A stretch of DNA of 64,000 bases. Source: an uncultured Nitrososphaeraceae archaeon (lineage in GTDB: Archaea; Thermoproteota; Nitrososphaeria; Nitrososphaerales; Nitrososphaeraceae). Under the pieces are notes generated by a model that ran no database searches, was not told where the DNA came from, and saw only the letters and a program-made list of their open reading frames with translations. Location of the stretch: assembly GCA_963779615.1 (NCBI GenBank), contig CAVZZA010000003.1:832001-896000 (forward strand), read 5' to 3'. Numbering within the stretch: the stretch's first letter is position 1; the number at the start of each line of letters is the position of its first letter. The translations under genes were made by a program, and so were the position numbers. Shown one piece after another: positions 1 to 64,000 of this stretch.

Positions 1-1479
1 AAGGATCCCTTTTGAAGGCCTGATATCGGCAAGGTCATATAATTCGGGATAGTTTAATGGCCATTCAGTCATTTCTACCAATTCCTGCTTTACATCTTTT
101 AACCCTCCGATATCATCCCATTGAGTATCAGGCCTCTGGATTTGAAACTCCCTGATTGCAGACGGAGATACGTCTTTTAGCGCGTTGTTAAAGTCGGAAT
201 TTGTTATAATTATCCTGTTTAACGTTTCAGGTGGAATTGGAGATTGTTCAATATTAATTTCAGGAAGAATTCGTCTTAAGGCCCTCATCGCGGCCTCTTT
301 TGTCAGGACTTCCAAATCCGCGCCAACAAAACCATGGGTGATTTTTGATATCTTTGACAAATTTACGTCTTCATTCAAAGGCATTCCCCTGGTGTGGATA
401 TTGAGTATTTCCAGCCGGCCATCCTCATCAGGAATTCCCAGTTCTATCTCCCTGTCAAATCGACCGGGCCTTCTAAGTGCAGGGTCTATTGCATCCTGCC
501 TGTTGGTGGCCCCAATTACTACAACTTTACCCCTGGATTGAATTCCATCCATAAGGGTTAACATCTGTGACACCACTCTTTTTTCAACCTCACCTGTCAC
601 TTCCTCTCTTTTTGGGGCAATAGAATCGATTTCATCAATGAATATTATGGACGGAGCATTTTCTTGGGCCTGCTTAAACGTATCTCTCAGTCTTTCTTCG
701 CTCTCGCCATAGAATTTGCTCATAATTTCAGGACCGCTGATAGAGTAAAAGTTTGCGTTGGTTTCGTTGGCAACCGCTTTGGCCAGCAGTGTTTTACCGG
801 TGCCTGGCGGGCCATAAAGTAGGACACCCTTAGGGGCCTCGATTCCGATTTTTTCGAACAATTCAGGATGGCGTATTGGCAATTCTATCATTTCCCTTAC
901 TTTTTGTATTGGATCCTTCATACCGCCAATATCTTCATAGTTTATCCGTGGAATTTTTGGCGAAGGCTCTGTTTATAGTCACCCAAGGTAAATTTGGTGC
1001 CACTACCAACAATTAGCGGGCCATTGCCAGGACTTTAGGTTGTTTACTACAAAGGTAATCTTTTTTCCCATCAAATTTATGGGAATGGTGTCCATTTTTG
1101 ACACAACACGGCCCTCCAACAGACTTGGAAGGTAGTCGTCGAATCCAGAATATTCCAACTCTTCACTAGGCACCAGATTGACCTCTTTTGCTGCATGCGC
1201 AGTCCCAATTTTTTTGATGCGGACATGATCATCTATTCCCGATTCTAGAGCAGTTCGGGTGTACCCATCTATACGAACAATATTTCTGCTGTAGTCAGAG
1301 GACAGTCCAGACCACAGTCGTACATAACTGCATTTCTTTTTCCCTTTTAGTTCAATAATGTCACCAGTCACCAAGTTGAACTCGTCCATAACTTTGGGGT
1401 CAACAAGCGCTAATCCTTTTCCAACAAAGCGAATATCTGTTTCAGCAATTTTTAATAGTTTATCTTGTGAATTTTCCAT
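1..1479 (-). CDS. cdc48: CDC48/VCP-family AAA+ ATPase (runs off the window start; frameshifted around 960-1030)
   Basis: N-domain ORF ([15 protein letters not shown]) continues in another frame as [10 protein letters not shown]...[20 protein letters not shown] (Walker A)...[14 protein letters not shown] (Walker B). ATG at 1477-1479 gives MENSQDK. Confidence 0.9.
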
Positions 1480-1600
1480 TAATTTATCTCCCAGTTGTTT
1501 TGGAACATGTACATTACACATTGTAATAGTTATTACATAATATAAATTATCCTAACATAAAGTAAGATTTAATTTACAGGGCAAACAGTTATTACATAGA

Positions 1601-2347
1601 GTGTATAATAGAGATTTTTCTGTTCCCCAGGCAATAAAGGAAATCATAGTGTCAAACGACTTTTACCTGAAGGCAATCAAATCAGGCATTGTAAATTATA
1701 CAGCTCTCGCCAATAAAATTCACAAGGATGTAGAATCCATAACACTTTCAAGTGTAAATATCGGAACAATCATTGTAGCCATAAAGAGATTTGCTGATGA
1801 GTTGATTAAAAATGACAGTTATCCTCAACAGGCAACAAGCAACAACAAGGATAATGAGAAGAGCACCGAACCAGACGAACAGAAAAATCAGGAACCCTCA
1901 ATGTCACCAAATGATGTGAGAATGAGCCTTACTGGGAGCATTATTGACATTAATTTTAATAATGATACCATAATAAAAGACATTTCCGACATCATGCATG
2001 ATTTTTCTAAAGACACATTTTTTGACTATAATTTGATACACACAGCAAAAAAAATGTGCATATTTACTGAGGATATACAAGAATCAAGAAAAGTAATCCT
2101 CAACTTGAGAGAAAAATACAATGGAAATATGACTGAAGGTCTTTCAAAAATAACGTTAACTCTACCAAGTGAAAACATTATCCTAACAAGACAGATACTG
2201 TATCATATTTTTGACATGATAAACAATTACAAGATTACGCTCAATAATGCGTTCTTTACCAACAGGGAAATTATTTTGATTTTAAGGGGAAGTGAGGCTG
2301 CAAAAGCATATGATTTGTTGAGAAGAAAATTGTTTACCGAGAAATGA
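1601..2347 (+). CDS. Conserved archaeal protein with ACT-like C-terminal region
   Basis: The motifs GIVNYTALA..I and TIIVAIKRF are typical of the archaeal HTH/ACT-type family. 248-aa intact ORF. Confidence 0.6.
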   Translation: MYNRDFSVPQAIKEIIVSNDFYLKAIKSGIVNYTALANKIHKDVESITLSSVNIGTIIVAIKRFADELIKNDSYPQQATSNNKDNEKSTEPDEQKNQEPSMSPNDVRMSLTGSIIDINFNNDTIIKDISDIMHDFSKDTFFDYNLIHTAKKMCIFTEDIQESRKVILNLREKYNGNMTEGLSKITLTLPSENIILTRQILYHIFDMINNYKITLNNAFFTNREIILILRGSEAAKAYDLLRRKLFTEK

Positions 2348-2509
2348 ATGTTAAACAAAAGGAAAAAAAGACGACTTTGATCATGGATTTTCAATGAAGC
2401 AACACTTTATAGCAGCAAGTGATATCAAACACAATACAAAAAATTAAAGATAAAAGATCATGGATTTGAAAATAAAGGCATAACTCATTTAAAAACAAAT
2501 AAAACAGTT

Positions 2510-4332
2510 GTGAATATTAGGAGAAATGTGTCAAAACTATTAAAACTTAAAACAGGAACATGGGATTTATCAGAACTAATAAAAAATCCTAAAGACGATG
2601 AGTTTTCCAGTTTTTTGTCATCGATAGATGAAAAGGTAAAACAGTTTGAAAACAAAAGAATCGGATCTAAAGCCAGACATTCCATTAAAAAGTTTTTTGG
2701 AATTGGTAAAGGATACTGAAACCATTTCTGAAAAGTTAAGTATCATTTCAGGATACGCTCATTTAAAATACGCAGAAGACACCTCGTCAAATGAGGCCGC
2801 CGCCTTAATGACCAAAATGAACATTTTTGCGACAGAGATATCAAACAAACTTCTTTTCTTTGACTTGTGGTTTAAAAAAGAATTGGATGAAAAAAACGCA
2901 AATCGTTTGATAGAAGGAGTTCCAAAAGATTACCAACAATACCTCAAACACGAACGATCCTTATCCAAATTTACGCTAAAAGAACCGGAGGAAAAGATTA
3001 TCAATATTCTTGAAACCACTGGAATTGATGCTTTAATCAAAATTTATGACAGAATGACTAATGGTTTTGAGTTTGAGTATATAGAGGTCAAGGGAAGGAG
3101 AAAAATACGAAAAATGTTCACTAACAAAGAAAAATTGCTTACGCTTGTGAGAAGTTCACGATCGACTGAAAGGATAGCCGCATACAAGTCATTGTGGTCG
3201 ACATATAAAAAAAACAGTGGAGTTCTGGGAGAAATTTACATTAACAGAGCATTGAATTGGTACAACGAATACATTGTCCTTAAGAAAATTTCCATCACCC
3301 ATTTCAGTAAGAAACCTTTACAACGACATAGATGATAAAACAATTGAAACATTGCTCAAGGTTTGCAGATCAAACGCGGTAATATTTCAGAAATACTTTA
3401 AGGAAAAAGCAAAGATGCTAAAACTAAAAAAATTGGAGCGCTACCACCTTTACGCCCCAATTAAATCCCAAAAACAGGAAAAGATAAATTATGACAAGGC
3501 CATGAAAACAGTTTTAGACGCATACGCAGGTTTTGACCCGAAATTTAGGCAGGTTGTTGAAAAACTAATAGAAAAAAAACACATTGATTCTGAACTTAGG
3601 AATAACAAGCAGGGAGGAGCATTTTGTTCAACAATTACTCCCGAAATAGATCCCTATGTATTGCTAAATTTTGACGGGACCCTAAGGGACATATCCACAA
3701 TCGCTCATGAATTCGGCCATGCAATTCACAGTGTGCTAGCTTCAGACAAACCAATAACCGTACAACACCCACCTTTACCACTAGCTGAAACAGCGTCGGT
3801 TTTTGGTGAAATGCTGTTAAACGACAGCATGTCCAACAACGTATCCAAAAAAGAGAAAAAAATACTGCTAGCAGAACAAATTGACGATTTTTATGCCACC
3901 ATCATGAGACAAACATATTTTACAATGTTTGAGGTTTCTGCTCATGACACCATATCTAAAAACAATGCAACCACAATAGACGAACTGTCGGACCTTTACT
4001 TGAGCAATCTAAAAGAACAATTTGGAGATTCTTTAAAGGTAACAGAAGACTTCAAGTACGAATGGCTATACATCCCCCATATCTATCACTCGCCTTTTTA
4101 CTGCTACGCGTATTCATTTGGCAATTTACTTGTGATGTCTTTATATCAACAATACAAAAATGAAGGAAAAGACTTTATACCAAAATATATCAGGATTCTG
4201 GCAGCCGGGGGTACAAAAAAACCCGAAGAATTGTTGTTTGATGAAGGTATAGACATAACCAAGGAAAGCTTCTGGCAAAAAGGTTTCGATTTGGTTAACG
4301 AGAAAATTACAGAGTTAAAAACTATTAACTAG
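2510..4332 (+). CDS. pepF: M3-family oligoendopeptidase F (two frameshifts, ~2650 and ~3280)
   Basis: Three overlapping ORFs join into one protein: WDLSEL N-terminus, HEFGH zincin motif, AETASVFGE, HIYHSPFYCYAYSFG. Confidence 0.9.
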
Positions 4333-4902
4333 TTATTAACAAAAAAAAGACATCAGAAACCACTCCAATTTATTTCATTATCGAATGCATTCACTTGTGT
4401 GCTTCCCATAATTTATGCACAAAAATTCCCTGTCTTTTTTTGATTACGCTAGTCTGAAGGTTTTAGATTGTTTGTTTGAATGCCTTCTAGGTATAACTCA
4501 TTGGCAAACATTAGGTATCATATCCAGTCAACAGGCAAAGGCACATCACATCATTTCAGGTTAAAATCACCCAGTTTAAATGCAAAATAGGATTGGTTTT
4601 GAAAATCATTTGACAAATTAACTGATACGCCACTGATTTGAAACAAAAAAATGCTTTTTTTTCCATGATGATTTGTTTCAGCTCAAGAAAACTTTTACTG
4701 TTTGCCAAAGGCGTTTGTGACACAATTGAATGGCATAGTTTTGTGGCAAAAGGAGAACTTTAATTACAATGTTACAAACATAATGGGTGTAGAAAACACA
4801 ATCACAAAAGAGAATTAATTATTTTGGTACAAACTGTTATATATCATTTCTCCCAAAAGAAAGGCATTTACCATTTTTTGTTTTATGTTATACAGGAGTA
4901 GT

Positions 4903-5142
4903 TTATTTATGTTCATCGCTAGGTTTAAAACCAGCAGTGCTATTTTTTTCACTTTCCCTATCCCTTCCTACGGACCTAAAAAACATTGCGGAAAAAACCA
5001 GCAATACTGAAACTATAACAGATGAGACAATTTGCGGAAAGGAACTGCCAAAAATCAAACCCACTGTTAAAACAACAACAAACACAATACCGAATATCGG
5101 GAGCCATTTTCTGATTATGTCATTTTTATTTATTTTTATCAT
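4903..5142 (-). CDS. Small membrane protein (two predicted TM helices)
   Basis: 79-aa ORF with two hydrophobic stretches and a charged tail. Confidence 0.6.
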   Translation of the reverse strand: MIKINKNDIIRKWLPIFGIVFVVVLTVGLIFGSSFPQIVSSVIVSVLLVFSAMFFRSVGRDRESEKNSTAGFKPSDEHK

Positions 5143-5296
5143 TTGTATGAATTACCAAATACACAAATGATATTAAAAGAATATAGCACTCAACAATCCA
5201 GCCAGCCGGCCAGTAACTATACCAATGGTAATCTGATACCAGTGAACTATAGAAAATGAAACCCTAACGAAACAAACAAAATAATCAACCCATCAA

Positions 5297-5713
5297 TCAA
5301 TCAATCAATTCAACTATACCTTTGGTCAACATTAACCTTCTCAACTCCTTTGCAAGATCAGTCACGGTAATAATTCCAACTACATTTCCGTCTGACATTA
5401 CAGGTAAACGCCTGATTCTGTTATTGATCATCCTTTGCACAGCTACATCAACAGGGGTATCAGGTTCCGCAAAGGTTTGGATTTTAGACATCAATTCAGA
5501 TATCCTCACTTCAGAAGACTTTTTATCTTCAGCACACACCCTTTTCACAAAATCTCTTTCGGTTATTATTCCCAAGGACTTGTTATCTTTATCTTGAACG
5601 ATAAGGGAACTAATCCTATTTTCTTTCATAAGCAATGCAGCATCTAATGCGGATCTACTAGAATTAATCGTTACAACATGACGTGTCATTATCTGACTTA
5701 CAATTTCTTGCAT
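5297..5713 (-). CDS. CBS domain-pair protein
   Basis: GIITERDFV and IRRLPV..GIITVTDL CBS motifs. Likely start MQEIV at 5713. Confidence 0.85.
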   Translation of the reverse strand: MQEIVSQIMTRHVVTINSSRSALDAALLMKENRISSLIVQDKDNKSLGIITERDFVKRVCAEDKKSSEVRISELMSKIQTFAEPDTPVDVAVQRMINNRIRRLPVMSDGNVVGIITVTDLAKELRRLMLTKGIVELID

Positions 5714-6270
5714 ACAATTTTTTAAGATAAACAATAAAAAAAGATTTCTTAAAAAAACAAAAAGCATGATTTATCAAAAGATCGACATATAAAAATAAAA
5801 AAAGATTCAAAAGATAACTTCAATAACACACTCTCTGTTGCCCAATTCTTTCCACACAGATGGAATTTGGCCAGCCGATTGTTTTGTTGAACGGATTTGA
5901 ATATGAATACAGGTTTCCTTTGTAAAAGGATGTATGGTGAACATACGCCCACACCGAGGTTAAAAACACGGTAAAAGATATTGTCAGGAAAGTTACGCCA
6001 CATAACCTGTCCAGCAAGTAGGTGTATGACATGGAAATGAATTTGGATTATGGCGAAGATACACAACAACCACAGAGCGATCATGCGCAAAAGATTTAAA
6101 ACGGCATAGGTAAGATAATAGCATAGAAATGGAAACAAAAAATATTTTTAACAAAATATTAAGTTGGATACGCCTTGTGAGAGCATCAAGAAAGCACAAA
6201 GTTACAGCTTAGGTCAATATGCTATTTAAGTAAAAATATTAAAAACATTTTTTATAATGTCCGATCTCAC

Positions 6271-6933
6271 GGCTCTGTTCACTTAACCATAAGGCTAAAG
6301 CTTGAAGATGTCCTATCTCCCAATGGTTTGCAGAAACAGAACACCCTCAGTGCATTAGCTATGGTTTGTATCTTTGTTTTCCAGGGCCATCATTGAGAAG
6401 GGCATCAGAAAGACTGTCCTGTTTTGTCAGGCGAAACCATGTCCCAATATGGAACTGGATTCAGATACACCATCCTCAAAGGATATCAACAAAAAGAAAA
6501 AAGATTTTTGGGTACATAGTGGATGAGACACTAATCAAGGCTGGTTCTAAATGCATCTGGCTCTGGGCTGCCATTGATCCAAAAGACAGGCAGATTCTGG
6601 CACCAAGCATATCCAGGGAGAGAAACATGCCTATTGCTGAAAGGTTTATCGAGGGTTTGGTCAAGACGCATGGAAAGTGCCCGGTATCGACTGATGGTGG
6701 AACGCGGCATCCCCAAGCATGCAGGTTCCCGAATCTAAAGCACCATATCCATTCCCCTCTGGAGAAAAGCCTGATTGAACGACCCACGCAGTATATCAAG
6801 GACAGAACAGAAAGTTTCGATGACTACTTTCCCTGTAGGGGAAAGAATTGTAAACAAAGCATGTAAAGAATCGGCGGCGGTTTTTTGTAGATTACCATAA
6901 CAATGAGTTAAAAATGCCTAAGTGAACAGAGCC
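6271..6933 (+). mobile_element. IS6-family insertion sequence with degenerate transposase
   Basis: Perfect 15-bp TIRs GGCTCTGTTCACTTA (6271-6285) and TAAGTGAACAGAGCC (6919-6933). 8-bp direct repeat GATCTCAC at 6263-6270 and 6934-6941. ORF 6366-6866 has IVDETLIK, WLWAAID, STDGG and IER motifs of IS6/IS240 DDE transposases. Confidence 0.92.
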
Positions 6934-7058
6934 GATCTCACTCATCAATAACTTATTAACTTTCTGCTAGTTATCTATTGCATTATTCTAAGTATTTTGT
7001 GAATTTAGCATCAATAAAAAATAAAAAATAAAAATTAGAGTTTAAAAAAAGAAAAAGT

Positions 7059-7640
7059 TTAGATTACCTGCCACGGTCTTGTCGCAAAAGTAACTCCAAG
7101 GCCTGCCGCTATTATTATGCTTTGATATATAATATTCATGTATGGAATTGGTTTCAATATTGGCTCCCCAGTTACTTGGACTGTTTGTCCCGGGCCTAAA
7201 CCTGGACCAACAGAAGCGAGGTTAAGTTGTGTATGGACGTGGTAAATACCAGGTTCGAGAGCTTTGGCTTCAAGTCTATATGGAATTTTCTCTTGTGCAG
7301 CAACATTGATTATATTTCCCGGTGGATCTCGACTGACAAACTCCCATCTGTTACCTGCATTGGTAGACTCACTGAAAAGTGATATCCATCCCCTTAAATC
7401 TCTGTTAACCAAACTTTGGAGTTCTCCAGTTACTACAAGAGTGTCACCAGTATGAAGAGACTGTGCAGAAAATGCTTCATTATTGATTCTAACGAATCTA
7501 CTTTGAAGTTGTGCTTGAACACCATGGCCTTCAGCATCCGGTATTAATGATAACATAACGCCTAAAACTGATGCAGTTCCAGCAATTATAGTTACAACTA
7601 AAAATACCATAGCGGGGTTGTTGCCGCTTTTCATATTCAT
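7059..7640 (-). CDS. amoB: Ammonia monooxygenase subunit B
   Basis: Signal segment followed by HGVQAQLQSRFV, GIYHVHTQLN and C-terminal TFATRPWQVI, all hallmarks of archaeal AmoB. Confidence 0.97.
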   Translation of the reverse strand: MNMKSGNNPAMVFLVVTIIAGTASVLGVMLSLIPDAEGHGVQAQLQSRFVRINNEAFSAQSLHTGDTLVVTGELQSLVNRDLRGWISLFSESTNAGNRWEFVSRDPPGNIINVAAQEKIPYRLEAKALEPGIYHVHTQLNLASVGPGLGPGQTVQVTGEPILKPIPYMNIIYQSIIIAAGLGVTFATRPWQVI

Positions 7641-7659
7641 GTGTGGTTTCAACAAAAAA

Positions 7660-7680
7660 CATAGATAAAAAGTTTGCTAT
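7660..7680 (-). promoter_or_regulatory. Putative BRE/TATA promoter of amoB
   Basis: Minus strand reads ATAGCAAAC-TTTTTATC about 23-40 nt upstream of the ATG at 7640. Confidence 0.5.
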
Positions 7681-7849
7681 GATAAATTCTAAAATATTTT
7701 ATAATTATTACAAAATAATCGATATAACATAAATAAATATTACAAACGATAAAAGTTATTTATAAAATAACCATTACAAAAACCATATGACTGATATAAA
7801 CATACAAAGTATAAGTATCGATACAACTGTATATAATACTGGATAAAGA

Positions 7850-8008
7850 TTGGGTAAAGATATCGATGTTAATCATAATAATGAAGAAGAGGGCACCTTG
7901 TGCAATTATTGTGGAAACATTATGGAAGCTTGTATGTGTGTTTGTCCTTATTGTGGAATAAGAGATAAATGCGAATGTTGCATTCTTGATGCAACTACAG
8001 GAGGATAG
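7850..8008 (+). CDS. Cys-rich microprotein (52 aa, 9 Cys), not in the ORF track
   Basis: TTG start; MGKDIDVNHNNEEEGTLCNYCGNIMEACMCVCPYCGIRDKCECCILDATTGG*. Two CxxCG knuckles plus CxC and CxCC. TATA-like TATATAAT about 14-20 nt upstream. Confidence 0.8.
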   Translation: MGKDIDVNHNNEEEGTLCNYCGNIMEACMCVCPYCGIRDKCECCILDATTGG

Positions 8009-8082
8009 TTATCCTTTATTGTTAAATGGCAATGAACACATTTAAACATAATAATAACAAACATCAATATTAAGAATAAATA

Positions 8083-10139
8083 ATGGAAAATTTTAGAGAA
8101 TCCATTTCTTGGGTTATTGGCGGTCCTCAAGGAAGCGGGGTTGATTCTGCGGCACATATTTTTATTAAATCCATTGCAATGTCCGGATTACATGTATTTG
8201 GCAAAAGAGAATACTATTCAAACATCAAAGGAGAACACAGTTATTTCACAGTCAGGGTTTCAAGTAAACCAATAAGGTCACATGTGGATGAAATAGATCT
8301 CCTAGTTACATTTGACGGTGAAACTGTAGTAAGGCACTCACCATATTTGGTAAATAATGGGGTATTGATATACGATCCAGAAATTAAGGGGAAAAAAATT
8401 GAGGATATCCACACCTTAGATTATTCATCCAAGAAAAAAATAAAAAAGATATTGGAAGAAAACAACAAAACTCTGGATTTTGGTGGAATTTTAGAGAATC
8501 TAAAAGAAAGAAATGTGTTATTGATAGAGCTGCCTTTTTTTGAACTGATTAAAGACTTTTCAGAAAAGATTAATGATCACTCCCTAAGCAAACTTGCTAG
8601 AATTACTAATGTGATGTCCCTAGCGGCATCGCTTGCAATACTGGATTTCGATACAAAAAAGATGGAAAATGGGATTCGGTCAATATTTTCAAGTAAACCC
8701 AAGATAGCAGAAATTAATGTGGATGCAGGTAACTATGCATACAATTATGTGAAATCCAAATATGCAGACAATCTCAAAAAACATTCCATGAGTTTGGTTT
8801 ATGACCAAACAAGCAATGACAACAGCAACTACATTATTGCGCAGGGAAGTCAATCATCACCCCTTGGAAAAATAGTAGCAGGCTGTAGGTTCCAAACATA
8901 TTATCCAATAACCCCTGCAAGTGACGACAGCGAATATCTGGAATCCAACCTCATAATAAAACAAAATGACAACAATAACGGGTCAGATTGTTGTAATCCA
9001 AACCGAGGATGAAATTTCAGCAATTGCCATGGCCATAGGATCATCATTGACTGGAACCCGCAGTTGTACAGCCACATCTGGACCAGGGTTCTCACTAATG
9101 GCAGAAGCTTTAGGATGGGCAGGAATGAACGAAGTACCAGTAATAATCTCATTGTATCAGAGAGCGGGCCCATCCACAGGATTACCCACCCGGCAAGAAC
9201 AAGGAGACCTGTTATTTGCGATAAACGCAGGTCACGGGGAGTTTCCAAGGATAGTGTATTCTTCTGGCGATATTGAAGAGAGTTTCTATGACACAGTTAA
9301 GGTATTTAATTACGCAGAAAAATTTCAATTGCCAGTCATCCACATGATGGACAAATTTATAGCAAACAGCATAATGACGTGTAAAATCTTCGATTACAAA
9401 AAGATAAAAATCGAAAGAGGGAAATTCATTGGCAAAAACTCTCTCCCTAATCCAGATTCAGGTGCGGATAATGGCATAAAACATTTTAAGCGCTTTAATC
9501 TCGAGGAGGGGCCAATTTCTAAAAGAGTTCCCCTAGGAACAGAAAATGGAATCTTTTGGAATACAGGAGACGAACACGATGAGCGAGGGTCATATTACAG
9601 AGGATCCAGAAATTAGAAAAAAAATGATGGAAAAGAGGATGTCAAAATTGCAATTAGTCAGTGATCAAATACCAGAGCAGGATCAAATAACAGTAGAGTT
9701 TGAAGACAAATTGAAAAAGGATATTGAAAGCACAATAATAATCTTAAGCTGGGGATCCACCAAAGGCGCAATTTTAGACACTTTGGAAAAGATATCTCCA
9801 GAATTTGAGAAAATAAGATTTATTTTTGTCCAAGTTAAATTATTGCACCCTTTTCCTTCAAGATTATTGGAAGACACCTTAAATAACATAACAGGCACAA
9901 AAACTGAAAACAGCACTACCAAATTATATTCAAATAGCAAGACAACCATAATAAGTATTGAGATGAACTATTTAGCACAGCTCGATATTTTGCTAAAGCA
10001 AAATACCACGGTAATCACCAACTATAACATTTTAAAATACAACGGAAGGCCCATGTCATTATCAGAATTATATGAGTCATTTACAAGGATAATAAGTAAC
10101 AATACAGGAAAAAGAGTGATTTTGGAGAATGGAGTATAA
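8083..10139 (+). CDS. korA: 2-oxoacid:ferredoxin oxidoreductase alpha subunit, gamma-alpha fusion (two frameshifts, ~8980 and ~9583)
   Basis: [37 protein letters not shown] and SWGSTKGAI motifs across three overlapping ORFs. Substrate specificity (pyruvate vs 2-oxoglutarate) cannot be determined from sequence alone. Confidence 0.9.
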
Positions 10140-11094
10140 GCTTTCCGAGTATAAAACAGAGGTACATAATGATTGGTGTGCCGGTTGTGGAGATTTTGGC
10201 ATTTTAAACGCTATACAAATGTCTTTATCAGAGCTAAAAATACCTCCCCACAATGCAGCCCTTTTTTCAGGCATAGGTTGTTCTGGGAAAACGCCTCATT
10301 TTGTTCATACCTATGGGATACACACCCTTCACGGAAGGGTACTTCCATTTGCACAAGGGGCCAAGTTATCAAACCCTAACTTGAAAATCATCGCGGTGGG
10401 TGGAGACGGAGACGGCCTGGGCATAGGATCAGGGCACTTTATTAATTCAGGAAGGAGGAATGTAGACATCACGTATATAATTTACAACAATGGAGTTTAT
10501 GGCCTAACCAAAGGACAAGCTGCGCCTACATTAAAGATAGGCATGAAGACAAAGTCATTACCTCAACCAAACATGAATGACAGCATCAACCCCATTGCCT
10601 TAGCCATCATTTCCGGGTTTACATTTATTGCCAGAGGATACTCCTACGATGTAAAGCACTTGAAAGAGGTTATAAAGAAAGGCATACTTCACAAGGGGCT
10701 CTCTTTTATTGACGTATTACAGCCATGCCCCACATATAATGACATCAACACAAAAGAGTGGTACCAAAGTTATGAGATGGATCCCTCAGATTCAACCAAA
10801 AGGATACCAAAGATTTACAAACTAGAAGATGAAAATTATAACGGCATAGTAAACAACGAAAATGAATCACCATACAAAATGTCCCTAGCTTTAGAAAAAT
10901 CAAGGGAATGGGAAAAAAGAATTCCAATAGGAGTTTTTTATCAGAATGACAATATCGTCACCTATGGAGAGAGAATTGAAAGCAGAATAGAAAACTACAT
11001 TTCTTATCCCCCCGCAGAACAAATAGTAAATGATAAAGATGGCAACACAATAGCAAATATCGACAATCTTTTAGACAAACTAAAAACTCAGTAA
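10129..11094 (+). CDS. korB: 2-oxoacid:ferredoxin oxidoreductase beta subunit
   Basis: [21 protein letters not shown] and the TPP-binding [16 protein letters not shown] motif. Confidence 0.93.
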
Positions 11095-11447
11095 ATCATA
11101 GTAAAAGAACAAATAACTTTATTGTTATTTGCAAGACATTTTTTGTCAGATATCCTAAATTCATTAACATGACAATGTTATGGACCACAATCACAAGAGA
11201 TTTTGTCAATAAAAAACAAGATTGGCATAAAAACAACAGGGATTTACCCTCGTTGTTTAAGATTGACGGATGCATAGCCATCACTAAAACAACATGCAAA
11301 GAATGGATAAAGAATTAAAGAAAAAGTATCAGTGATTTTAAGCAATTATTAGATTTTAAAAAGAATCAGGACTCCCTATATACATATACATACAAAAAAA
11401 AGAAAAAATTTATTTTTAATATTTAAATTCATTAAAAATAATGGATT

Positions 11448-12098
11448 TTAATCCCATTTACTCCATGCAGCCATCCATCTGTAAGTCCATGTATTAAGTT
11501 TTGCGCCCAAGGCCGCAATAGGAACACAAAGCACCGCCCCGGCACCTGCTCCCAAAGCCACTGGACTGTTATAGAACTTTCCTACCTGAGGCTCGATTGG
11601 AGTCATGTATGGAGGTAGAGTAGGTCTTGGATATTTGAATGCCATTTCCAATGGATCCGAAACTAACAGTAAGTTAATCATATTAAACAATGGAATTGAC
11701 ATTCCAACCAGCACTCCTCCAATTAGTATTGCTGCATGTTTGTTCCTTCTTGTTGCCCAGTACGCCAAATCCAACAACATAGCCGACGGTATCCAAACCG
11801 GAACTGCGACAAAGTCATATGGGTATCCTAAGGCGAACCAGGCGCCCTTGGCAACCCATGTATAAATTGTCATGATAGTTGCGTAATACGTAGCTGTACC
11901 AGGAACACCTGTAAACAACATATAGTATATAGCTCCTACTACAAGCATTGTTGATTGAGATATAGAGAATACGACAAAAGATGTCCATGCCCAGTCAGTG
12001 TAGAAGATATAATCTCCTGCGTTGATTGTAAGCAAGGTACTGTTGACAGCAACAACAACAATGAACAAATAGTGAGTTGTACGTCTTAACCAGACCAT
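11448..12098 (-). CDS. amoA: Ammonia monooxygenase subunit A
   Basis: 216 aa, MVWLRRTTHYLFIVVVAVNSTLLTINAGDYIFYTDWAWTS...RWMAAWSKWD, the canonical archaeal AmoA. Confidence 0.99.
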   Translation of the reverse strand: MVWLRRTTHYLFIVVVAVNSTLLTINAGDYIFYTDWAWTSFVVFSISQSTMLVVGAIYYMLFTGVPGTATYYATIMTIYTWVAKGAWFALGYPYDFVAVPVWIPSAMLLDLAYWATRRNKHAAILIGGVLVGMSIPLFNMINLLLVSDPLEMAFKYPRPTLPPYMTPIEPQVGKFYNSPVALGAGAGAVLCVPIAALGAKLNTWTYRWMAAWSKWD

Positions 12099-12120
12099 TA
12101 TAATGCAATTCTGATAGGTA

Positions 12121-12137
12121 ATATATAAGATTTTGTA
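12121..12137 (-). promoter_or_regulatory. Putative BRE/TATA promoter of amoA
   Basis: Minus strand reads ACAAAAT-CTTATATA about 24-38 nt upstream of the ATG, consistent with a near-leaderless transcript. Confidence 0.55.
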
Positions 12138-12770
12138 TATTTTTTAAAAATACAAGTCGAATAAGGTAAAAACAACTAGAGAACAACGCACAATAATGAT
12201 GGAAGTTAAAAAGGCCCCGTATGCCAAATACAACCCATAGTTTTTGACAATGTATTCTTTAGTAAATCAAGAAACAACATCAGCATCCCAAAATACTAAT
12301 GGAAGTCAACTGTTTACATATATCCAGTTTTCCGATAGAAAAAAATTGAGGCCCCATATCGCCCGCATTATTAAATGATCTTGTTTTTGCATGGAAAAGA
12401 AACACTGTACAAAAGTTTAATCCTAGAAATCCAAAAATAGGATTCAGGCATTTTAAAAACATGAAACAACCCAAAGTAGTCGGTTTTCAAAAAACGATGG
12501 CACATAACACCGCAAGATTGTAAATCCCAGAAATTAAACCGCCTGATTCCCTTTTCTACATAAAAATGATAAGGCATTGTTGAAAGAATGGTGTAACACA
12601 TCAAGTACTGATTAGAAAATGTTTACAATTCCCTCTTTAATGAAAAAACAAATGAACTATAGCATAAAGTAAGCTGGATAAATCATTTGTAGATCAGACT
12701 GATAAGAAAATAAACTTAACTTAGAAACAAGATTTCATTAAACAAGCATATAGAATAAAAAAAGAGGATA

Positions 12771-13127
12771 TTACATCCTTACTGGTTTTTCACCAGCTAC
12801 TTTCAATATCCAAATGATTCCTAATACCTCAATTACAGTCAATACAGACAGAGCGTATATGCCACTGGGTAATGGATATGCCCAAGGATATATAGTAACA
12901 CCTACGTAAATTCCTCCTGCCGTAGCTACCCAGCACAAGATAAAGCCTAAAACGAAAATACCTCTCATGTTTTCAACTCTACGTCCGATCATACGTTCAA
13001 TTTCATCTCTACTTGATCCTGAAGAACCTGATCCTGAAGAACCTGATCCTGAAGAACCTGATCCTGAAGAACCTCCACCGCTAGTTCCCGATGGTTTATT
13101 AGGACTATATCCTTTTGGTAAAGTCAT
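12771..13127 (-). CDS. amoX: Ammonia monooxygenase-associated subunit AmoX
   Basis: MxLPKG start, IERMIGRRVENM, YPWAYP..SG and two TM helices. Lies upstream of amoA on the same strand. Confidence 0.9.
   Translation of the reverse strand: MTLPKGYSPNKPSGTSGGGSSGSGSSGSGSSGSGSSGSSRDEIERMIGRRVENMRGIFVLGFILCWVATAGGIYVGVTIYPWAYPLPSGIYALSVLTVIEVLGIIWILKVAGEKPVRM
13014..13073. repeat. Four perfect 15-bp tandem repeats inside amoX, encoding GSSGS x4
   Basis: TGATCCTGAAGAACC x4. Confidence 0.95.
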
Positions 13128-13620
13128 ATTAAGTGTAATTAATACAATACCTTTTTAAATTTTGCTATTCACTTTATCATTATGGATATATTATAAGTTT
13201 TGTTAAAAATTTTTAATTTTACACAAACATTACCTATTAATTCATGCATAAATAAAATAAATAATAATATTGAAATGCATTAGTTTATCAATGATCAAAC
13301 AACAAGTTAGCAATAACCTAATTATAAACAAAAAGAAGTAGTAACACAGAATAGCCATTTTTACTGCAATGTTCCATGCAAACATTTCAAAATATGATGC
13401 ACGTCCAAAAAAAGACATCCAACACGTATGCATAAGCACATAAAGAACAATGGGCAGCATTTGATACCTAAATGGCCATAAACCAAGAAAGGCAAAAGGT
13501 CCCTGAATTAGGGACATTCATTTTCTGCGCGCTTCTGGTTAGGCAAAACAGCCAAGTTAAAAAATTAACCCATGCCCAAATAACAATTAACCCTTTATAT
13601 CCATAAATGATATAAAAATT

Positions 13621-14592
13621 ATGGCTATTTCATTAATTTCATCGGAGAAGGAATCAAAAGGACAAAAAATAAAAATCAATGGACAGGGCAAGATTGTTAA
13701 AGGAAGCACATTAATTAAAAGAGGGTTTGCCCACATGCAGAAACATGGAGTAATAATGGATGTTACAAATGTAGAACAAGCTCAAATAGCTGAGGATGCT
13801 GGTGCGGTTGCAGTAATGGTTTTAGATAAACTGCCTTATGACGTAAGAAAAGCCGGCGGTGTTGCAAGAACTGCTAGCATCAAATCCATCATCGATATAA
13901 TGAATGCAGTATCTATTCCCATAATGGCCAAATGCAGAATAGGCCATGTAACAGAAGCCAGAGTACTAGAGTCTTGCGGAGTTGACATGGTCGACGAGAG
14001 CGAGGTGTTAACTCCAGCCGATGATGAAAATCACATATGGAAATGGGACTTTACTACACCTTTTGTTAATGGAGCTAAAAATTTGGGAGAAGCCTTAAGA
14101 AGAATTGAGGAGGGAGCATCAATGATAAGAACCAAGGGGGAGCCAGGTACAGGCAATGTTGCCGAAGCAGTGAATCATATTAAAAAAATAAATAAAGAAT
14201 TAAGAGAAGTAAGATCAGCATATCAAGATAACGATTATCAAGAATTGGTGAAACTATCAAGAGAGCACAAGGTCTCTATAGAGTTGGTTAAAGAGGTCGG
14301 GAGACTAGGCAGGATCCCCGTTGTAAATTTTGCAGCAGGAGGAATAACAACTCCCGCTGACGCAGCTTTTTTAATGAGCCTAGGATGTGACGGAGTTTTT
14401 GTAGGGTCAGGAATTTTTAAATCTGATGATCCGTCTCAAAGAGCAAGATCCATAGTCATAGCTACTACCCATCACAACAACATTGAAGAAGTAATGGAAG
14501 CACAAAAACTGGTAGACGAAAAGAAATCACTATTGGGCCTAGATACAAAAAATTTAGAACTAAAGATGCAAGAAAGAGGTCCCTCTTTTTGA
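13621..14592 (+). CDS. pdxS: Pyridoxal 5'-phosphate synthase lyase subunit
   Basis: [23 protein letters not shown] and [13 protein letters not shown] motifs. Confidence 0.96.
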
Positions 14593-15218
14593 CTGACAAC
14601 ATAAAGATAGGTGTTTTAAGCATTCAAGGAGATATTGAAGAAAACGTCCAGGCATGTAAAGAGGCTTTGAATGAAACAGGAATTACAGGAGAAGTCATCG
14701 AAGTGAAAAACTATGAGGAAATACTGGATGTTGATGGTTTAATTATTCCCGGCGGAGAAAGCACAGTAATTAGTACAATGATGTCACTAAATCAATCCAA
14801 TTGGGAAAAACTAAAGCAAAAAATTAGTGAAGGTTTACCAGTTTTAGGCACATGTGCAGGGATGATAATATTAGCAAAAAGAGTCCTTGATAAAACAATT
14901 GGCGAAACGCAACAAAAATTACTAAAAAGTTTAGATGTAACAATAGAAAGAAATGCATTTGGCAGACAGCATGAGTCATTTGAAACTGATTTAAACATAC
15001 CAATCATTGGAGAAAGACCATTTAAAGCTGTATTCATCAGAGGGCCAATTGTTAAAGAAACTGGCAAGGATGTGCAAATTCTATCAAAATATAATGACAA
15101 AATTGTGGCAGTTCAGCAAAACAACATCATCGGAACATCTTTTCATCCAGAGTTGGCAGAAGACAATAGGTTTTATTCCCATTTTATTAGAACGATTTTG
15201 AAAAATAAGAAATCATAA
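14589..15218 (+). CDS. pdxT: PLP synthase glutaminase subunit
   Basis: PGGEST, GTCAG, RNAFGRQ and SFHPE motifs. Overlaps the pdxS stop. Confidence 0.96.
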
Positions 15219-16030
15219 GATATAGATTACTATAACCTCATGTATAAAGATTAAAAACAATTCATTAACAGATTGAAGACGGTAAAGATTATTTTTAACC
15301 CTATTTGCAATCTTCAGCCCATGGTCCACAAATCAGTCTAATCGAATTAGATGTTACTTAAAGACACTTGCAATTTTAATATCCATATGGGTTTAATTGC
15401 TCTGCAAGGTTAAGACAATTTTTCCCATACAGTATACAAGAGAAAGGTTAGGCAAATAATTAATTATTTTTCTTCCGTTCCAATTCAATAAAGCAAACAT
15501 TTATGAATTTATTTGGAGAGGCCACCAACCCAAAAAATTAAAAATTTCTAATGGATCTTTCTTTGCTGAGCGATTGTATCCCCACATCATATTTAGATGG
15601 CATTGTTTTCTACCTCAATTGCATTAACTTACTATCATTCATCGTTTCGCCTCACAGTAACAAATCATAACTTTTTCTGACAATAATCCCTAATCCCTGA
15701 CATAATTTGGTTTGAAATAGCATCATGAATTTATTTCATCCATATTAACAATATACTTAAATAATCACAATATCCATATCGGAGTTGCATCAAGAATACC
15801 ATTGGGTTAGCCAATAAACTTGTTTATGGGTTTTTTGCTTTTGCGCATATTATCATAAAAGCAGAGCCTGCTAACTTGATATCTTTAACCCCATAAAAAA
15901 TCTCAGCATGTGGCTCGCGGTATTTAATATGTGAATTATTTTACGATAAAAAATGGCGGCAGATATTGTCCGGGCAATGACATGCAAAATCTGACAGACC
16001 ATACCATCAATTATAAATCATGTTCAATAG

Positions 16031-16147
16031 TGCGGGAGGTGGGATTTGAACCCACGAACCCCTGAGAGACGGGATCCCTTATGGAGATCTTAAGTCCCGC
16101 GTCTCCAAAATTATTTAATTAATTTGGCCAGGCTCTACAACCCCCGC
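16031..16147 (-). tRNA. tRNA-Leu(UAA) with two introns (16103-16121 at ~23/24; 16076-16088 at 37/38)
   Basis: Acceptor stem GCGGGGG/CTCCCGC, anticodon arm CGGGA-CTTAAGA-TCCCG after intron removal, long variable arm, T-arm GTGGG-TTCAAAT-CCCAC. Both inserts form bulge-helix-bulge (BHB) motifs. Confidence 0.93.
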
Positions 16148-17037
16148 TCTTTTTTAATTTTATTTCTGCTGGACTAATATATATAGTATAAAAGTTAAAG
16201 ACAATCCAATAAAATATATCTATAGGTTTAGCAAAAATATGATAATGCGATCTTGAAACAACTCTAAAAATGGACAATAAAGATATTGAAGGTTAATGAA
16301 CATTATGAAATGGATATACACTTACAACGAAAATTATTTTGATAGGTATAACATTAATATCAAATATACAGTCTTCGGATTTTCCATATAGATAGTCTAA
16401 TTATAACAGCACAAGCAAAACAAAAGAATTAACTTTTTTTATAAAACAATAATTGATGAAAGCATTATTGATAAAGGAATCAAAGTATGAAATCATCATT
16501 ATCAAATGCAACAAACCAAAATGGCAAAAAACAGAATGACGCCTTACACTTCATTTCTGTCATTTGTTCGGAAACTCTACCTATTACCAGTACATTAGAA
16601 ATGCCCAAAAAAATCAAAATAGTCCAGAAAAAGCAACATATGAATAGTTTGTTTGAAAAATAAGTTTAAATCGATCAAAGGAAGCAAATTTAACAGAGCA
16701 GGCCAAATACACAATAAAGATTGCATCTTATGGATCCATAACAGATTTTCTGCCAGAAATTAATGCCCTATGAAATGAAATAAAATATGAACTAATCCAT
16801 CACAACAACCTTTTTTATCGTGACAGATGCAGGATTTAGGGGGATTAATTCTCTATAAATCCACTAGATTAACTGGGGTATTCTGCATTTTCATAAAAAT
16901 ATGAGTTTTGGCCAATTCATTATTAAACTGTTTTACCATAATAGGTTCAGTTAAGCAATCACATATCAAGAAAGATATTATTTTAAGAACCTGTATGCAT
17001 TGCATGTCCAATTTGATACATTCATATCAATCACACA

Positions 17038-17507
17038 TTAAATGGGAACATCAGAATAATTCGCCTTAGCTGAGGAATTAAAGACATTTGAAAGATTTTG
17101 AGTTATTGTTTTATTTACAACATCTAAACTAACAAAAGGATTTGAAAGAAAAGAAGGCGAATTGGTGCCATTTGATGATATGGAGTTTTGTGATGTTCCT
17201 ATAGATCTATGTATACCATTGTGGGTGATTGAATAGAATCATCACACTTATTGTAGAAATCGCAAAATCCTTTGAATTTATATATTGAGATATTATACCT
17301 GTTATTATATACATGTGTATCAAAGTGAGGACCAACAAATGCGGTTTGGCCATCAATTATACCATAGGAGTTAGTGGAACATTTAGTTATCTGAATGGCA
17401 TTTTGCGTTGCTTCAGGTAAATTAGGGGTTTCAGAAAACGCTAATGGAATATTTACAATCGGCATTATAAGTGAGGTAATGACTATGGCATAATATTTAT
17501 TCAGCAT
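17038..17507 (-). CDS. Putative secreted protein (frameshift ~17220)
   Basis: Signal-peptide-like N-terminus (YYAIVITSLIMPIVNIPLAFSE). A second frame continues as an N/S/T-rich tail to the stop at 17038. Confidence 0.5.
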
Positions 17508-17726
17508 AATTGGAAAAAAATTTTCACTTCCTATCAAATATTAGCATGGAAAAATGTAAAAAAGATTTAGAAAAAAGTAAAATGTAAAATCATATTTTAC
17601 CAATAACAAGCATATCACATGTACATTTAAAAAAAAATAAACAATGACTAACACAGTAGTATAAAATTACTCATGGTTTAGATCTACAACTACATTTACA
17701 GATTGGAATGAAGACTTTGAAAAATA

Positions 17727-17859
17727 GATCTCCTGCGTGGTAGGCACCATTAAAGATTCTAAAAAAATTGTTGTTTGCCAATTGCGATACGCAGTTTTAA
17801 AAAGTTGACAATATTTGGAAAAATGCTAATGTGTAGGTGTACAATTAGAAAAAAGAACC
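17727..17859 (+). mobile_element. Degenerate MITE, family 2 copy A
   Basis: Left end GATCTCCTGCGT resembles the IS5-type TIR in this window. The 32-bp core at 17772-17803 is identical to 23675-23706. Confidence 0.6.
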
Positions 17860-17912
17860 AAAAAACCAAAAAAATTTTTAATCATACGATCAAAAAAAAA
17901 GATAAAAGAAAT

Positions 17913-18417
17913 CTATCCAGAGCCTATTTGATTAACAGGTAAACCTATAACTTTATCGCCTGAGGATGATTTAAGATATTCTTGCAACTTCAACAGATTT
18001 TCTGTTACGCCAGTCCCATTACCGTCTTCATTTGCTTGAACAGCGCCATTTGACCATTGTAAGATGCTCTCAAGTTTCAGATTTCCACCAGAACTTTGTG
18101 AAGATGTTTGATTATTTTGTGGTGGAGATGTTGCTTTGGTGGTGGAGATGTTTGATTATTTTGTGGTGGAGATGTTGTTTGGGTGGTGGAGATGTTTGAT
18201 TATTTTGTGGTGGAGATGTTGATTATTTGGTGGTGGAGATGTTGTTTGTGGTGATGTGATTGTCGGTTGTTGCAGGTGCTGTCTGGTTGGTTGTTTGGTT
18301 GCCTAAAGGTTGAATTGTTTGACTCTCTTGACCATAAACACTAAAGCTTAAGGACCCGAAAACCAAACTTGCTGCTAAAACTATTGGAATAGCTAACAAT
18401 AAAGATATTTTTTGCAT
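17913..18417 (-). CDS. Secreted low-complexity protein with TSPP/NQT repeats (frameshifts within the repeats)
   Basis: Signal peptide MQKISLLLAIPIVLAASLVFGSL. Repeats follow, then the C-terminal frame GGNLKLESILQWSNGAVQANEDGNGTGVTENLLKLQEYLKSSSGDKVIGLPVNQIGSG*. Confidence 0.65.
18103..18256. repeat. Imperfect ~21/24-bp coding tandem repeats
   Basis: About six copies of the core GTGGTGGAGATGTT, reading TSPP on the minus strand. Confidence 0.85.
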
Positions 18418-18950
18418 GTTGTATTTATTAAATACCTTCTTTAATATATTTTTGTTTCCATAAATAATAATAATAAATACAGAATTATGTTATAGTAAAA
18501 AGTAATATATTCTTATATGAGCAGGATAGACGATAAACTAATTATTAGATATCAACAATAAGCACCTATTTTAGGTCCTGCAAAACTTAAGAAAGAATTC
18601 TTTTTTGAATATCAATTAACGAAATTAATAAAAATAAGGTTAATTATCTTGTTGGATTTAATCTCAATAAAAAAAAATTATCATACCATCTAGAAAAACC
18701 AACACACTAACTAGAAAACAGATGTAAATAAAATAAATTTACAGATTGCATCAATCGTTTCTGGATTAAGCAAGTCACAAGTTTACAAGGGTCAAAAGAG
18801 CTTTGAAAACACTACGGGCATAAAATGGATTCATTATTTGAGTTCATTTAATCAGAAATAGAAGAATTTAATCTTTAGGAACTAGAAATACAAATGTTCT
18901 GTTTGAAAAGGTAAGATGGTATTAGATATGGTTTAAAAAAAAAGAGGATT

Positions 18951-19492
18951 TTAGCCGGAGCTAGAATCAGATGAGTCAGAGCTAGAATCAGATGAGTCAG
19001 AGCCAGAGCCAGAGCTAGAATCAGAGCCAGAGCCAGAGCCAGAATCAGATGAGCCAGAGCCAGAGCTAGAATCAGATGAGTCAGAGCCAGAGCTAGAATC
19101 AGATGATGGGATACTACAATTTGCTTACCTGTTGCTTGGGACAAGTTTTGTTGCATTTGACTAAGGAGTGTTTCTGCCCCAGTAGCATTATCATCGTTCA
19201 AAGCAGATATAGCCTGACCTGTCATATTGAATAATTTTTCATTCAAGTTTCCGCCTGTTTGGTTTCCCATTGCACTAGTTTGGTTTCCCATTGCACTAGT
19301 TTGGTTTCCCATTGCACTAGTTTGGTTTGCTGCTGCACTAGTTTGGTTTGCTGCTGCACTAGTTTGGTTTGCTGCTGCACTAGTTTGGTTTGCTATTTGA
19401 CCGAATGTGTTTACGTTTGCAAGACCTGTTGCTAACAATAATGTAGTAGCCAATAATATTGGTACAGATAAAATGAATAAATTTTTCATCAT
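18951..19492 (-). CDS. Secreted protein with NQTSA repeats and a Ser/Asp/Gly tail (frameshift ~19110)
   Basis: Signal peptide, seven NQT sequons and a helical core. The alternative frame after ~19110 reads PSSDSSSGSDSSDSSSGSGS...SSSG*, stopping at 18951. Confidence 0.75.
18955..19105. repeat. Degenerate 6/9/12-bp coding repeats (Ser-Asp-Ser-Gly tail)
   Basis: AGAGCC, AGAATC, AGATGAGTC and AGAGCT units. Confidence 0.85.
19257..19394. repeat. 21-bp tandem repeats (NQTSAMG x3, NQTSAAA x3, plus a partial unit)
   Basis: GTTTGGTTTCCCATTGCACTA x3 followed by GTTTGGTTTGCTGCTGCACTA x3. Confidence 0.95.
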
Positions 19493-19723
19493 AATACCTA
19501 TGTAAACAAGACTATTATATGTTTATAGGTCATTTTATACTAATCAAAACATAAATTATTCATGCATATCAATACAATGTTTAAAAATTCCTTAGAGGTT
19601 TGATTCGGTGTTTATAGAGGATTTACAAAGATCCTACTTATTTTGCAAGGTCACCATTCTCAATCGCTCAGCTTTACTCCATCATCCGTATTACGAGCCC
19701 TTCAAATGTTCTGTTTCAAAAAA

Positions 19724-19798
19724 AGCCTTGGGTGGGATTTGGACCCACGACCTTTGCCTTACCAAGGCAACGCTCTAGCCAGGCTGAGCTACCAAGGC
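19724..19798 (-). tRNA. tRNA-Thr(GGU)
   Basis: Acceptor GCCTTGG/CCAAGGC, anticodon arm TTGCC-TTGGTAA-GGCAA. The T-loop reads TCCAAAT. Confidence 0.93.
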
Positions 19799-20256
19799 AT
19801 TTTATTATAAAAAAAATTAATAGCTAATTTAACCATTTCCATTAAACATATAAAATATAACAGGTGTAAACTAAAGTTATTCTTTTGCTGGATGGGCACA
19901 GTATTCCGGTTTAAAAGTCGATCAAGTTTCTCCAACTCAAAGTTTGGAAGGCAGTTTCTTTAAAAGGTTTAATCACGGCTCTTATGAAAAACCACGGCCA
20001 CACCCTCGTTTACCGCCGCCCTTGAATATGGAAAATTGTGTGGTCCAATTGGAAAAAACACCTCACTTTTTTAACAATTTCAGTTGTTTCGGATGGAATT
20101 TTTACTAGCATGTGAAGAACATAGGGGTTTTCAGATTGACTCCAATACATGTAGATCCATATTTAATCTTTTTACCATGTTATTATATATGCTTTAAAAT
20201 TGATCAATCAGATATTATGTGAATCAGTTCATTTATTGAGAACATTATTATTGATT

Positions 20257-20716
20257 TTAGTTAAAAACATCATTCATCTCCAAAATCTTTTTCAGAGATC
20301 TATGTCTATTGTAATCATCTAACAGTATTTTTGACAAATGTTTAGTTATATCAGTTACACTAATTACCCCCATGATTCTATTATCGGCTTCAAGCACAGG
20401 AAGCCTTTTTATCTTGTTTGAAAGCATCACCCTTGATGCGGTATCAACCGAATCATAAGCCATGATTGTTATTAATGGGGAAGACATAATATCTTCCACT
20501 AAAACATCACTCGCATTCAAGTTAGTCAAACACACCCTCTCCACCAAATCTCTTTCCGTAACAATTCCCAATGGTCGGTTTTCTTTATCTATAACAATAA
20601 CAGAACTTATCCGTTTTTCAGTTATAATTGATGCAACGTCTTTTGCATTTCTATTTGAAAACGCTGTAATAGTAAATGGTTCTCTGGAAAGACATTATTT
20701 CGCTTACACTACTCAT
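20257..20716 (-). CDS. CBS domain-pair protein (frameshift near the 5' end)
   Basis: GIVTERDLVERVC, IMSSPLITI and IKRLPV motifs. The ATG at 20716 (MSSVSEIMS) is in another frame. Confidence 0.85.
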
Positions 20717-21304
20717 TAATATTTTAACTAACTGTAATTTGTACAACACATATAAAAATATATAAACAGAAAAAACTTAACTGATAAAACAAAATCAACT
20801 ATAATCACAATTCATATACAATTATTTACAATTCCAATAGAAACATAACAACAAATAAAGAAATAAAGTTATTTCAAATCACAGTTTCCAATAAGCAGGC
20901 AAACATAATTTACAACACAGTAATTTGCAATTCAGCGTGTATGTCTGCTTTCACATATGAGCCGCCCTAGCCTAAGCATATTCGGTAAGATCCTATTCAT
21001 CGTCACGATAATAAACAAAGAAATGCTATCAACTTTATTTAATATGTTAAATCCTTTTCACATATTTATGGTCGTAATGAAGGCACCATTATAAAGGGGA
21101 TACAAGAAAATAGGAAAATAGGAAAACGGACAACAAACAGATGCAAAATGACGCGTTTTTCTTCTTTTAAAATACCAGATGAAATTAAGAAATAACACAT
21201 TGTGATGATACGCATTACTTTGAACAACCCTGTGCAATACACAAAGCCGGCTAACAATTAAGATGTACATAAAAAATAAAATCGATAAGTTTTAACTGTA
21301 ATTA

Positions 21305-23056
21305 ATGTATTTTTCAGAGCTTGCTGAAATTTTTGAAAAGATGGAAAAAACAACCAGCAGATTAGAACTTACCAATCATCTTGTTCACATATTAAAAGAA
21401 CTCCTCAGAAATAATTGATAAAATAGTTTATTTAATTCAAGGCAAATTAGGACCAGACTATCAATCTAAAGAGTTAGGAGTGGCAGAAAAAGTTGCAATA
21501 AAATCATTAGCATTAGCAAGCGGTTATTCTGTTAATGACATTCAGACGAAATACAATAAAATTGGAGACATAGGGGATGTTGCTTATGAAATATTAAAAT
21601 ATAAATTACAAAGACATTACTTATACGAAAAATTAACAATCGAAAGAGTATATGACACATTAATAAAAATATCAAATTAACAGGGTCTGGTTCAGTAGAT
21701 CACAAGTTAAAGTACATAAACAGCTTGTTGAATAATTCTACCAACTTAGAAAGCAAATTCATTTTAAAACTAATACTTGGAAATTTAAGACTCGGAATAG
21801 CAGACTTCACAATTTTGACGCAATAGCCATATCATTTACAGGAGATAAAAAAAACAGAAAAGTGCTGGAAAGAGCATACAATGTCTCCAGTGATTTAGGA
21901 AAAATTGCAAGAATATTGTTTAATGGCTCATTGGATGAAGTTCAATCTATCCCAATTTCTTTATTTGTTCCAGTCCGTCCAATGCTTGCTGAAAGAGCAT
22001 CTGATGCAGATGGAGGCATTAAAAAAAATGAGTGGAAAAATGTGCTATGCGGAATATAAAATAGATGGAGAGAGAATTCAAATCCACAAACACAACAATA
22101 GGATAGAGATGTATACAAGAAACCTAGAAAACGTCACAAACAATTTTTCAGATATAGTTGATGAATTTAAGAAAATAAATACCAAAGATTTATCGCAGAG
22201 GGAGAAATTGTTTCTATTGATTTAATGACAAGAAGATTTCTTCCCTTTCAAAGTTTAATGCATAGAAGAAGAAAATACAAAATAGAGGACGCAATCAAAG
22301 ATTATCCTGTAATTCTAAACCTATTTGATATATTGTTTTACGATAACCAAGATAAAACAAATTTACCTTTTTCAAAGGAGAAAAATTTTGGAAGAAATTT
22401 TTTGGGTTTTAAAAATAACAAGATCAAGTTGATCAGTCAGACAAGAGTTACAGAAATAGAAGAAATAGACAGGTTTATGGCAGAAGCAATTGAAAACGGC
22501 TGCGAGGGATTGATGATTAAAAACCCTGAAAGTCATTACCGTGCCGGAGCAAGAGAATGGGCATGGATAAAATTGAAGAAAGAATATTCAAACAAACTTT
22601 TAGATACAATTGATTTGGCAATAGTAGGCGCCCTATATGGAAAAGGGAGAAGAGTTGGAAAATATGGAGCTTTGTTATTGGCGGCATATGAGCCCAGATG
22701 AAGACATTTTTTTTACAATATGCAAGGTAGGAACAGGATTTACTGACGAAATACTTGAAGAAATTACAAAGAAATTAAAACAGCATGTAATAAAAAACAG
22801 GCATCCGCGAGTAAATCCAGGTGCAATTAAAATGGATGCATGGTTTGAGCCAAAAACAGTTATAGAGATATATTCACCTGAAATAACCCTAAGCCCAATG
22901 TATACAACATCTATCAACAAAATAAAAAGAGGGTATGGATTAGCGCTACGATTCCCCAAATTTACAGGTAAAATAAGGGAAGACAAAAATGCAGAGGACT
23001 CAACAACAGTAAAGGAAATTGAAAACATATACAAAAAACAGTTAAAATCAATTTAG
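21305..23056 (+). CDS. lig: ATP-dependent DNA ligase (many single-base frameshifts)
   Basis: MYFSELAE..., PVRPMLAE, motif I EYKIDGERIQIHK, EGLMIK, WIKLKKEY, CKVGTGF and ALRFPKF are distributed over successive frames. Confidence 0.92.
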
Positions 23057-23440
23057 TAATTGCAGACATCAAAAAAAACATACTCTCAATAGTTTTATAA
23101 TATTATGAAATGTTCTTTTTTTCAGAATATGGAAATTTACCGATTCAAATAGACGTTAGCCACTTTTTGACAGATCAAAACCTATCGATGTATTAATTGA
23201 CCAGAACACAATTTTTTACAGGCTCGAATCATCACTATAAGATAAAAAGCGGAATAAGATGAAATGATAAACATGACCACAATGCTCACAAAATATTTTA
23301 AATTGTAATTAATAACAATAACAACATATTTAACAAGCCATTGTAAAGACATCTTTATTTCTAAAAACAGAAAAATACCAAAATAGGTGATTAATCAATA
23401 AATTTTTTTTGCATAATTGGAATAAAAACAGATTCAAGAC

Positions 23441-23572
23441 TGCTTTGTTGCATGATTCAATCAGTTAAAACTATGCCACCCTATTAGCAATTCCCATTAA
23501 ATTATGACTATTTACTCTGGATAATAACCAAAACGCTGACAAAAAACGATTTACAATCATGCAACAAAGCAC
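23441..23572. mobile_element. MITE family 1 copy A (132 bp)
   Basis: 17-bp TIRs TGCTTTGTTGCATGATT/AATCATGCAACAAAGCA. Flanks TTCAAGAC/TTTAAGAC form a near-perfect 8-bp TSD. Internally homologous to the reverse complement of 48211-48350. Confidence 0.88.
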
Positions 23573-23629
23573 TTTAAGACTGTTAGTCCACATTTACACT
23601 CCCTTCCATTGCCTTCACGTCGCAGATTA

Positions 23630-23770
23630 AATCTCTTGCATAATCAGCACCATTAATATTTTGAAAAAAATTGCTGTTTGCCAATTGCGATACGCAGTTT
23701 TAAAAAAATCTTTTGAATAACCGTTGAAAAAAAAATTGTTAATTTTGATATGCATGTAATTATAGAGATT
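23630..23770 (+). mobile_element. MITE family 2 copy B
   Basis: Left end AATCTCTTGCATAAT is identical to the IS end at 36338. Degenerate right end AATTATAGAGATT. Core shared with the 17727 copy. Confidence 0.7.
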
Positions 23771-23963
23771 TGTTGATTAAACCAAAACATTAACAAATAA
23801 AATCACTGCAGTTATGGGGATAAAAGAGAAAGAAAAGAACATCCCATCAATACTGCAATAGCAGAAGGTTCAACAATCAATATCACACCGCAAAATCATA
23901 AATCTTGAAAAATATGATATATCCGATTACAATAATTAAATAACCAAAACAATAATATAAATT

Positions 23964-24395
23964 ATGCAAAAGTCAAGAAAAATAGCTGCAGAAATATTAG
24001 TATCCATTGCATTTATTTTATTAGCTGCCTATATAGCCGATGCCGCAATAGCAATGCTAAACAATTCAGAAGGGTTTTTGCCCCTTTCAGCAAAAGACAG
24101 AGGAATGATCTTTGGAGGAGGTTCGATACTTCTCTTTTTCCTATCATACGGTATCGGATTTAACATTAAATCCAGGATTTTAACTGCATTGTTGATTATT
24201 GGAGGCGCATTGATGGGCACATCAATAATATTTTCATCTTTTATAATACCCGGAGATTCATTTCCGACATCTAATTTAAATTCAACATCAAACAATTCAA
24301 CTAATCAAGCAATATCACCACAATTCCTTGGAATCATAATAATAGGATATATAATAATGGGGTTAGGAATACTAAGAGTAATAAGAAAAAAATAA
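23964..24395 (+). CDS. Four-TM membrane protein
   Basis: 143 aa with four hydrophobic segments and a GFLPLSAKDRGMIFGGG loop. Confidence 0.75.
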   Translation: MQKSRKIAAEILVSIAFILLAAYIADAAIAMLNNSEGFLPLSAKDRGMIFGGGSILLFFLSYGIGFNIKSRILTALLIIGGALMGTSIIFSSFIIPGDSFPTSNLNSTSNNSTNQAISPQFLGIIIIGYIIMGLGILRVIRKK

Positions 24396-24771
24396 ATTAA
24401 ACATACATTAATTTTATATTTTTTCATCATCAAAACAACAAGTCTTGTAGGTGAGTTTTTTTTTTGTTTGTTTATAATGATGGGTAATCTTCAATGATAA
24501 TAACGTCTGGCGGATTTTCCATTAGAATTCCGTCCATCATTCGCTATAAATTATTAGATACTGTTAAACTAAAACCATACTTTTCCAATTCATCCATTGT
24601 TTGTAATTTTCCATAACAAATCAAATTATGTAAAAATAAAACTAAAAGGTCCAAAAATAAATATTTTGACAAACATCGTGAAACTTTTAATTAGGCTAAC
24701 AAAAAAGGAGTTTTCGCAGATGATTGTAGGTTACATTAAAGATTATTACGTTCTTTAATAAATTACAATTA

Positions 24772-25944
24772 TTGGAAACTATCTTGGTCAAAGGTCCAGG
24801 ACTTTTAAAGATTAGAGGAGAGTGTGAAATATTGGGAGTAAAGTTTACAAATACTTTTATTTTATACAATAATAACAAATATCTTCCAATTGAAAAAGGC
24901 AAGGATTCAATAATAACCTTAAAAAAAAATTCACGTTGCATCTTTCCAAAAAGAACCACAGAACAAGATCAGTCCAAAATTGGGACAAAAATGTGGGACA
25001 ATATTATAAGGTCAATCGTAAAATCAAATAGAAAAAGAATAATAATCATTGGTCCTTCAGATGCAGGAAAATCCACATTAACCTTATTTATAGCAAACAA
25101 ATTGATAAGCAAAGGTTTAAGGCCAGTCATAATAGATTCAGATATTGGTCAAGGAGAATTATCGCCTCCAACCTGCATTGGAGCAGCAATAATATCAAAG
25201 CAGACGATAGACCTTGCAGAAGTTAATCCTGATTACATTAATTTCATAGGGCACATACAACCAATAGGGTATGAATCAAGAATAATAAATTGCATAAAAA
25301 GATCATATGATAAATTAAACAAAAATAATAACATAACTCTAATTAACACAGATGGCTATATGGGCCAGAATGAAAACAACTACAAAATAGATCTAATAGA
25401 AAAGATAGGACCAGACTGTATTGTTTGCATGGGAGAAAATAGACATATTAATGACTTTTTTAAGACAATAAAAGAAAAATATTCGAATAACCCAAACATA
25501 CAAATACTACAAGGACAGGCACCATACAAAGAAATTCAAAAATCTGTTTATGATAGAAGAGATAAAAGGTTACTAAAATACTCCAAACTCTTTAAAACAT
25601 TCCTCAATAAGGTAATTATTTCTAAAAAAAAAATAAATGCCATATACTACAAAGACAAATTTTTTTTATTAAATATCATGTCTCATATTGATAAGGCCAA
25701 TAAAGTGGAAACAAACAGCAAAAGAATTCAAGATTTGATAAGCAATAAAATTTTTATGCAAGATCGCTTTGTGGGTCTTTCATTAGAAGCAGATTATGAG
25801 AAAATTATAGGTTTTGGCACATTAAAAGATTTTAACCACGACTTTTTTTCAATTCAAGCATCTGTAAATAAATTTGACTATATTTTCATGAGCGATATAA
25901 AACTATATTACAATAACAGTCCGTTATATTACCATAAAATATAA
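24772..25944 (+). CDS. Clp1/Grc3-like polynucleotide 5'-kinase family P-loop protein
   Basis: GPSDAGKST Walker A, DSDIGQGELSPP and INTDGY are Clp1/Nol9-type motifs. Confidence 0.8.
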   Translation: METILVKGPGLLKIRGECEILGVKFTNTFILYNNNKYLPIEKGKDSIITLKKNSRCIFPKRTTEQDQSKIGTKMWDNIIRSIVKSNRKRIIIIGPSDAGKSTLTLFIANKLISKGLRPVIIDSDIGQGELSPPTCIGAAIISKQTIDLAEVNPDYINFIGHIQPIGYESRIINCIKRSYDKLNKNNNITLINTDGYMGQNENNYKIDLIEKIGPDCIVCMGENRHINDFFKTIKEKYSNNPNIQILQGQAPYKEIQKSVYDRRDKRLLKYSKLFKTFLNKVIISKKKINAIYYKDKFFLLNIMSHIDKANKVETNSKRIQDLISNKIFMQDRFVGLSLEADYEKIIGFGTLKDFNHDFFSIQASVNKFDYIFMSDIKLYYNNSPLYYHKI

Positions 25945-26284
25945 ACAATGCATATCATCAGCAATAAAATTAAATTTATTCAAACTCTAATAAAAATTAT
26001 TGACAGGCACAGGTAATAGAAAAAGCGAGGTAATTGAAAATAATATTTGCATTGTTTGTAAAAGCAATCTAACAAAAGAGAATACAAGAGTAAAAGAAAA
26101 CCAAAAATACGCAAAATATAGAAAAGTAGTATGTTCAAGTTGTTTTAAAGATTATTATCCAACCAACTAAATAACCATTCTAAGGTTATTCTAAGATGGA
26201 TCACTTTAATTATTAAAAATATTGTGTAAAGAGATCTCCTCACTATTAGGTTCACATTTTAAAAGTATTTGAAAATAATCATTA

Positions 26285-27322
26285 GATCTCTTGCATAATT
26301 AGAAACAGTATACCGCATCAGCATGGCAATGACTGATGCCCATCTAAAAAGACGATAATATTCTGTAGTTTACCAGCCCCTGATGCTATATCGGATATCT
26401 TGTCATAATTTCTCAACCTGTTTCTGAAGATATCGCTCACTATCCTGTACTTTTTCATCCTGCAAATGGTGTGCTCCATCACCATCCTTTTTCTGGAGTG
26501 ATTCTGGTTGCACTCTTTTTCCTCTTGAGACAACTCATTTTGGTTCCTCTTATTTTTGTTTGACAGGTATGACGTTTGGTCAGGAAAGTCTTTCTCAACT
26601 CCAAGATATCCGAGATCAAAAACATTAACGGCATCTTTTGGAGTTACCGGGTGATTCTTTTTATAGATGCTATAGTCGTGTCTGTGTCCTTTCTTGTCTT
26701 TTGTTTTATGGATAATAACACCGAAGTTGTTAACCATGAGATGTGTCTTTACGGTATGCCTTTTCTTCTTGCCTGAATAATACGCCTTCCTTCTCCTCCT
26801 GTTTTCAGGCCTTGGTATCTGCTGTTCTGTGCAATCAGTGAAGAAATAAAGCCAGGAAAGTACCTTTCAACCTCTCTTGTGTGCGCAGATTTTTGGTTGT
26901 TTTGTGCATATTTTAAGGAATTGGCGCACACCTCTTACCAGAGACAATCTTTTGGATGTCCCTACAGATGTTGCTTTGGTCCAAGTCAAACTAAAAGCCG
27001 GCCAACGTTAGGTTATGCAAAGACGGCAGTAGACCAAAAGCATCAGAAACCTGTTCTTCACATCCATCTTGAGGCGTCGCCCAGCACCCATGGATCGTTT
27101 CCTACTATCATTTCTTTGGGATAATCGCCTGATCTCATGCCTGCCGTATCTTTTTGATATCCCCTTACCGTAAATGTCATCAAACCCCTTTACTGTCAGG
27201 CCGGTGAATTACTTGAAAAGCAGTGGTTTTCTGGACAACCTGTTATACGAGAGCAAAGCAAGGACAGGGAATTAATGAATTTATGGTCATATAGCTGTTT
27301 AGTGGCAATTACGCAAGAAATC
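26285..27322 (-). mobile_element. Degenerate IS5-family (ISL2-like, HTH_Tnp_4 + DDE_Tnp_4 type) element
   Basis: Ends GATCTCTTGCATAATT and AATTACGCAAGAAATC. Broken transposase frames (LFKxFTGLTV, RFLMLLVY, VFDLGYLG, EHTICRMKK). Paralogous to 36338-37506. Confidence 0.85.
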
Positions 27323-27404
27323 TCTGGCATAATCTGCGTAGTTTAATGATGACAATTTAGCAGATAAAAATAATAGGAATAATTGTCCAAAACAGATAGG
27401 TTAT

Positions 27405-27717
27405 GGGGTAGCCTACTAGTACCAACACGAATAAAAGGTCCCATCTCACATCTTACCAAATCCACCACGTAGACGCAACAGCATGGCTGAGCTGCCTTAG
27501 GGTTGCTCCCTCCCGGACCTCACCCATTTCGGCAATACACAGTCAAGTCCACACCTTCATGTGGTTTGCTGTTCATAGCCATCCGATACGGCATGGTTTC
27601 ATGCTGGCCAGATAAGCGGGTTCCTCCCACTCATGAATTTACCTAGTAGTTGCTGATCTCAACATGAAGCCGATTTCTGATTTGGGGCACGGCTAGCACC
27701 CCGATCCTACCTACCCC
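27405..27717 (-). ncRNA. ffs: Archaeal SRP (7S) RNA
   Basis: About 313 nt and GC-rich. The termini pair (GGGGTAG/CTACCCC). Contains the helix-8 motif GGGTGAGGTCC-GGGA-GGGAGCAACCC and an Alu-like 5' domain. Confidence 0.9.
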
Positions 27718-27852
27718 AAATATACCACTGATAAATGCAAATATAATTTTATTGGAAAAGTTATTCGGAAAAATCAAGATAAAAACAGTATGATTTTAGA
27801 GCAATAAAATTAAAAAACTTTGCAAAAAAAAAATATACAAAAGAGATGTGGA

Positions 27853-29523
27853 TCACATCATGCCATCCATTCCACCTGGTGGCATACCACCCATTCCTCC
27901 TGGTGGCATACCTCCACCTCCGGCTGATTTACTTGATGCAATAACATCATCAATCCTCAAAATCATCGAAGCAACTTCTGTAGCCGATTTAATGATTTGC
28001 TCTTTTACCGACAATGGTTCAACAATATCTTGTTCAGCCATGTCAGCAATCCGTGAATTACGAGCATCTATACCAGACCATGTGGATCCCTTACTCTGCC
28101 TTGATCTCAATTCAGTCATTGTATCAATCGAATCCATGCCTGCATTTTCAGCCAATGTTAAAGGAATGACCTCCAATGACTCGGCAAATTTTTCTGCTGC
28201 AAGTTGTTCTCGGCCTGACAAAGTATTTGTCCATTCTTTCAGCTTATTTGAGACATAGGCCTCAGGGGATCCACCTCCGGCAACGATCAATGGTTTTTCC
28301 AATACATCTTTTGTTACCATTAGGGCGTCATGAACTGAACGATCAGCCTCATCAACTACCCTTTGAGAACCACCGCGGATAAGAATTGTAACAGCTTTTG
28401 GGTTTTTACAGCCCTCTATGAATACCCATTTGTCTGTTTCAACTTTTCGTTCTTCGACCAGATCGCTGACACCCAAATCTTTGGATGTCATATCATCAAG
28501 ATTGTTAATCACACGGGCTCCTGTGGCTCTGGCCAGTTTTGTCATATCACTTTCTTTTACACGGCGGACGGTCAGAATTGAGGATTTTGCTAAATAATGT
28601 TGTGCAATGTCATCAATGCCTTTTTGGCAGATCACTACATTTGCACCCGCAGCAGTTATCTTATCCACCATTGATTTTAACATGGTGTTTTCTTCATCAA
28701 GGAATCTTTTCATTTGATCTGGTGAAGTTATATTCAATTTAGCATCAAACTCGGTTTTTTCAATTTCCAATGCAGAGGTGATTAATGCTATTTTTGCATT
28801 CTCAACACGTTTTGGCATTCCACCATGCACAACTTCTTTATCCAAAACCATACCTTTTATTAATTGAGTATCCTTAATAGAACCACCTGCTTTCTTTTCA
28901 ACTTTAATGTCATCCAAATCAACTCTTGTAGAACCATTATGCGTTTCTGCCACTTGTTGTGCAGCAGTAACTACAATATTAGCTAAATCAACAGAATCTT
29001 TAGAAACCAATTTGGTTTGCATAGAAGTTCTAGCTATTTTCATCAATTGGCCTTTTTCACCAGCATTTACCTTCATTGCAATACTGTTCAAAATTTCAAT
29101 TGCCTTAAAAGCACTCTTTCTATACCCATCTACAATAACAGTAGGATGAACATTTTTTGCAATTAACTCCTCTGCTCTTTCAATCAAAGAGCCTGCTAAA
29201 ACCACTACAGATGTAGTCCCATCACCTACCTCGTTATCAGTTGCTTTACTTATTTCCACCATCATTTTTGCGGCAGGATGTTGAACATCTATCTCCTTTA
29301 GAATGGTTGCCCCATCATTAGTTATAGTTACATCGCCTAACGAATCGACAAGCATTTTATCCATTCCTCTGGGGCCTAAACTTGTTCTAACTATTTCTGC
29401 AACTGTTTTTGCAGCAGTAAAATTATTTTTTTGAGCTTCCTTACCTTTGGTCTCACTAGACCCTTCTTTCAATATTAAAACCGGCATACCGCCAGCTGAA
29501 CCTTGTTGAATTGACACTTCCAC
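27853..29523 (-). CDS. ths: Thermosome (group II chaperonin) subunit
   Basis: [23 protein letters not shown] and a GGM tail. Confidence 0.97.
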
Positions 29524-29637
29524 TATTCACCTTAAAATTATAATAAAGTTGAGGTATTTGGTATATTAAACTTACTTATGAAAAAGGATTAAAAATGAAT
29601 ATGATGGTTGAGGTAAAATAAAGAAAATAAAAAATCG

Positions 29638-30120
29638 CTATTCAAATAATGCATCGTATTTTCCTGCTGATACATCTGCATATAATTCTTTAGCAACTTT
29701 ATCTTCAACTTTTATACCCAAACTTAAACAAGAACCGATTATTTCTTTAGCAATAGACTTTACATCTGGGGCATACGAAACATCTAATTTCATTTTAGAT
29801 ATTTTAACAATACTCTGCATAGAGATATTTCCAACAAAATTGGTTCCAGCAGTGCCTGAGCCCTTGTTTATACCAGATTCTTTAAAAATAAGTGCAGCAG
29901 TTGGCGGAACACCAACTTCTACAGAAAATTTTTTGGTTTCGGGGTCAACTTCAACTTTGACAGGTACTTTCATTCCAGGAAAATCTTTGGTTTTTTCATT
30001 AATGGTATTAACAACCTGCAAAATATTAATACCAAGCGGCCCAAGAGCGGGTCCCAATGGTGGGCCTGCACTAGCTTCTCCTCCACTCACTAAAGCATTT
30101 ACAACTTTTTTTTCGCTCAT
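29638..30120 (-). CDS. rpl11: 50S ribosomal protein uL11
   Basis: GGEASAGPPLGPALGPLG motif. Confidence 0.97.
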   Translation of the reverse strand: MSEKKVVNALVSGGEASAGPPLGPALGPLGINILQVVNTINEKTKDFPGMKVPVKVEVDPETKKFSVEVGVPPTAALIFKESGINKGSGTAGTNFVGNISMQSIVKISKMKLDVSYAPDVKSIAKEIIGSCLSLGIKVEDKVAKELYADVSAGKYDALFE

Positions 30121-30162
30121 AAACTATAATCTAACGTACTAATATAAAATCCACTTATATTC

Positions 30163-30945
30163 TTATAAAATTTTTTTTAAATAATTAGCATCAACTGTTA
30201 CAGGAATTTGATATGGTGAATCTAACAAAACTACAGTTGCCTCCTGCTTCTCATAATCCACCCTCATTATTTTAGCTTTCATAGATTTAAAAGGACCAGC
30301 TATGATTTCGACAGTATCATCTATCACTAACTCCGTTACTACAGGTTTCTTTATCAAATATCCTTCAAGATCTTTAAATGGCAACTCCCCTCTGATCTGA
30401 CCTCTTATATGACGTATACCATGTAGGGCTTCATATGCAATATTGGAATCTAAAGCTTCAACTATAACATAACCTTTAAAACTTTCAAGAAATAAAATCG
30501 AATAAATCCCCTCAATCTTTTTAGAAGACAATCTGCTCTGAAGCATAGAAGCTATTAAACTTTCTTGACCTCCAGAAACCCGGACAACAAAAAACTTAGA
30601 ATCCAAATCGTCATCATCGGTGTCGGTAATAACTTTAGTATTTTTTTCTATTCCCGACGATTCACCTTCAACATCATCTTTGCCTGATTTTTTTTTATTG
30701 TCTTGTTTGTTTTTTTTCCCCTTTTTGGATCCTTCTTGCGAAATAGAGATCGTTTTACGGTCAATCTTATTTTTGGAATTGTTTCCACGATTTATATCCA
30801 CAATACCAATACCAGCATCGATGTCGTCAACATTCACACTTTTATCATCACCATCATCATCATCGGAATCAACATCCAATAGTTTTATGTCTACATCGTC
30901 ATCATCAGTGAGCTTTTTTGGCATATTATTAAAATCATTAAACAT
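30163..30945 (-). CDS. spt5: Transcription elongation factor Spt5 with a long acidic N-terminal extension
   Basis: C-terminal ~145 aa hold the NGN domain (FFVVRVSGGQE, KGYVIVEA) and KOW (VEIIAGPFK). Adjacent to rpl11. Confidence 0.93.
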   Translation of the reverse strand: MFNDFNNMPKKLTDDDDVDIKLLDVDSDDDDGDDKSVNVDDIDAGIGIVDINRGNNSKNKIDRKTISISQEGSKKGKKNKQDNKKKSGKDDVEGESSGIEKNTKVITDTDDDDLDSKFFVVRVSGGQESLIASMLQSRLSSKKIEGIYSILFLESFKGYVIVEALDSNIAYEALHGIRHIRGQIRGELPFKDLEGYLIKKPVVTELVIDDTVEIIAGPFKSMKAKIMRVDYEKQEATVVLLDSPYQIPVTVDANYLKKIL

Positions 30946-31044
30946 AGATATTTGGAATTTATAAGTTTATAATGTCAAATCTAAAAAATAACGTTTTAAT
31001 TTGTGATAAAGGATAAATTAAACAAATTTTGACATTAATTTTTA

Positions 31045-31920
31045 TTGATAAATAACTTTACACTAGTAACATCCAGGAAGGACCCAGCAAGTATTACGAT
31101 GAGAAATTACCTGATGGAGGATGAAAAATTTGAAATAACCAATTGCCATATTCAAAAAAATCAGAACAATAACAATTATTTAGATGGAGATTATACAGTA
31201 TGTAATTCTTCAAAACATTCAAACACTAATTTAATTATTACTGACCAAAGTTTAATCAATTTTGATAATTTTAATTCCAAAATACCAAAAGATCATTTAA
31301 TAATATTTTTATCCAAACATGAATCTAAAAGCAAAAAAGCCACCTTAACATCTCACAGCACCGGAAATTTTTCAGACATTGTTTTAATGGGTGGGAAACC
31401 AATGGAAATTGGAAACACCTTTCCTTCGTTTCAAAAATACTATATGAAGAAATTGTATGAAAATAGAAATGAACTTTTAAACTTTGATTTGACAATTGAA
31501 GCTACCCATCACGGACCAACTTCATTATTGAATCCAGTGTTATTCATAGAAATTGGCTCATCAGAAGATGAATGGAATGACAAATCTACTGCGTCAATAG
31601 TTTGTAAGAGCATTTTAGACACAATAAAGAACATCAATATAAATATAAACAATAATTACACAGATATAGGAATAGGAATAGGAGGAAACCACTATCCACA
31701 AAAATTTAATGATCTAATAGTGTATTCCAATGTGGCATTTGGACCAATCATTAGCAAATACAATCTTCCCTTTATTAATGAAAGGATTATGAGTCAAATT
31801 AAAGAAAAAAGCATAGAGAAAATAGATATGGCATATATTGATAAAAAAGGGATAGGTCAAGAAAAAGAAAAAATTCTAAATATTCTAAGTTCTCAGGAAT
31901 TAGAGATCGTCTTTATTTAA
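31045..31920 (+). CDS. dtdA: D-aminoacyl-tRNA deacylase (DTD2)
   Basis: SKHES, LTSHSTGNF, EATHHGPT, FIEIGS and GIGGNHY motifs. Confidence 0.92.
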   Translation: MINNFTLVTSRKDPASITMRNYLMEDEKFEITNCHIQKNQNNNNYLDGDYTVCNSSKHSNTNLIITDQSLINFDNFNSKIPKDHLIIFLSKHESKSKKATLTSHSTGNFSDIVLMGGKPMEIGNTFPSFQKYYMKKLYENRNELLNFDLTIEATHHGPTSLLNPVLFIEIGSSEDEWNDKSTASIVCKSILDTIKNINININNNYTDIGIGIGGNHYPQKFNDLIVYSNVAFGPIISKYNLPFINERIMSQIKEKSIEKIDMAYIDKKGIGQEKEKILNILSSQELEIVFI

Positions 31921-32024
31921 AATTCTGATCGACCCCATAAATAAATTCACTAGTTTTCTGCACAAATAAAATCAATTCCATAAATTTAAAAGAATAACAA
32001 AAACCAACAAAAGTTAGTGGAAAA

Positions 32025-32438
32025 ATGATCCATAACAAAACAATAGTTGTAACTTCCATTATCGGAAATGAAAACAACATATTGATCTTAAAAAGAAGTA
32101 AAAAGGTAAAAAGCTTCAAACATAAATGGGGAGGAGTTAGTGGTTATTTTGAAAAAAATGAAGATTTACTATCAAGAGCTCTGATTGAAATTTATGAAGA
32201 AACCAAAATAAACAAAGAAAATTTGACCCTAATGAAGATATTAAAACAAATGACGATAGAAATAGAAAAAGAAAGATCAATAATAATCCAGCCTTTCTAT
32301 TTTTATTCAAAATCTAAAAATATTTCTATGAACTGGGAACATAGTGAACACAGGTGGATTACGAAAAATCAAATAAATAATTATGAAACCGTACCAAACT
32401 TAACACAATTACTACATGAATGTTTTTTAATAAAATAA
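32025..32438 (+). CDS. NUDIX hydrolase
   Basis: WGGVSGYFE...ALIEIYEET Nudix-like box and NWEHSEHRW. Confidence 0.85.
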   Translation: MIHNKTIVVTSIIGNENNILILKRSKKVKSFKHKWGGVSGYFEKNEDLLSRALIEIYEETKINKENLTLMKILKQMTIEIEKERSIIIQPFYFYSKSKNISMNWEHSEHRWITKNQINNYETVPNLTQLLHECFLIK

Positions 32439-32805
32439 AACATAAATAGCAATGCCACGATTATTTTTAAAAATAGATAATTTAAAAGTTTTAATTATAA
32501 AAAAATACAGACTATAAAAAATATAGCAGGAATAAAATCAATATGAACCAAGAGCTGCAAAACATTGAATAATGCCCTTGGAAATTAACACCTGGAATTT
32601 GTAAAAATATAAGAAAAATAGTCGATCTTGAACCATGAGCACAGATCACTAAACAAAAGCAAAACCCAACAAGAATCCCTCACATAATAATAAATACAAA
32701 TTGAGATACAGGAGATTATAAACCCGGCAAATTTAAGAAATATTACATATGGAGAGAATTAAAGATTTAAAAAAATAATATATGCAATAAAAGAAGAAAT
32801 AATGA

Positions 32806-33250
32806 TTAATGTGTTCTAGTAACTTTAATTAATTCCCTTAAATGAGATAAGGATCGTACCTGTGCACCATTTACCTTTTTATAAAGACTCCAGAATTGCT
32901 CATTTGTAAGGTCTTTTCTTTCTTTCAATATCTTCAAATGACGTCTCATAGACCGTACTTTTATGACATAAACTTCTTTTTTACCCACTCTAGCAGTTTT
33001 TTTTCCCTTTTTTGAACCCTGACCTGTACCATGTTTCTTTTTTATTTGCAATTTTGCCCTTGTTCTTCCTCTTGAAGTTCCTTTGACCTTAGAGGTCCAA
33101 ATAGATCCATTTTTTACTAAGGATCTAATATTTTCGCGGGTAATTGAATCAGCAACATCATCCAATTTATCCGGTTCAAATCTAACACGATTAACACCTA
33201 CCCCAAGGATTCTGGAGACTAACTCCCTTTTCTTACGAATGTTGACAACC
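32806..33250 (-). CDS. rpl19e: 50S ribosomal protein eL19
   Basis: GVGVNRV, ITRENIR and GSKKGKKTAR motifs. Likely start MVVNIR. Confidence 0.95.
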
Positions 33251-33263
33251 ATAATTATCGCCA

Positions 33264-33698
33264 CTATTGCTCTTTTTTATCGGAGTTTTTTATGTCTGAT
33301 GAAGATCCTTTTGACTGGGCTTTTTTTCCATTAAGCAATTTAATTCCGAGAGACTCTGCCTTTGCAATAATATCTAATCGCTTTTTATTTCCCACGGTAT
33401 GCGCAATACGAGCAGCATCCCTATTTTTATCCAGTGCAGATAAATCGTTAACATTGTAAACCAAATTATCTACAAAACCTGACGGATGTAACCCACGAGC
33501 AAGTTTTGGGCCACCATAACCTATCTTAACCAAAGCTGGATATCCTGAGAATTGTTTACGCATTTTATTATCTATACCGTCCGGTTTTCTCCAGGTGGCA
33601 GCTAACCTTTTATACCTCCAGCTTTCTTGCCGTTTAAATTTAGGACGTCTATCGGAAATCTTTTTACGTTGTTCAAGAAGCTCGTTGTTGATTACCAT
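33264..33698 (-). CDS. rpl32e: 50S ribosomal protein eL32
   Basis: RPKFKRQESWRYKRL, WRKPDGIDNKMR and RGLHPSG motifs. Confidence 0.96.
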   Translation of the reverse strand: MVINNELLEQRKKISDRRPKFKRQESWRYKRLAATWRKPDGIDNKMRKQFSGYPALVKIGYGGPKLARGLHPSGFVDNLVYNVNDLSALDKNRDAARIAHTVGNKKRLDIIAKAESLGIKLLNGKKAQSKGSSSDIKNSDKKEQ

Positions 33699-33894
33699 TA
33701 TATACCGTTTTATTTTTCCATGAATAAATAAATATGTTTCCTACACCATATCATATATTAAACGAGACAATCATAAGAAAATATCTCGATAAGAAAATGT
33801 TCAAAACTAAAGTAAACAATTAAATAAAAAAGATAAAATTGAGAAAAAAAGGACAAGGAAAAGGATAAAAGGTTTTGATAATAATTATAATCAA

Positions 33895-34518
33895 ATGAAC
33901 AAATATGAATTACCACCTGTTCCATATAGCTATGACGCACTAGAACCCCACATTGATGCAAAAACTATGGAAATCCACCATACAAAGCACCACCAAACAT
34001 ACACTAACAATCTTAATGCAGCTATTGAAAAATGCTCACAAGAAATTCAAAATAAGGACATAACAGAGATTTTATCTAACCTTGATCAAGTCCCAAGCGA
34101 AGTTAGAGGAGCAATTAATTTTAATGGCGGAGGATTTGACAATCACAGAATATTTTGGAATAATTTATCTCCAAATGGAGGTGGAGAACCGAAGGGTTCA
34201 ATTGCCGATGCAATAAATAAATCGTTTGAAAGCTTTGCAAATTTTAAGGAAAAATTTACATCCAGTACAATAGCGATTCAAGGCAGTGGTTGGGGATGGC
34301 TTGTATATAACACCTCAAGCAAAAAAGTAGAATACAAATCAATGCCAAATCAGACAAGTCCTAGAACAGAAGGATTAGTTCCTCTTTTAGGCTGTGATGT
34401 ATGGGAACATGCATATTACCTGAAGTATCAGAACAAAAGGCCAGACTATGTTAATGCATGGTGGAATATCGTAAATTGGACTGACGTAAGCAACAGATTT
34501 GATGAAGTAAAAAGTTAA
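33895..34518 (+). CDS. sod: Fe/Mn superoxide dismutase
   Basis: HHTKHHQTY and DVWEHAYY signatures. Confidence 0.96.
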   Translation: MNKYELPPVPYSYDALEPHIDAKTMEIHHTKHHQTYTNNLNAAIEKCSQEIQNKDITEILSNLDQVPSEVRGAINFNGGGFDNHRIFWNNLSPNGGGEPKGSIADAINKSFESFANFKEKFTSSTIAIQGSGWGWLVYNTSSKKVEYKSMPNQTSPRTEGLVPLLGCDVWEHAYYLKYQNKRPDYVNAWWNIVNWTDVSNRFDEVKS

Positions 34519-34565
34519 TCAATTCATCTATTTTTTAAAACTTTTACAATCGAACATTCAATTAA

Positions 34566-35318
34566 TCAATTAATTAAATCAATACGTCCAAATCCTTCCC
34601 TGATTGTTGTATTGATATTCATGGTATAGTTATAGATTTTTTCAGAATATTCGTTTAGTGTTACCATCATATCTTTATCGATTTCTTTACAAATATAAAA
34701 GCCAGGGCAGTCACCAGTAAGTTGAAAAGAAGCGTGAACAGAAATTCGGCTATGCTCATATTGAGTCCATGAAAAAAAAGGATACAACCAACACACCCCA
34801 GGTTTATCCGGATGAAGAGTACAAGCGCCATGATCATTTAGAAATCTACAAGATAGAGGCTTTCCATTATCACCCTCATTCTCATCACTTTTTCTTTTTA
34901 AATTGATCATGGTTAATGAAGAGATAAGTTTAGAATTATCTGAGTCATATGCGGAGGCATTATCCCAGGATGCTACGTATGTCTCTTTCTCTATAAATTC
35001 GGATCTATTGCTAAAACCCAAGTTTTTCGAAATTTTTGATATATCATCAACAGTTAAAGGTAAACGACCCTGACGATTACAACAATTATGACAATCAGGC
35101 CACAAACATCTCCATAAAAGAAAAAGAGAAAGATCAATTATATATGGAATGTGAAAAGTAACTTGATTTATCTTAATTGCATAATCTTGCAAATCAGTTC
35201 TTTTTCCCAAATGTAAATCCCTAACAATCGGGTCAATATCCCATTTTTCTGAAAGCATATCAAGCGATGAAGATATAAGATTAATTTCATCAAGAGCAAT
35301 CGTAGGAATAGTCATCAC
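34566..35318 (-). CDS. YkgJ-family cysteine-cluster protein
   Basis: CLWPDCHNCC...CRFL...CTLHPDKPGVCWLYPF pattern. Confidence 0.85.
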   Translation of the reverse strand: MMTIPTIALDEINLISSSLDMLSEKWDIDPIVRDLHLGKRTDLQDYAIKINQVTFHIPYIIDLSLFLLWRCLWPDCHNCCNRQGRLPLTVDDISKISKNLGFSNRSEFIEKETYVASWDNASAYDSDNSKLISSLTMINLKRKSDENEGDNGKPLSCRFLNDHGACTLHPDKPGVCWLYPFFSWTQYEHSRISVHASFQLTGDCPGFYICKEIDKDMMVTLNEYSEKIYNYTMNINTTIREGFGRIDLIN

Positions 35319-35396
35319 ATGTAGAATTATAAAACCCGTTGTTTAAATGTGACTATGATATCAATCAAAAAGGCAGAAAATCAAATAAAAGGAAGA

Positions 35397-35743
35397 TGGG
35401 ATTAGAAAATTATAGACCAAATGAAAGAAAAAAAGGAAAACATGCTTCCTCCACAGAAAACCGTCGATTAGTATGGGAGTATGTCATTTGGCCACTTGTA
35501 CTTTATGTCAATAAAAACTATTTTACATTGAAAGAATATCACATACAAAGGGACACAATCTGCAAAGAGAAAAACATTTTGCCATCAAAGATTGCCGGCG
35601 GATTTGTCTCATTACTAGTCAAAGGAATTTTAATTCGTGAAAAGGATATCTATTCTATTCATTACAAGCTTATACCATATATGAGAAAAAAGGTCAATTT
35701 GGACTATGGTACTGTAATACGAGAGATAAACGCAAAAAAATAG
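35397..35743 (+). CDS. Conserved hypothetical protein (possible winged helix)
   Basis: Intact basic ORF with RRLVWEYVIWPL and YSIHYKLIPYMR. The start codon is uncertain. Confidence 0.65.
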
Positions 35744-36337
35744 ATATATTGTTATCGCATAACCAGATATCATTAATTTTTCAATTGCTGTTAACTTAAA
35801 AAATTTCTTTATCACAATGATCAATGAATGAATCAGTCAGTAATTTGTTACAATGTATTTCTTCTTTCCACTAAAAGGAAAACAGTGAACAAAACTTTCA
35901 GATCCATCTTTGAGATACTGAATAGCAGCAGTCCTTAGATTTTACGATTCTCAAATGTAGAAAGGATGATACTCACGGATATTCATGAATTTACAAATTT
36001 GTAGGCAACGCATCTTCATCAATGGAGACTACCACTATCCGTTTTTATTGCATCTGCCCCAAACGGAATAAACATTCACAACAAGCATATTTCTTTCAAT
36101 AGATATTCGATATGAAGGTTCTTTATCCTTGGTCTCAAAAGCAACACATCAAAGTCAACTTTAATTTGAGTTACACATATAATAAATTCACAAACATTCC
36201 TTCTTTTTGGAGAATTTTTATTTGATGTGTATCCTTGAACCCCTTATATATGAGAACAAGATCTAATCAACAAACCTATTCAATGCTTTTGCAGAATTAA
36301 TTTTGCATGAAAGCCCAACAGAAGATAAGATAGAATA

Positions 36338-37506
36338 AATCTCTTGCATAATTGACCCTAAACAGATTTATGGTCATCTTTCTATCAATCTCATGTCCCT
36401 TCTTTGCTCTCGTATGACGGCTCATCCAAAAAAAATTGCTTTTCAAGTCATTCACCGGCCTCACAGTAGAAGAGTTTGATAATACCTGCAGCAAGATAGA
36501 AAGAAAATATGAAAAACACGAGGTCCAGCGCTTATCCAAAAGAAAGGATAGAGAAGGGGAGATAGGTGCAGGCAGGCGTTTCAAGCTAGACACAAAGAAC
36601 AGGTTTCTGATGCTTTTGGTCTACTGCCGTCTTTGCATAACCCACACGTTGGCCGGATTTTTGTTTGACTTGGACCACAGCAACATCTGCATGGATATAC
36701 AAAAGATTGAGTCGCTGGGAAGGGGTGTGCACCAACACCTCAAAAGATGTGCAGGTAACCAAAAGGCTGCGTACACCCCAAGAGGCTGAAAGGCATTTCC
36801 CGGGCTTTATAGCCTTCACAGACTGCACAGAACAGCAGATACCAAGGCCTGAAAACAGGAGGAGAAGGAAGACATACTATTCTGGCAAGAGGAAAATGCA
36901 TACCGTAAAGACACAGATTATGGTTAACGACCAGGGCATAATCATTCACAAAGCAAGCCACAAGAAAGGAAGAAGGCATGGCTATGACATTCATGAGTCA
37001 CTGTAACCCCCAAACAATTTGCCAGCGTGTTTGACCTTGGACACCTTGGAGGGGGAGAGGCTTTCCAGAGCAAATATCATCCCCGCCAAACAAAAAGAAA
37101 CGAAACACAGGATTGCCTCAAGAGGAAAAAGACTACAACAAAAGCCATTCTAAAAGAAGGATAGCAATAGGGCATGCTATCTGCAAGATAAAGAATTGCA
37201 GGATTCTTGCAGACATATTTAGAAGCAGACTAATAAAATACAACAGGTATCAGACATCGTGTCAGGCCTAGTAAACTATAGAACAATGGATCATCGTATC
37301 TAGAAACCTACACTACACCACACTAGACGGACAGTTTGTTTCTAATAATGCTTTGTTGCATAACTCAAATTTTCGTGTTTTTTAGGCGTGTTATTTTTAT
37401 TTCCATAAGGGGAATAATCCATATTCGCATTATCATGATAAGTGCTCTATTATAAATTGACGAATTTCACAGTTATGCAACAAAGCATCTAATTATGAAA
37501 TAGATC
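36338..37506 (+). mobile_element. Degenerate IS5-family (ISL2-like) element containing a nested MITE
   Basis: TA-flanked ends AATCTCTTGCATAATT and AATTATGAAATAGATC. Transposase fragments LFKSFTGLTVEEFD, DCTEQQIPRP and YYSGKRKMHTVKTQ. Confidence 0.88.
37349..37487. mobile_element. MITE family 1 copy B (139 bp), inserted in the IS right end
   Basis: 17-bp TIRs TGCTTTGTTGCATAACT/AGTTATGCAACAAAGCA. 8-bp flanks TCTAATAA/TCTAATTA. Confidence 0.88.
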
Positions 37507-37659
37507 TAATACAAAAACAATGTCTTTTGATTTTTTTCTTTGTTGTTAAAATTTCAACAAAATAGAAATGACTATAAATCTGACATTTCTAAGGTTGAAC
37601 CATTTAAACAAAGATAAAATAAAATATTAGAAAGTATTATGTTAAATTGTAGCTCGGGA

Positions 37660-37800
37660 AGCCCGGTCGAACCAACAAAAGCTGAGATGTTGGTGCCGAA
37701 TCTAGCGGTCAAACTCCATGTGGGGCCAAGGATTTCAGGCTCTGGATCTTATAACAAGAAAAGAAACCTGGAGACAGCAGTTCGAATCTGCTCCGGGCTA
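37660..37800 (+). tRNA. tRNA-Gln(CUG) with three introns (37670-37700, 37713-37729, 37746-37765)
   Basis: Removing the three inserts gives the cloverleaf AGCCCGG-TC-GTCT-AGCGGTCAA-GGAT-T-TCAGG-CTCTGGA-CCTGG-AGAC-AGCAG-TTCGAAT-CTGCT-CCGGGCT-A. Confidence 0.88.
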
Positions 37801-37894
37801 CTTATGAAACAACATACCACATATCAATAAAGAAATCATATTTACATTATCAATTCAACAAAAAAGGTCATTTAATAATTCATAATGAGAGAAA

Positions 37895-39454
37895 TTATGT
37901 ATACGGACCTGCTTTAAATATTTCATCAGGTACCGGCTCAAACTTTTTGAAATTACTAATAAATAAATTTGATAACCTTTTCGCTGAAAAATCATATTGC
38001 TTTTTATCATGCCAAGTGTTTCTCGGATTTAAAATTACTGAAGGTACATCTGGACAGGAAGCAGGGTAATCAAGATTGAAAATGTCATGGTGATTATAAG
38101 ACACTTTATCCAAATGCCCATTTATAGCAGATGAAACTATTGAACGCGTATACTTTAGATCTATGCGCCTTCCAATACCATATGGCCCTCCAGACCACCC
38201 AGTATTAATAAGGTAAACCCTTGAATTATGCTTAGTGATTTTATCACCCAATAATTTAGCATATTCTGTAGCCCTAAGAGGCATAAAAGGAGCACCGAAA
38301 CATTGTGAGAAAGTCTCTTTTGGTTCGGTAATACCCCTTTCGGTTCCTGCCAATTTACTAGTATAGCCGGACATAAAATGATACATAGCTCCTTCTTTTG
38401 AGAGCCTTGAGACTGGTGGCAATACACCAAAGGCATCAGCTGTTAAAAAAATAATAACAGAAGGATGACCACAAATACTCGGTATAACTGCACCGGGAAT
38501 AAATTCAAGAGGATAAACAACTCTGGTGTTCTCAGTTGGACTACCGTCAGAAAAATCAGGTTCCCGCGTCGATGGATTGATCACCACATTTTCCATCACA
38601 GAGCCAAATCTAATTGCATTCCAAATTTGTGGCTCTTTATCCTTATCAAGATTAATGCATTTAGCATAGCACCCGCCTTCAAAATTAAAAACACCGGTAT
38701 CTGACCATCCATGCTCATCATCGCCAATCAATTTACGATTCTCATCTGCAGAAAGAGTCGTCTTCCCGGTTCCGGAAAGACCAAAAAATAATGCAGACTT
38801 ACCATCATTACCCAAATTGGCAGAACAATGCATAGGAAATATCCCTTTGGGAGGCAAAATAAAATTCATGATTGAAAACATAGACTTTTTTATTTCACCG
38901 GCATAAGATGTTGAACCCATAAGAACCAATTTCTTTTTAAAACTCATAATAATGAAAGTCTCAGATTTTGTTCCATCTGATTCTGGCAACGCAGCAAAAT
39001 TATTAATCGATAAAAGAGTAAACTCTGGAATAAAATTCACTCGTTCATCTTTAGAGGGTTTTATAAAAATCTGACTAGCAAATAAACTGTGCCAAGCTGT
39101 ATCTGTTATGATTCTAATAGATAAACGATTCAATGGATCTGCTCCTACAAATCCATCAAAAACATAAAGTTTATCAGTAATATTATTGTCATTAATAAAT
39201 TTTAGCATTTTATTCAATATCTTTTCAAAGTTTTCTTCTGATATCGGATGGTTAACCTTTCCCCAATCGACAGAATCTAAAGTAATATCATCTTTTACAA
39301 TAAATTTATCATCAGGAGATCGGCCGGTAAATTTTCCAGTCTTTACAGACAGAGAACCAGTAACAGACAATTCGCCTTCGCGATTTAGAATAGCTGATTC
39401 AACTAATAGAGGAACTGATAAATTCTTACACCCCTCATTAATTGCCAATTCCAT
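37895..39454 (-). CDS. pckA: Phosphoenolpyruvate carboxykinase (ATP)
   Basis: TGRSPDDK, YAGEIKK, MHCSAN, FFGLSGTGKTTLS and LIGDDEHGW motifs. Confidence 0.97.
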   Translation of the reverse strand: MELAINEGCKNLSVPLLVESAILNREGELSVTGSLSVKTGKFTGRSPDDKFIVKDDITLDSVDWGKVNHPISEENFEKILNKMLKFINDNNITDKLYVFDGFVGADPLNRLSIRIITDTAWHSLFASQIFIKPSKDERVNFIPEFTLLSINNFAALPESDGTKSETFIIMSFKKKLVLMGSTSYAGEIKKSMFSIMNFILPPKGIFPMHCSANLGNDGKSALFFGLSGTGKTTLSADENRKLIGDDEHGWSDTGVFNFEGGCYAKCINLDKDKEPQIWNAIRFGSVMENVVINPSTREPDFSDGSPTENTRVVYPLEFIPGAVIPSICGHPSVIIFLTADAFGVLPPVSRLSKEGAMYHFMSGYTSKLAGTERGITEPKETFSQCFGAPFMPLRATEYAKLLGDKITKHNSRVYLINTGWSGGPYGIGRRIDLKYTRSIVSSAINGHLDKVSYNHHDIFNLDYPASCPDVPSVILNPRNTWHDKKQYDFSAKRLSNLFISNFKKFEPVPDEIFKAGPYT

Positions 39455-39664
39455 CTTCTAGATTTGCTTCACAATACCAATAGTTATAATCTTTGGGGTA
39501 GATTGTTATTAAAGATATAGACTGTAAATCAAAAAAAAATTTTTTGTTTGAAAAGTTTTTTATAATTATTACAACACATTTTAAAAAAAAATTAAAAAAA
39601 TAACATCAAAATCCAAAGTATATAGATATCTTAAAAGAGGAATGTATCCAACAATAAATAAAGT

Positions 39665-40453
39665 TTATTTTACCAGGAAATCCGACAAATCAATATTAAA
39701 AAAATATTTTAAAATTTCAACATAGCTTTTAACAGGTGGAGGAATGTCATCTTCGCAAGTCAATTTAAGATCCTTAGCGTTAAACCATATTATTACACTT
39801 TGCAAAATATTAAGGAAACGAACATGACGACTTTCAACAATTCCAAAAGATTGAATATATTTTTCTGCTAAACGCCATGATGCCGTGAAATCGATGCAAT
39901 TGCTTCCATATATACTTTTTAATTGATCTTTGATGTCCACTCCTATCGTAAAAGGCTTTTTACACAAAATAAGCGGAAAATCGACCTTATCAGGAATAAA
40001 CAAATCCGGTGGAGACCATATAGATATTATTTTAGTCCCATCTTGGACCTCATATTTGAATTTATATGATAACTTTTCGTTAATTTTTTCATCAGTAAAC
40101 CAGGAAAAAATAACGGTGGCTTCAGACAGAGATGATTTTGTCACATCATCTTGCATGATATCTACATTTTCATCAGACAAATCGATTTTTGATTTAATAA
40201 AATTGACTACATCCGGATTGCTTTCTATACCAATAGCTTTTCTAACACCATATTCTCTTTTTGCAATCAAAAGAGACGAATAATTATTACCTATACCCAA
40301 ATGGTAAAAAACATCATCTTGGTTTAAACCTGAAAAAGAAAATATTTTTCTAAAAAAATTTTCAGGAATAACAATATCATCACCAGATATTACCGATGGT
40401 GGAAGAGTGGAAATAAAATCATCAACATCCAATAATTTTATTTTTTCAGACAC
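39665..40453 (-). CDS. SAM-dependent methyltransferase-like protein
   Basis: DVFYHLGIG motif-I-like sequence, AIGIE and LSEATVIFSW. Confidence 0.65.
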   Translation of the reverse strand: MSEKIKLLDVDDFISTLPPSVISGDDIVIPENFFRKIFSFSGLNQDDVFYHLGIGNNYSSLLIAKREYGVRKAIGIESNPDVVNFIKSKIDLSDENVDIMQDDVTKSSLSEATVIFSWFTDEKINEKLSYKFKYEVQDGTKIISIWSPPDLFIPDKVDFPLILCKKPFTIGVDIKDQLKSIYGSNCIDFTASWRLAEKYIQSFGIVESRHVRFLNILQSVIIWFNAKDLKLTCEDDIPPPVKSYVEILKYFFNIDLSDFLVK

Positions 40454-40534
40454 CTATAAAAATTATTTTCAGTTTGGAATTTTTAATAGGGGATATACAA
40501 CAAGATAAAAAAGTGATTAAAAATATGGATGAAT

Positions 40535-40846
40535 TTAAACTTCCACATACACATTGTTATCTTCAACTACGATTTGATATGTTTCTTGATTTTTTAACTT
40601 CTGAGGAAACCAAATAAGATTTCCGTTTTCAACATTCCATTTAGCAGAATGCCAAGGACAGACCAATTCTTTATCATTAAGAACAATACCTTCATGCAAC
40701 TCGGCGCCCGCATGATTACAAATATTATTTATACCGTAATAGTTCCCATTTACATTTACTACCAAGATTTCTTTCCCCCCAGCAGTAATATTTTTCAAAG
40801 ATCCTAGAGGTAGATTTTCGACTGTATCCACTAAAAACTTTGTCAT
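40535..40846 (-). CDS. Rieske-type [2Fe-2S] ferredoxin
   Basis: CNHAG...CPWH Rieske boxes. Confidence 0.92.
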   Translation of the reverse strand: MTKFLVDTVENLPLGSLKNITAGGKEILVVNVNGNYYGINNICNHAGAELHEGIVLNDKELVCPWHSAKWNVENGNLIWFPQKLKNQETYQIVVEDNNVYVEV

Positions 40847-40904
40847 AAAATTTATGCAAAATAAAAGTATTTTAAAGTATTTAAAGAAATAAAGTTTATG
40901 ACAT

Positions 40905-41843
40905 TTAATCGGCTAATTCCTGATTAAGAAGTTTTATCAATAAAGCTTTTTGTACATGCAACCTATTTTCTGCCTGGGTCCAAACAACTGAATGATTTCC
41001 ATCAATTATTTCAGATGTTACCTCTTTACCTCGCTTAGCTGGAAGGCAGTGCATAAAAATATAATCCTGTTTTGCGTGTTTAACAACCTCATCATTAATT
41101 TGATATTTCGGTAAAAATATAGCATCCCTTTTTTCTTTTTCATGTTCTTTTCCAATGGATATAAAAGTGTCTGTGGTAACAACATCTGCTTCTCTAACAG
41201 CCTCAAAAGGATCATTAGTTATCAGTACAGAGCTATCATTTTTTTTGCTTTCAATTCTTGCTGTATTAATTATCCAATCCAATGGTTCATAATCGGGAGG
41301 AGTTGATATGTTAATATTAATACCCAATTTTGAACATCCTAGTAACAAATCATTGCATATATTATTACCGTCTCCTATGAATGCCAATGTAATACCACTA
41401 AGTTTCTTTTTATATTCAAAAATTGTCAACAAATCAGCCAATATTTGACAAGGATGGAACAAGTCAGATAAACCGTTTATCACAGGAATGGTGGAATATT
41501 GAGACAATTTCTCGAGATCATTGTGTGAGTGCACCCTTGCCACAAGGCAATCTAGGTATAGAGAAAGTGTTCTTGCAGTATCTTCTATAGATTCACCTCG
41601 AGATAACTGCAAATCATTAAACGAAAGATTAATTGCATTTCCTCCTAATTGCAATATTGCAGTTTCAAAGCTAATTCTTGTCCTTGTTGAGGGTTTTTGA
41701 AAAATCATACCTAAAATTCTGCCCCTTAATTGTTTCTTTGAATCTTGGAAATTTACCTGGTTTTTTAGAATCCCAGCAAGATCAAGTATATCCAAAATTT
41801 GTTCAGAGGATAAATCACAAATGCTTAAAACATTTTTTTTCAA
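40905..41843 (-). CDS. argF: Ornithine carbamoyltransferase
   Basis: STRTR, HPCQILAD and FMHCLP motifs. Confidence 0.96.
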   Translation of the reverse strand: MKKNVLSICDLSSEQILDILDLAGILKNQVNFQDSKKQLRGRILGMIFQKPSTRTRISFETAILQLGGNAINLSFNDLQLSRGESIEDTARTLSLYLDCLVARVHSHNDLEKLSQYSTIPVINGLSDLFHPCQILADLLTIFEYKKKLSGITLAFIGDGNNICNDLLLGCSKLGININISTPPDYEPLDWIINTARIESKKNDSSVLITNDPFEAVREADVVTTDTFISIGKEHEKEKRDAIFLPKYQINDEVVKHAKQDYIFMHCLPAKRGKEVTSEIIDGNHSVVWTQAENRLHVQKALLIKLLNQELAD

Positions 41844-41904
41844 TATGAAAAATGGAAAAAATCTTTAATTTAATGTTTTCAAAAACGAGAAAAGAGAAAA
41901 ACCG

Positions 41905-43251
41905 TTATTTTTTTTTCTTAAACCATCCAAACAATCCTTTTTTCTCCCTGAGATCAGAATCGTTATCAATATTTGTTTTAATTTTTTCTTCTACTTCTAA
42001 TTTTTTGTCGTCAGTGGTAGTATTATCGCTTTCCTGGGTAGCAGGCTCTACCGCTTTCATGTTTGCATCATGAATGGAGCCACCAAATTCTTCGATATCA
42101 CTTTCCGATTTCAATTCCGGGATGATATTGGTTGATTCAATAATACTTTTTTGCTCATTTTTTTTATCTTTATCAGCAGTTACCGAATCCATACTATTTT
42201 TATCATCATTAAAACCATTAACTCCTGTAAGTCTTGAAACAGATTTTATTGTTTTTATTTCTGCATTATCAAAAGAATTAGAATTTTTTTCTATCTCAGG
42301 ATCATTATGTAAAGGAATATCGCCAGAGATTGATAATGAATCGTTATTGAAAATTGCATCTATAAATTTTTCATTATTAAATAAAATTAAATCATCATAT
42401 CCTTGTCCCATACCAAGATATACTATAGGTTTAGATGTAATATAAGAGATAGATATCGCAGCCCCTCCCTTCGCATCAGCATCTGATTTTGTCAGGATTG
42501 CGCCATCAAATTCAGTATACGAAAAAAATTCCCTAGCCTGGTTTATAGTATCGTTACCAGCAAGTGAATCTCCAATAAATAATTTTATATCAGGCTTTAT
42601 AACTTTAACAATTTTTCCTATTTCATACATAAGATTTTTTGCCGTTTGCATTCTTCCAGCTGTATCAATCAAAACGGTATCGACATAGTGTTTTTTAGCA
42701 TATTCTAATGCATCTCTAGACACAGCTGATGGATCAGCACCATACCTTTGAGAAATAATCTTTATAGAGAGATTTTCAGCATGTTTGGTGATTTGCTCTA
42801 TTGCGCCAGCTCTATGAGTATCTGCTGCGGCAATAACTACAGAAAAACCATTTTTTTTTAGTAAATTTGCGACTTTAGCTACAGTAGTTGTTTTTCCAGT
42901 TCCATTAATCCCAAGAAAAACCATTACAAATGGACCATCTTTTTTCTGTTTTTTTTCTTGAATCATACCTAACAAATCAATTGATCCTGCCTTAGACAAT
43001 ATTTCCGAAAAATTATTCTTTAGAGTAGACGCAATAATTTTCTCTGCAGTTTCATTTTTTTGAATCTTCATTCCAACTAAGTTATTTTTTATTTGCATTG
43101 AAAGATCATCAATAACTTCTTGCGAAACATCACTTTCCAAAAGAGCAACTTGTAAATCAAAAAGACTTTCCTCTAAATCCTTTTCAGAAAGCTCCTTTTG
43201 ACTGATACTTTTGGTAGCATTAGAAAAAGCGCGTTTTAATTTATCAAACAT
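41905..43251 (-). CDS. ftsY: SRP receptor FtsY with a C-terminal extension
   Basis: GINGTGKTTT, DTHRAGA, DTAGR and TKSDADAKGG motifs. Confidence 0.95.
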   Translation of the reverse strand: MFDKLKRAFSNATKSISQKELSEKDLEESLFDLQVALLESDVSQEVIDDLSMQIKNNLVGMKIQKNETAEKIIASTLKNNFSEILSKAGSIDLLGMIQEKKQKKDGPFVMVFLGINGTGKTTTVAKVANLLKKNGFSVVIAAADTHRAGAIEQITKHAENLSIKIISQRYGADPSAVSRDALEYAKKHYVDTVLIDTAGRMQTAKNLMYEIGKIVKVIKPDIKLFIGDSLAGNDTINQAREFFSYTEFDGAILTKSDADAKGGAAISISYITSKPIVYLGMGQGYDDLILFNNEKFIDAIFNNDSLSISGDIPLHNDPEIEKNSNSFDNAEIKTIKSVSRLTGVNGFNDDKNSMDSVTADKDKKNEQKSIIESTNIIPELKSESDIEEFGGSIHDANMKAVEPATQESDNTTTDDKKLEVEEKIKTNIDNDSDLREKKGLFGWFKKKK

Positions 43252-43323
43252 ACAAAATCACCAACTATCAAAATATAAATATCATATTTAGTGGAAAAAC
43301 ATCAATAGAATGTATAAATCAGG

Positions 43324-43812
43324 TCAATGATAAAGGTGACCAGAATTCTCGGAAGGATTATAATCTTGGCCTTGTGTTTGACCTACATACGAATTAACAG
43401 TATTCTGGATTTCCATCATACGATAGGAAATTTGTTGTTTTTGAGATGATAACTGCTTTGCTGCAGTTTCAAACTCTTTAGATCGTTGTTCGATAAAATT
43501 AATAGCATCATCTTTTTTCTTCTCAACCACTGCACCAGCACCAACATTTACAAGAACTTTATCTATCGGGTAAACTTTACTTTTTACATATACTCCTATA
43601 CCAAGTGGAACTAATGTAGAAGTATCTGAATCTACAGATAAATTTTTTATCGCTTCAAAGGAATTATGAGACTCTTCTAACAGTTTATGCAACAATGACT
43701 CTTTGGATACGATATCATTATAATAGGATTCGAGTAATTTGGATTCTTGTATCATCTCATTGATAGAATGCTCTGTCATACTACGATTATTTTCTGCACC
43801 AGCTGTTGCCAT
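43324..43812 (-). CDS. pfdA: Prefoldin alpha subunit
   Basis: LVPLGIGVYV...VLVNVGAGAVVEK hairpin between coiled coils. Confidence 0.92.
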   Translation of the reverse strand: MATAGAENNRSMTEHSINEMIQESKLLESYYNDIVSKESLLHKLLEESHNSFEAIKNLSVDSDTSTLVPLGIGVYVKSKVYPIDKVLVNVGAGAVVEKKKDDAINFIEQRSKEFETAAKQLSSQKQQISYRMMEIQNTVNSYVGQTQGQDYNPSENSGHLYH

Positions 43813-44591
43813 AATACAAATAATTTAATCACCATATTATAACCTTGACCTTAAAAAACAATGGCTGTGTTTCACATAATCATCATTCATTAACACAATA
43901 GTCAACAAATACATATTGAACCAATGTATCACAAGTTTTAATTTGCAAGTCTTTTTCTTTTGTAGAGAAAGTAGTGACATTAAAGCAGCTCAGTATTTGG
44001 TATTATTCTATTATAGATTGTATTATTGCTCTTTCAATAATACCTATCTCATATTATGAATTCAGGTCACTCTACACATCTATAAAACTACTAAATATTC
44101 TGAATATCATGCAATGTCTTTTTGGTAAGACAATGTTTCCCATATCAATTAATCAAATACATGAGAAATTTTCAATATCAACAAGCATTTTTCTTTTAAA
44201 TGAAAAGTAAATATCGTAAATTTTTTATAAGTAGATTCAATTGCAAGCCTAAATCAAGGTAAATGTATTTTCAACTTTTAACTTTATATAATATTCGATT
44301 CGTTGTAGGTTCAGTATTTTTCGTATTTTTTTCTTCTGCAACATTTACGGCGTCATTTAAAGTTTGAATCACTTTTAAATGGTTGGGATTGGATTGGTTT
44401 TGACAAAACAAGATAATTGTTGCTAAGTCTTCTTAATGGAAGACCAATGAGGTACAACTTTAATGTGTATATAATATATTTGAGAGATATTATTTCAGTA
44501 CTATCACAGATAATAAAATTTTCCAAAAAAAAATTGAATAACTATAACCGTGGAAAAACTAGTATATTATATGAAAGAAATATTTTTATCC

Positions 44592-44756
44592 TTATTCAGT
44601 TTTCTTTTTTGTATCGCTTTTTGATCTAAATAGCGCTTTCAATTTGTCTACATTTGTAGTTAGTGCTTTTATAGTTTCTTCAATTTTTTTTATATCATTC
44701 ATTGCTGATTGTTCTTTTTTATCACTGTTTGATTTTTCAGATTTTTTTGTACTCAT
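44592..44756 (-). CDS. Small basic coiled-coil protein (54 aa), not in the ORF track
   Basis: MSTKKSEKSNSDKKEQSAMNDIKKIEETIKALTTNVDKLKALFRSKSDTKKKTE*. TATA-like TTTAAAG about 20-27 nt upstream. Confidence 0.5.
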   Translation of the reverse strand: MSTKKSEKSNSDKKEQSAMNDIKKIEETIKALTTNVDKLKALFRSKSDTKKKTE

Positions 44757-45062
44757 ATATTTTGCTAATCGTTAATCTTTAAATACAATATGTTTCTTTT
44801 TTTTAGAAAAAAGTATCATTAAACCTTTATTCTATATTAATGAATCTATTTCCCTTTTTAAATTATAAGAATAGTTTTTTTAAAAATCCGATTAATTAAA
44901 TTTGAAGATATGAAACATACTGTTATAATTTATTATAGATGTTATCATAGGATTTAAGCAATTTTACTCTGGTTTCTAAACCTCAATCTTCCAGCGATAC
45001 AATTATTGAAACCACCTAAACCAACAAGAATATATTAATATTGTAAAAAATAAAAATCATTA

Positions 45063-46109
45063 TTGGTACAAATTTTTCTTAACGGATATGGAAATATTGG
45101 AAGACGTATAGCTACGGCATTATCAAAAGATAAGTCGATCAAATTAGTTGGTATCGCAAAGTATTCACCTGATGAGGAAACTGAAAACGCAATAAATAAA
45201 GGGTATAGTGTTTTTGTTCCCAAAGAACTTGAAAAGCAATTCCAAAATAAAAACTACATGATCAGCGGTACAGTCGAGGAAGCAATAAAGCAAGCCGACA
45301 TTGTCATTGACGCTGCAAAAGAAGGTAAAGGATTCCAAAATAAGAGGAAATATTACATACCATTAAAGAAAAAAGCTATTTTTCAAGGTGGAGAGGACAG
45401 GAATGGAAGATTGTCCGTGGCAAACATAATTCACAACTCCAGAGTCAATTATAATAATACACAAGACCAAGATTATGTAATTCAAGGAAGTTGTAATGTA
45501 ACTGGCATGGGTAGAATAATTCAACCTCTTATTGAAAATTACGGTGATTCGATCGCAAGATATGATGTTAACCTGGTCAGAAGATCTGCAGATTTAGAAG
45601 ACACAAAAGAGATTAAAGACTCTATCGAATGGGACAAACAACCCCATCACCAAGATGATGTAAAAGATTTCATTCCTTCAATAAATTTGTATGTTGATTC
45701 ATTAAAAGTTCCTTCCAGAATGATGCACCTCCATCAAATGGCAATAAGATTTAAAGATAAACCCCCGTCAAAAGACAAAATTCTAGAAATTTTTAATAAA
45801 GAATATGGTGTTGCTGTCATCGACAAAGCAAACGGTACAGCAGACATAAGAAAGAAAGCCATAGAGTTAAACTTTGACCATGGTGATACTGGCATGGTTC
45901 ACATTCATAAAGAAATTCTAAAAATTCAAGATGACATCGTAAAGATATCTTATTCTGACGATCAAACTGGAATGGTAATACCAGAAAATTATATGCTCCT
46001 CCAATCGATGGTTTTTAAGAAGTCAAAAACAGAAGCATTGAAGCAGACAGATAAAATATTCAACATTAAAAAGAAAAGGAAAGTGCTGGAAGAAGAATTT
46101 CAAACATAA
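45063..46109 (+). CDS. gap: Archaeal (class II) glyceraldehyde-3-phosphate dehydrogenase
   Basis: NGYGNIGRR, IFQGGE, catalytic GSCNVT and VIPEN motifs. Confidence 0.92.
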   Translation: MVQIFLNGYGNIGRRIATALSKDKSIKLVGIAKYSPDEETENAINKGYSVFVPKELEKQFQNKNYMISGTVEEAIKQADIVIDAAKEGKGFQNKRKYYIPLKKKAIFQGGEDRNGRLSVANIIHNSRVNYNNTQDQDYVIQGSCNVTGMGRIIQPLIENYGDSIARYDVNLVRRSADLEDTKEIKDSIEWDKQPHHQDDVKDFIPSINLYVDSLKVPSRMMHLHQMAIRFKDKPPSKDKILEIFNKEYGVAVIDKANGTADIRKKAIELNFDHGDTGMVHIHKEILKIQDDIVKISYSDDQTGMVIPENYMLLQSMVFKKSKTEALKQTDKIFNIKKKRKVLEEEFQT

Positions 46110-46627
46110 TTAAAATTTTTCAACAAATAGGAAAAATCGAGTAAAGAGATATTTACAGTCGATAAACAAAACAATGCTAATTTTTATAATTTATAATTTA
46201 TAGAAAATAGTAACATAATGAATAACATAAAAATTAAATGGTATTTAATTTTATAAAACTAATTAAAACACAGTAAAAAAAAGTTAAATTAGGCTCAACT
46301 TTAGTTTTTTTTAAGGTCTTGTATTAATATGATTTTTCACGACAATAACAAATAAGACATTCTATGTGAACTTTAATCATGCAAAATAGCGGTGATTTCT
46401 TTGAACATTCAATAAACATATTTGACAAAAAAAATATTTCTCAAGTCAACCGAATTTAAAACCTAGCAGTAAAAGTTAATCTGAAAGGAAGGAGAACCGA
46501 TGGTTACTACCACTGTTACTACTGATTGTATTCAACTATGGATATAAATTGGCATCATTTTGTTAGATAATTTTTTTTTGCTATTGAATTTATCAAAAAA
46601 AGAAGAAACGATGATGTGACATAATTT

Positions 46628-48145
46628 TCAATTATTTTTTATTCCGAATATACGGTCAAAATAATCAGAGGGTTCTGACAATAATCCTGTGGAAGTGTTC
46701 TCACCTTCTTTTATGTTAGCCAAATTTCTTGCCAATTTTTTCTTGTATTCTAACTGCATTTGTCTTGCAATTTGGATACGTTGAGCCTGCGGAGATCCAG
46801 CACCATGCATAGATTCAGTCAAGTAGCCTACCGCATTTCGCCCCATAGTCATATCTTCAATAAGCCTAGCTATTCGGACTTTATCTTCGGTGGCAACACC
46901 CTTTTTACCTTTCAAATATTTTTCCAAAAGGGGTCCGGTTACAGGGCTTCGAAAATCTTGTTCTGAAGGCATGGTAACCATTAGAGCTCCTGCAATATCT
47001 TGAGCGAGGCGTCCAATTTCATAAGGAAATCGAGTTACGTTATGTTTGCAAACATTCGCAAGCATTTCATCGTTAATGTAGTTGCCAGAGGGAGTTTTAT
47101 AGGCTTGGTGAGAAGAGGCAATTCCAGCAGCAAAGATAGTTTCATTCAGATGAGTCATTTCTATCAGTTTATCTTTGATATGGGAAGCATTTGTAATTCC
47201 ATTATATTCGGCAGCTGAGGCTGCAGCGCCAATCAATACGTCGCCAAGTCCTGTCTTACACACATAACTTCGCCTATGATAACAAGTAAACCTCTCAACC
47301 AAAGTGGCTGCAAAGTCCACCTCGCCATCCATAAAGATTAATTCGTTTGGAATAAACACATTGTCAAAAATAATCAATGCTTCCTGGCCTGAAAATTGAG
47401 CATTACCTGAATCAAGATCACCAGGTTCCATACTTCGAGTATCACAAGACTGTCGTCCATATATGTAAGTAATACCTTTTGCATCAACAGGGATTGCTCC
47501 AACTATAGCATAATCCCTATCTTCAGGCTTTAAGCGCATTGTGGGCATAACTATTAGCCAGTGAGAATTTATGCAACCTGTTTGGTGGGCTTTTGCCCCT
47601 TTAATGTAAACTCCTTTATCATCTCTTTTTACAATATGTACAAACATATCCGGGTCGTCTTGTTGAGACGGAGAAAGGCTACGATCGCCTTTAACATCAG
47701 TCATCGTTCCTCCAATGACCACATTCTCATACTGTATTTTTTTAATAAAATTAACTAGACGATCATGATAGGTTGCATTGTATTTTTTATCCATATCAAA
47801 TGTTGTAGAATATAAAGCATTTATTGCATCCATTCCTACACAGCGTTGAAAACAAGTTCCGGTTTTTTGACCTAACCTTCTTTGCATTCGATTTTGATTT
47901 ACCAGATCCTCAGCACTTTCAACAATATGTAAAAAACGGTTAACCTTTAACCCGGTTAAGGAAGACGTTGTAGAACCTAAATCAGGGTCGTCGACTGCCA
48001 AATCATACGTAGCAGCAAGGGCATTAATTGAAGGTCTGATCATAGGATGATCAACTGGCTCCTTCACCAATTCTCCAAAAAGATAAACTTGTAAATTTCT
48101 ATTTCTCAAACTGTCTATATATTCAGACCCATTTTTAATAGGCAT
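46628..48145 (-). CDS. hcd: 4-hydroxybutyryl-CoA dehydratase (3HP/4HB cycle)
   Basis: TCFQRCVGMD, MTDVKGDRS, GAKAHQTG, HRRSYVCK and ESMHGAGSPQAQ motifs. Confidence 0.95.
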   Translation of the reverse strand: MPIKNGSEYIDSLRNRNLQVYLFGELVKEPVDHPMIRPSINALAATYDLAVDDPDLGSTTSSLTGLKVNRFLHIVESAEDLVNQNRMQRRLGQKTGTCFQRCVGMDAINALYSTTFDMDKKYNATYHDRLVNFIKKIQYENVVIGGTMTDVKGDRSLSPSQQDDPDMFVHIVKRDDKGVYIKGAKAHQTGCINSHWLIVMPTMRLKPEDRDYAIVGAIPVDAKGITYIYGRQSCDTRSMEPGDLDSGNAQFSGQEALIIFDNVFIPNELIFMDGEVDFAATLVERFTCYHRRSYVCKTGLGDVLIGAAASAAEYNGITNASHIKDKLIEMTHLNETIFAAGIASSHQAYKTPSGNYINDEMLANVCKHNVTRFPYEIGRLAQDIAGALMVTMPSEQDFRSPVTGPLLEKYLKGKKGVATEDKVRIARLIEDMTMGRNAVGYLTESMHGAGSPQAQRIQIARQMQLEYKKKLARNLANIKEGENTSTGLLSEPSDYFDRIFGIKNN

Positions 48146-48210
48146 ACTATAATTAGCAAAGGATGATATTTGAATATTCGCATAAAATTAGAAAAAATAA
48201 TTATTAAAAT

Positions 48211-48350
48211 GTGCTTTGTTGCATGATTATTGTAAATCGTTTTTTGTTAGTGTTTTAGCTATTATCCAAAGAGTAACCAGTCATGATTTAATATGGATTA
48301 CCAGGAAGGTGGCATAGTTTTAACTGTATTTCGAATCTTACAGCAAAGCA
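48211..48350. mobile_element. MITE family 1 copy C (140 bp)
   Basis: Ends GTGCTTTGTTGCATGATT and AATCTTACAGCAAAGCA. Perfect 8-bp TSD ATTAAAAT at 48203-48210 and 48351-48358. Confidence 0.9.
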
Positions 48351-48411
48351 ATTAAAATGATAAATCAACAATAAAAAAAAATTTATCCATAGATTCAGAA
48401 TCAAAACATAA

Positions 48412-48756
48412 TTGAATCAAATCAACAATCTTAAAGAAAGCATCATCAGTGCTCTGGAATTAAGTGAAGAAGAGGTAGAAATTTTTTTAGCATTGATAAA
48501 GGAAGGGAAAACATCATCAGTGAATTTTAAGAACCATTTTTTTTCTTCAGCAGAAAAAATGATAGAAAATTGTAAAAAGCTCGAACAAAAAGGAATGATA
48601 ATAGAGATAAAAGAAAATGAATTTCAGGTACTTCACCCAAGATTTGCAATAGTTAACAGATACAGAAGATTATGCGAGGAGAAAAACATCCAATTCAAGA
48701 AAAATTTAAAAATTGACAACATAGGAATAATGCTTGAAAATTATCAGAAAGCATAA
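48412..48756 (+). CDS. TrmB-like HTH protein
   Basis: LELSEEEVEIFLALIKEG...KLEQKGMI...LHPRFAI resembles the TrmB N-terminal wHTH. Confidence 0.6.
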   Translation: MNQINNLKESIISALELSEEEVEIFLALIKEGKTSSVNFKNHFFSSAEKMIENCKKLEQKGMIIEIKENEFQVLHPRFAIVNRYRRLCEEKNIQFKKNLKIDNIGIMLENYQKA

Positions 48757-48809
48757 TAACCATTAGTGCAAGGGCTAAATAAGGGAAAAACCTTAAATAA
48801 ATATCTAGT

Positions 48810-49232
48810 ATGCAATCCTCATCTTCCAATAATCAAGACAAAATTGTTTACTTTGGTGTGATCAACATCAATGAATACGGTAAAAACATAGGAGCAGTTG
48901 ATGTATGGAGAAGTGTAATTACAAAAAAAATATTGTGTGAAGAGAAAAGGCTAGGTATTCTGGACATATCTGAAAATATCGGAATGCCAATTATAGATGA
49001 CAAAGAAATATGGGCGGTAGCAGTCAATAAGCATAGGAAAGGAAAAGATAGATGGAAATTAATAAAATTACCAGAAAAAGGTAAATTTGATTTTACAGAT
49101 ACTGATGATGAGACCAAGATATCGGTAAACGTTGGGAACTTAAGAATAATAGATCCAGATTGGTGGAGCTTTTTAGTTTCAAATAACATTAACAAAAGCG
49201 TAGAAATATCAGAAGAAAAAACACAGAAATGA
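48810..49232 (+). CDS. Conserved hypothetical protein
   Basis: Intact 140-aa ORF in an operon-like arrangement. Confidence 0.7.
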   Translation: MQSSSSNNQDKIVYFGVININEYGKNIGAVDVWRSVITKKILCEEKRLGILDISENIGMPIIDDKEIWAVAVNKHRKGKDRWKLIKLPEKGKFDFTDTDDETKISVNVGNLRIIDPDWWSFLVSNNINKSVEISEEKTQK

Positions 49233-49546
49233 TATCCGATATTCCCGAAAAATACAATCAAATTAATTTCAAAATACATATCAAAAACGTAGCAGAAGGA
49301 GCGGTAGCTAGTAAGTTATCAGGATTTTTTTCAATTGACAACAATATATTTAATTTTAAAGCAGTAGCATTTGGAAGAATAGGAGGTCAAAACATTAACA
49401 TAAAGATATCTGATACAAAATATAATCAAATTAAAAATATGGGCATGGATCCTGAAGTAATCTTAAGCATAATTCAAAAAAAGATAATTGAAGGAGATAT
49501 AACTTTTGACGAAAAAGATTTGAAAAGAAGAACAGAAATGGAATAG
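49229..49546 (+). CDS. Conserved hypothetical protein
   Basis: ATGA overlap with the upstream gene; FKAVAFGRIGGQNI motif. Confidence 0.7.
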   Translation: MISDIPEKYNQINFKIHIKNVAEGAVASKLSGFFSIDNNIFNFKAVAFGRIGGQNINIKISDTKYNQIKNMGMDPEVILSIIQKKIIEGDITFDEKDLKRRTEME

Positions 49547-49556
49547 ATGATACTAA

Positions 49557-50369
49557 TCACAGTAATGCCTCACTCAATGCAGAACCACAAGTACAATCAT
49601 TTCTACTATCAGATATTAATGGCACTAATTTTGAGATTATTGTCCGGGTAATTTCTGCATTCTTATGCAATGTTTCAATAACCTCTTTAGTGGATACAGG
49701 TTGTTCTGCCCAAACGTCATAATCCGTTATTGTTGAAATAGACAAATAACAAATTTCGCTTTCCCTGGCTAAAACACATTCAGGGATCAAAGTCATTCCT
49801 ATAATATCGGCATGATATACATCCTTAAATATTTTAGATTCTGACCGGGTGGAAAATCGTGGCCCTTCAACACAAACATAAGTTCCCTTATCATGAAATT
49901 TTATACCAAGATCATGGATGCATTTATTAGCGATTTTTCTTAAATATATACAAAAAGGATCTGCCATGGATATATGGCACACTTGTGAACCATCAAAGAA
50001 TGAATAATTTCTATTCTTTGTAAAATCAATAAATTGATCAGGCAACATTATATCTCCAGGAGCATAATTATAGTTTAGGCTACCTACCGCAGAAGGTGCG
50101 ATTATTCTCTTTACCCCCAGATCCTTTAAAGCCCATACATTAGCTCGATAATTGATCATATGAGGAGGAATTTTATGACCTTTACCATGCCTGGGAAGAA
50201 ATGCAATTTTTTTCTCACCGGCCATACCCACAATTATAGAATCGGATATAGGACCATAAGGAGTATGAGGTTTAATGGTTTTTATTTCCTGAAACAGGTC
50301 ATTATCGTATATACCAGTACCACCAATTATTGCGATCTCTACTGAATCCTTGTCTTTATTGTCACACAT
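49557..50369 (-). CDS. mtnP: S-methyl-5'-thioadenosine phosphorylase
   Basis: IIGGTG, PRHGKGH, EGPRFST, GMT..PE..LARE and TDYDVW motifs. Confidence 0.95.
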   Translation of the reverse strand: MCDNKDKDSVEIAIIGGTGIYDNDLFQEIKTIKPHTPYGPISDSIIVGMAGEKKIAFLPRHGKGHKIPPHMINYRANVWALKDLGVKRIIAPSAVGSLNYNYAPGDIMLPDQFIDFTKNRNYSFFDGSQVCHISMADPFCIYLRKIANKCIHDLGIKFHDKGTYVCVEGPRFSTRSESKIFKDVYHADIIGMTLIPECVLARESEICYLSISTITDYDVWAEQPVSTKEVIETLHKNAEITRTIISKLVPLISDSRNDCTCGSALSEALL

Positions 50370-50903
50370 TTAATAAATCACCATCGAGTTAACAGAATAC
50401 CCTTTTTCCCGCAACAAATTTCCTCCGCCAAGTGAAGATAATTCCACTATAAATGCAAATCCAACTACATTGCCACCAAGCGTTTCCACTAATTTTGCTG
50501 CAGCAAGGGCTGTTCCGCCAGTTGCCAATAGATCATCAGCAATCAATACATCTTCGTCTTGTTTAATAGATTCGGACTGTAGCTCCATTATTGCGTTACC
50601 ATATTCTATATCATATGTTTGTTTTACTGTACTGCCGGGCAATTTTCCCGCTTTTCTTACCATAATTACACCTGTATTAAATTTCAGTCCTAATACTGTA
50701 GACAATATAAGCCCACGGGCTTCGATCCCAGCTACATAATTTATATGACTAGTTTTAAATCGTTCATAAAAATATTCGCCCATTAAGGCCAGCGATTGGT
50801 TGTCCTTAAACACTGGAGTAATGTCTCTAAATAAAACACCTTGTTTTGGGAAATCATGGTAATTTTTAATAAGACTTTGAATATGATTTTTATCCATATA
50901 CAT
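50370..50903 (-). CDS. apt: Adenine phosphoribosyltransferase
   Basis: DFPKQGVLFRDIT, GIEARG, RKAGKLP and DDLLATGGT motifs. Confidence 0.95.
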   Translation of the reverse strand: MYMDKNHIQSLIKNYHDFPKQGVLFRDITPVFKDNQSLALMGEYFYERFKTSHINYVAGIEARGLILSTVLGLKFNTGVIMVRKAGKLPGSTVKQTYDIEYGNAIMELQSESIKQDEDVLIADDLLATGGTALAAAKLVETLGGNVVGFAFIVELSSLGGGNLLREKGYSVNSMVIY

Positions 50904-51003
50904 AAACTTTTTTTATTTATACCCGTAAAAAACATTTCTAGAATAATCAATGGATATAAATAGTATTTATGTAGACAATGCGGAAAATAAATAGAGAATT
51001 CCT

Positions 51004-51609
51004 ATGAAATTATCCGATGCACGAAAAGATCAGTATAGAAAACTTGCAAAAGAAAATATGTACAGAAGTCGGGCGATATACAAATTATCTCAGTTGAACA
51101 AATCACACCATTTTCTAAAAGAAGGAATGAAAGTTATTGACATTGGAGCAGCTCCGGGGGGATGGCTACAGCTTGCTTCTAAAATAACCGGTTCAAAAGG
51201 CACTGTTATCGGAATAGATTTGAAAGAAATAGAACCGATCCCTAATGTAATCACAATTGTCGGAAGCATAGAAAACGAAAAAGATATAGACAAATTAATC
51301 AGCTTAATAAATGGCAAGGCAGACGTGGTATCTTCAGATTTAGCCCCAAATGTATCGGGTTTATGGGAGATGGATCACTTGAAACAAATAGATCTTACGA
51401 GAAAAGCATTGGAGTTTACAAAAATAGTATTGAAAGAAAATGGTTATGCGCTATACAAAGTTTTCCAAGGAGAAGACACTGCCGAATTTATAAATTATTT
51501 AAAAGAATTTTTTCTAAACGTAGTTATAACAAAACCTGACGCCAGCAGAAAACAAAGCAGTGAAATATACATATTATGCAAAAAACACAAAAAAAAATTA
51601 CAAAAATAG
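51004..51609 (+). CDS. rlmE: 23S rRNA Um2552 methyltransferase (RlmE/FtsJ)
   Basis: YRSRAIYKL, DIGAAPGGW, SDLAPN, KVFQG and KPDASRKQSSE motifs. Confidence 0.94.
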   Translation: MKLSDARKDQYRKLAKENMYRSRAIYKLSQLNKSHHFLKEGMKVIDIGAAPGGWLQLASKITGSKGTVIGIDLKEIEPIPNVITIVGSIENEKDIDKLISLINGKADVVSSDLAPNVSGLWEMDHLKQIDLTRKALEFTKIVLKENGYALYKVFQGEDTAEFINYLKEFFLNVVITKPDASRKQSSEIYILCKKHKKKLQK

Positions 51610-51643
51610 AGTAAAAAAGATCTTCAATTCAAATCATAAAGAA

Positions 51644-52766
51644 CTAAAGTAATTTTTCTGCCTCTTCAAGTTTGGAAACCTCACCATATTTATGAACAAG
51701 ACTCCTTAGTTTTTTTTGCGGGCCACCATTATCTAAAGACTCCTTTACGACGGATATTCCTTCTTTAAACGAATTTACCAAGTTTCCAGTTAATAATATT
51801 GCGGCACTGTTTAACAATACAACATTTTCCTTGTACTTGTTTGATTTAATTCCATAAATTACACGCATTGTTTCCATTACTGACTGGGACTTATTTTTTA
51901 CAGTAAGCTCATTCAATGTAGATTTTGGCAATCCAAGAATCAGAGGGCCCCAAAGTAAACTCTTTAAAAGAATATATGCCATTATCTTGAAGAGACACGT
52001 TGATAATGGTATTTTTACAACTAGTAGACAATTCATCCATTCCATCATGTGAATAAACAACCATAGCGTTTTTTAGCCCTAAAAGTGGTATCATTTTTGG
52101 TACAATATGTAATAAAATTGGATCGGAGACACCAATAACTTGACCATATAAGTTTGAACATGGATTGCATAGGGGGCCTATTTTATTGAAAATTGTACGC
52201 AAACCTAATTCTTTTCTCACATGTGAAGCATTTTTTAAACCAGGATGAAACTTGGGTGCAAAGATAAAACCAAAACCAAGTAATTCAATAGATTGAGCAA
52301 CCAAATTAGGTTCGATGTCTAAATTGTAACCCAAATATTCAAAAAAATCTGCACTTCCACTTTGACTTGATGAAGATCTATTACCATGTTTAGCAATAAC
52401 AACTCCATTACAAGAGCTTGCCACTAGAGCAGATGCAGTACTTATATTAAAAGTATTTAAAAAATCGCCCCCAGTTCCGCAATTGTCTATAATAGGAAGG
52501 TTGACAGATGGAGAAATTTTGATGGACTTAGATTTTATGGCTTTGACTGTTCCACTAATTTCATCTAAATTTTCACCATTTAACAATAAAGCCATCAAAA
52601 ACGCTGAAATAAATATTTCAGAACATTCACCATTAAGAATATTAAGAACAACATCAAAAATTTCTGTTCTACTAAGATTTTTTTTTTCAGCTAATTTTTT
52701 TAATATGCATTGGTTTTGAGTCCTATTTCCACCAAAGTAATCGAATTTTTGATTGGCGGTGTTCAT
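51644..52766 (-). CDS. trpD: Anthranilate phosphoribosyltransferase (one frameshift ~51940)
   Basis: DNCGTGGD, NISTAS, AKHGNRS and GMDELS motifs. The C-terminus (VVLLNSAA) is in a second frame. Confidence 0.92.
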
Positions 52767-53353
52767 TTTTTTATCACACTAATAAAATTCGATAAAATTT
52801 TTTTTCCTTCTCCGGTTAAAATGGATTCTGGATGAAATTGTATACCTTCTATAAAATATTTTTCGTGTTTTACCCCCATTATTTCTCTATCATCCAAAGA
52901 TTGAGATGTTATCTTTAAACATCTAGGTAGAGACTCTTTATCCGCAACAAGAGAATGATATCGAGTAGCAATAAATGGATTAATTACATTTTCAAATAAA
53001 CTAGAATTTGAATAATATTCAATCACACTAGTTTTGCCATGTTTGATTTTTACCGCCCTTTTGACTTTTCCACCATAAGCATGCACTATTCCCTGATGGC
53101 CCAGACAAATCCCCAAGATTGGAAATTTATGCCCCAACTGAGTTATAACATTATTGCAAATTCCAAAATCCTTTTTAAATTTAGGGTGACCTGGGCCTGG
53201 CGATATAACAATTGCATCGGGATCCATTTTTAAGATATCTTTTAAAGTAATTTTATTATTTCTTTCTACAAATGGAGTGGTATTAAGAACCCCCATCACT
53301 TGAGCAATATTATAAACAAATGAATCATAATTATCGATAATTAGTATTTTCAT
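52763..53353 (-). CDS. trpG: Anthranilate synthase component II (glutamine amidotransferase)
   Basis: IDNYDSF, SPGPG, GICLGHQ, RYHSL and QFHPES motifs. Confidence 0.94.
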   Translation of the reverse strand: MKILIIDNYDSFVYNIAQVMGVLNTTPFVERNNKITLKDILKMDPDAIVISPGPGHPKFKKDFGICNNVITQLGHKFPILGICLGHQGIVHAYGGKVKRAVKIKHGKTSVIEYYSNSSLFENVINPFIATRYHSLVADKESLPRCLKITSQSLDDREIMGVKHEKYFIEGIQFHPESILTGEGKKILSNFISVIKK

Positions 53354-53410
53354 TTATTTTTAAGACCATACTCTATTAACATGAAGGTAACTATATCGTT
53401 ATCTAAAGTA

Positions 53411-54322
53411 TCAACTCAAAGATAACAAACTCTTATACTTTTTATACCTAGCCATAACATCATTGAAATCAATGTCCACTAGTTTATTTATTCCAAAGTC
53501 TTCTATTGCAAATGTGCCCATAATATTTCCAAACATGATTGACTCCTTAACCAAATCAAGATTGTCAAAAAAGTTTTTTTGATATTTTGAAATAAGAAAG
53601 CCAATAAAACCACCAGCAAATGAATCACCAGCACCGGTTGGGTCAACAACATCTTCTAAAGGGAATCCAGGAATTGGAAAAACATCATCATTGTAAAAGA
53701 GAAGAACTCCATGTTCTCCTTTTTTTATTATAACAAATTTTGGTCCCCATGAAAGGATTTGTTTTCCGCATTTAATTAAATTAGACGCATTACACAACAG
53801 CCTTGCTTCTTGATCATTTATTATCACACCGTTGGTTTGCTCCATCATAGATATTACCGAATTTTTTTTCTCTCGAATCCAAAATTCAATTGTATCACAA
53901 ACAACCAACTCTGGCTGATTAAATTTTTTTAGTATTTTTATATTTTGATCCGGATCATTATTAGCAAGATAAACAAATTTTGAGTTTGCATACTCTAATG
54001 GGACAACAGGTTCATAGTTTTCTATGACATTTAGTTCCGTTTTATTAGTGGTTCTATGTGACAAATCATAATCAAAAGAAGAATCGTAAAAAAATGTTTT
54101 TTTCTCATTGTGTTTCATCAGCCCCCTTATGTCAATCCTATTTTCTAGAAGAATTTGATAATTTTGAGGAAAATCATGCCCCACTATACCGATTAATGAC
54201 ACAGGCACAAAAAAAGATCCGGACAAAGAGGCATAAGTAGCGGCTCCTCCCAATATACGCTCTTTTGTTTGAAATGGAGTTCTAGTGGTATCCAAAGCTA
54301 TTGAGCCAAAAACTGTTAGCAC
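53411..54322 (-). CDS. PfkB-family carbohydrate/nucleoside kinase
   Basis: GSIALD, LGGAATY and DPTGAGDSFAGG motifs. Probable GTG start at 54322. Confidence 0.9.
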   Translation of the reverse strand: MLTVFGSIALDTTRTPFQTKERILGGAATYASLSGSFFVPVSLIGIVGHDFPQNYQILLENRIDIRGLMKHNEKKTFFYDSSFDYDLSHRTTNKTELNVIENYEPVVPLEYANSKFVYLANNDPDQNIKILKKFNQPELVVCDTIEFWIREKKNSVISMMEQTNGVIINDQEARLLCNASNLIKCGKQILSWGPKFVIIKKGEHGVLLFYNDDVFPIPGFPLEDVVDPTGAGDSFAGGFIGFLISKYQKNFFDNLDLVKESIMFGNIMGTFAIEDFGINKLVDIDFNDVMARYKKYKSLLSLS

Positions 54323-54383
54323 ATAAAAAAAAATAAAGGCATCAAATATAAAATATTGGAATAGAAGTATATCAAACAACTAT

Positions 54384-54953
54384 ATGGAGAGAAAATTCAA
54401 AATAGTAGTGGGAATTACAGGGAGTTCGGGGGTAATCTATGGAATAAAATTACTGTATTTTTTGAACAGATTTGAAGTTGAAACCCATGTAGTTTTAAGC
54501 AAATGGGCCGAAAAAAATATAGAAATTGAAACCGATGAGAATATAACGCAAATAAAAAAACTGGCAGCGTTTGAATATAAAGAAAATGATATGGCAGCCT
54601 CGATTTCTAGCGGCTCTTTTAAGACAAATGGGATGATAATAATCCCCTGTAGTATGAAAACACTGGCAAGCATAGCAAATGGATATGATGACAATTTAAT
54701 ATCAAGAGCGGCATCAGTTACCATCAAAGAGAATAGAAAGCTAGTAATTGTTCCCCGAGAAACGCCTTTATCGCAAATCCATCTTTCCAATATGCTAAAA
54801 CTTGCAAAAATAGGAGTTATTGTTTTACCCGCCATGCCTGGCTTTTATCACAGACCAAAAACAGTAAATGATTTAGTATTACACATCGTAGGTAAAACTT
54901 TAGATCAGTTTGGGATAAATAACGATGTTTTTAAAAGATGGGAGAATAATTAA
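54384..54953 (+). CDS. ubiX: Flavin prenyltransferase
   Basis: GITGSSG, SSGS, PCSMKTLA, PRETP and PAMPGFYHRP motifs. Confidence 0.93.
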   Translation: MERKFKIVVGITGSSGVIYGIKLLYFLNRFEVETHVVLSKWAEKNIEIETDENITQIKKLAAFEYKENDMAASISSGSFKTNGMIIIPCSMKTLASIANGYDDNLISRAASVTIKENRKLVIVPRETPLSQIHLSNMLKLAKIGVIVLPAMPGFYHRPKTVNDLVLHIVGKTLDQFGINNDVFKRWENN

Positions 54954-55262
54954 ACTTAACTTATTTAAAATTATAATAATAATTTGAATAGAGTTAATAT
55001 TCATGTAATTAGGCAACTAATTTATACTGTCATATGCTGCCGTATTGAAACCACCAACTATAAAAAAACAAGTTTTTCTCGTTGATCACTGTAGAAGAAT
55101 AAATCGAAGGGTAGAAAAAACACAGAAACATATGGTCTTTTTAAAAGCAATTAGTAGAAGGTCTAATACGAATTGTACATAACATTATCAGGTTATCGAA
55201 ATGAAATTAACATGATAAAATTGAATTAAAACATTATTTCAACCCAAACTAGCAGACAATCA

Positions 55263-55847
55263 TCATTTACCATCATTCTTTTCCCAAAGATCCATTTTCT
55301 CTAGTTTTTTCTTTCTTCTATATTCTTCAAGCATATGATAAACAGATTTATGCGAGCTTCCTTTGCATAACATTGTAACAGCATTAACTGCCAGGTTAGT
55401 TTCTTCGTAATTTCCAATAAAACCTACAAAATGGCCATATACAGACAAGTAGGCACCTGTAAAATCTTCAACATTTCTCCTAGTTTTGCCACTCTGACCT
55501 ATTATTCTAGACTTAATTCTTTCAAGAGAATTTATAGATTTGCCAGAATATTCCCTCAAATCAACAAACTGAAGAACATTTTCCTCATTTAACAAACTAT
55601 ATGCTCTTTGTGGAGAAAATCCCTTTGAAACAGCCGTGATTATTTCCGATGCTTTAAAAACTCCAACATCAATTGATGGATTATCGTTTTTAAATCCAAT
55701 ACTAACATCTCCTGATTCTCCATCAATATCAAGGTGTACATTACATTTGGACTCTATTTCCAATTTAACCAAGCCTTTTTTTCCAACTAATGCACCAATT
55801 CTATCTTTTGAAACCTTAATTACTTTGAAAATCCCGTTAAAAGTCAC
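55263..55847 (-). CDS. KH-domain pre-rRNA processing protein (Dim2/Pno1-like)
   Basis: RIGALVGKKG, GFSPQRA, RIIGQSGKTR and GSSHKSVY motifs. Confidence 0.88.
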   Translation of the reverse strand: MTFNGIFKVIKVSKDRIGALVGKKGLVKLEIESKCNVHLDIDGESGDVSIGFKNDNPSIDVGVFKASEIITAVSKGFSPQRAYSLLNEENVLQFVDLREYSGKSINSLERIKSRIIGQSGKTRRNVEDFTGAYLSVYGHFVGFIGNYEETNLAVNAVTMLCKGSSHKSVYHMLEEYRRKKKLEKMDLWEKNDGK

Positions 55848-55924
55848 AATAAATAATAAATAAAACGGTCTAAAAAATATTTCAACACAAAGGTGAAATA
55901 ATAAGAATCATACCAGTAACTGAT

Positions 55925-56179
55925 TCAACCACCGTGAACAACAGATAGAATAGTTACAATATCTCCTGAGGAAATTTTTGCATTATATCCTCCTAATAGT
56001 GAAGATTCAATTCCGTTGATAGCGATCATGATATCATTTTTATTTATTGTATTATTGGAGTAAAAATTATTTTCCAAATAAGAAATAATCCCAGTGACAC
56101 TTGATGATTCTTCATTTATTTTTAATTTTGAATGTCCCACTAATTTTTTAATACCACCAAGCAAATTGATTTCAATCAT
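55925..56179 (-). CDS. MoaD/ThiS/SAMP ubiquitin-like sulfur carrier
   Basis: Beta-grasp-sized ORF ending in VHGG. Confidence 0.88.
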   Translation of the reverse strand: MIEINLLGGIKKLVGHSKLKINEESSSVTGIISYLENNFYSNNTINKNDIMIAINGIESSLLGGYNAKISSGDIVTILSVVHGG

Positions 56180-56181
56180 AT

Positions 56182-56421
56182 TTACTCCTTAGATTTTTCT
56201 GGAGATTCTAAAACATCTTCAGAATAAGCCATAGAAGCATTCTGTTGAGCAAGATTCCTGTTAACTACAGAAGTAATAAAACCAGCTATTTTGTTTCTCA
56301 ATTCTTTAGAACGAACCTGTGCATAATTTTTAATTGCTTCTTTGTTTTCATTAAAATCAATTGTAAACTTGTCAGGATAACGTTCCAATAATTCATTAGA
56401 CATACGTTTAACTCTATCCAC
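56182..56421 (-). CDS. rps17e: 30S ribosomal protein eS17
   Basis: FTIDFNENK and SKELRNKIAGFIT motifs. Confidence 0.94.
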   Translation of the reverse strand: MDRVKRMSNELLERYPDKFTIDFNENKEAIKNYAQVRSKELRNKIAGFITSVVNRNLAQQNASMAYSEDVLESPEKSKE

Positions 56422-56508
56422 ACTATTAGGAAAAAAACATAGCTATTTTATCTTTTATTCCAAAAAATAGCAAATAAAATAAAATTATTCACAACAATAA
56501 ACATACTA

Positions 56509-57285
56509 CTATTTGGCATTTAGAAAATCAATCGAATTTTTGAAAATAATCTCCTTCAATTCATCAAAGCTTTTTTTAAGAGCAATTGAGGCAAAATTAT
56601 TTAAGCTTACTATAAATGCTGGCGAGGTAATAACATTCTCAAAACAATGCTTGTATGTTACGGGACCATCAGTTTCCAACAACAACAAAGAGAGGTCGGA
56701 TTCTTTTAAAAGTATTTTTTTATCCTCCGAATAGAGCAAATAAGGGCCAAAAGAGACATAATAACCTAAATCATTAATCTTCCGTAAAAAATTTTTGCTT
56801 CCGTCGTACCAATGAAATACAACCTTTTTTAATTTATAAGATGTCAAGATGTCTAGTATGTCTTTTAATGATCTCCTTGAGTGAATTGAAACAGGTTTAT
56901 TATATTTTTCTGCCAGATCTAACATGTGAGTAAAGACAGTTTTTTGTATTTCAAATGTGTTGAACCTATTGTTAATGGTATATGTTGGATCAAGGCCAAC
57001 TTCGCCTATTCCATTAATAATTTCTTTATTTGTTAAAAAAAAGTCATTAAAAGGCTCCAATATTTCTAAATCAGCATGTTCTGGATGTATACCAGTCAAT
57101 ATTTTAAATAAGTTTGAATTTAAAAAATACTTTTTTTTAATATCAATGTTTTTAATAGAGGATTCCAAATCCACTGAAACCGAATAAACTTGAATTTTTA
57201 AATTACATATAGTACAAACCATTAGTTTTAGATATTCATCATACATTTTATCTGAAAGATGAATATGCGAGTCTACAAAATACAA
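56509..57285 (-). CDS. tatD: TatD-family nuclease
   Basis: DSHIH, GIHP, IGEVGLD, HSR, FHW and ETDGP motifs. Confidence 0.92.
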   Translation of the reverse strand: MYFVDSHIHLSDKMYDEYLKLMVCTICNLKIQVYSVSVDLESSIKNIDIKKKYFLNSNLFKILTGIHPEHADLEILEPFNDFFLTNKEIINGIGEVGLDPTYTINNRFNTFEIQKTVFTHMLDLAEKYNKPVSIHSRRSLKDILDILTSYKLKKVVFHWYDGSKNFLRKINDLGYYVSFGPYLLYSEDKKILLKESDLSLLLLETDGPVTYKHCFENVITSPAFIVSLNNFASIALKKSFDELKEIIFKNSIDFLNAK

Positions 57286-57402
57286 CGAATATTTTAAAAT
57301 TTATGACTATAATAACTATTCTAGCATTGTTAAAATCAATAACACGATAGGCATTAAACATAATAGACAAGTTATTTAAATAAGAAAAATGAAATGTATT
57401 AG

Positions 57403-57624
57403 ATGTCTTCTGAAAATGAAATAGCATTAGCGTCAACATACAGAATAATTAAAAAATTTGGCGCGGAAAGGGTTAGTGACGAAGCAGCAAATGAATTAAG
57501 AAAAATTTTAGAAAGAATAGGAGAAAATATAGCAAAACAAGCAGTCGATCTAGCATATCATGCACGTAGAAAAACAATAAGACCTGAAGACATTATACTT
57601 GCTGCAAAAAACTATCAAAGATAG
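57403..57624 (+). CDS. Archaeal histone (HMf-type)
   Basis: RIIKKFGAERVS...A.HARRKTIRPEDI histone-fold motifs. Confidence 0.93.
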   Translation: MSSENEIALASTYRIIKKFGAERVSDEAANELRKILERIGENIAKQAVDLAYHARRKTIRPEDIILAAKNYQR

Positions 57625-57689
57625 GTAAAAATAAACACACATCAATTGCAAAAGAAATATAAGTTTTCATGTAAGTGAAGACTGTTGCT

Positions 57690-57783
57690 GGTGGGGTGGC
57701 AGAGCGGCCATGCGTTCGCCTGCAGAACAAAATAACAAAATTCAGATAGCGAATATATAAGGGTTCGAATCCCTTCCCCACCT
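57690..57783 (+). tRNA. tRNA-Cys(GCA) with a canonical 37/38 intron (57726-57747)
   Basis: Acceptor GGTGGGG/CCCCACC, anticodon arm TTCGC-CTGCAG[intron]A-GCGAA, T-arm AAGGG-TTCGAAT-CCCTT. Confidence 0.92.
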
Positions 57784-57805
57784 CTATGGTATTCTTAGTT
57801 TACTC

Positions 57806-58417
57806 TCAATATGATAAGATTTTAAAGGTATGAAAATAATTTTTATCATGGATAATTTTAGTTATTTCTTCTTTTATCTGATTCAAATCCAAACTATAAA
57901 ATTTCCCTAATCTTTCGGATAACTTTTCCAATGAACGCTTTAATATAGAAATAAAAATGTCTAATTCATTTTTTTGATAATGGACAAATGCAGCGTTTAT
58001 CAATATTATGCCATTTAAAATTCGTTTTTCTGTTCCGGATGATTCTTTCCATATCCCTTCCAAAACTTCATGAGATTTCCAGAATCTTTCGGTGTTAAAT
58101 AAGAAAACTGCATGGTCCACAACATTCTCTTTAGTTAAACAATGTTCTGATGCAGAGAGGTCATCACAATACAGTATCGAGCCAACAGAAGTTAACCTTG
58201 ATGATATCGCATTTTGAAATAATTCTTGTTCGAAGCTGTGTACACTTAAATCTATTTCAACAAAATAGCTTGATATTCTAACCTCTCGCACTTCTATCAT
58301 AGAAAATTCCTGCAAGAGAGCCCGAATATGCTTTATGACATATTTATAATCCTCTGGAATATATGATTTCTTTTTGTTATCCAAGTAAACTAAATACCTT
58401 TTATTCATATATACCAC
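57806..58417 (-). CDS. DUF309-domain protein
   Basis: LFNTERFWKSHEVLEGIWK...GIILINAAFVH DUF309 signature. Confidence 0.85.
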   Translation of the reverse strand: MVYMNKRYLVYLDNKKKSYIPEDYKYVIKHIRALLQEFSMIEVREVRISSYFVEIDLSVHSFEQELFQNAISSRLTSVGSILYCDDLSASEHCLTKENVVDHAVFLFNTERFWKSHEVLEGIWKESSGTEKRILNGIILINAAFVHYQKNELDIFISILKRSLEKLSERLGKFYSLDLNQIKEEITKIIHDKNYFHTFKILSY

Positions 58418-58609
58418 ATTATATTGTATTGAGCAATTAATTAATTATTTTATACCCTTTAATTATTAAACTAATAATAATAAACTATTAGGAATAATTA
58501 AAATTTGGGTATTTTATAATCAACACTATATAAATCTTATAAAACAAAGTGGATTGTTTAATAGAATAATTTATGTTAGTTTTTATACTATAAAATCAAC
58601 GTAAAAATA

Positions 58610-59770
58610 GTGGACCAAAAACTAAAATTTTATGGAGTAAAGATATTAAGTTTATTAATTCTCGCAAGTTTTTCGAACTATTCCCTTGATTCTGTTTATC
58701 CTCAAACATCTAATGATAAAAATAATAAAAATGGCATTAAAGAAAATAGTGGATATATAAACAATGTCACAGAATACGATAAAAATAAAAATTGTTCAAA
58801 TGATGCAAGCAAAACCCCTAACTCTATAGAATATCTGACATATTTTAACTGCGGTCATGTTAGTATAGATGGGAAAAAACAGCAGACAACAAGGGAATTT
58901 ACACTTATTGCCGAAGAAGGTAAAACAATTCCCATTTCAAATCAGGGTCACCAATTCAAGGCATGGACTTATAATGGAACTGTTCCCGGCCCAACCATGA
59001 GAATGACCGAAGGAGATTTGGTGAAAATCACAGTTATGAATTTGGGTAAAAACGCTCTACCCCATTCATTTCACATGCATTCAATTCATCCTGCCGAATC
59101 TGACGGAGTAGATGGACCTGGTGGAACCATAATGCCGGGTCAAAGCTTTACATACGCATTTACAGCAAAACCATACGGCGTATATCCATATCACTGTCAC
59201 GTCAATCCCATTGCAGATCACATTAACAGAGGGCTGTATGGTATGTTCATAATAGACCCAAAAGATCCAAGGGAACAGATGCAAGAGTTTGCAATGCTAA
59301 TGAACGGCTACGATATGAACTACGAGTTGGAGGGTCCAGTTACTATACCTGCAGTCGATAAAAAAGACCCTACAAAGTTTATAGCAGAAGAAGAAGAGGC
59401 AGAAAGAAGTAACGAAATTTACACAGTAAATGGCAAGGCATTTGAGTATATGGATTATCCCATTGATATAAAACAAGGAGAAAACTATAGAATATATCTA
59501 GTAAATATGCTTGAGTTTGATTTAATAAACTCATTTCATCTGCATGGAATGATGTTTAAATACATAGCATCAGGTACAGGAACAGAAGCAGAATACACAA
59601 ATGACATAGTGACGTTATCTCAAGGAGACAGAGGAATTTTGGAATTTAAAGCAGAATTTCCAGGAAAATACATGTTTCATGCCCATCAAACAGAATTCAC
59701 CGACCTAGGCTGGATGGGGTTTTTTAATGTGATTGCGTCAAAAAATGACAATAATCCCAACAAAATTTAA
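58610..59770 (+). CDS. Secreted two-domain multicopper oxidase
   Basis: Signal peptide. Domain 1 has HSFHMH and YHCHVNPIADHINRGL; domain 2 has SFHLHG and MFHAH. Confidence 0.9.
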   Translation: MDQKLKFYGVKILSLLILASFSNYSLDSVYPQTSNDKNNKNGIKENSGYINNVTEYDKNKNCSNDASKTPNSIEYLTYFNCGHVSIDGKKQQTTREFTLIAEEGKTIPISNQGHQFKAWTYNGTVPGPTMRMTEGDLVKITVMNLGKNALPHSFHMHSIHPAESDGVDGPGGTIMPGQSFTYAFTAKPYGVYPYHCHVNPIADHINRGLYGMFIIDPKDPREQMQEFAMLMNGYDMNYELEGPVTIPAVDKKDPTKFIAEEEEAERSNEIYTVNGKAFEYMDYPIDIKQGENYRIYLVNMLEFDLINSFHLHGMMFKYIASGTGTEAEYTNDIVTLSQGDRGILEFKAEFPGKYMFHAHQTEFTDLGWMGFFNVIASKNDNNPNKI

Positions 59771-59793
59771 GCCATCTGTTTTTTTACTTATCT

Positions 59794-60958
59794 GAGGCAT
59801 GTCATAATTCAAATTATCTCGATATAATCCACATCAGCTTAAAGCTAACCTCTGGAATATTATTTTGAGTACAACTGTCCCAAAGTAGATCTTGACAGAT
59901 TGAATGAATCCATCCTTTTTTACATCCCGTATCTGACAGCCTTATGCCTTGGCAGCATACCGGGAAACGCGGTAGACCACGCATCTGTTCTCCAACCGCA
60001 ATTAAGGTGTTTTGTTGTACGGACGGCTTCGACATGATCTTGACAACGCTTTGCACATGTTTTTAAATGCAGATTGTCAGCTTAACCGCAATTTAGCCTT
60101 TGCATGCGGTCTTGCAATAATACCTGGCAGACGTACATTTGACAGGCTGCCACAGAAGACCATTTCGGCAGATGCAAAAAAAGAGAACATCAACAATGGG
60201 GGATATCCATTTGCAGCAGCAGAAGGATTGGTGGTTGACCATTCTATAACAGCAACAACAGCACTCTCCTAAAAGCAAATGGTCGTCTATGGCACAAGTC
60301 ATCCATTCATGAAAAAAGGAGTTGCACCTCGTTCGGCATTGACACGGATGCAAGGTGGGGACAAAATCACACCAAGGGATGGATTTTTGGATACAACCGC
60401 ATCTGACACCTGCAATAGGTAACCTTATAGCACCATCGACAGCAGATGATGCAACCACTGCCAATGTGCCGGATAACCAGATGCACGTTTCTTTAACATC
60501 CTCTTCTTCTTTGGCATTCTCCTTATTACCATCTTTACGCCTATACGGCAGCTGATGCTGGTTATGGTGACAGGAAACTGTGCAAACACAGCAAAAGGAT
60601 CTTGGGAATAGGTGTGGTCCGTCCTTTAGAAAGACACGAAAGTACTTTCAAAAAGAGGCTTGAGCTTGCATGTTTTTGCAAATCTGCAGTCGTATAGTCC
60701 ATCTACAACCAGAGGGGAATACAAATAGAGCTGCTGATAGAGCATATCAAGTCAGTCTTGGGATAGACCCATTACCAGCACGAGGATTTCATGCCGTATC
60801 TGCAATTGTACTGGTGTCTGTTTTGCCCTATCATCCAATGGTATGTTATAAATGTAAAGTAGGCAAATCCAATCCAAAACCAATAAAATGCGTGCTTGGG
60901 ACAGGCTGACATGGAGTTAAGGACAAAGACAAGTAATTTTGAATTATGACCATGCCTC
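59794..60958 (+). mobile_element. Degenerate DDE insertion sequence (IS5/IS1182-like)
   Basis: Imperfect TIRs GAGGCATGTCATAATTCAAATTA and TAATTTTGAATTATGACCATGCCTC. Possible degenerate 8-bp TSD ACTTATCT/AAATATCT. Broken frames include IPGRRTFDR, DTDARWG..GWIFGY and ADAGYG. Confidence 0.8.
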
Positions 60959-60964
60959 AAATAT

Positions 60965-61132
60965 CTAATAAACTGATTCTGAAGAAGGTCTTAATCCTCT
61001 TTTTTTCGATAAATAACCGCAGTTCAAGCACTTGTACGAACGTTTTCTTTTATAGGTATAAATTACATCAGGTTCATCAAAAAATTCATGTGATGTTTTT
61101 AGCATACAATTAGTGCAAAATCTTTTTTCCAT
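60965..61132 (-). CDS. Small zinc-ribbon protein (55 aa), not in the ORF track
   Basis: MEKRFCTNCMLKTSHEFFDEPDVIYTYKRKRSYKCLNCGYLSKKRGLRPSSESVY*, with two CxxC motifs. Confidence 0.8.
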   Translation of the reverse strand: MEKRFCTNCMLKTSHEFFDEPDVIYTYKRKRSYKCLNCGYLSKKRGLRPSSESVY

Positions 61133-61193
61133 TTAAAAGCATCACATAAAATAGTAAATCTAATCCAAATTTTAATTTATTATGACATATTCC

Positions 61194-62120
61194 TCATCTC
61201 TTCAATAGATTTTTAAGCAATAAAGGAATTTCTCTTGGGCTTTTTGCTACAGGAACATTTGCTTTAGAATAGTTGGTAATTTTTGATTCTGCAGAACCAT
61301 AATTCCCATATACAATCGCACCGGCATGACCCATTCGTGTTTCCTTTGGCGCAGCTCGTCCAGCAATATAAGCAATAACAGGTTTGGAGAAATTAGTTTT
61401 TACGATATATTCAGACAATTGTTCTTCTGCATCGCCCCCAATCTCACCCACTACTACTATGGAATCAACATCATCACGATCTCGTATTAGTTCAAAAGAA
61501 TCGATAAGATTGGTACCGTTTATTGGATCGCCACCAATGCCTAATCCTAAACGCTGGCCATATCCAGATCGAGAAAGGTGAAACGATACTTCATACATTA
61601 GAGTGCCGCTTCTTGAAAACACCACAGTATTTCCTTTAGTAAATGGGCCAGCAGGCATAATTCCCACTTTCATAACTTTAGGGACAATAACTCCGGGTGT
61701 ATTGGGCCCAATCATTCTGGCACCTTGTTTTTTTGCATATTCACATATTTTTATAGAATCCAAAACGGGAACATGCTCTGGTATTGCAACTATTAACTTT
61801 ATACCACTATCAATGGCTTCTTTTGCTGCTTTATAAAAAAATGGAGCAGGTACAAAAATGCCTGAAATAAAAGCACCTGTTGACTGAACCGCTTCTTTCA
61901 TAGTGTTATATATTGGAATGCCCTCAAAATTAGAGCCGCCCTTTCCAGGGGTTACACCTGCAGTAACATTTGTCCCGTAACTTTTCATTAATTTTGTATG
62001 AGTTGAACCAAAGCTTCCGGTAATGCCTTGAATTATTACTGGTTTTTTTTCAAAATCTGGATCATTTGGCAAGCCAGTCAATATTTCAAATATGTCAAAT
62101 TGCAAAGTCAAGCTTATCAT
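61194..62120 (-). CDS. sucD: Succinyl-CoA synthetase alpha subunit
   Basis: QGITG, GVTPGKGG, IGPNTPG, SRSGTL and RMGHAGA motifs. Confidence 0.96.
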   Translation of the reverse strand: MISLTLQFDIFEILTGLPNDPDFEKKPVIIQGITGSFGSTHTKLMKSYGTNVTAGVTPGKGGSNFEGIPIYNTMKEAVQSTGAFISGIFVPAPFFYKAAKEAIDSGIKLIVAIPEHVPVLDSIKICEYAKKQGARMIGPNTPGVIVPKVMKVGIMPAGPFTKGNTVVFSRSGTLMYEVSFHLSRSGYGQRLGLGIGGDPINGTNLIDSFELIRDRDDVDSIVVVGEIGGDAEEQLSEYIVKTNFSKPVIAYIAGRAAPKETRMGHAGAIVYGNYGSAESKITNYSKANVPVAKSPREIPLLLKNLLKR

Positions 62121-62122
62121 TT

Positions 62123-63232
62123 TTAATTAGTATTTACGTTTGAAACTACTGCATTTATTGCTTCCTCTACAGTATCGAATAACTTTGCCCTACTACCCTG
62201 CAGCATTTGTTTTGCTTTTTCAGACTCCGCACCAGATATCCTAGCAAATACAGGGACGTTTATTATATCATTTTTGTAGGCATCCAATATTCCCTGAGCT
62301 ACAAGATCAGTTCTAACAATTCCCCCAAAAAGATTAACAAGAATTGCTTTTATTTTTGGCAATTCACTGATTACTTCAAGAGCTTTGTAAATAGTTTCAC
62401 TTGTTGCCTTTCCACCAAAATCAAGGAATGATCCCGCCTGACCATTAGCATCAGAAACCATATCCAATGTAGACATAACTAACCCTGCACCATTTCCAAT
62501 AATAGCTATATTACCGCCCAACTCTACGAATGAAAACCCATTTTTAGAAGCCTGTTTCTCCAATTCACTCAAATACAGATAGATTTTTAATTCTTCATGC
62601 CTAAATAAAGAATTATCATCAATAATCACTTTAGCATCCAATGCAACCAATGAACCGTCTGACAAAATTGCCAGTGGATTAATTTCAGCAAGTTCTGCTT
62701 CTTTTTCAATAACAAACTTAAAAAGACGTAGTAATAAATCCACAAAACTACTTTTGGAACTATCAGGGATATTTAATTTATTTGCAACATCATTTGCTAT
62801 ATCCAAAGAAATTCCATCTATGAATAAATCCTGGATGACCTTATTCTCTGTCTGTTCGATATCTACTCCGCCTTCGGCTGATGCAATTATAGAAAAACAC
62901 CGTTTACTCCTGTTTAAGAAAATCGATAAATAAAGTTCTTTAGAGATATCAACCATTTTTTCCAGCAAAATACCTCTAGGTAATTCACCTTTTACTTCTT
63001 TATTCAGGAGATCGTTAAATTTTGATTCAAATTCCGAAGGCCCCTTACATTTCTGTATTGCACCAGCTTTGCCCCTACCCCCAACTGTTAATTGGGATTT
63101 TAAAACAAATGGATAACCCAACTGTTGTGCACCGTTTTTGGCATCACCAATATTTGAGGCTAGAAAAGACAATGGAGTTTTTATTCCATATTGATTGAAA
63201 AGCTCCTTTCCCTGATATTCAAGTAATCGCAT
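62123..63232 (-). CDS. sucC: Succinyl-CoA synthetase beta subunit
   Basis: LLEYQGKELF, GGRGKAG, EINPL and GNGAGLVMSTLD motifs. Confidence 0.96.
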   Translation of the reverse strand: MRLLEYQGKELFNQYGIKTPLSFLASNIGDAKNGAQQLGYPFVLKSQLTVGGRGKAGAIQKCKGPSEFESKFNDLLNKEVKGELPRGILLEKMVDISKELYLSIFLNRSKRCFSIIASAEGGVDIEQTENKVIQDLFIDGISLDIANDVANKLNIPDSSKSSFVDLLLRLFKFVIEKEAELAEINPLAILSDGSLVALDAKVIIDDNSLFRHEELKIYLYLSELEKQASKNGFSFVELGGNIAIIGNGAGLVMSTLDMVSDANGQAGSFLDFGGKATSETIYKALEVISELPKIKAILVNLFGGIVRTDLVAQGILDAYKNDIINVPVFARISGAESEKAKQMLQGSRAKLFDTVEEAINAVVSNVNTN

Positions 63233-63276
63233 CTTTTTAAAGATTTAAAAATGCTATTTATAAATAATCCTTTTTA

Positions 63277-63801
63277 TTATTCAACTATCCATTTTTTTTC
63301 TGATGAAATGAAATATTTTGTCAAATTTGAGGATGGAGGAAAAGGAGAAGAGGTTATATTTTTGATATCACCTAAATAAAATGAAAAGTTTTTTAGGCTA
63401 TTCATTAATTTTACATATCCATTAACAAGAGGTCCAGATGGATTGCCATTTAACAGGGTTTGCATCAATTCATTATTTTGTTCGATAGAAACATCAATAC
63501 TACTTTTAACTTGGGTTAAATTGGTTTGATTTCCAGACGAAAAATTATTTAACTGATTGCTCACTTCATTTTTTAATATCATATACTGGTTGTTAACAGA
63601 AATCAATGTGTCATTAGGGTTTGAAAAAGGCATAGCGACATTATTTGAAGTGTTATTTTTATTGTTGTCTTGGGGTAAAAACCAGACTATAAAGCTGGCT
63701 CCAACAATACCGATAACTATGAATAAAGTTACAATTAATCCCTTTTTATCCAATTTATTTTTTTTAATTTTATCGCTACTGAATTTTTTATCCGAGGGCA
63801 A
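63277..63801 (-). CDS. Single-TM-anchored hypothetical protein
   Basis: Basic N-terminus, TM helix ending ASFIVWFLPQ, then an N-rich helical ectodomain. Confidence 0.7.
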   Translation of the reverse strand: MPSDKKFSSDKIKKNKLDKKGLIVTLFIVIGIVGASFIVWFLPQDNNKNNTSNNVAMPFSNPNDTLISVNNQYMILKNEVSNQLNNFSSGNQTNLTQVKSSIDVSIEQNNELMQTLLNGNPSGPLVNGYVKLMNSLKNFSFYLGDIKNITSSPFPPSSNLTKYFISSEKKWIVE

Positions 63802-64000
63802 TAATCCTTTTAAAATAAAACATAATTATTACTTTTTGATTATATGATGATAATAATTAAGAGAAAATATAAATAAAAAAAAACATGAAAAATTAAAATA
63901 TTGAAAATATAATGAATGAAATGAAACAAGAAAACAATTATGCTTTACGTAAAATTAGATATCAAGAAACTCAAATTGCTAACATCTGTGATTTGAATCT

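Follow-up and report, generated by a model that had tools for sequence, protein, structure and literature searches.

A short leader element lies immediately upstream of a three-intron tRNA-Gln(CUG) gene of the Nitrososphaerales, is complementary to the 3' acceptor strand of the same tRNA and, in a survey of relatives, accompanies the intron at position 10/11. The element is a conserved feature tied to this intron and has probably been selected, and comparison of the related loci gives good support for regarding the arrangement as a newly recognised, putative control of pre-tRNA folding. On alignments and folding models, we consider it slightly more probable than even that the leader acts as a decoy, which would free nt 5-8 of the tRNA for splicing of intron 1, hold the 10-nt 5' exon and delay RNase P.

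The tRNA-Gln(CUG) gene and its leader

The three-intron gene is real, because its exons, joined by the coordinates given below, form a clean tRNA-Gln(CUG) cloverleaf in ARAGORN (anticodon ctg). A canonical tRNA is thereby restored on removal of the introns, and neither ARAGORN nor Rfam reports a tRNA in the unspliced sequence (37660-37800). Positions refer to the 64-kb window, the whole stretch of DNA that was analysed, and the features are as follows, with the basis for each in brackets.

37614..37628, + strand: A/T-rich TATA-like promoter box, with AAATA at 37622-37626 (sequence)
37649..37658, + strand: leader 'pseudo-acceptor' element GTAGCTCGGG, its conserved core GTAGCTCG at 37649-37656 (sequence, alignment)
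37659..37659, + strand: spacer of 1 nt between leader element and tRNA nt 1 (1-6 nt in the relatives listed)
37660..37669, + strand: tRNA-Gln(CUG) exon 1, nt 1-10 (ARAGORN on joined exons)
37660-37666, + strand: 5' acceptor strand within exon 1 (joined exons)
37664-37667, + strand: nt 5-8 (CGGT), central helix of the intron-1 splice motif (fold, alignment)
37670..37700, + strand: intron 1, 31 nt, position 10/11 (joined exons, fold, alignment), laid out as a hairpin ACCAACA/TGTTGGT, then GCCG (37695-37698, partner of nt 5-8), then AA
37701..37712, + strand: exon 2, 5' part of the D-arm (joined exons)
37713..37729, + strand: intron 2, 17 nt, D-loop (joined exons, fold)
37730..37746, + strand: exon 3, 3' strand of the D-stem, anticodon stem and loop, anticodon CTG (joined exons)
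37747..37766, + strand: intron 3, 20 nt, anticodon loop, at the canonical position within a 1-nt ambiguity (joined exons)
37767..37800, + strand: exon 4, 3' strand of the anticodon stem, variable loop, T-arm, 3' acceptor strand and discriminator (joined exons)
37792..37801, + strand: leader partner TCCGGGCTAC, comprising T65, nt 66-72, A73 and trailer C74 (sequence, fold, alignment)
37793-37799, + strand: 3' acceptor strand, nt 66-72, followed by the discriminator A37800 (nt 73) and the first trailer base, C37801

The boundary between exon 3 and intron 3 slides by one A. The locus is 90% identical over 193 nt to L084, from Candidatus Nitrosocosmicus (Nitrososphaerales), the closest among the matches listed. 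A gene for ATP-dependent phosphoenolpyruvate carboxykinase (37895-39454, - strand; Pfam PEPCK_ATP, E = 7e-213) converges on the 3' end of the tRNA gene.

A preliminary description of this DNA held that the leader can form a continuous helix with the 3' end of the tRNA, and this stands: GTAGCTCGGG and TCCGGGCTAC pair antiparallel through 10 consecutive pairs, eight of them Watson-Crick and two G-U (T37654:G37796 and G37658:T37792). The partner had been labelled acceptor strand, discriminator and trailer, which is accurate for 37793-37801, whereas T37792 is nt 65 of the T-stem. The leader was also correctly described as GC-rich within AT-rich DNA, 7 of its 10 bases being G or C compared with 33.5% G+C in the window. 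Continuous helices of 10 bp or more with the same 12-nt 3' segment can form at only two further places on both strands of the window, a count that leaves out the leader itself and the trivial reverse complement of the site, and the chance of such a helix for a 30-nt leader is roughly 5 in 10,000. The 10-bp length is peculiar to the window; among the matches listed the conserved helix is 8 bp.

The window's other tRNA genes, for tRNA-Thr, tRNA-Cys and tRNA-Leu, have A/T-rich leaders in which neither GTAGCTCG nor a match to the 3' strand is found, and their introns are located elsewhere. The tRNA-Leu gene (16031-16147, - strand, 117 nt) is a hidden two-intron gene with inserts in the D-loop and near the anticodon, the latter being UAA or AAG by a crude test; it is missed by default ARAGORN and at the Rfam gathering threshold, and ARAGORN calls a tRNA-Leu after the D-loop stretch is deleted by coordinates. 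The tRNA-Cys(GCA) gene (57690-57783, + strand) contains a canonical intron of 22 nt, scores 49.6 bits in Rfam and is reported by ARAGORN only when introns are allowed. A full-length archaeal signal recognition particle RNA (108 bits) is located at 27404-27718 on the - strand.

Association of the leader with the 10/11 intron

A pattern search of genome contigs with the T-arm and 3' acceptor strand gave at least 120 loci from a collection that contains one genome per species. About half of the matches listed belong to Nitrososphaeria and the remainder mostly to Methanomicrobiales, the latter being intron-free 73-nt tRNA-Gln genes with an identical 3' strand, a natural control. The pattern fixes nt 49-73, and the survey covers tRNA-Gln genes with this 3' strand. 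Among the matches listed together with the window, 41 genes carry the 10/11 intron and 80 do not; L115 was left unscored, its 5' end being cut off, and L008 is without upstream DNA, giving 40 assessable intron-bearing genes (39 from other species and the window). The score of each gene is the greatest number of consecutive pairs, without gaps, that its 30 upstream nt can form with nt 65-73 and three trailer bases, and the scores are distributed as follows among the matches listed.

Helix of at least 7 bp: 37 of 40 genes with the 10/11 intron; 3 of 80 without it (L024, L036 and L027)
Helix of 6 bp: 2 of 40 with the intron (L112 and L117); 7 of 80 without it
Helix of 5 bp or less: 1 of 40 with the intron (L058, 3 bp); 70 of 80 without it

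Thus, the leader co-occurs with the 10/11 intron among the matches listed, as had been anticipated from the window. L117 reaches 10 bp if one A is bulged. Three tRNA-Gln(UUG) genes contain the same kind of intron downstream of different leader sequences, which still pair with the 3' strand (L016, GGTAGCTCGGA, 11 bp; L009, AGCCCGG, 7 bp; L112, TGCCCGG, 6 bp). Such a leader is absent from the intron-free Nitrososphaeria tRNA-Gln genes L025, L067 and L087. A crude scan of the matches listed for other tRNAs with 5'-proximal introns returned three other tRNA-like matches, none of which has such an intron. The upstream region of L058, on a 2.9-kb contig, is palindrome-rich 45 nt before the tRNA, with ACATGTATAC-like repeats and no AAATA box in range, and may have been rearranged or misassembled.

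Nine Nitrososphaera loci (L012, L013, L037, L047, L060, L088, L118, L024 and L028) lack intron 1 and contain introns 2 and 3. They read AGCCCGGTCG followed by TCTAG, preceded by the same BRE/TATA region as in intron-1-bearing loci, and in all nine the leader element is absent and the distance from TATA to tRNA is ∼10 nt shorter. Their introns 2 and 3 are closest, among the matches listed, to those of the intron-1-bearing L075, L048 and L051, with the Nitrosocosmicus group farther away, and joint loss of intron 1 and leader in one event is for this reason the simpler reading of the nine-locus group. The co-occurrence may boil down to a few evolutionary events, this one joint loss with shared ancestry elsewhere.

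Variable GTAG[TC]CG-like strings (GTAGTCGGG, GTAGCCGC, GCAGTCG and others) are located 6-16 nt past the TATA-like box in L012, L013, L037, L028 and their relatives, and might represent copies of the leader that have dropped out of transcription and are decaying, the alignment being ambiguous here. L015, a tRNA-Gln(CUG) gene without the 10/11 intron and with a different D-loop intron, has ATCTCGG one base before nt 1; this string is one base off AGCTCGG and may be a decayed decoy copy or a chance match.

The core GTAGCTCG is exact in 29 of the 37 CUG loci among the matches listed, the variants being ATAGCTCG and ACAGCTCG in two loci each and GTAGCCCG, GTAGCTTG, GTAGCTAC and ATGCTACG in one each. 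Mean pairwise identity is 0.90 for the motif but 0.33 for the preceding 20 nt (37 CUG loci listed, 35 distinct upstream sequences), and all 37 intron-1 sequences listed are different. With one genome per species in the collection, conservation of the motif extends across dozens of species whose neighbouring sequence has diverged. The spacer that follows the 8-nt core is 3 nt long in 15 of the 37 loci listed, 4 in 10, 5 in five, 6 in four, 2 in two and 1 in one. These values bear on the view that the leader is a functionless short tandem duplication of the 5' end, which arose with or near the intron and is conserved only through relatedness. The leader does resemble the 5' acceptor strand (AGCTCG versus AGCCCG) and few independent gains or losses can be counted; however, the difference in identity between the motif and its adjacent 20 nt and the 37 differing introns, all in a collection of one genome per species, count against such a neutral relic, which the comparison already disfavours and to which we assign a very small probability.

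In the 37-row alignment of the matches listed, leader pairs 1-8 are formed in 32-37 rows and pair 9 (G:C66) in seven, the usual state being a T that faces C66. Pair G1:C74 is replaced by A:U in L041 and L095, both sides having changed, and the helix there continues into the trailer; T6 to C (L049) and C7 to T (L062) each keep the pair. The covariation looked for in the leader amounts to a single compensatory event (G1:C74 to A:U), in a survey where the pattern-fixed nt 49-73 confine covariation to position 74 and the leader. The pairing of nt 5-8 with intron GCCG, also proposed from the window, holds throughout, with 4 of 4 pairs in all 37 loci listed; one-sided changes in this central helix are U:G to U:A in two of the 37 rows and G:C to G:U in one. 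The inner intron-1 helix shows double changes at 7 of 7 pairs in the same alignment, and in the whole structure 90.7% of cells are paired compared with 28-45% in slid controls, three in each direction, all of which are beaten.

The 5' splice-site bulge of intron 1 consists of three nt (C9, G10 and A) and is followed by the intron helix, and a 4-bp helix separates the two splice sites, in the window's minimum-energy structure as well. Past the 3' bulge (A, A, T11) no outer exon-exon helix can be drawn, C4 facing C12. Intron 1 fits the relaxed bulge-helix-bulge motif only, a form that needs a broad-specificity endonuclease.

Other partners and identities considered for the leader were rejected. 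It gives no convincing pairing either as the outer helix that the intron-1 motif lacks or with the D-loop exon, and the variation of the D-loop among the matches listed (TAGCGGTC or TAGTGGCC) has no counterpart in the leader. Pairing with GGGCTA at the end of intron 2 reaches at most 6 bp and is lost in the Nitrosocosmicus group, the window included. The leader copy does not qualify as the true 5' acceptor strand, because U8 would then be lacking and, in most loci listed, C66 would be opposed at position 7 by T, C or A. The likeness of GTAGCTCG to a common D-arm sequence (GGTAGCTCAG in the window's tRNA-Thr) is taken as a coincidence, since the UUG genes L009 and L112 use AGCCCGG and TGCCCGG.

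Predicted transcript start, folding models and the possible role of the leader

The motif's G1 follows the end of an AAATA by 21-23 nt in 31 of the 37 loci listed, by 22 nt in the window, and a T directly precedes G1 in 28 of the 37. The centre of an archaeal TATA box is located ∼26 nt upstream of the start site, and by this rule the spacing would place the start at or next to G1. The leader element is probably the 5' end of the primary transcript. Applied to the nine intron-1-less loci, the same rule places the start 3-4 nt before the tRNA. A literature search found no published start-site map for Nitrososphaera, and a scan for sigma-70 promoters and terminators, a method unsuited to archaea, gave nothing above shuffles. 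The complementarity of leader and 3' strand is not a chance match, given its co-occurrence with the intron, the conservation of the 8-bp core, the TATA spacing and the two-sided pair change.

A fixed distance from the TATA box is expected equally of a DNA-level initiator and of a transcript that starts at the element. The conserved sequence might therefore act in the DNA (as an initiator, an initially transcribed sequence or a factor site), its complementarity to the 3' strand being left over from a tandem duplication of the 5' end of the gene. The TATA-like spacing is indeed constant where the spacing to the tRNA varies among the matches listed, and duplication is indicated by L009, in which the first 8 bases of the gene are repeated perfectly as the leader (direct repeat AGCCCGGT, 11 nt apart), suggesting that the leader element arose via a short tandem duplication of the 5' end. 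A role confined to DNA nevertheless appears improbable to us: GTAGCTCG occurs once in the 64-kb window, on either strand, and is missing at the window's other three tRNA promoters; the nine intron-1-less loci use the same BRE/TATA region without the motif; the UUG genes have different leaders that still pair; G1:C74 to A:U alters both sides; and the GT before the copy matches A73 and C74, which copying of the 5' strand leaves unexplained.

In folding models of the window's precursor, the minimum-energy structure with the leader combines the leader helix with the motifs of introns 1 and 2 (-51.5 kcal/mol), whereas without the leader the acceptor stem is formed and the intron-1 motif is lost (-46.9 kcal/mol). 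Leader helix and acceptor stem use the same 3' bases and are mutually exclusive in these folds. Probabilities of the competing helices over the 40 loci listed are as follows.

Native leader: central helix, mean 0.30 and median 0.24; acceptor stem, 0.28
Leader absent: central helix, mean 0.004; acceptor stem, 0.98
Shuffled leader (20 per locus): central helix, mean 0.07; acceptor stem, 0.84

The native leader exceeds the shuffled leaders for the central helix in 35 of the 40 loci listed; the modelled effect is modest in many, central-helix probability reaching 0.25 in 20 of the 40. L058 and L117 contain the intron and have poor modelled decoys, with the acceptor stem at 0.96 in L117. As simple duplexes, the consensus 8-bp leader helix has an energy of -10.9 kcal/mol and the window's 10-bp helix one of -15.7, the values for acceptor stem and central helix being -13.2 and -3.6. 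By the consensus energies, leader helix and splice helix together outweigh the acceptor stem, but the leader helix alone does not.

The decoy role would operate as follows. The primary transcript probably opens with a short sequence resembling a copy of the tRNA's own 5' acceptor strand (GUAGCUCG, extended by GG in the window). This leader would pair with nt 67-74 (65-74 in the window), across the 3' acceptor strand, discriminator and first trailer base. The 10/11 intron would be cut only when nt 5-8 are paired to GCCG as the 4-bp helix of the relaxed bulge-helix-bulge motif, a pairing incompatible with acceptor pairs 5:68 to 7:66. With the 3' strand taken up by the leader, the 7-bp acceptor stem would be prevented from drawing nt 5-8 out of the splice motif, and the leader would also keep the 10-nt 5' exon on the body of the molecule through cutting and ligation. 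RNase P could cut off the leader only once the real acceptor stem takes over. We infer transcription of the leader, its action in splicing, the later displacement of its helix and the order of these events relative to RNase P.

That the leader frees the splice motif, as originally suggested, is supported by the models in one respect, the central helix being predicted only with the leader, and not in another, as the acceptor stem is not predicted to displace the leader after splicing. With intron 1 removed the leader helix is still favoured (median probability 0.85 in full-length models of the matches listed), and with all three introns removed the acceptor stem wins in 4 of the 37 loci listed; for the window, each of the eight splicing states favours the leader helix, by 1.8-4.8 kcal/mol. 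In the models the switch thus does not reset by secondary-structure energies alone. For the decoy model to hold, tertiary structure, modification or proteins would have to displace the helix, unless secondary-structure energies mislead here.

Two further roles can be considered. The leader/3'-strand helix might mainly hold the 10-nt mini-exon, whose nt 5-8 are paired to the departing intron, until ligase joins it, which would be compatible with the decoy reading. The helix exists and is linked to the 10/11 intron among the matches listed, after cleavage the 5' exon would otherwise be attached by no more than pairs 1:72 to 4:69, and complementary leaders and trailers hold split-tRNA halves according to the portions available of one account (PMC4090602). 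A pure tether need not explain, however, why the splice motif is absent from the folding models without the leader, and we regard tethering as unlikely to be the main function. The second role concerns the timing or quality control of end processing, in which the leader on nt 67-74 would keep RNase P off the unspliced precursor, would perhaps block RNase Z or CCA addition as well, and would contribute nothing to the fold of the splice motif. The leader-helix fold leaves the RNase P site single-stranded and away from any acceptor helix, and pairing of a leader with the 3' RCCA inhibits bacterial RNase P in the available part of PMC9433436. Such a device leaves the specific tie to intron 1 unexplained, the element being absent where introns 2 and 3 remain, and Methanopyrus kandleri, in the part available of PMC3695527, trims ends before splicing without one; there is little probability that end processing is what the leader serves.

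Known systems and significance

Marck and Grosjean reportedly surveyed splice motifs in 2003. Multi-intron tRNAs of Thaumarchaeota and relaxed bulge-helix-bulge introns are known from the available portions of PMC8450103, PMC3218864 and PMC4090602. Intron 1, with its 4-bp central helix, 3-nt 5' bulge and covarying inner helix, is like the non-canonical tRNA introns of Thermoproteota and Nitrososphaerota, archaea with broad-specificity endonucleases. The literature on relaxed-motif introns, in the portions available, treats the intron and its exon flanks and makes no mention of conserved leaders paired to a displaced 3' acceptor strand.

In split and permuted tRNAs (Nanoarchaeum, Caldivirga, Thermofilum, Cyanidioschyzon), outside sequence likewise pairs, holds the pieces and lets the splicing endonuclease act, as described in the available portions of PMC4090602 and PMC3218864. 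There, within the same portions, leader and trailer pair with each other to make up the bulge-helix-bulge motif itself, and the endonuclease removes the leader. In contrast, the leader described here pairs with the mature 3' acceptor strand, competes with the real 5' strand in a bulge-free helix and is presumably removed by RNase P. The locus does not behave as a split tRNA, 7 to 9 of the paired 3' bases belonging to the mature tRNA (nt 65/67-73) and only C74 to the trailer, and a leader-trailer motif for removal of the leader by the endonuclease was rejected, the helix being without bulges. Bacterial RNase P is impeded when a leader pairs with the 3' RCCA (PMC9433436), and designed leaders in synthetic RNase P riboswitches gate the enzyme (PMC8925977), both by the parts of these papers available. 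In those parts, RNase P-hindering leaders extend the acceptor stem or sequester the leader with the stem intact, whereas in the present case an intron-linked leader takes the place of the 5' strand; it is not an extension of the acceptor stem, since leader helix and stem exclude each other.

In transcription attenuators two exclusive helices share one strand and a third segment decides between them. The outcome here would differ, being the choice of an RNA-processing substrate and not termination, with neither ligand nor ribosome involved. Full-text literature searches found no published leader decoy that stands in for the 5' acceptor strand together with an acceptor-invading intron.

A more far-reaching reading, whose chances we put somewhat short of even, is that tRNA-Gln of Nitrososphaerales carries an intramolecular strand-exchange device in its first 8-10 transcribed bases. 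A weakened copy of the 5' strand, with a G-U wobble and usually a mismatch opposite C66, would capture the 3' strand, let the acceptor-invading intron fold and splice, hold the 10-nt exon and put that splicing before RNase P. If strand exchange is correct, the order of splicing and RNase P would be reversed relative to M. kandleri, in which ends are trimmed before intron removal in the available part of the report (PMC3695527). The leader would then be the first cis-acting folding aid in nature to be linked to one particular tRNA intron, and hidden leaders or trailers of a similar kind may accompany other introns that invade the acceptor stem.

Splice motifs of non-canonical introns conflict with the tRNA cloverleaf, and the route to a splice-competent fold and the order of processing are largely unknown in archaea. 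A leader that co-occurs with one intron is a concrete, mutable element through which both points could be addressed in ammonia oxidisers that can be cultured (Nitrososphaera, Nitrosocosmicus). How such introns are gained and lost could be studied in the lineage from which intron and leader are jointly absent, and the association suggests that tRNA gene finders and intron surveys should check flanking sequence for matching decoy strands.
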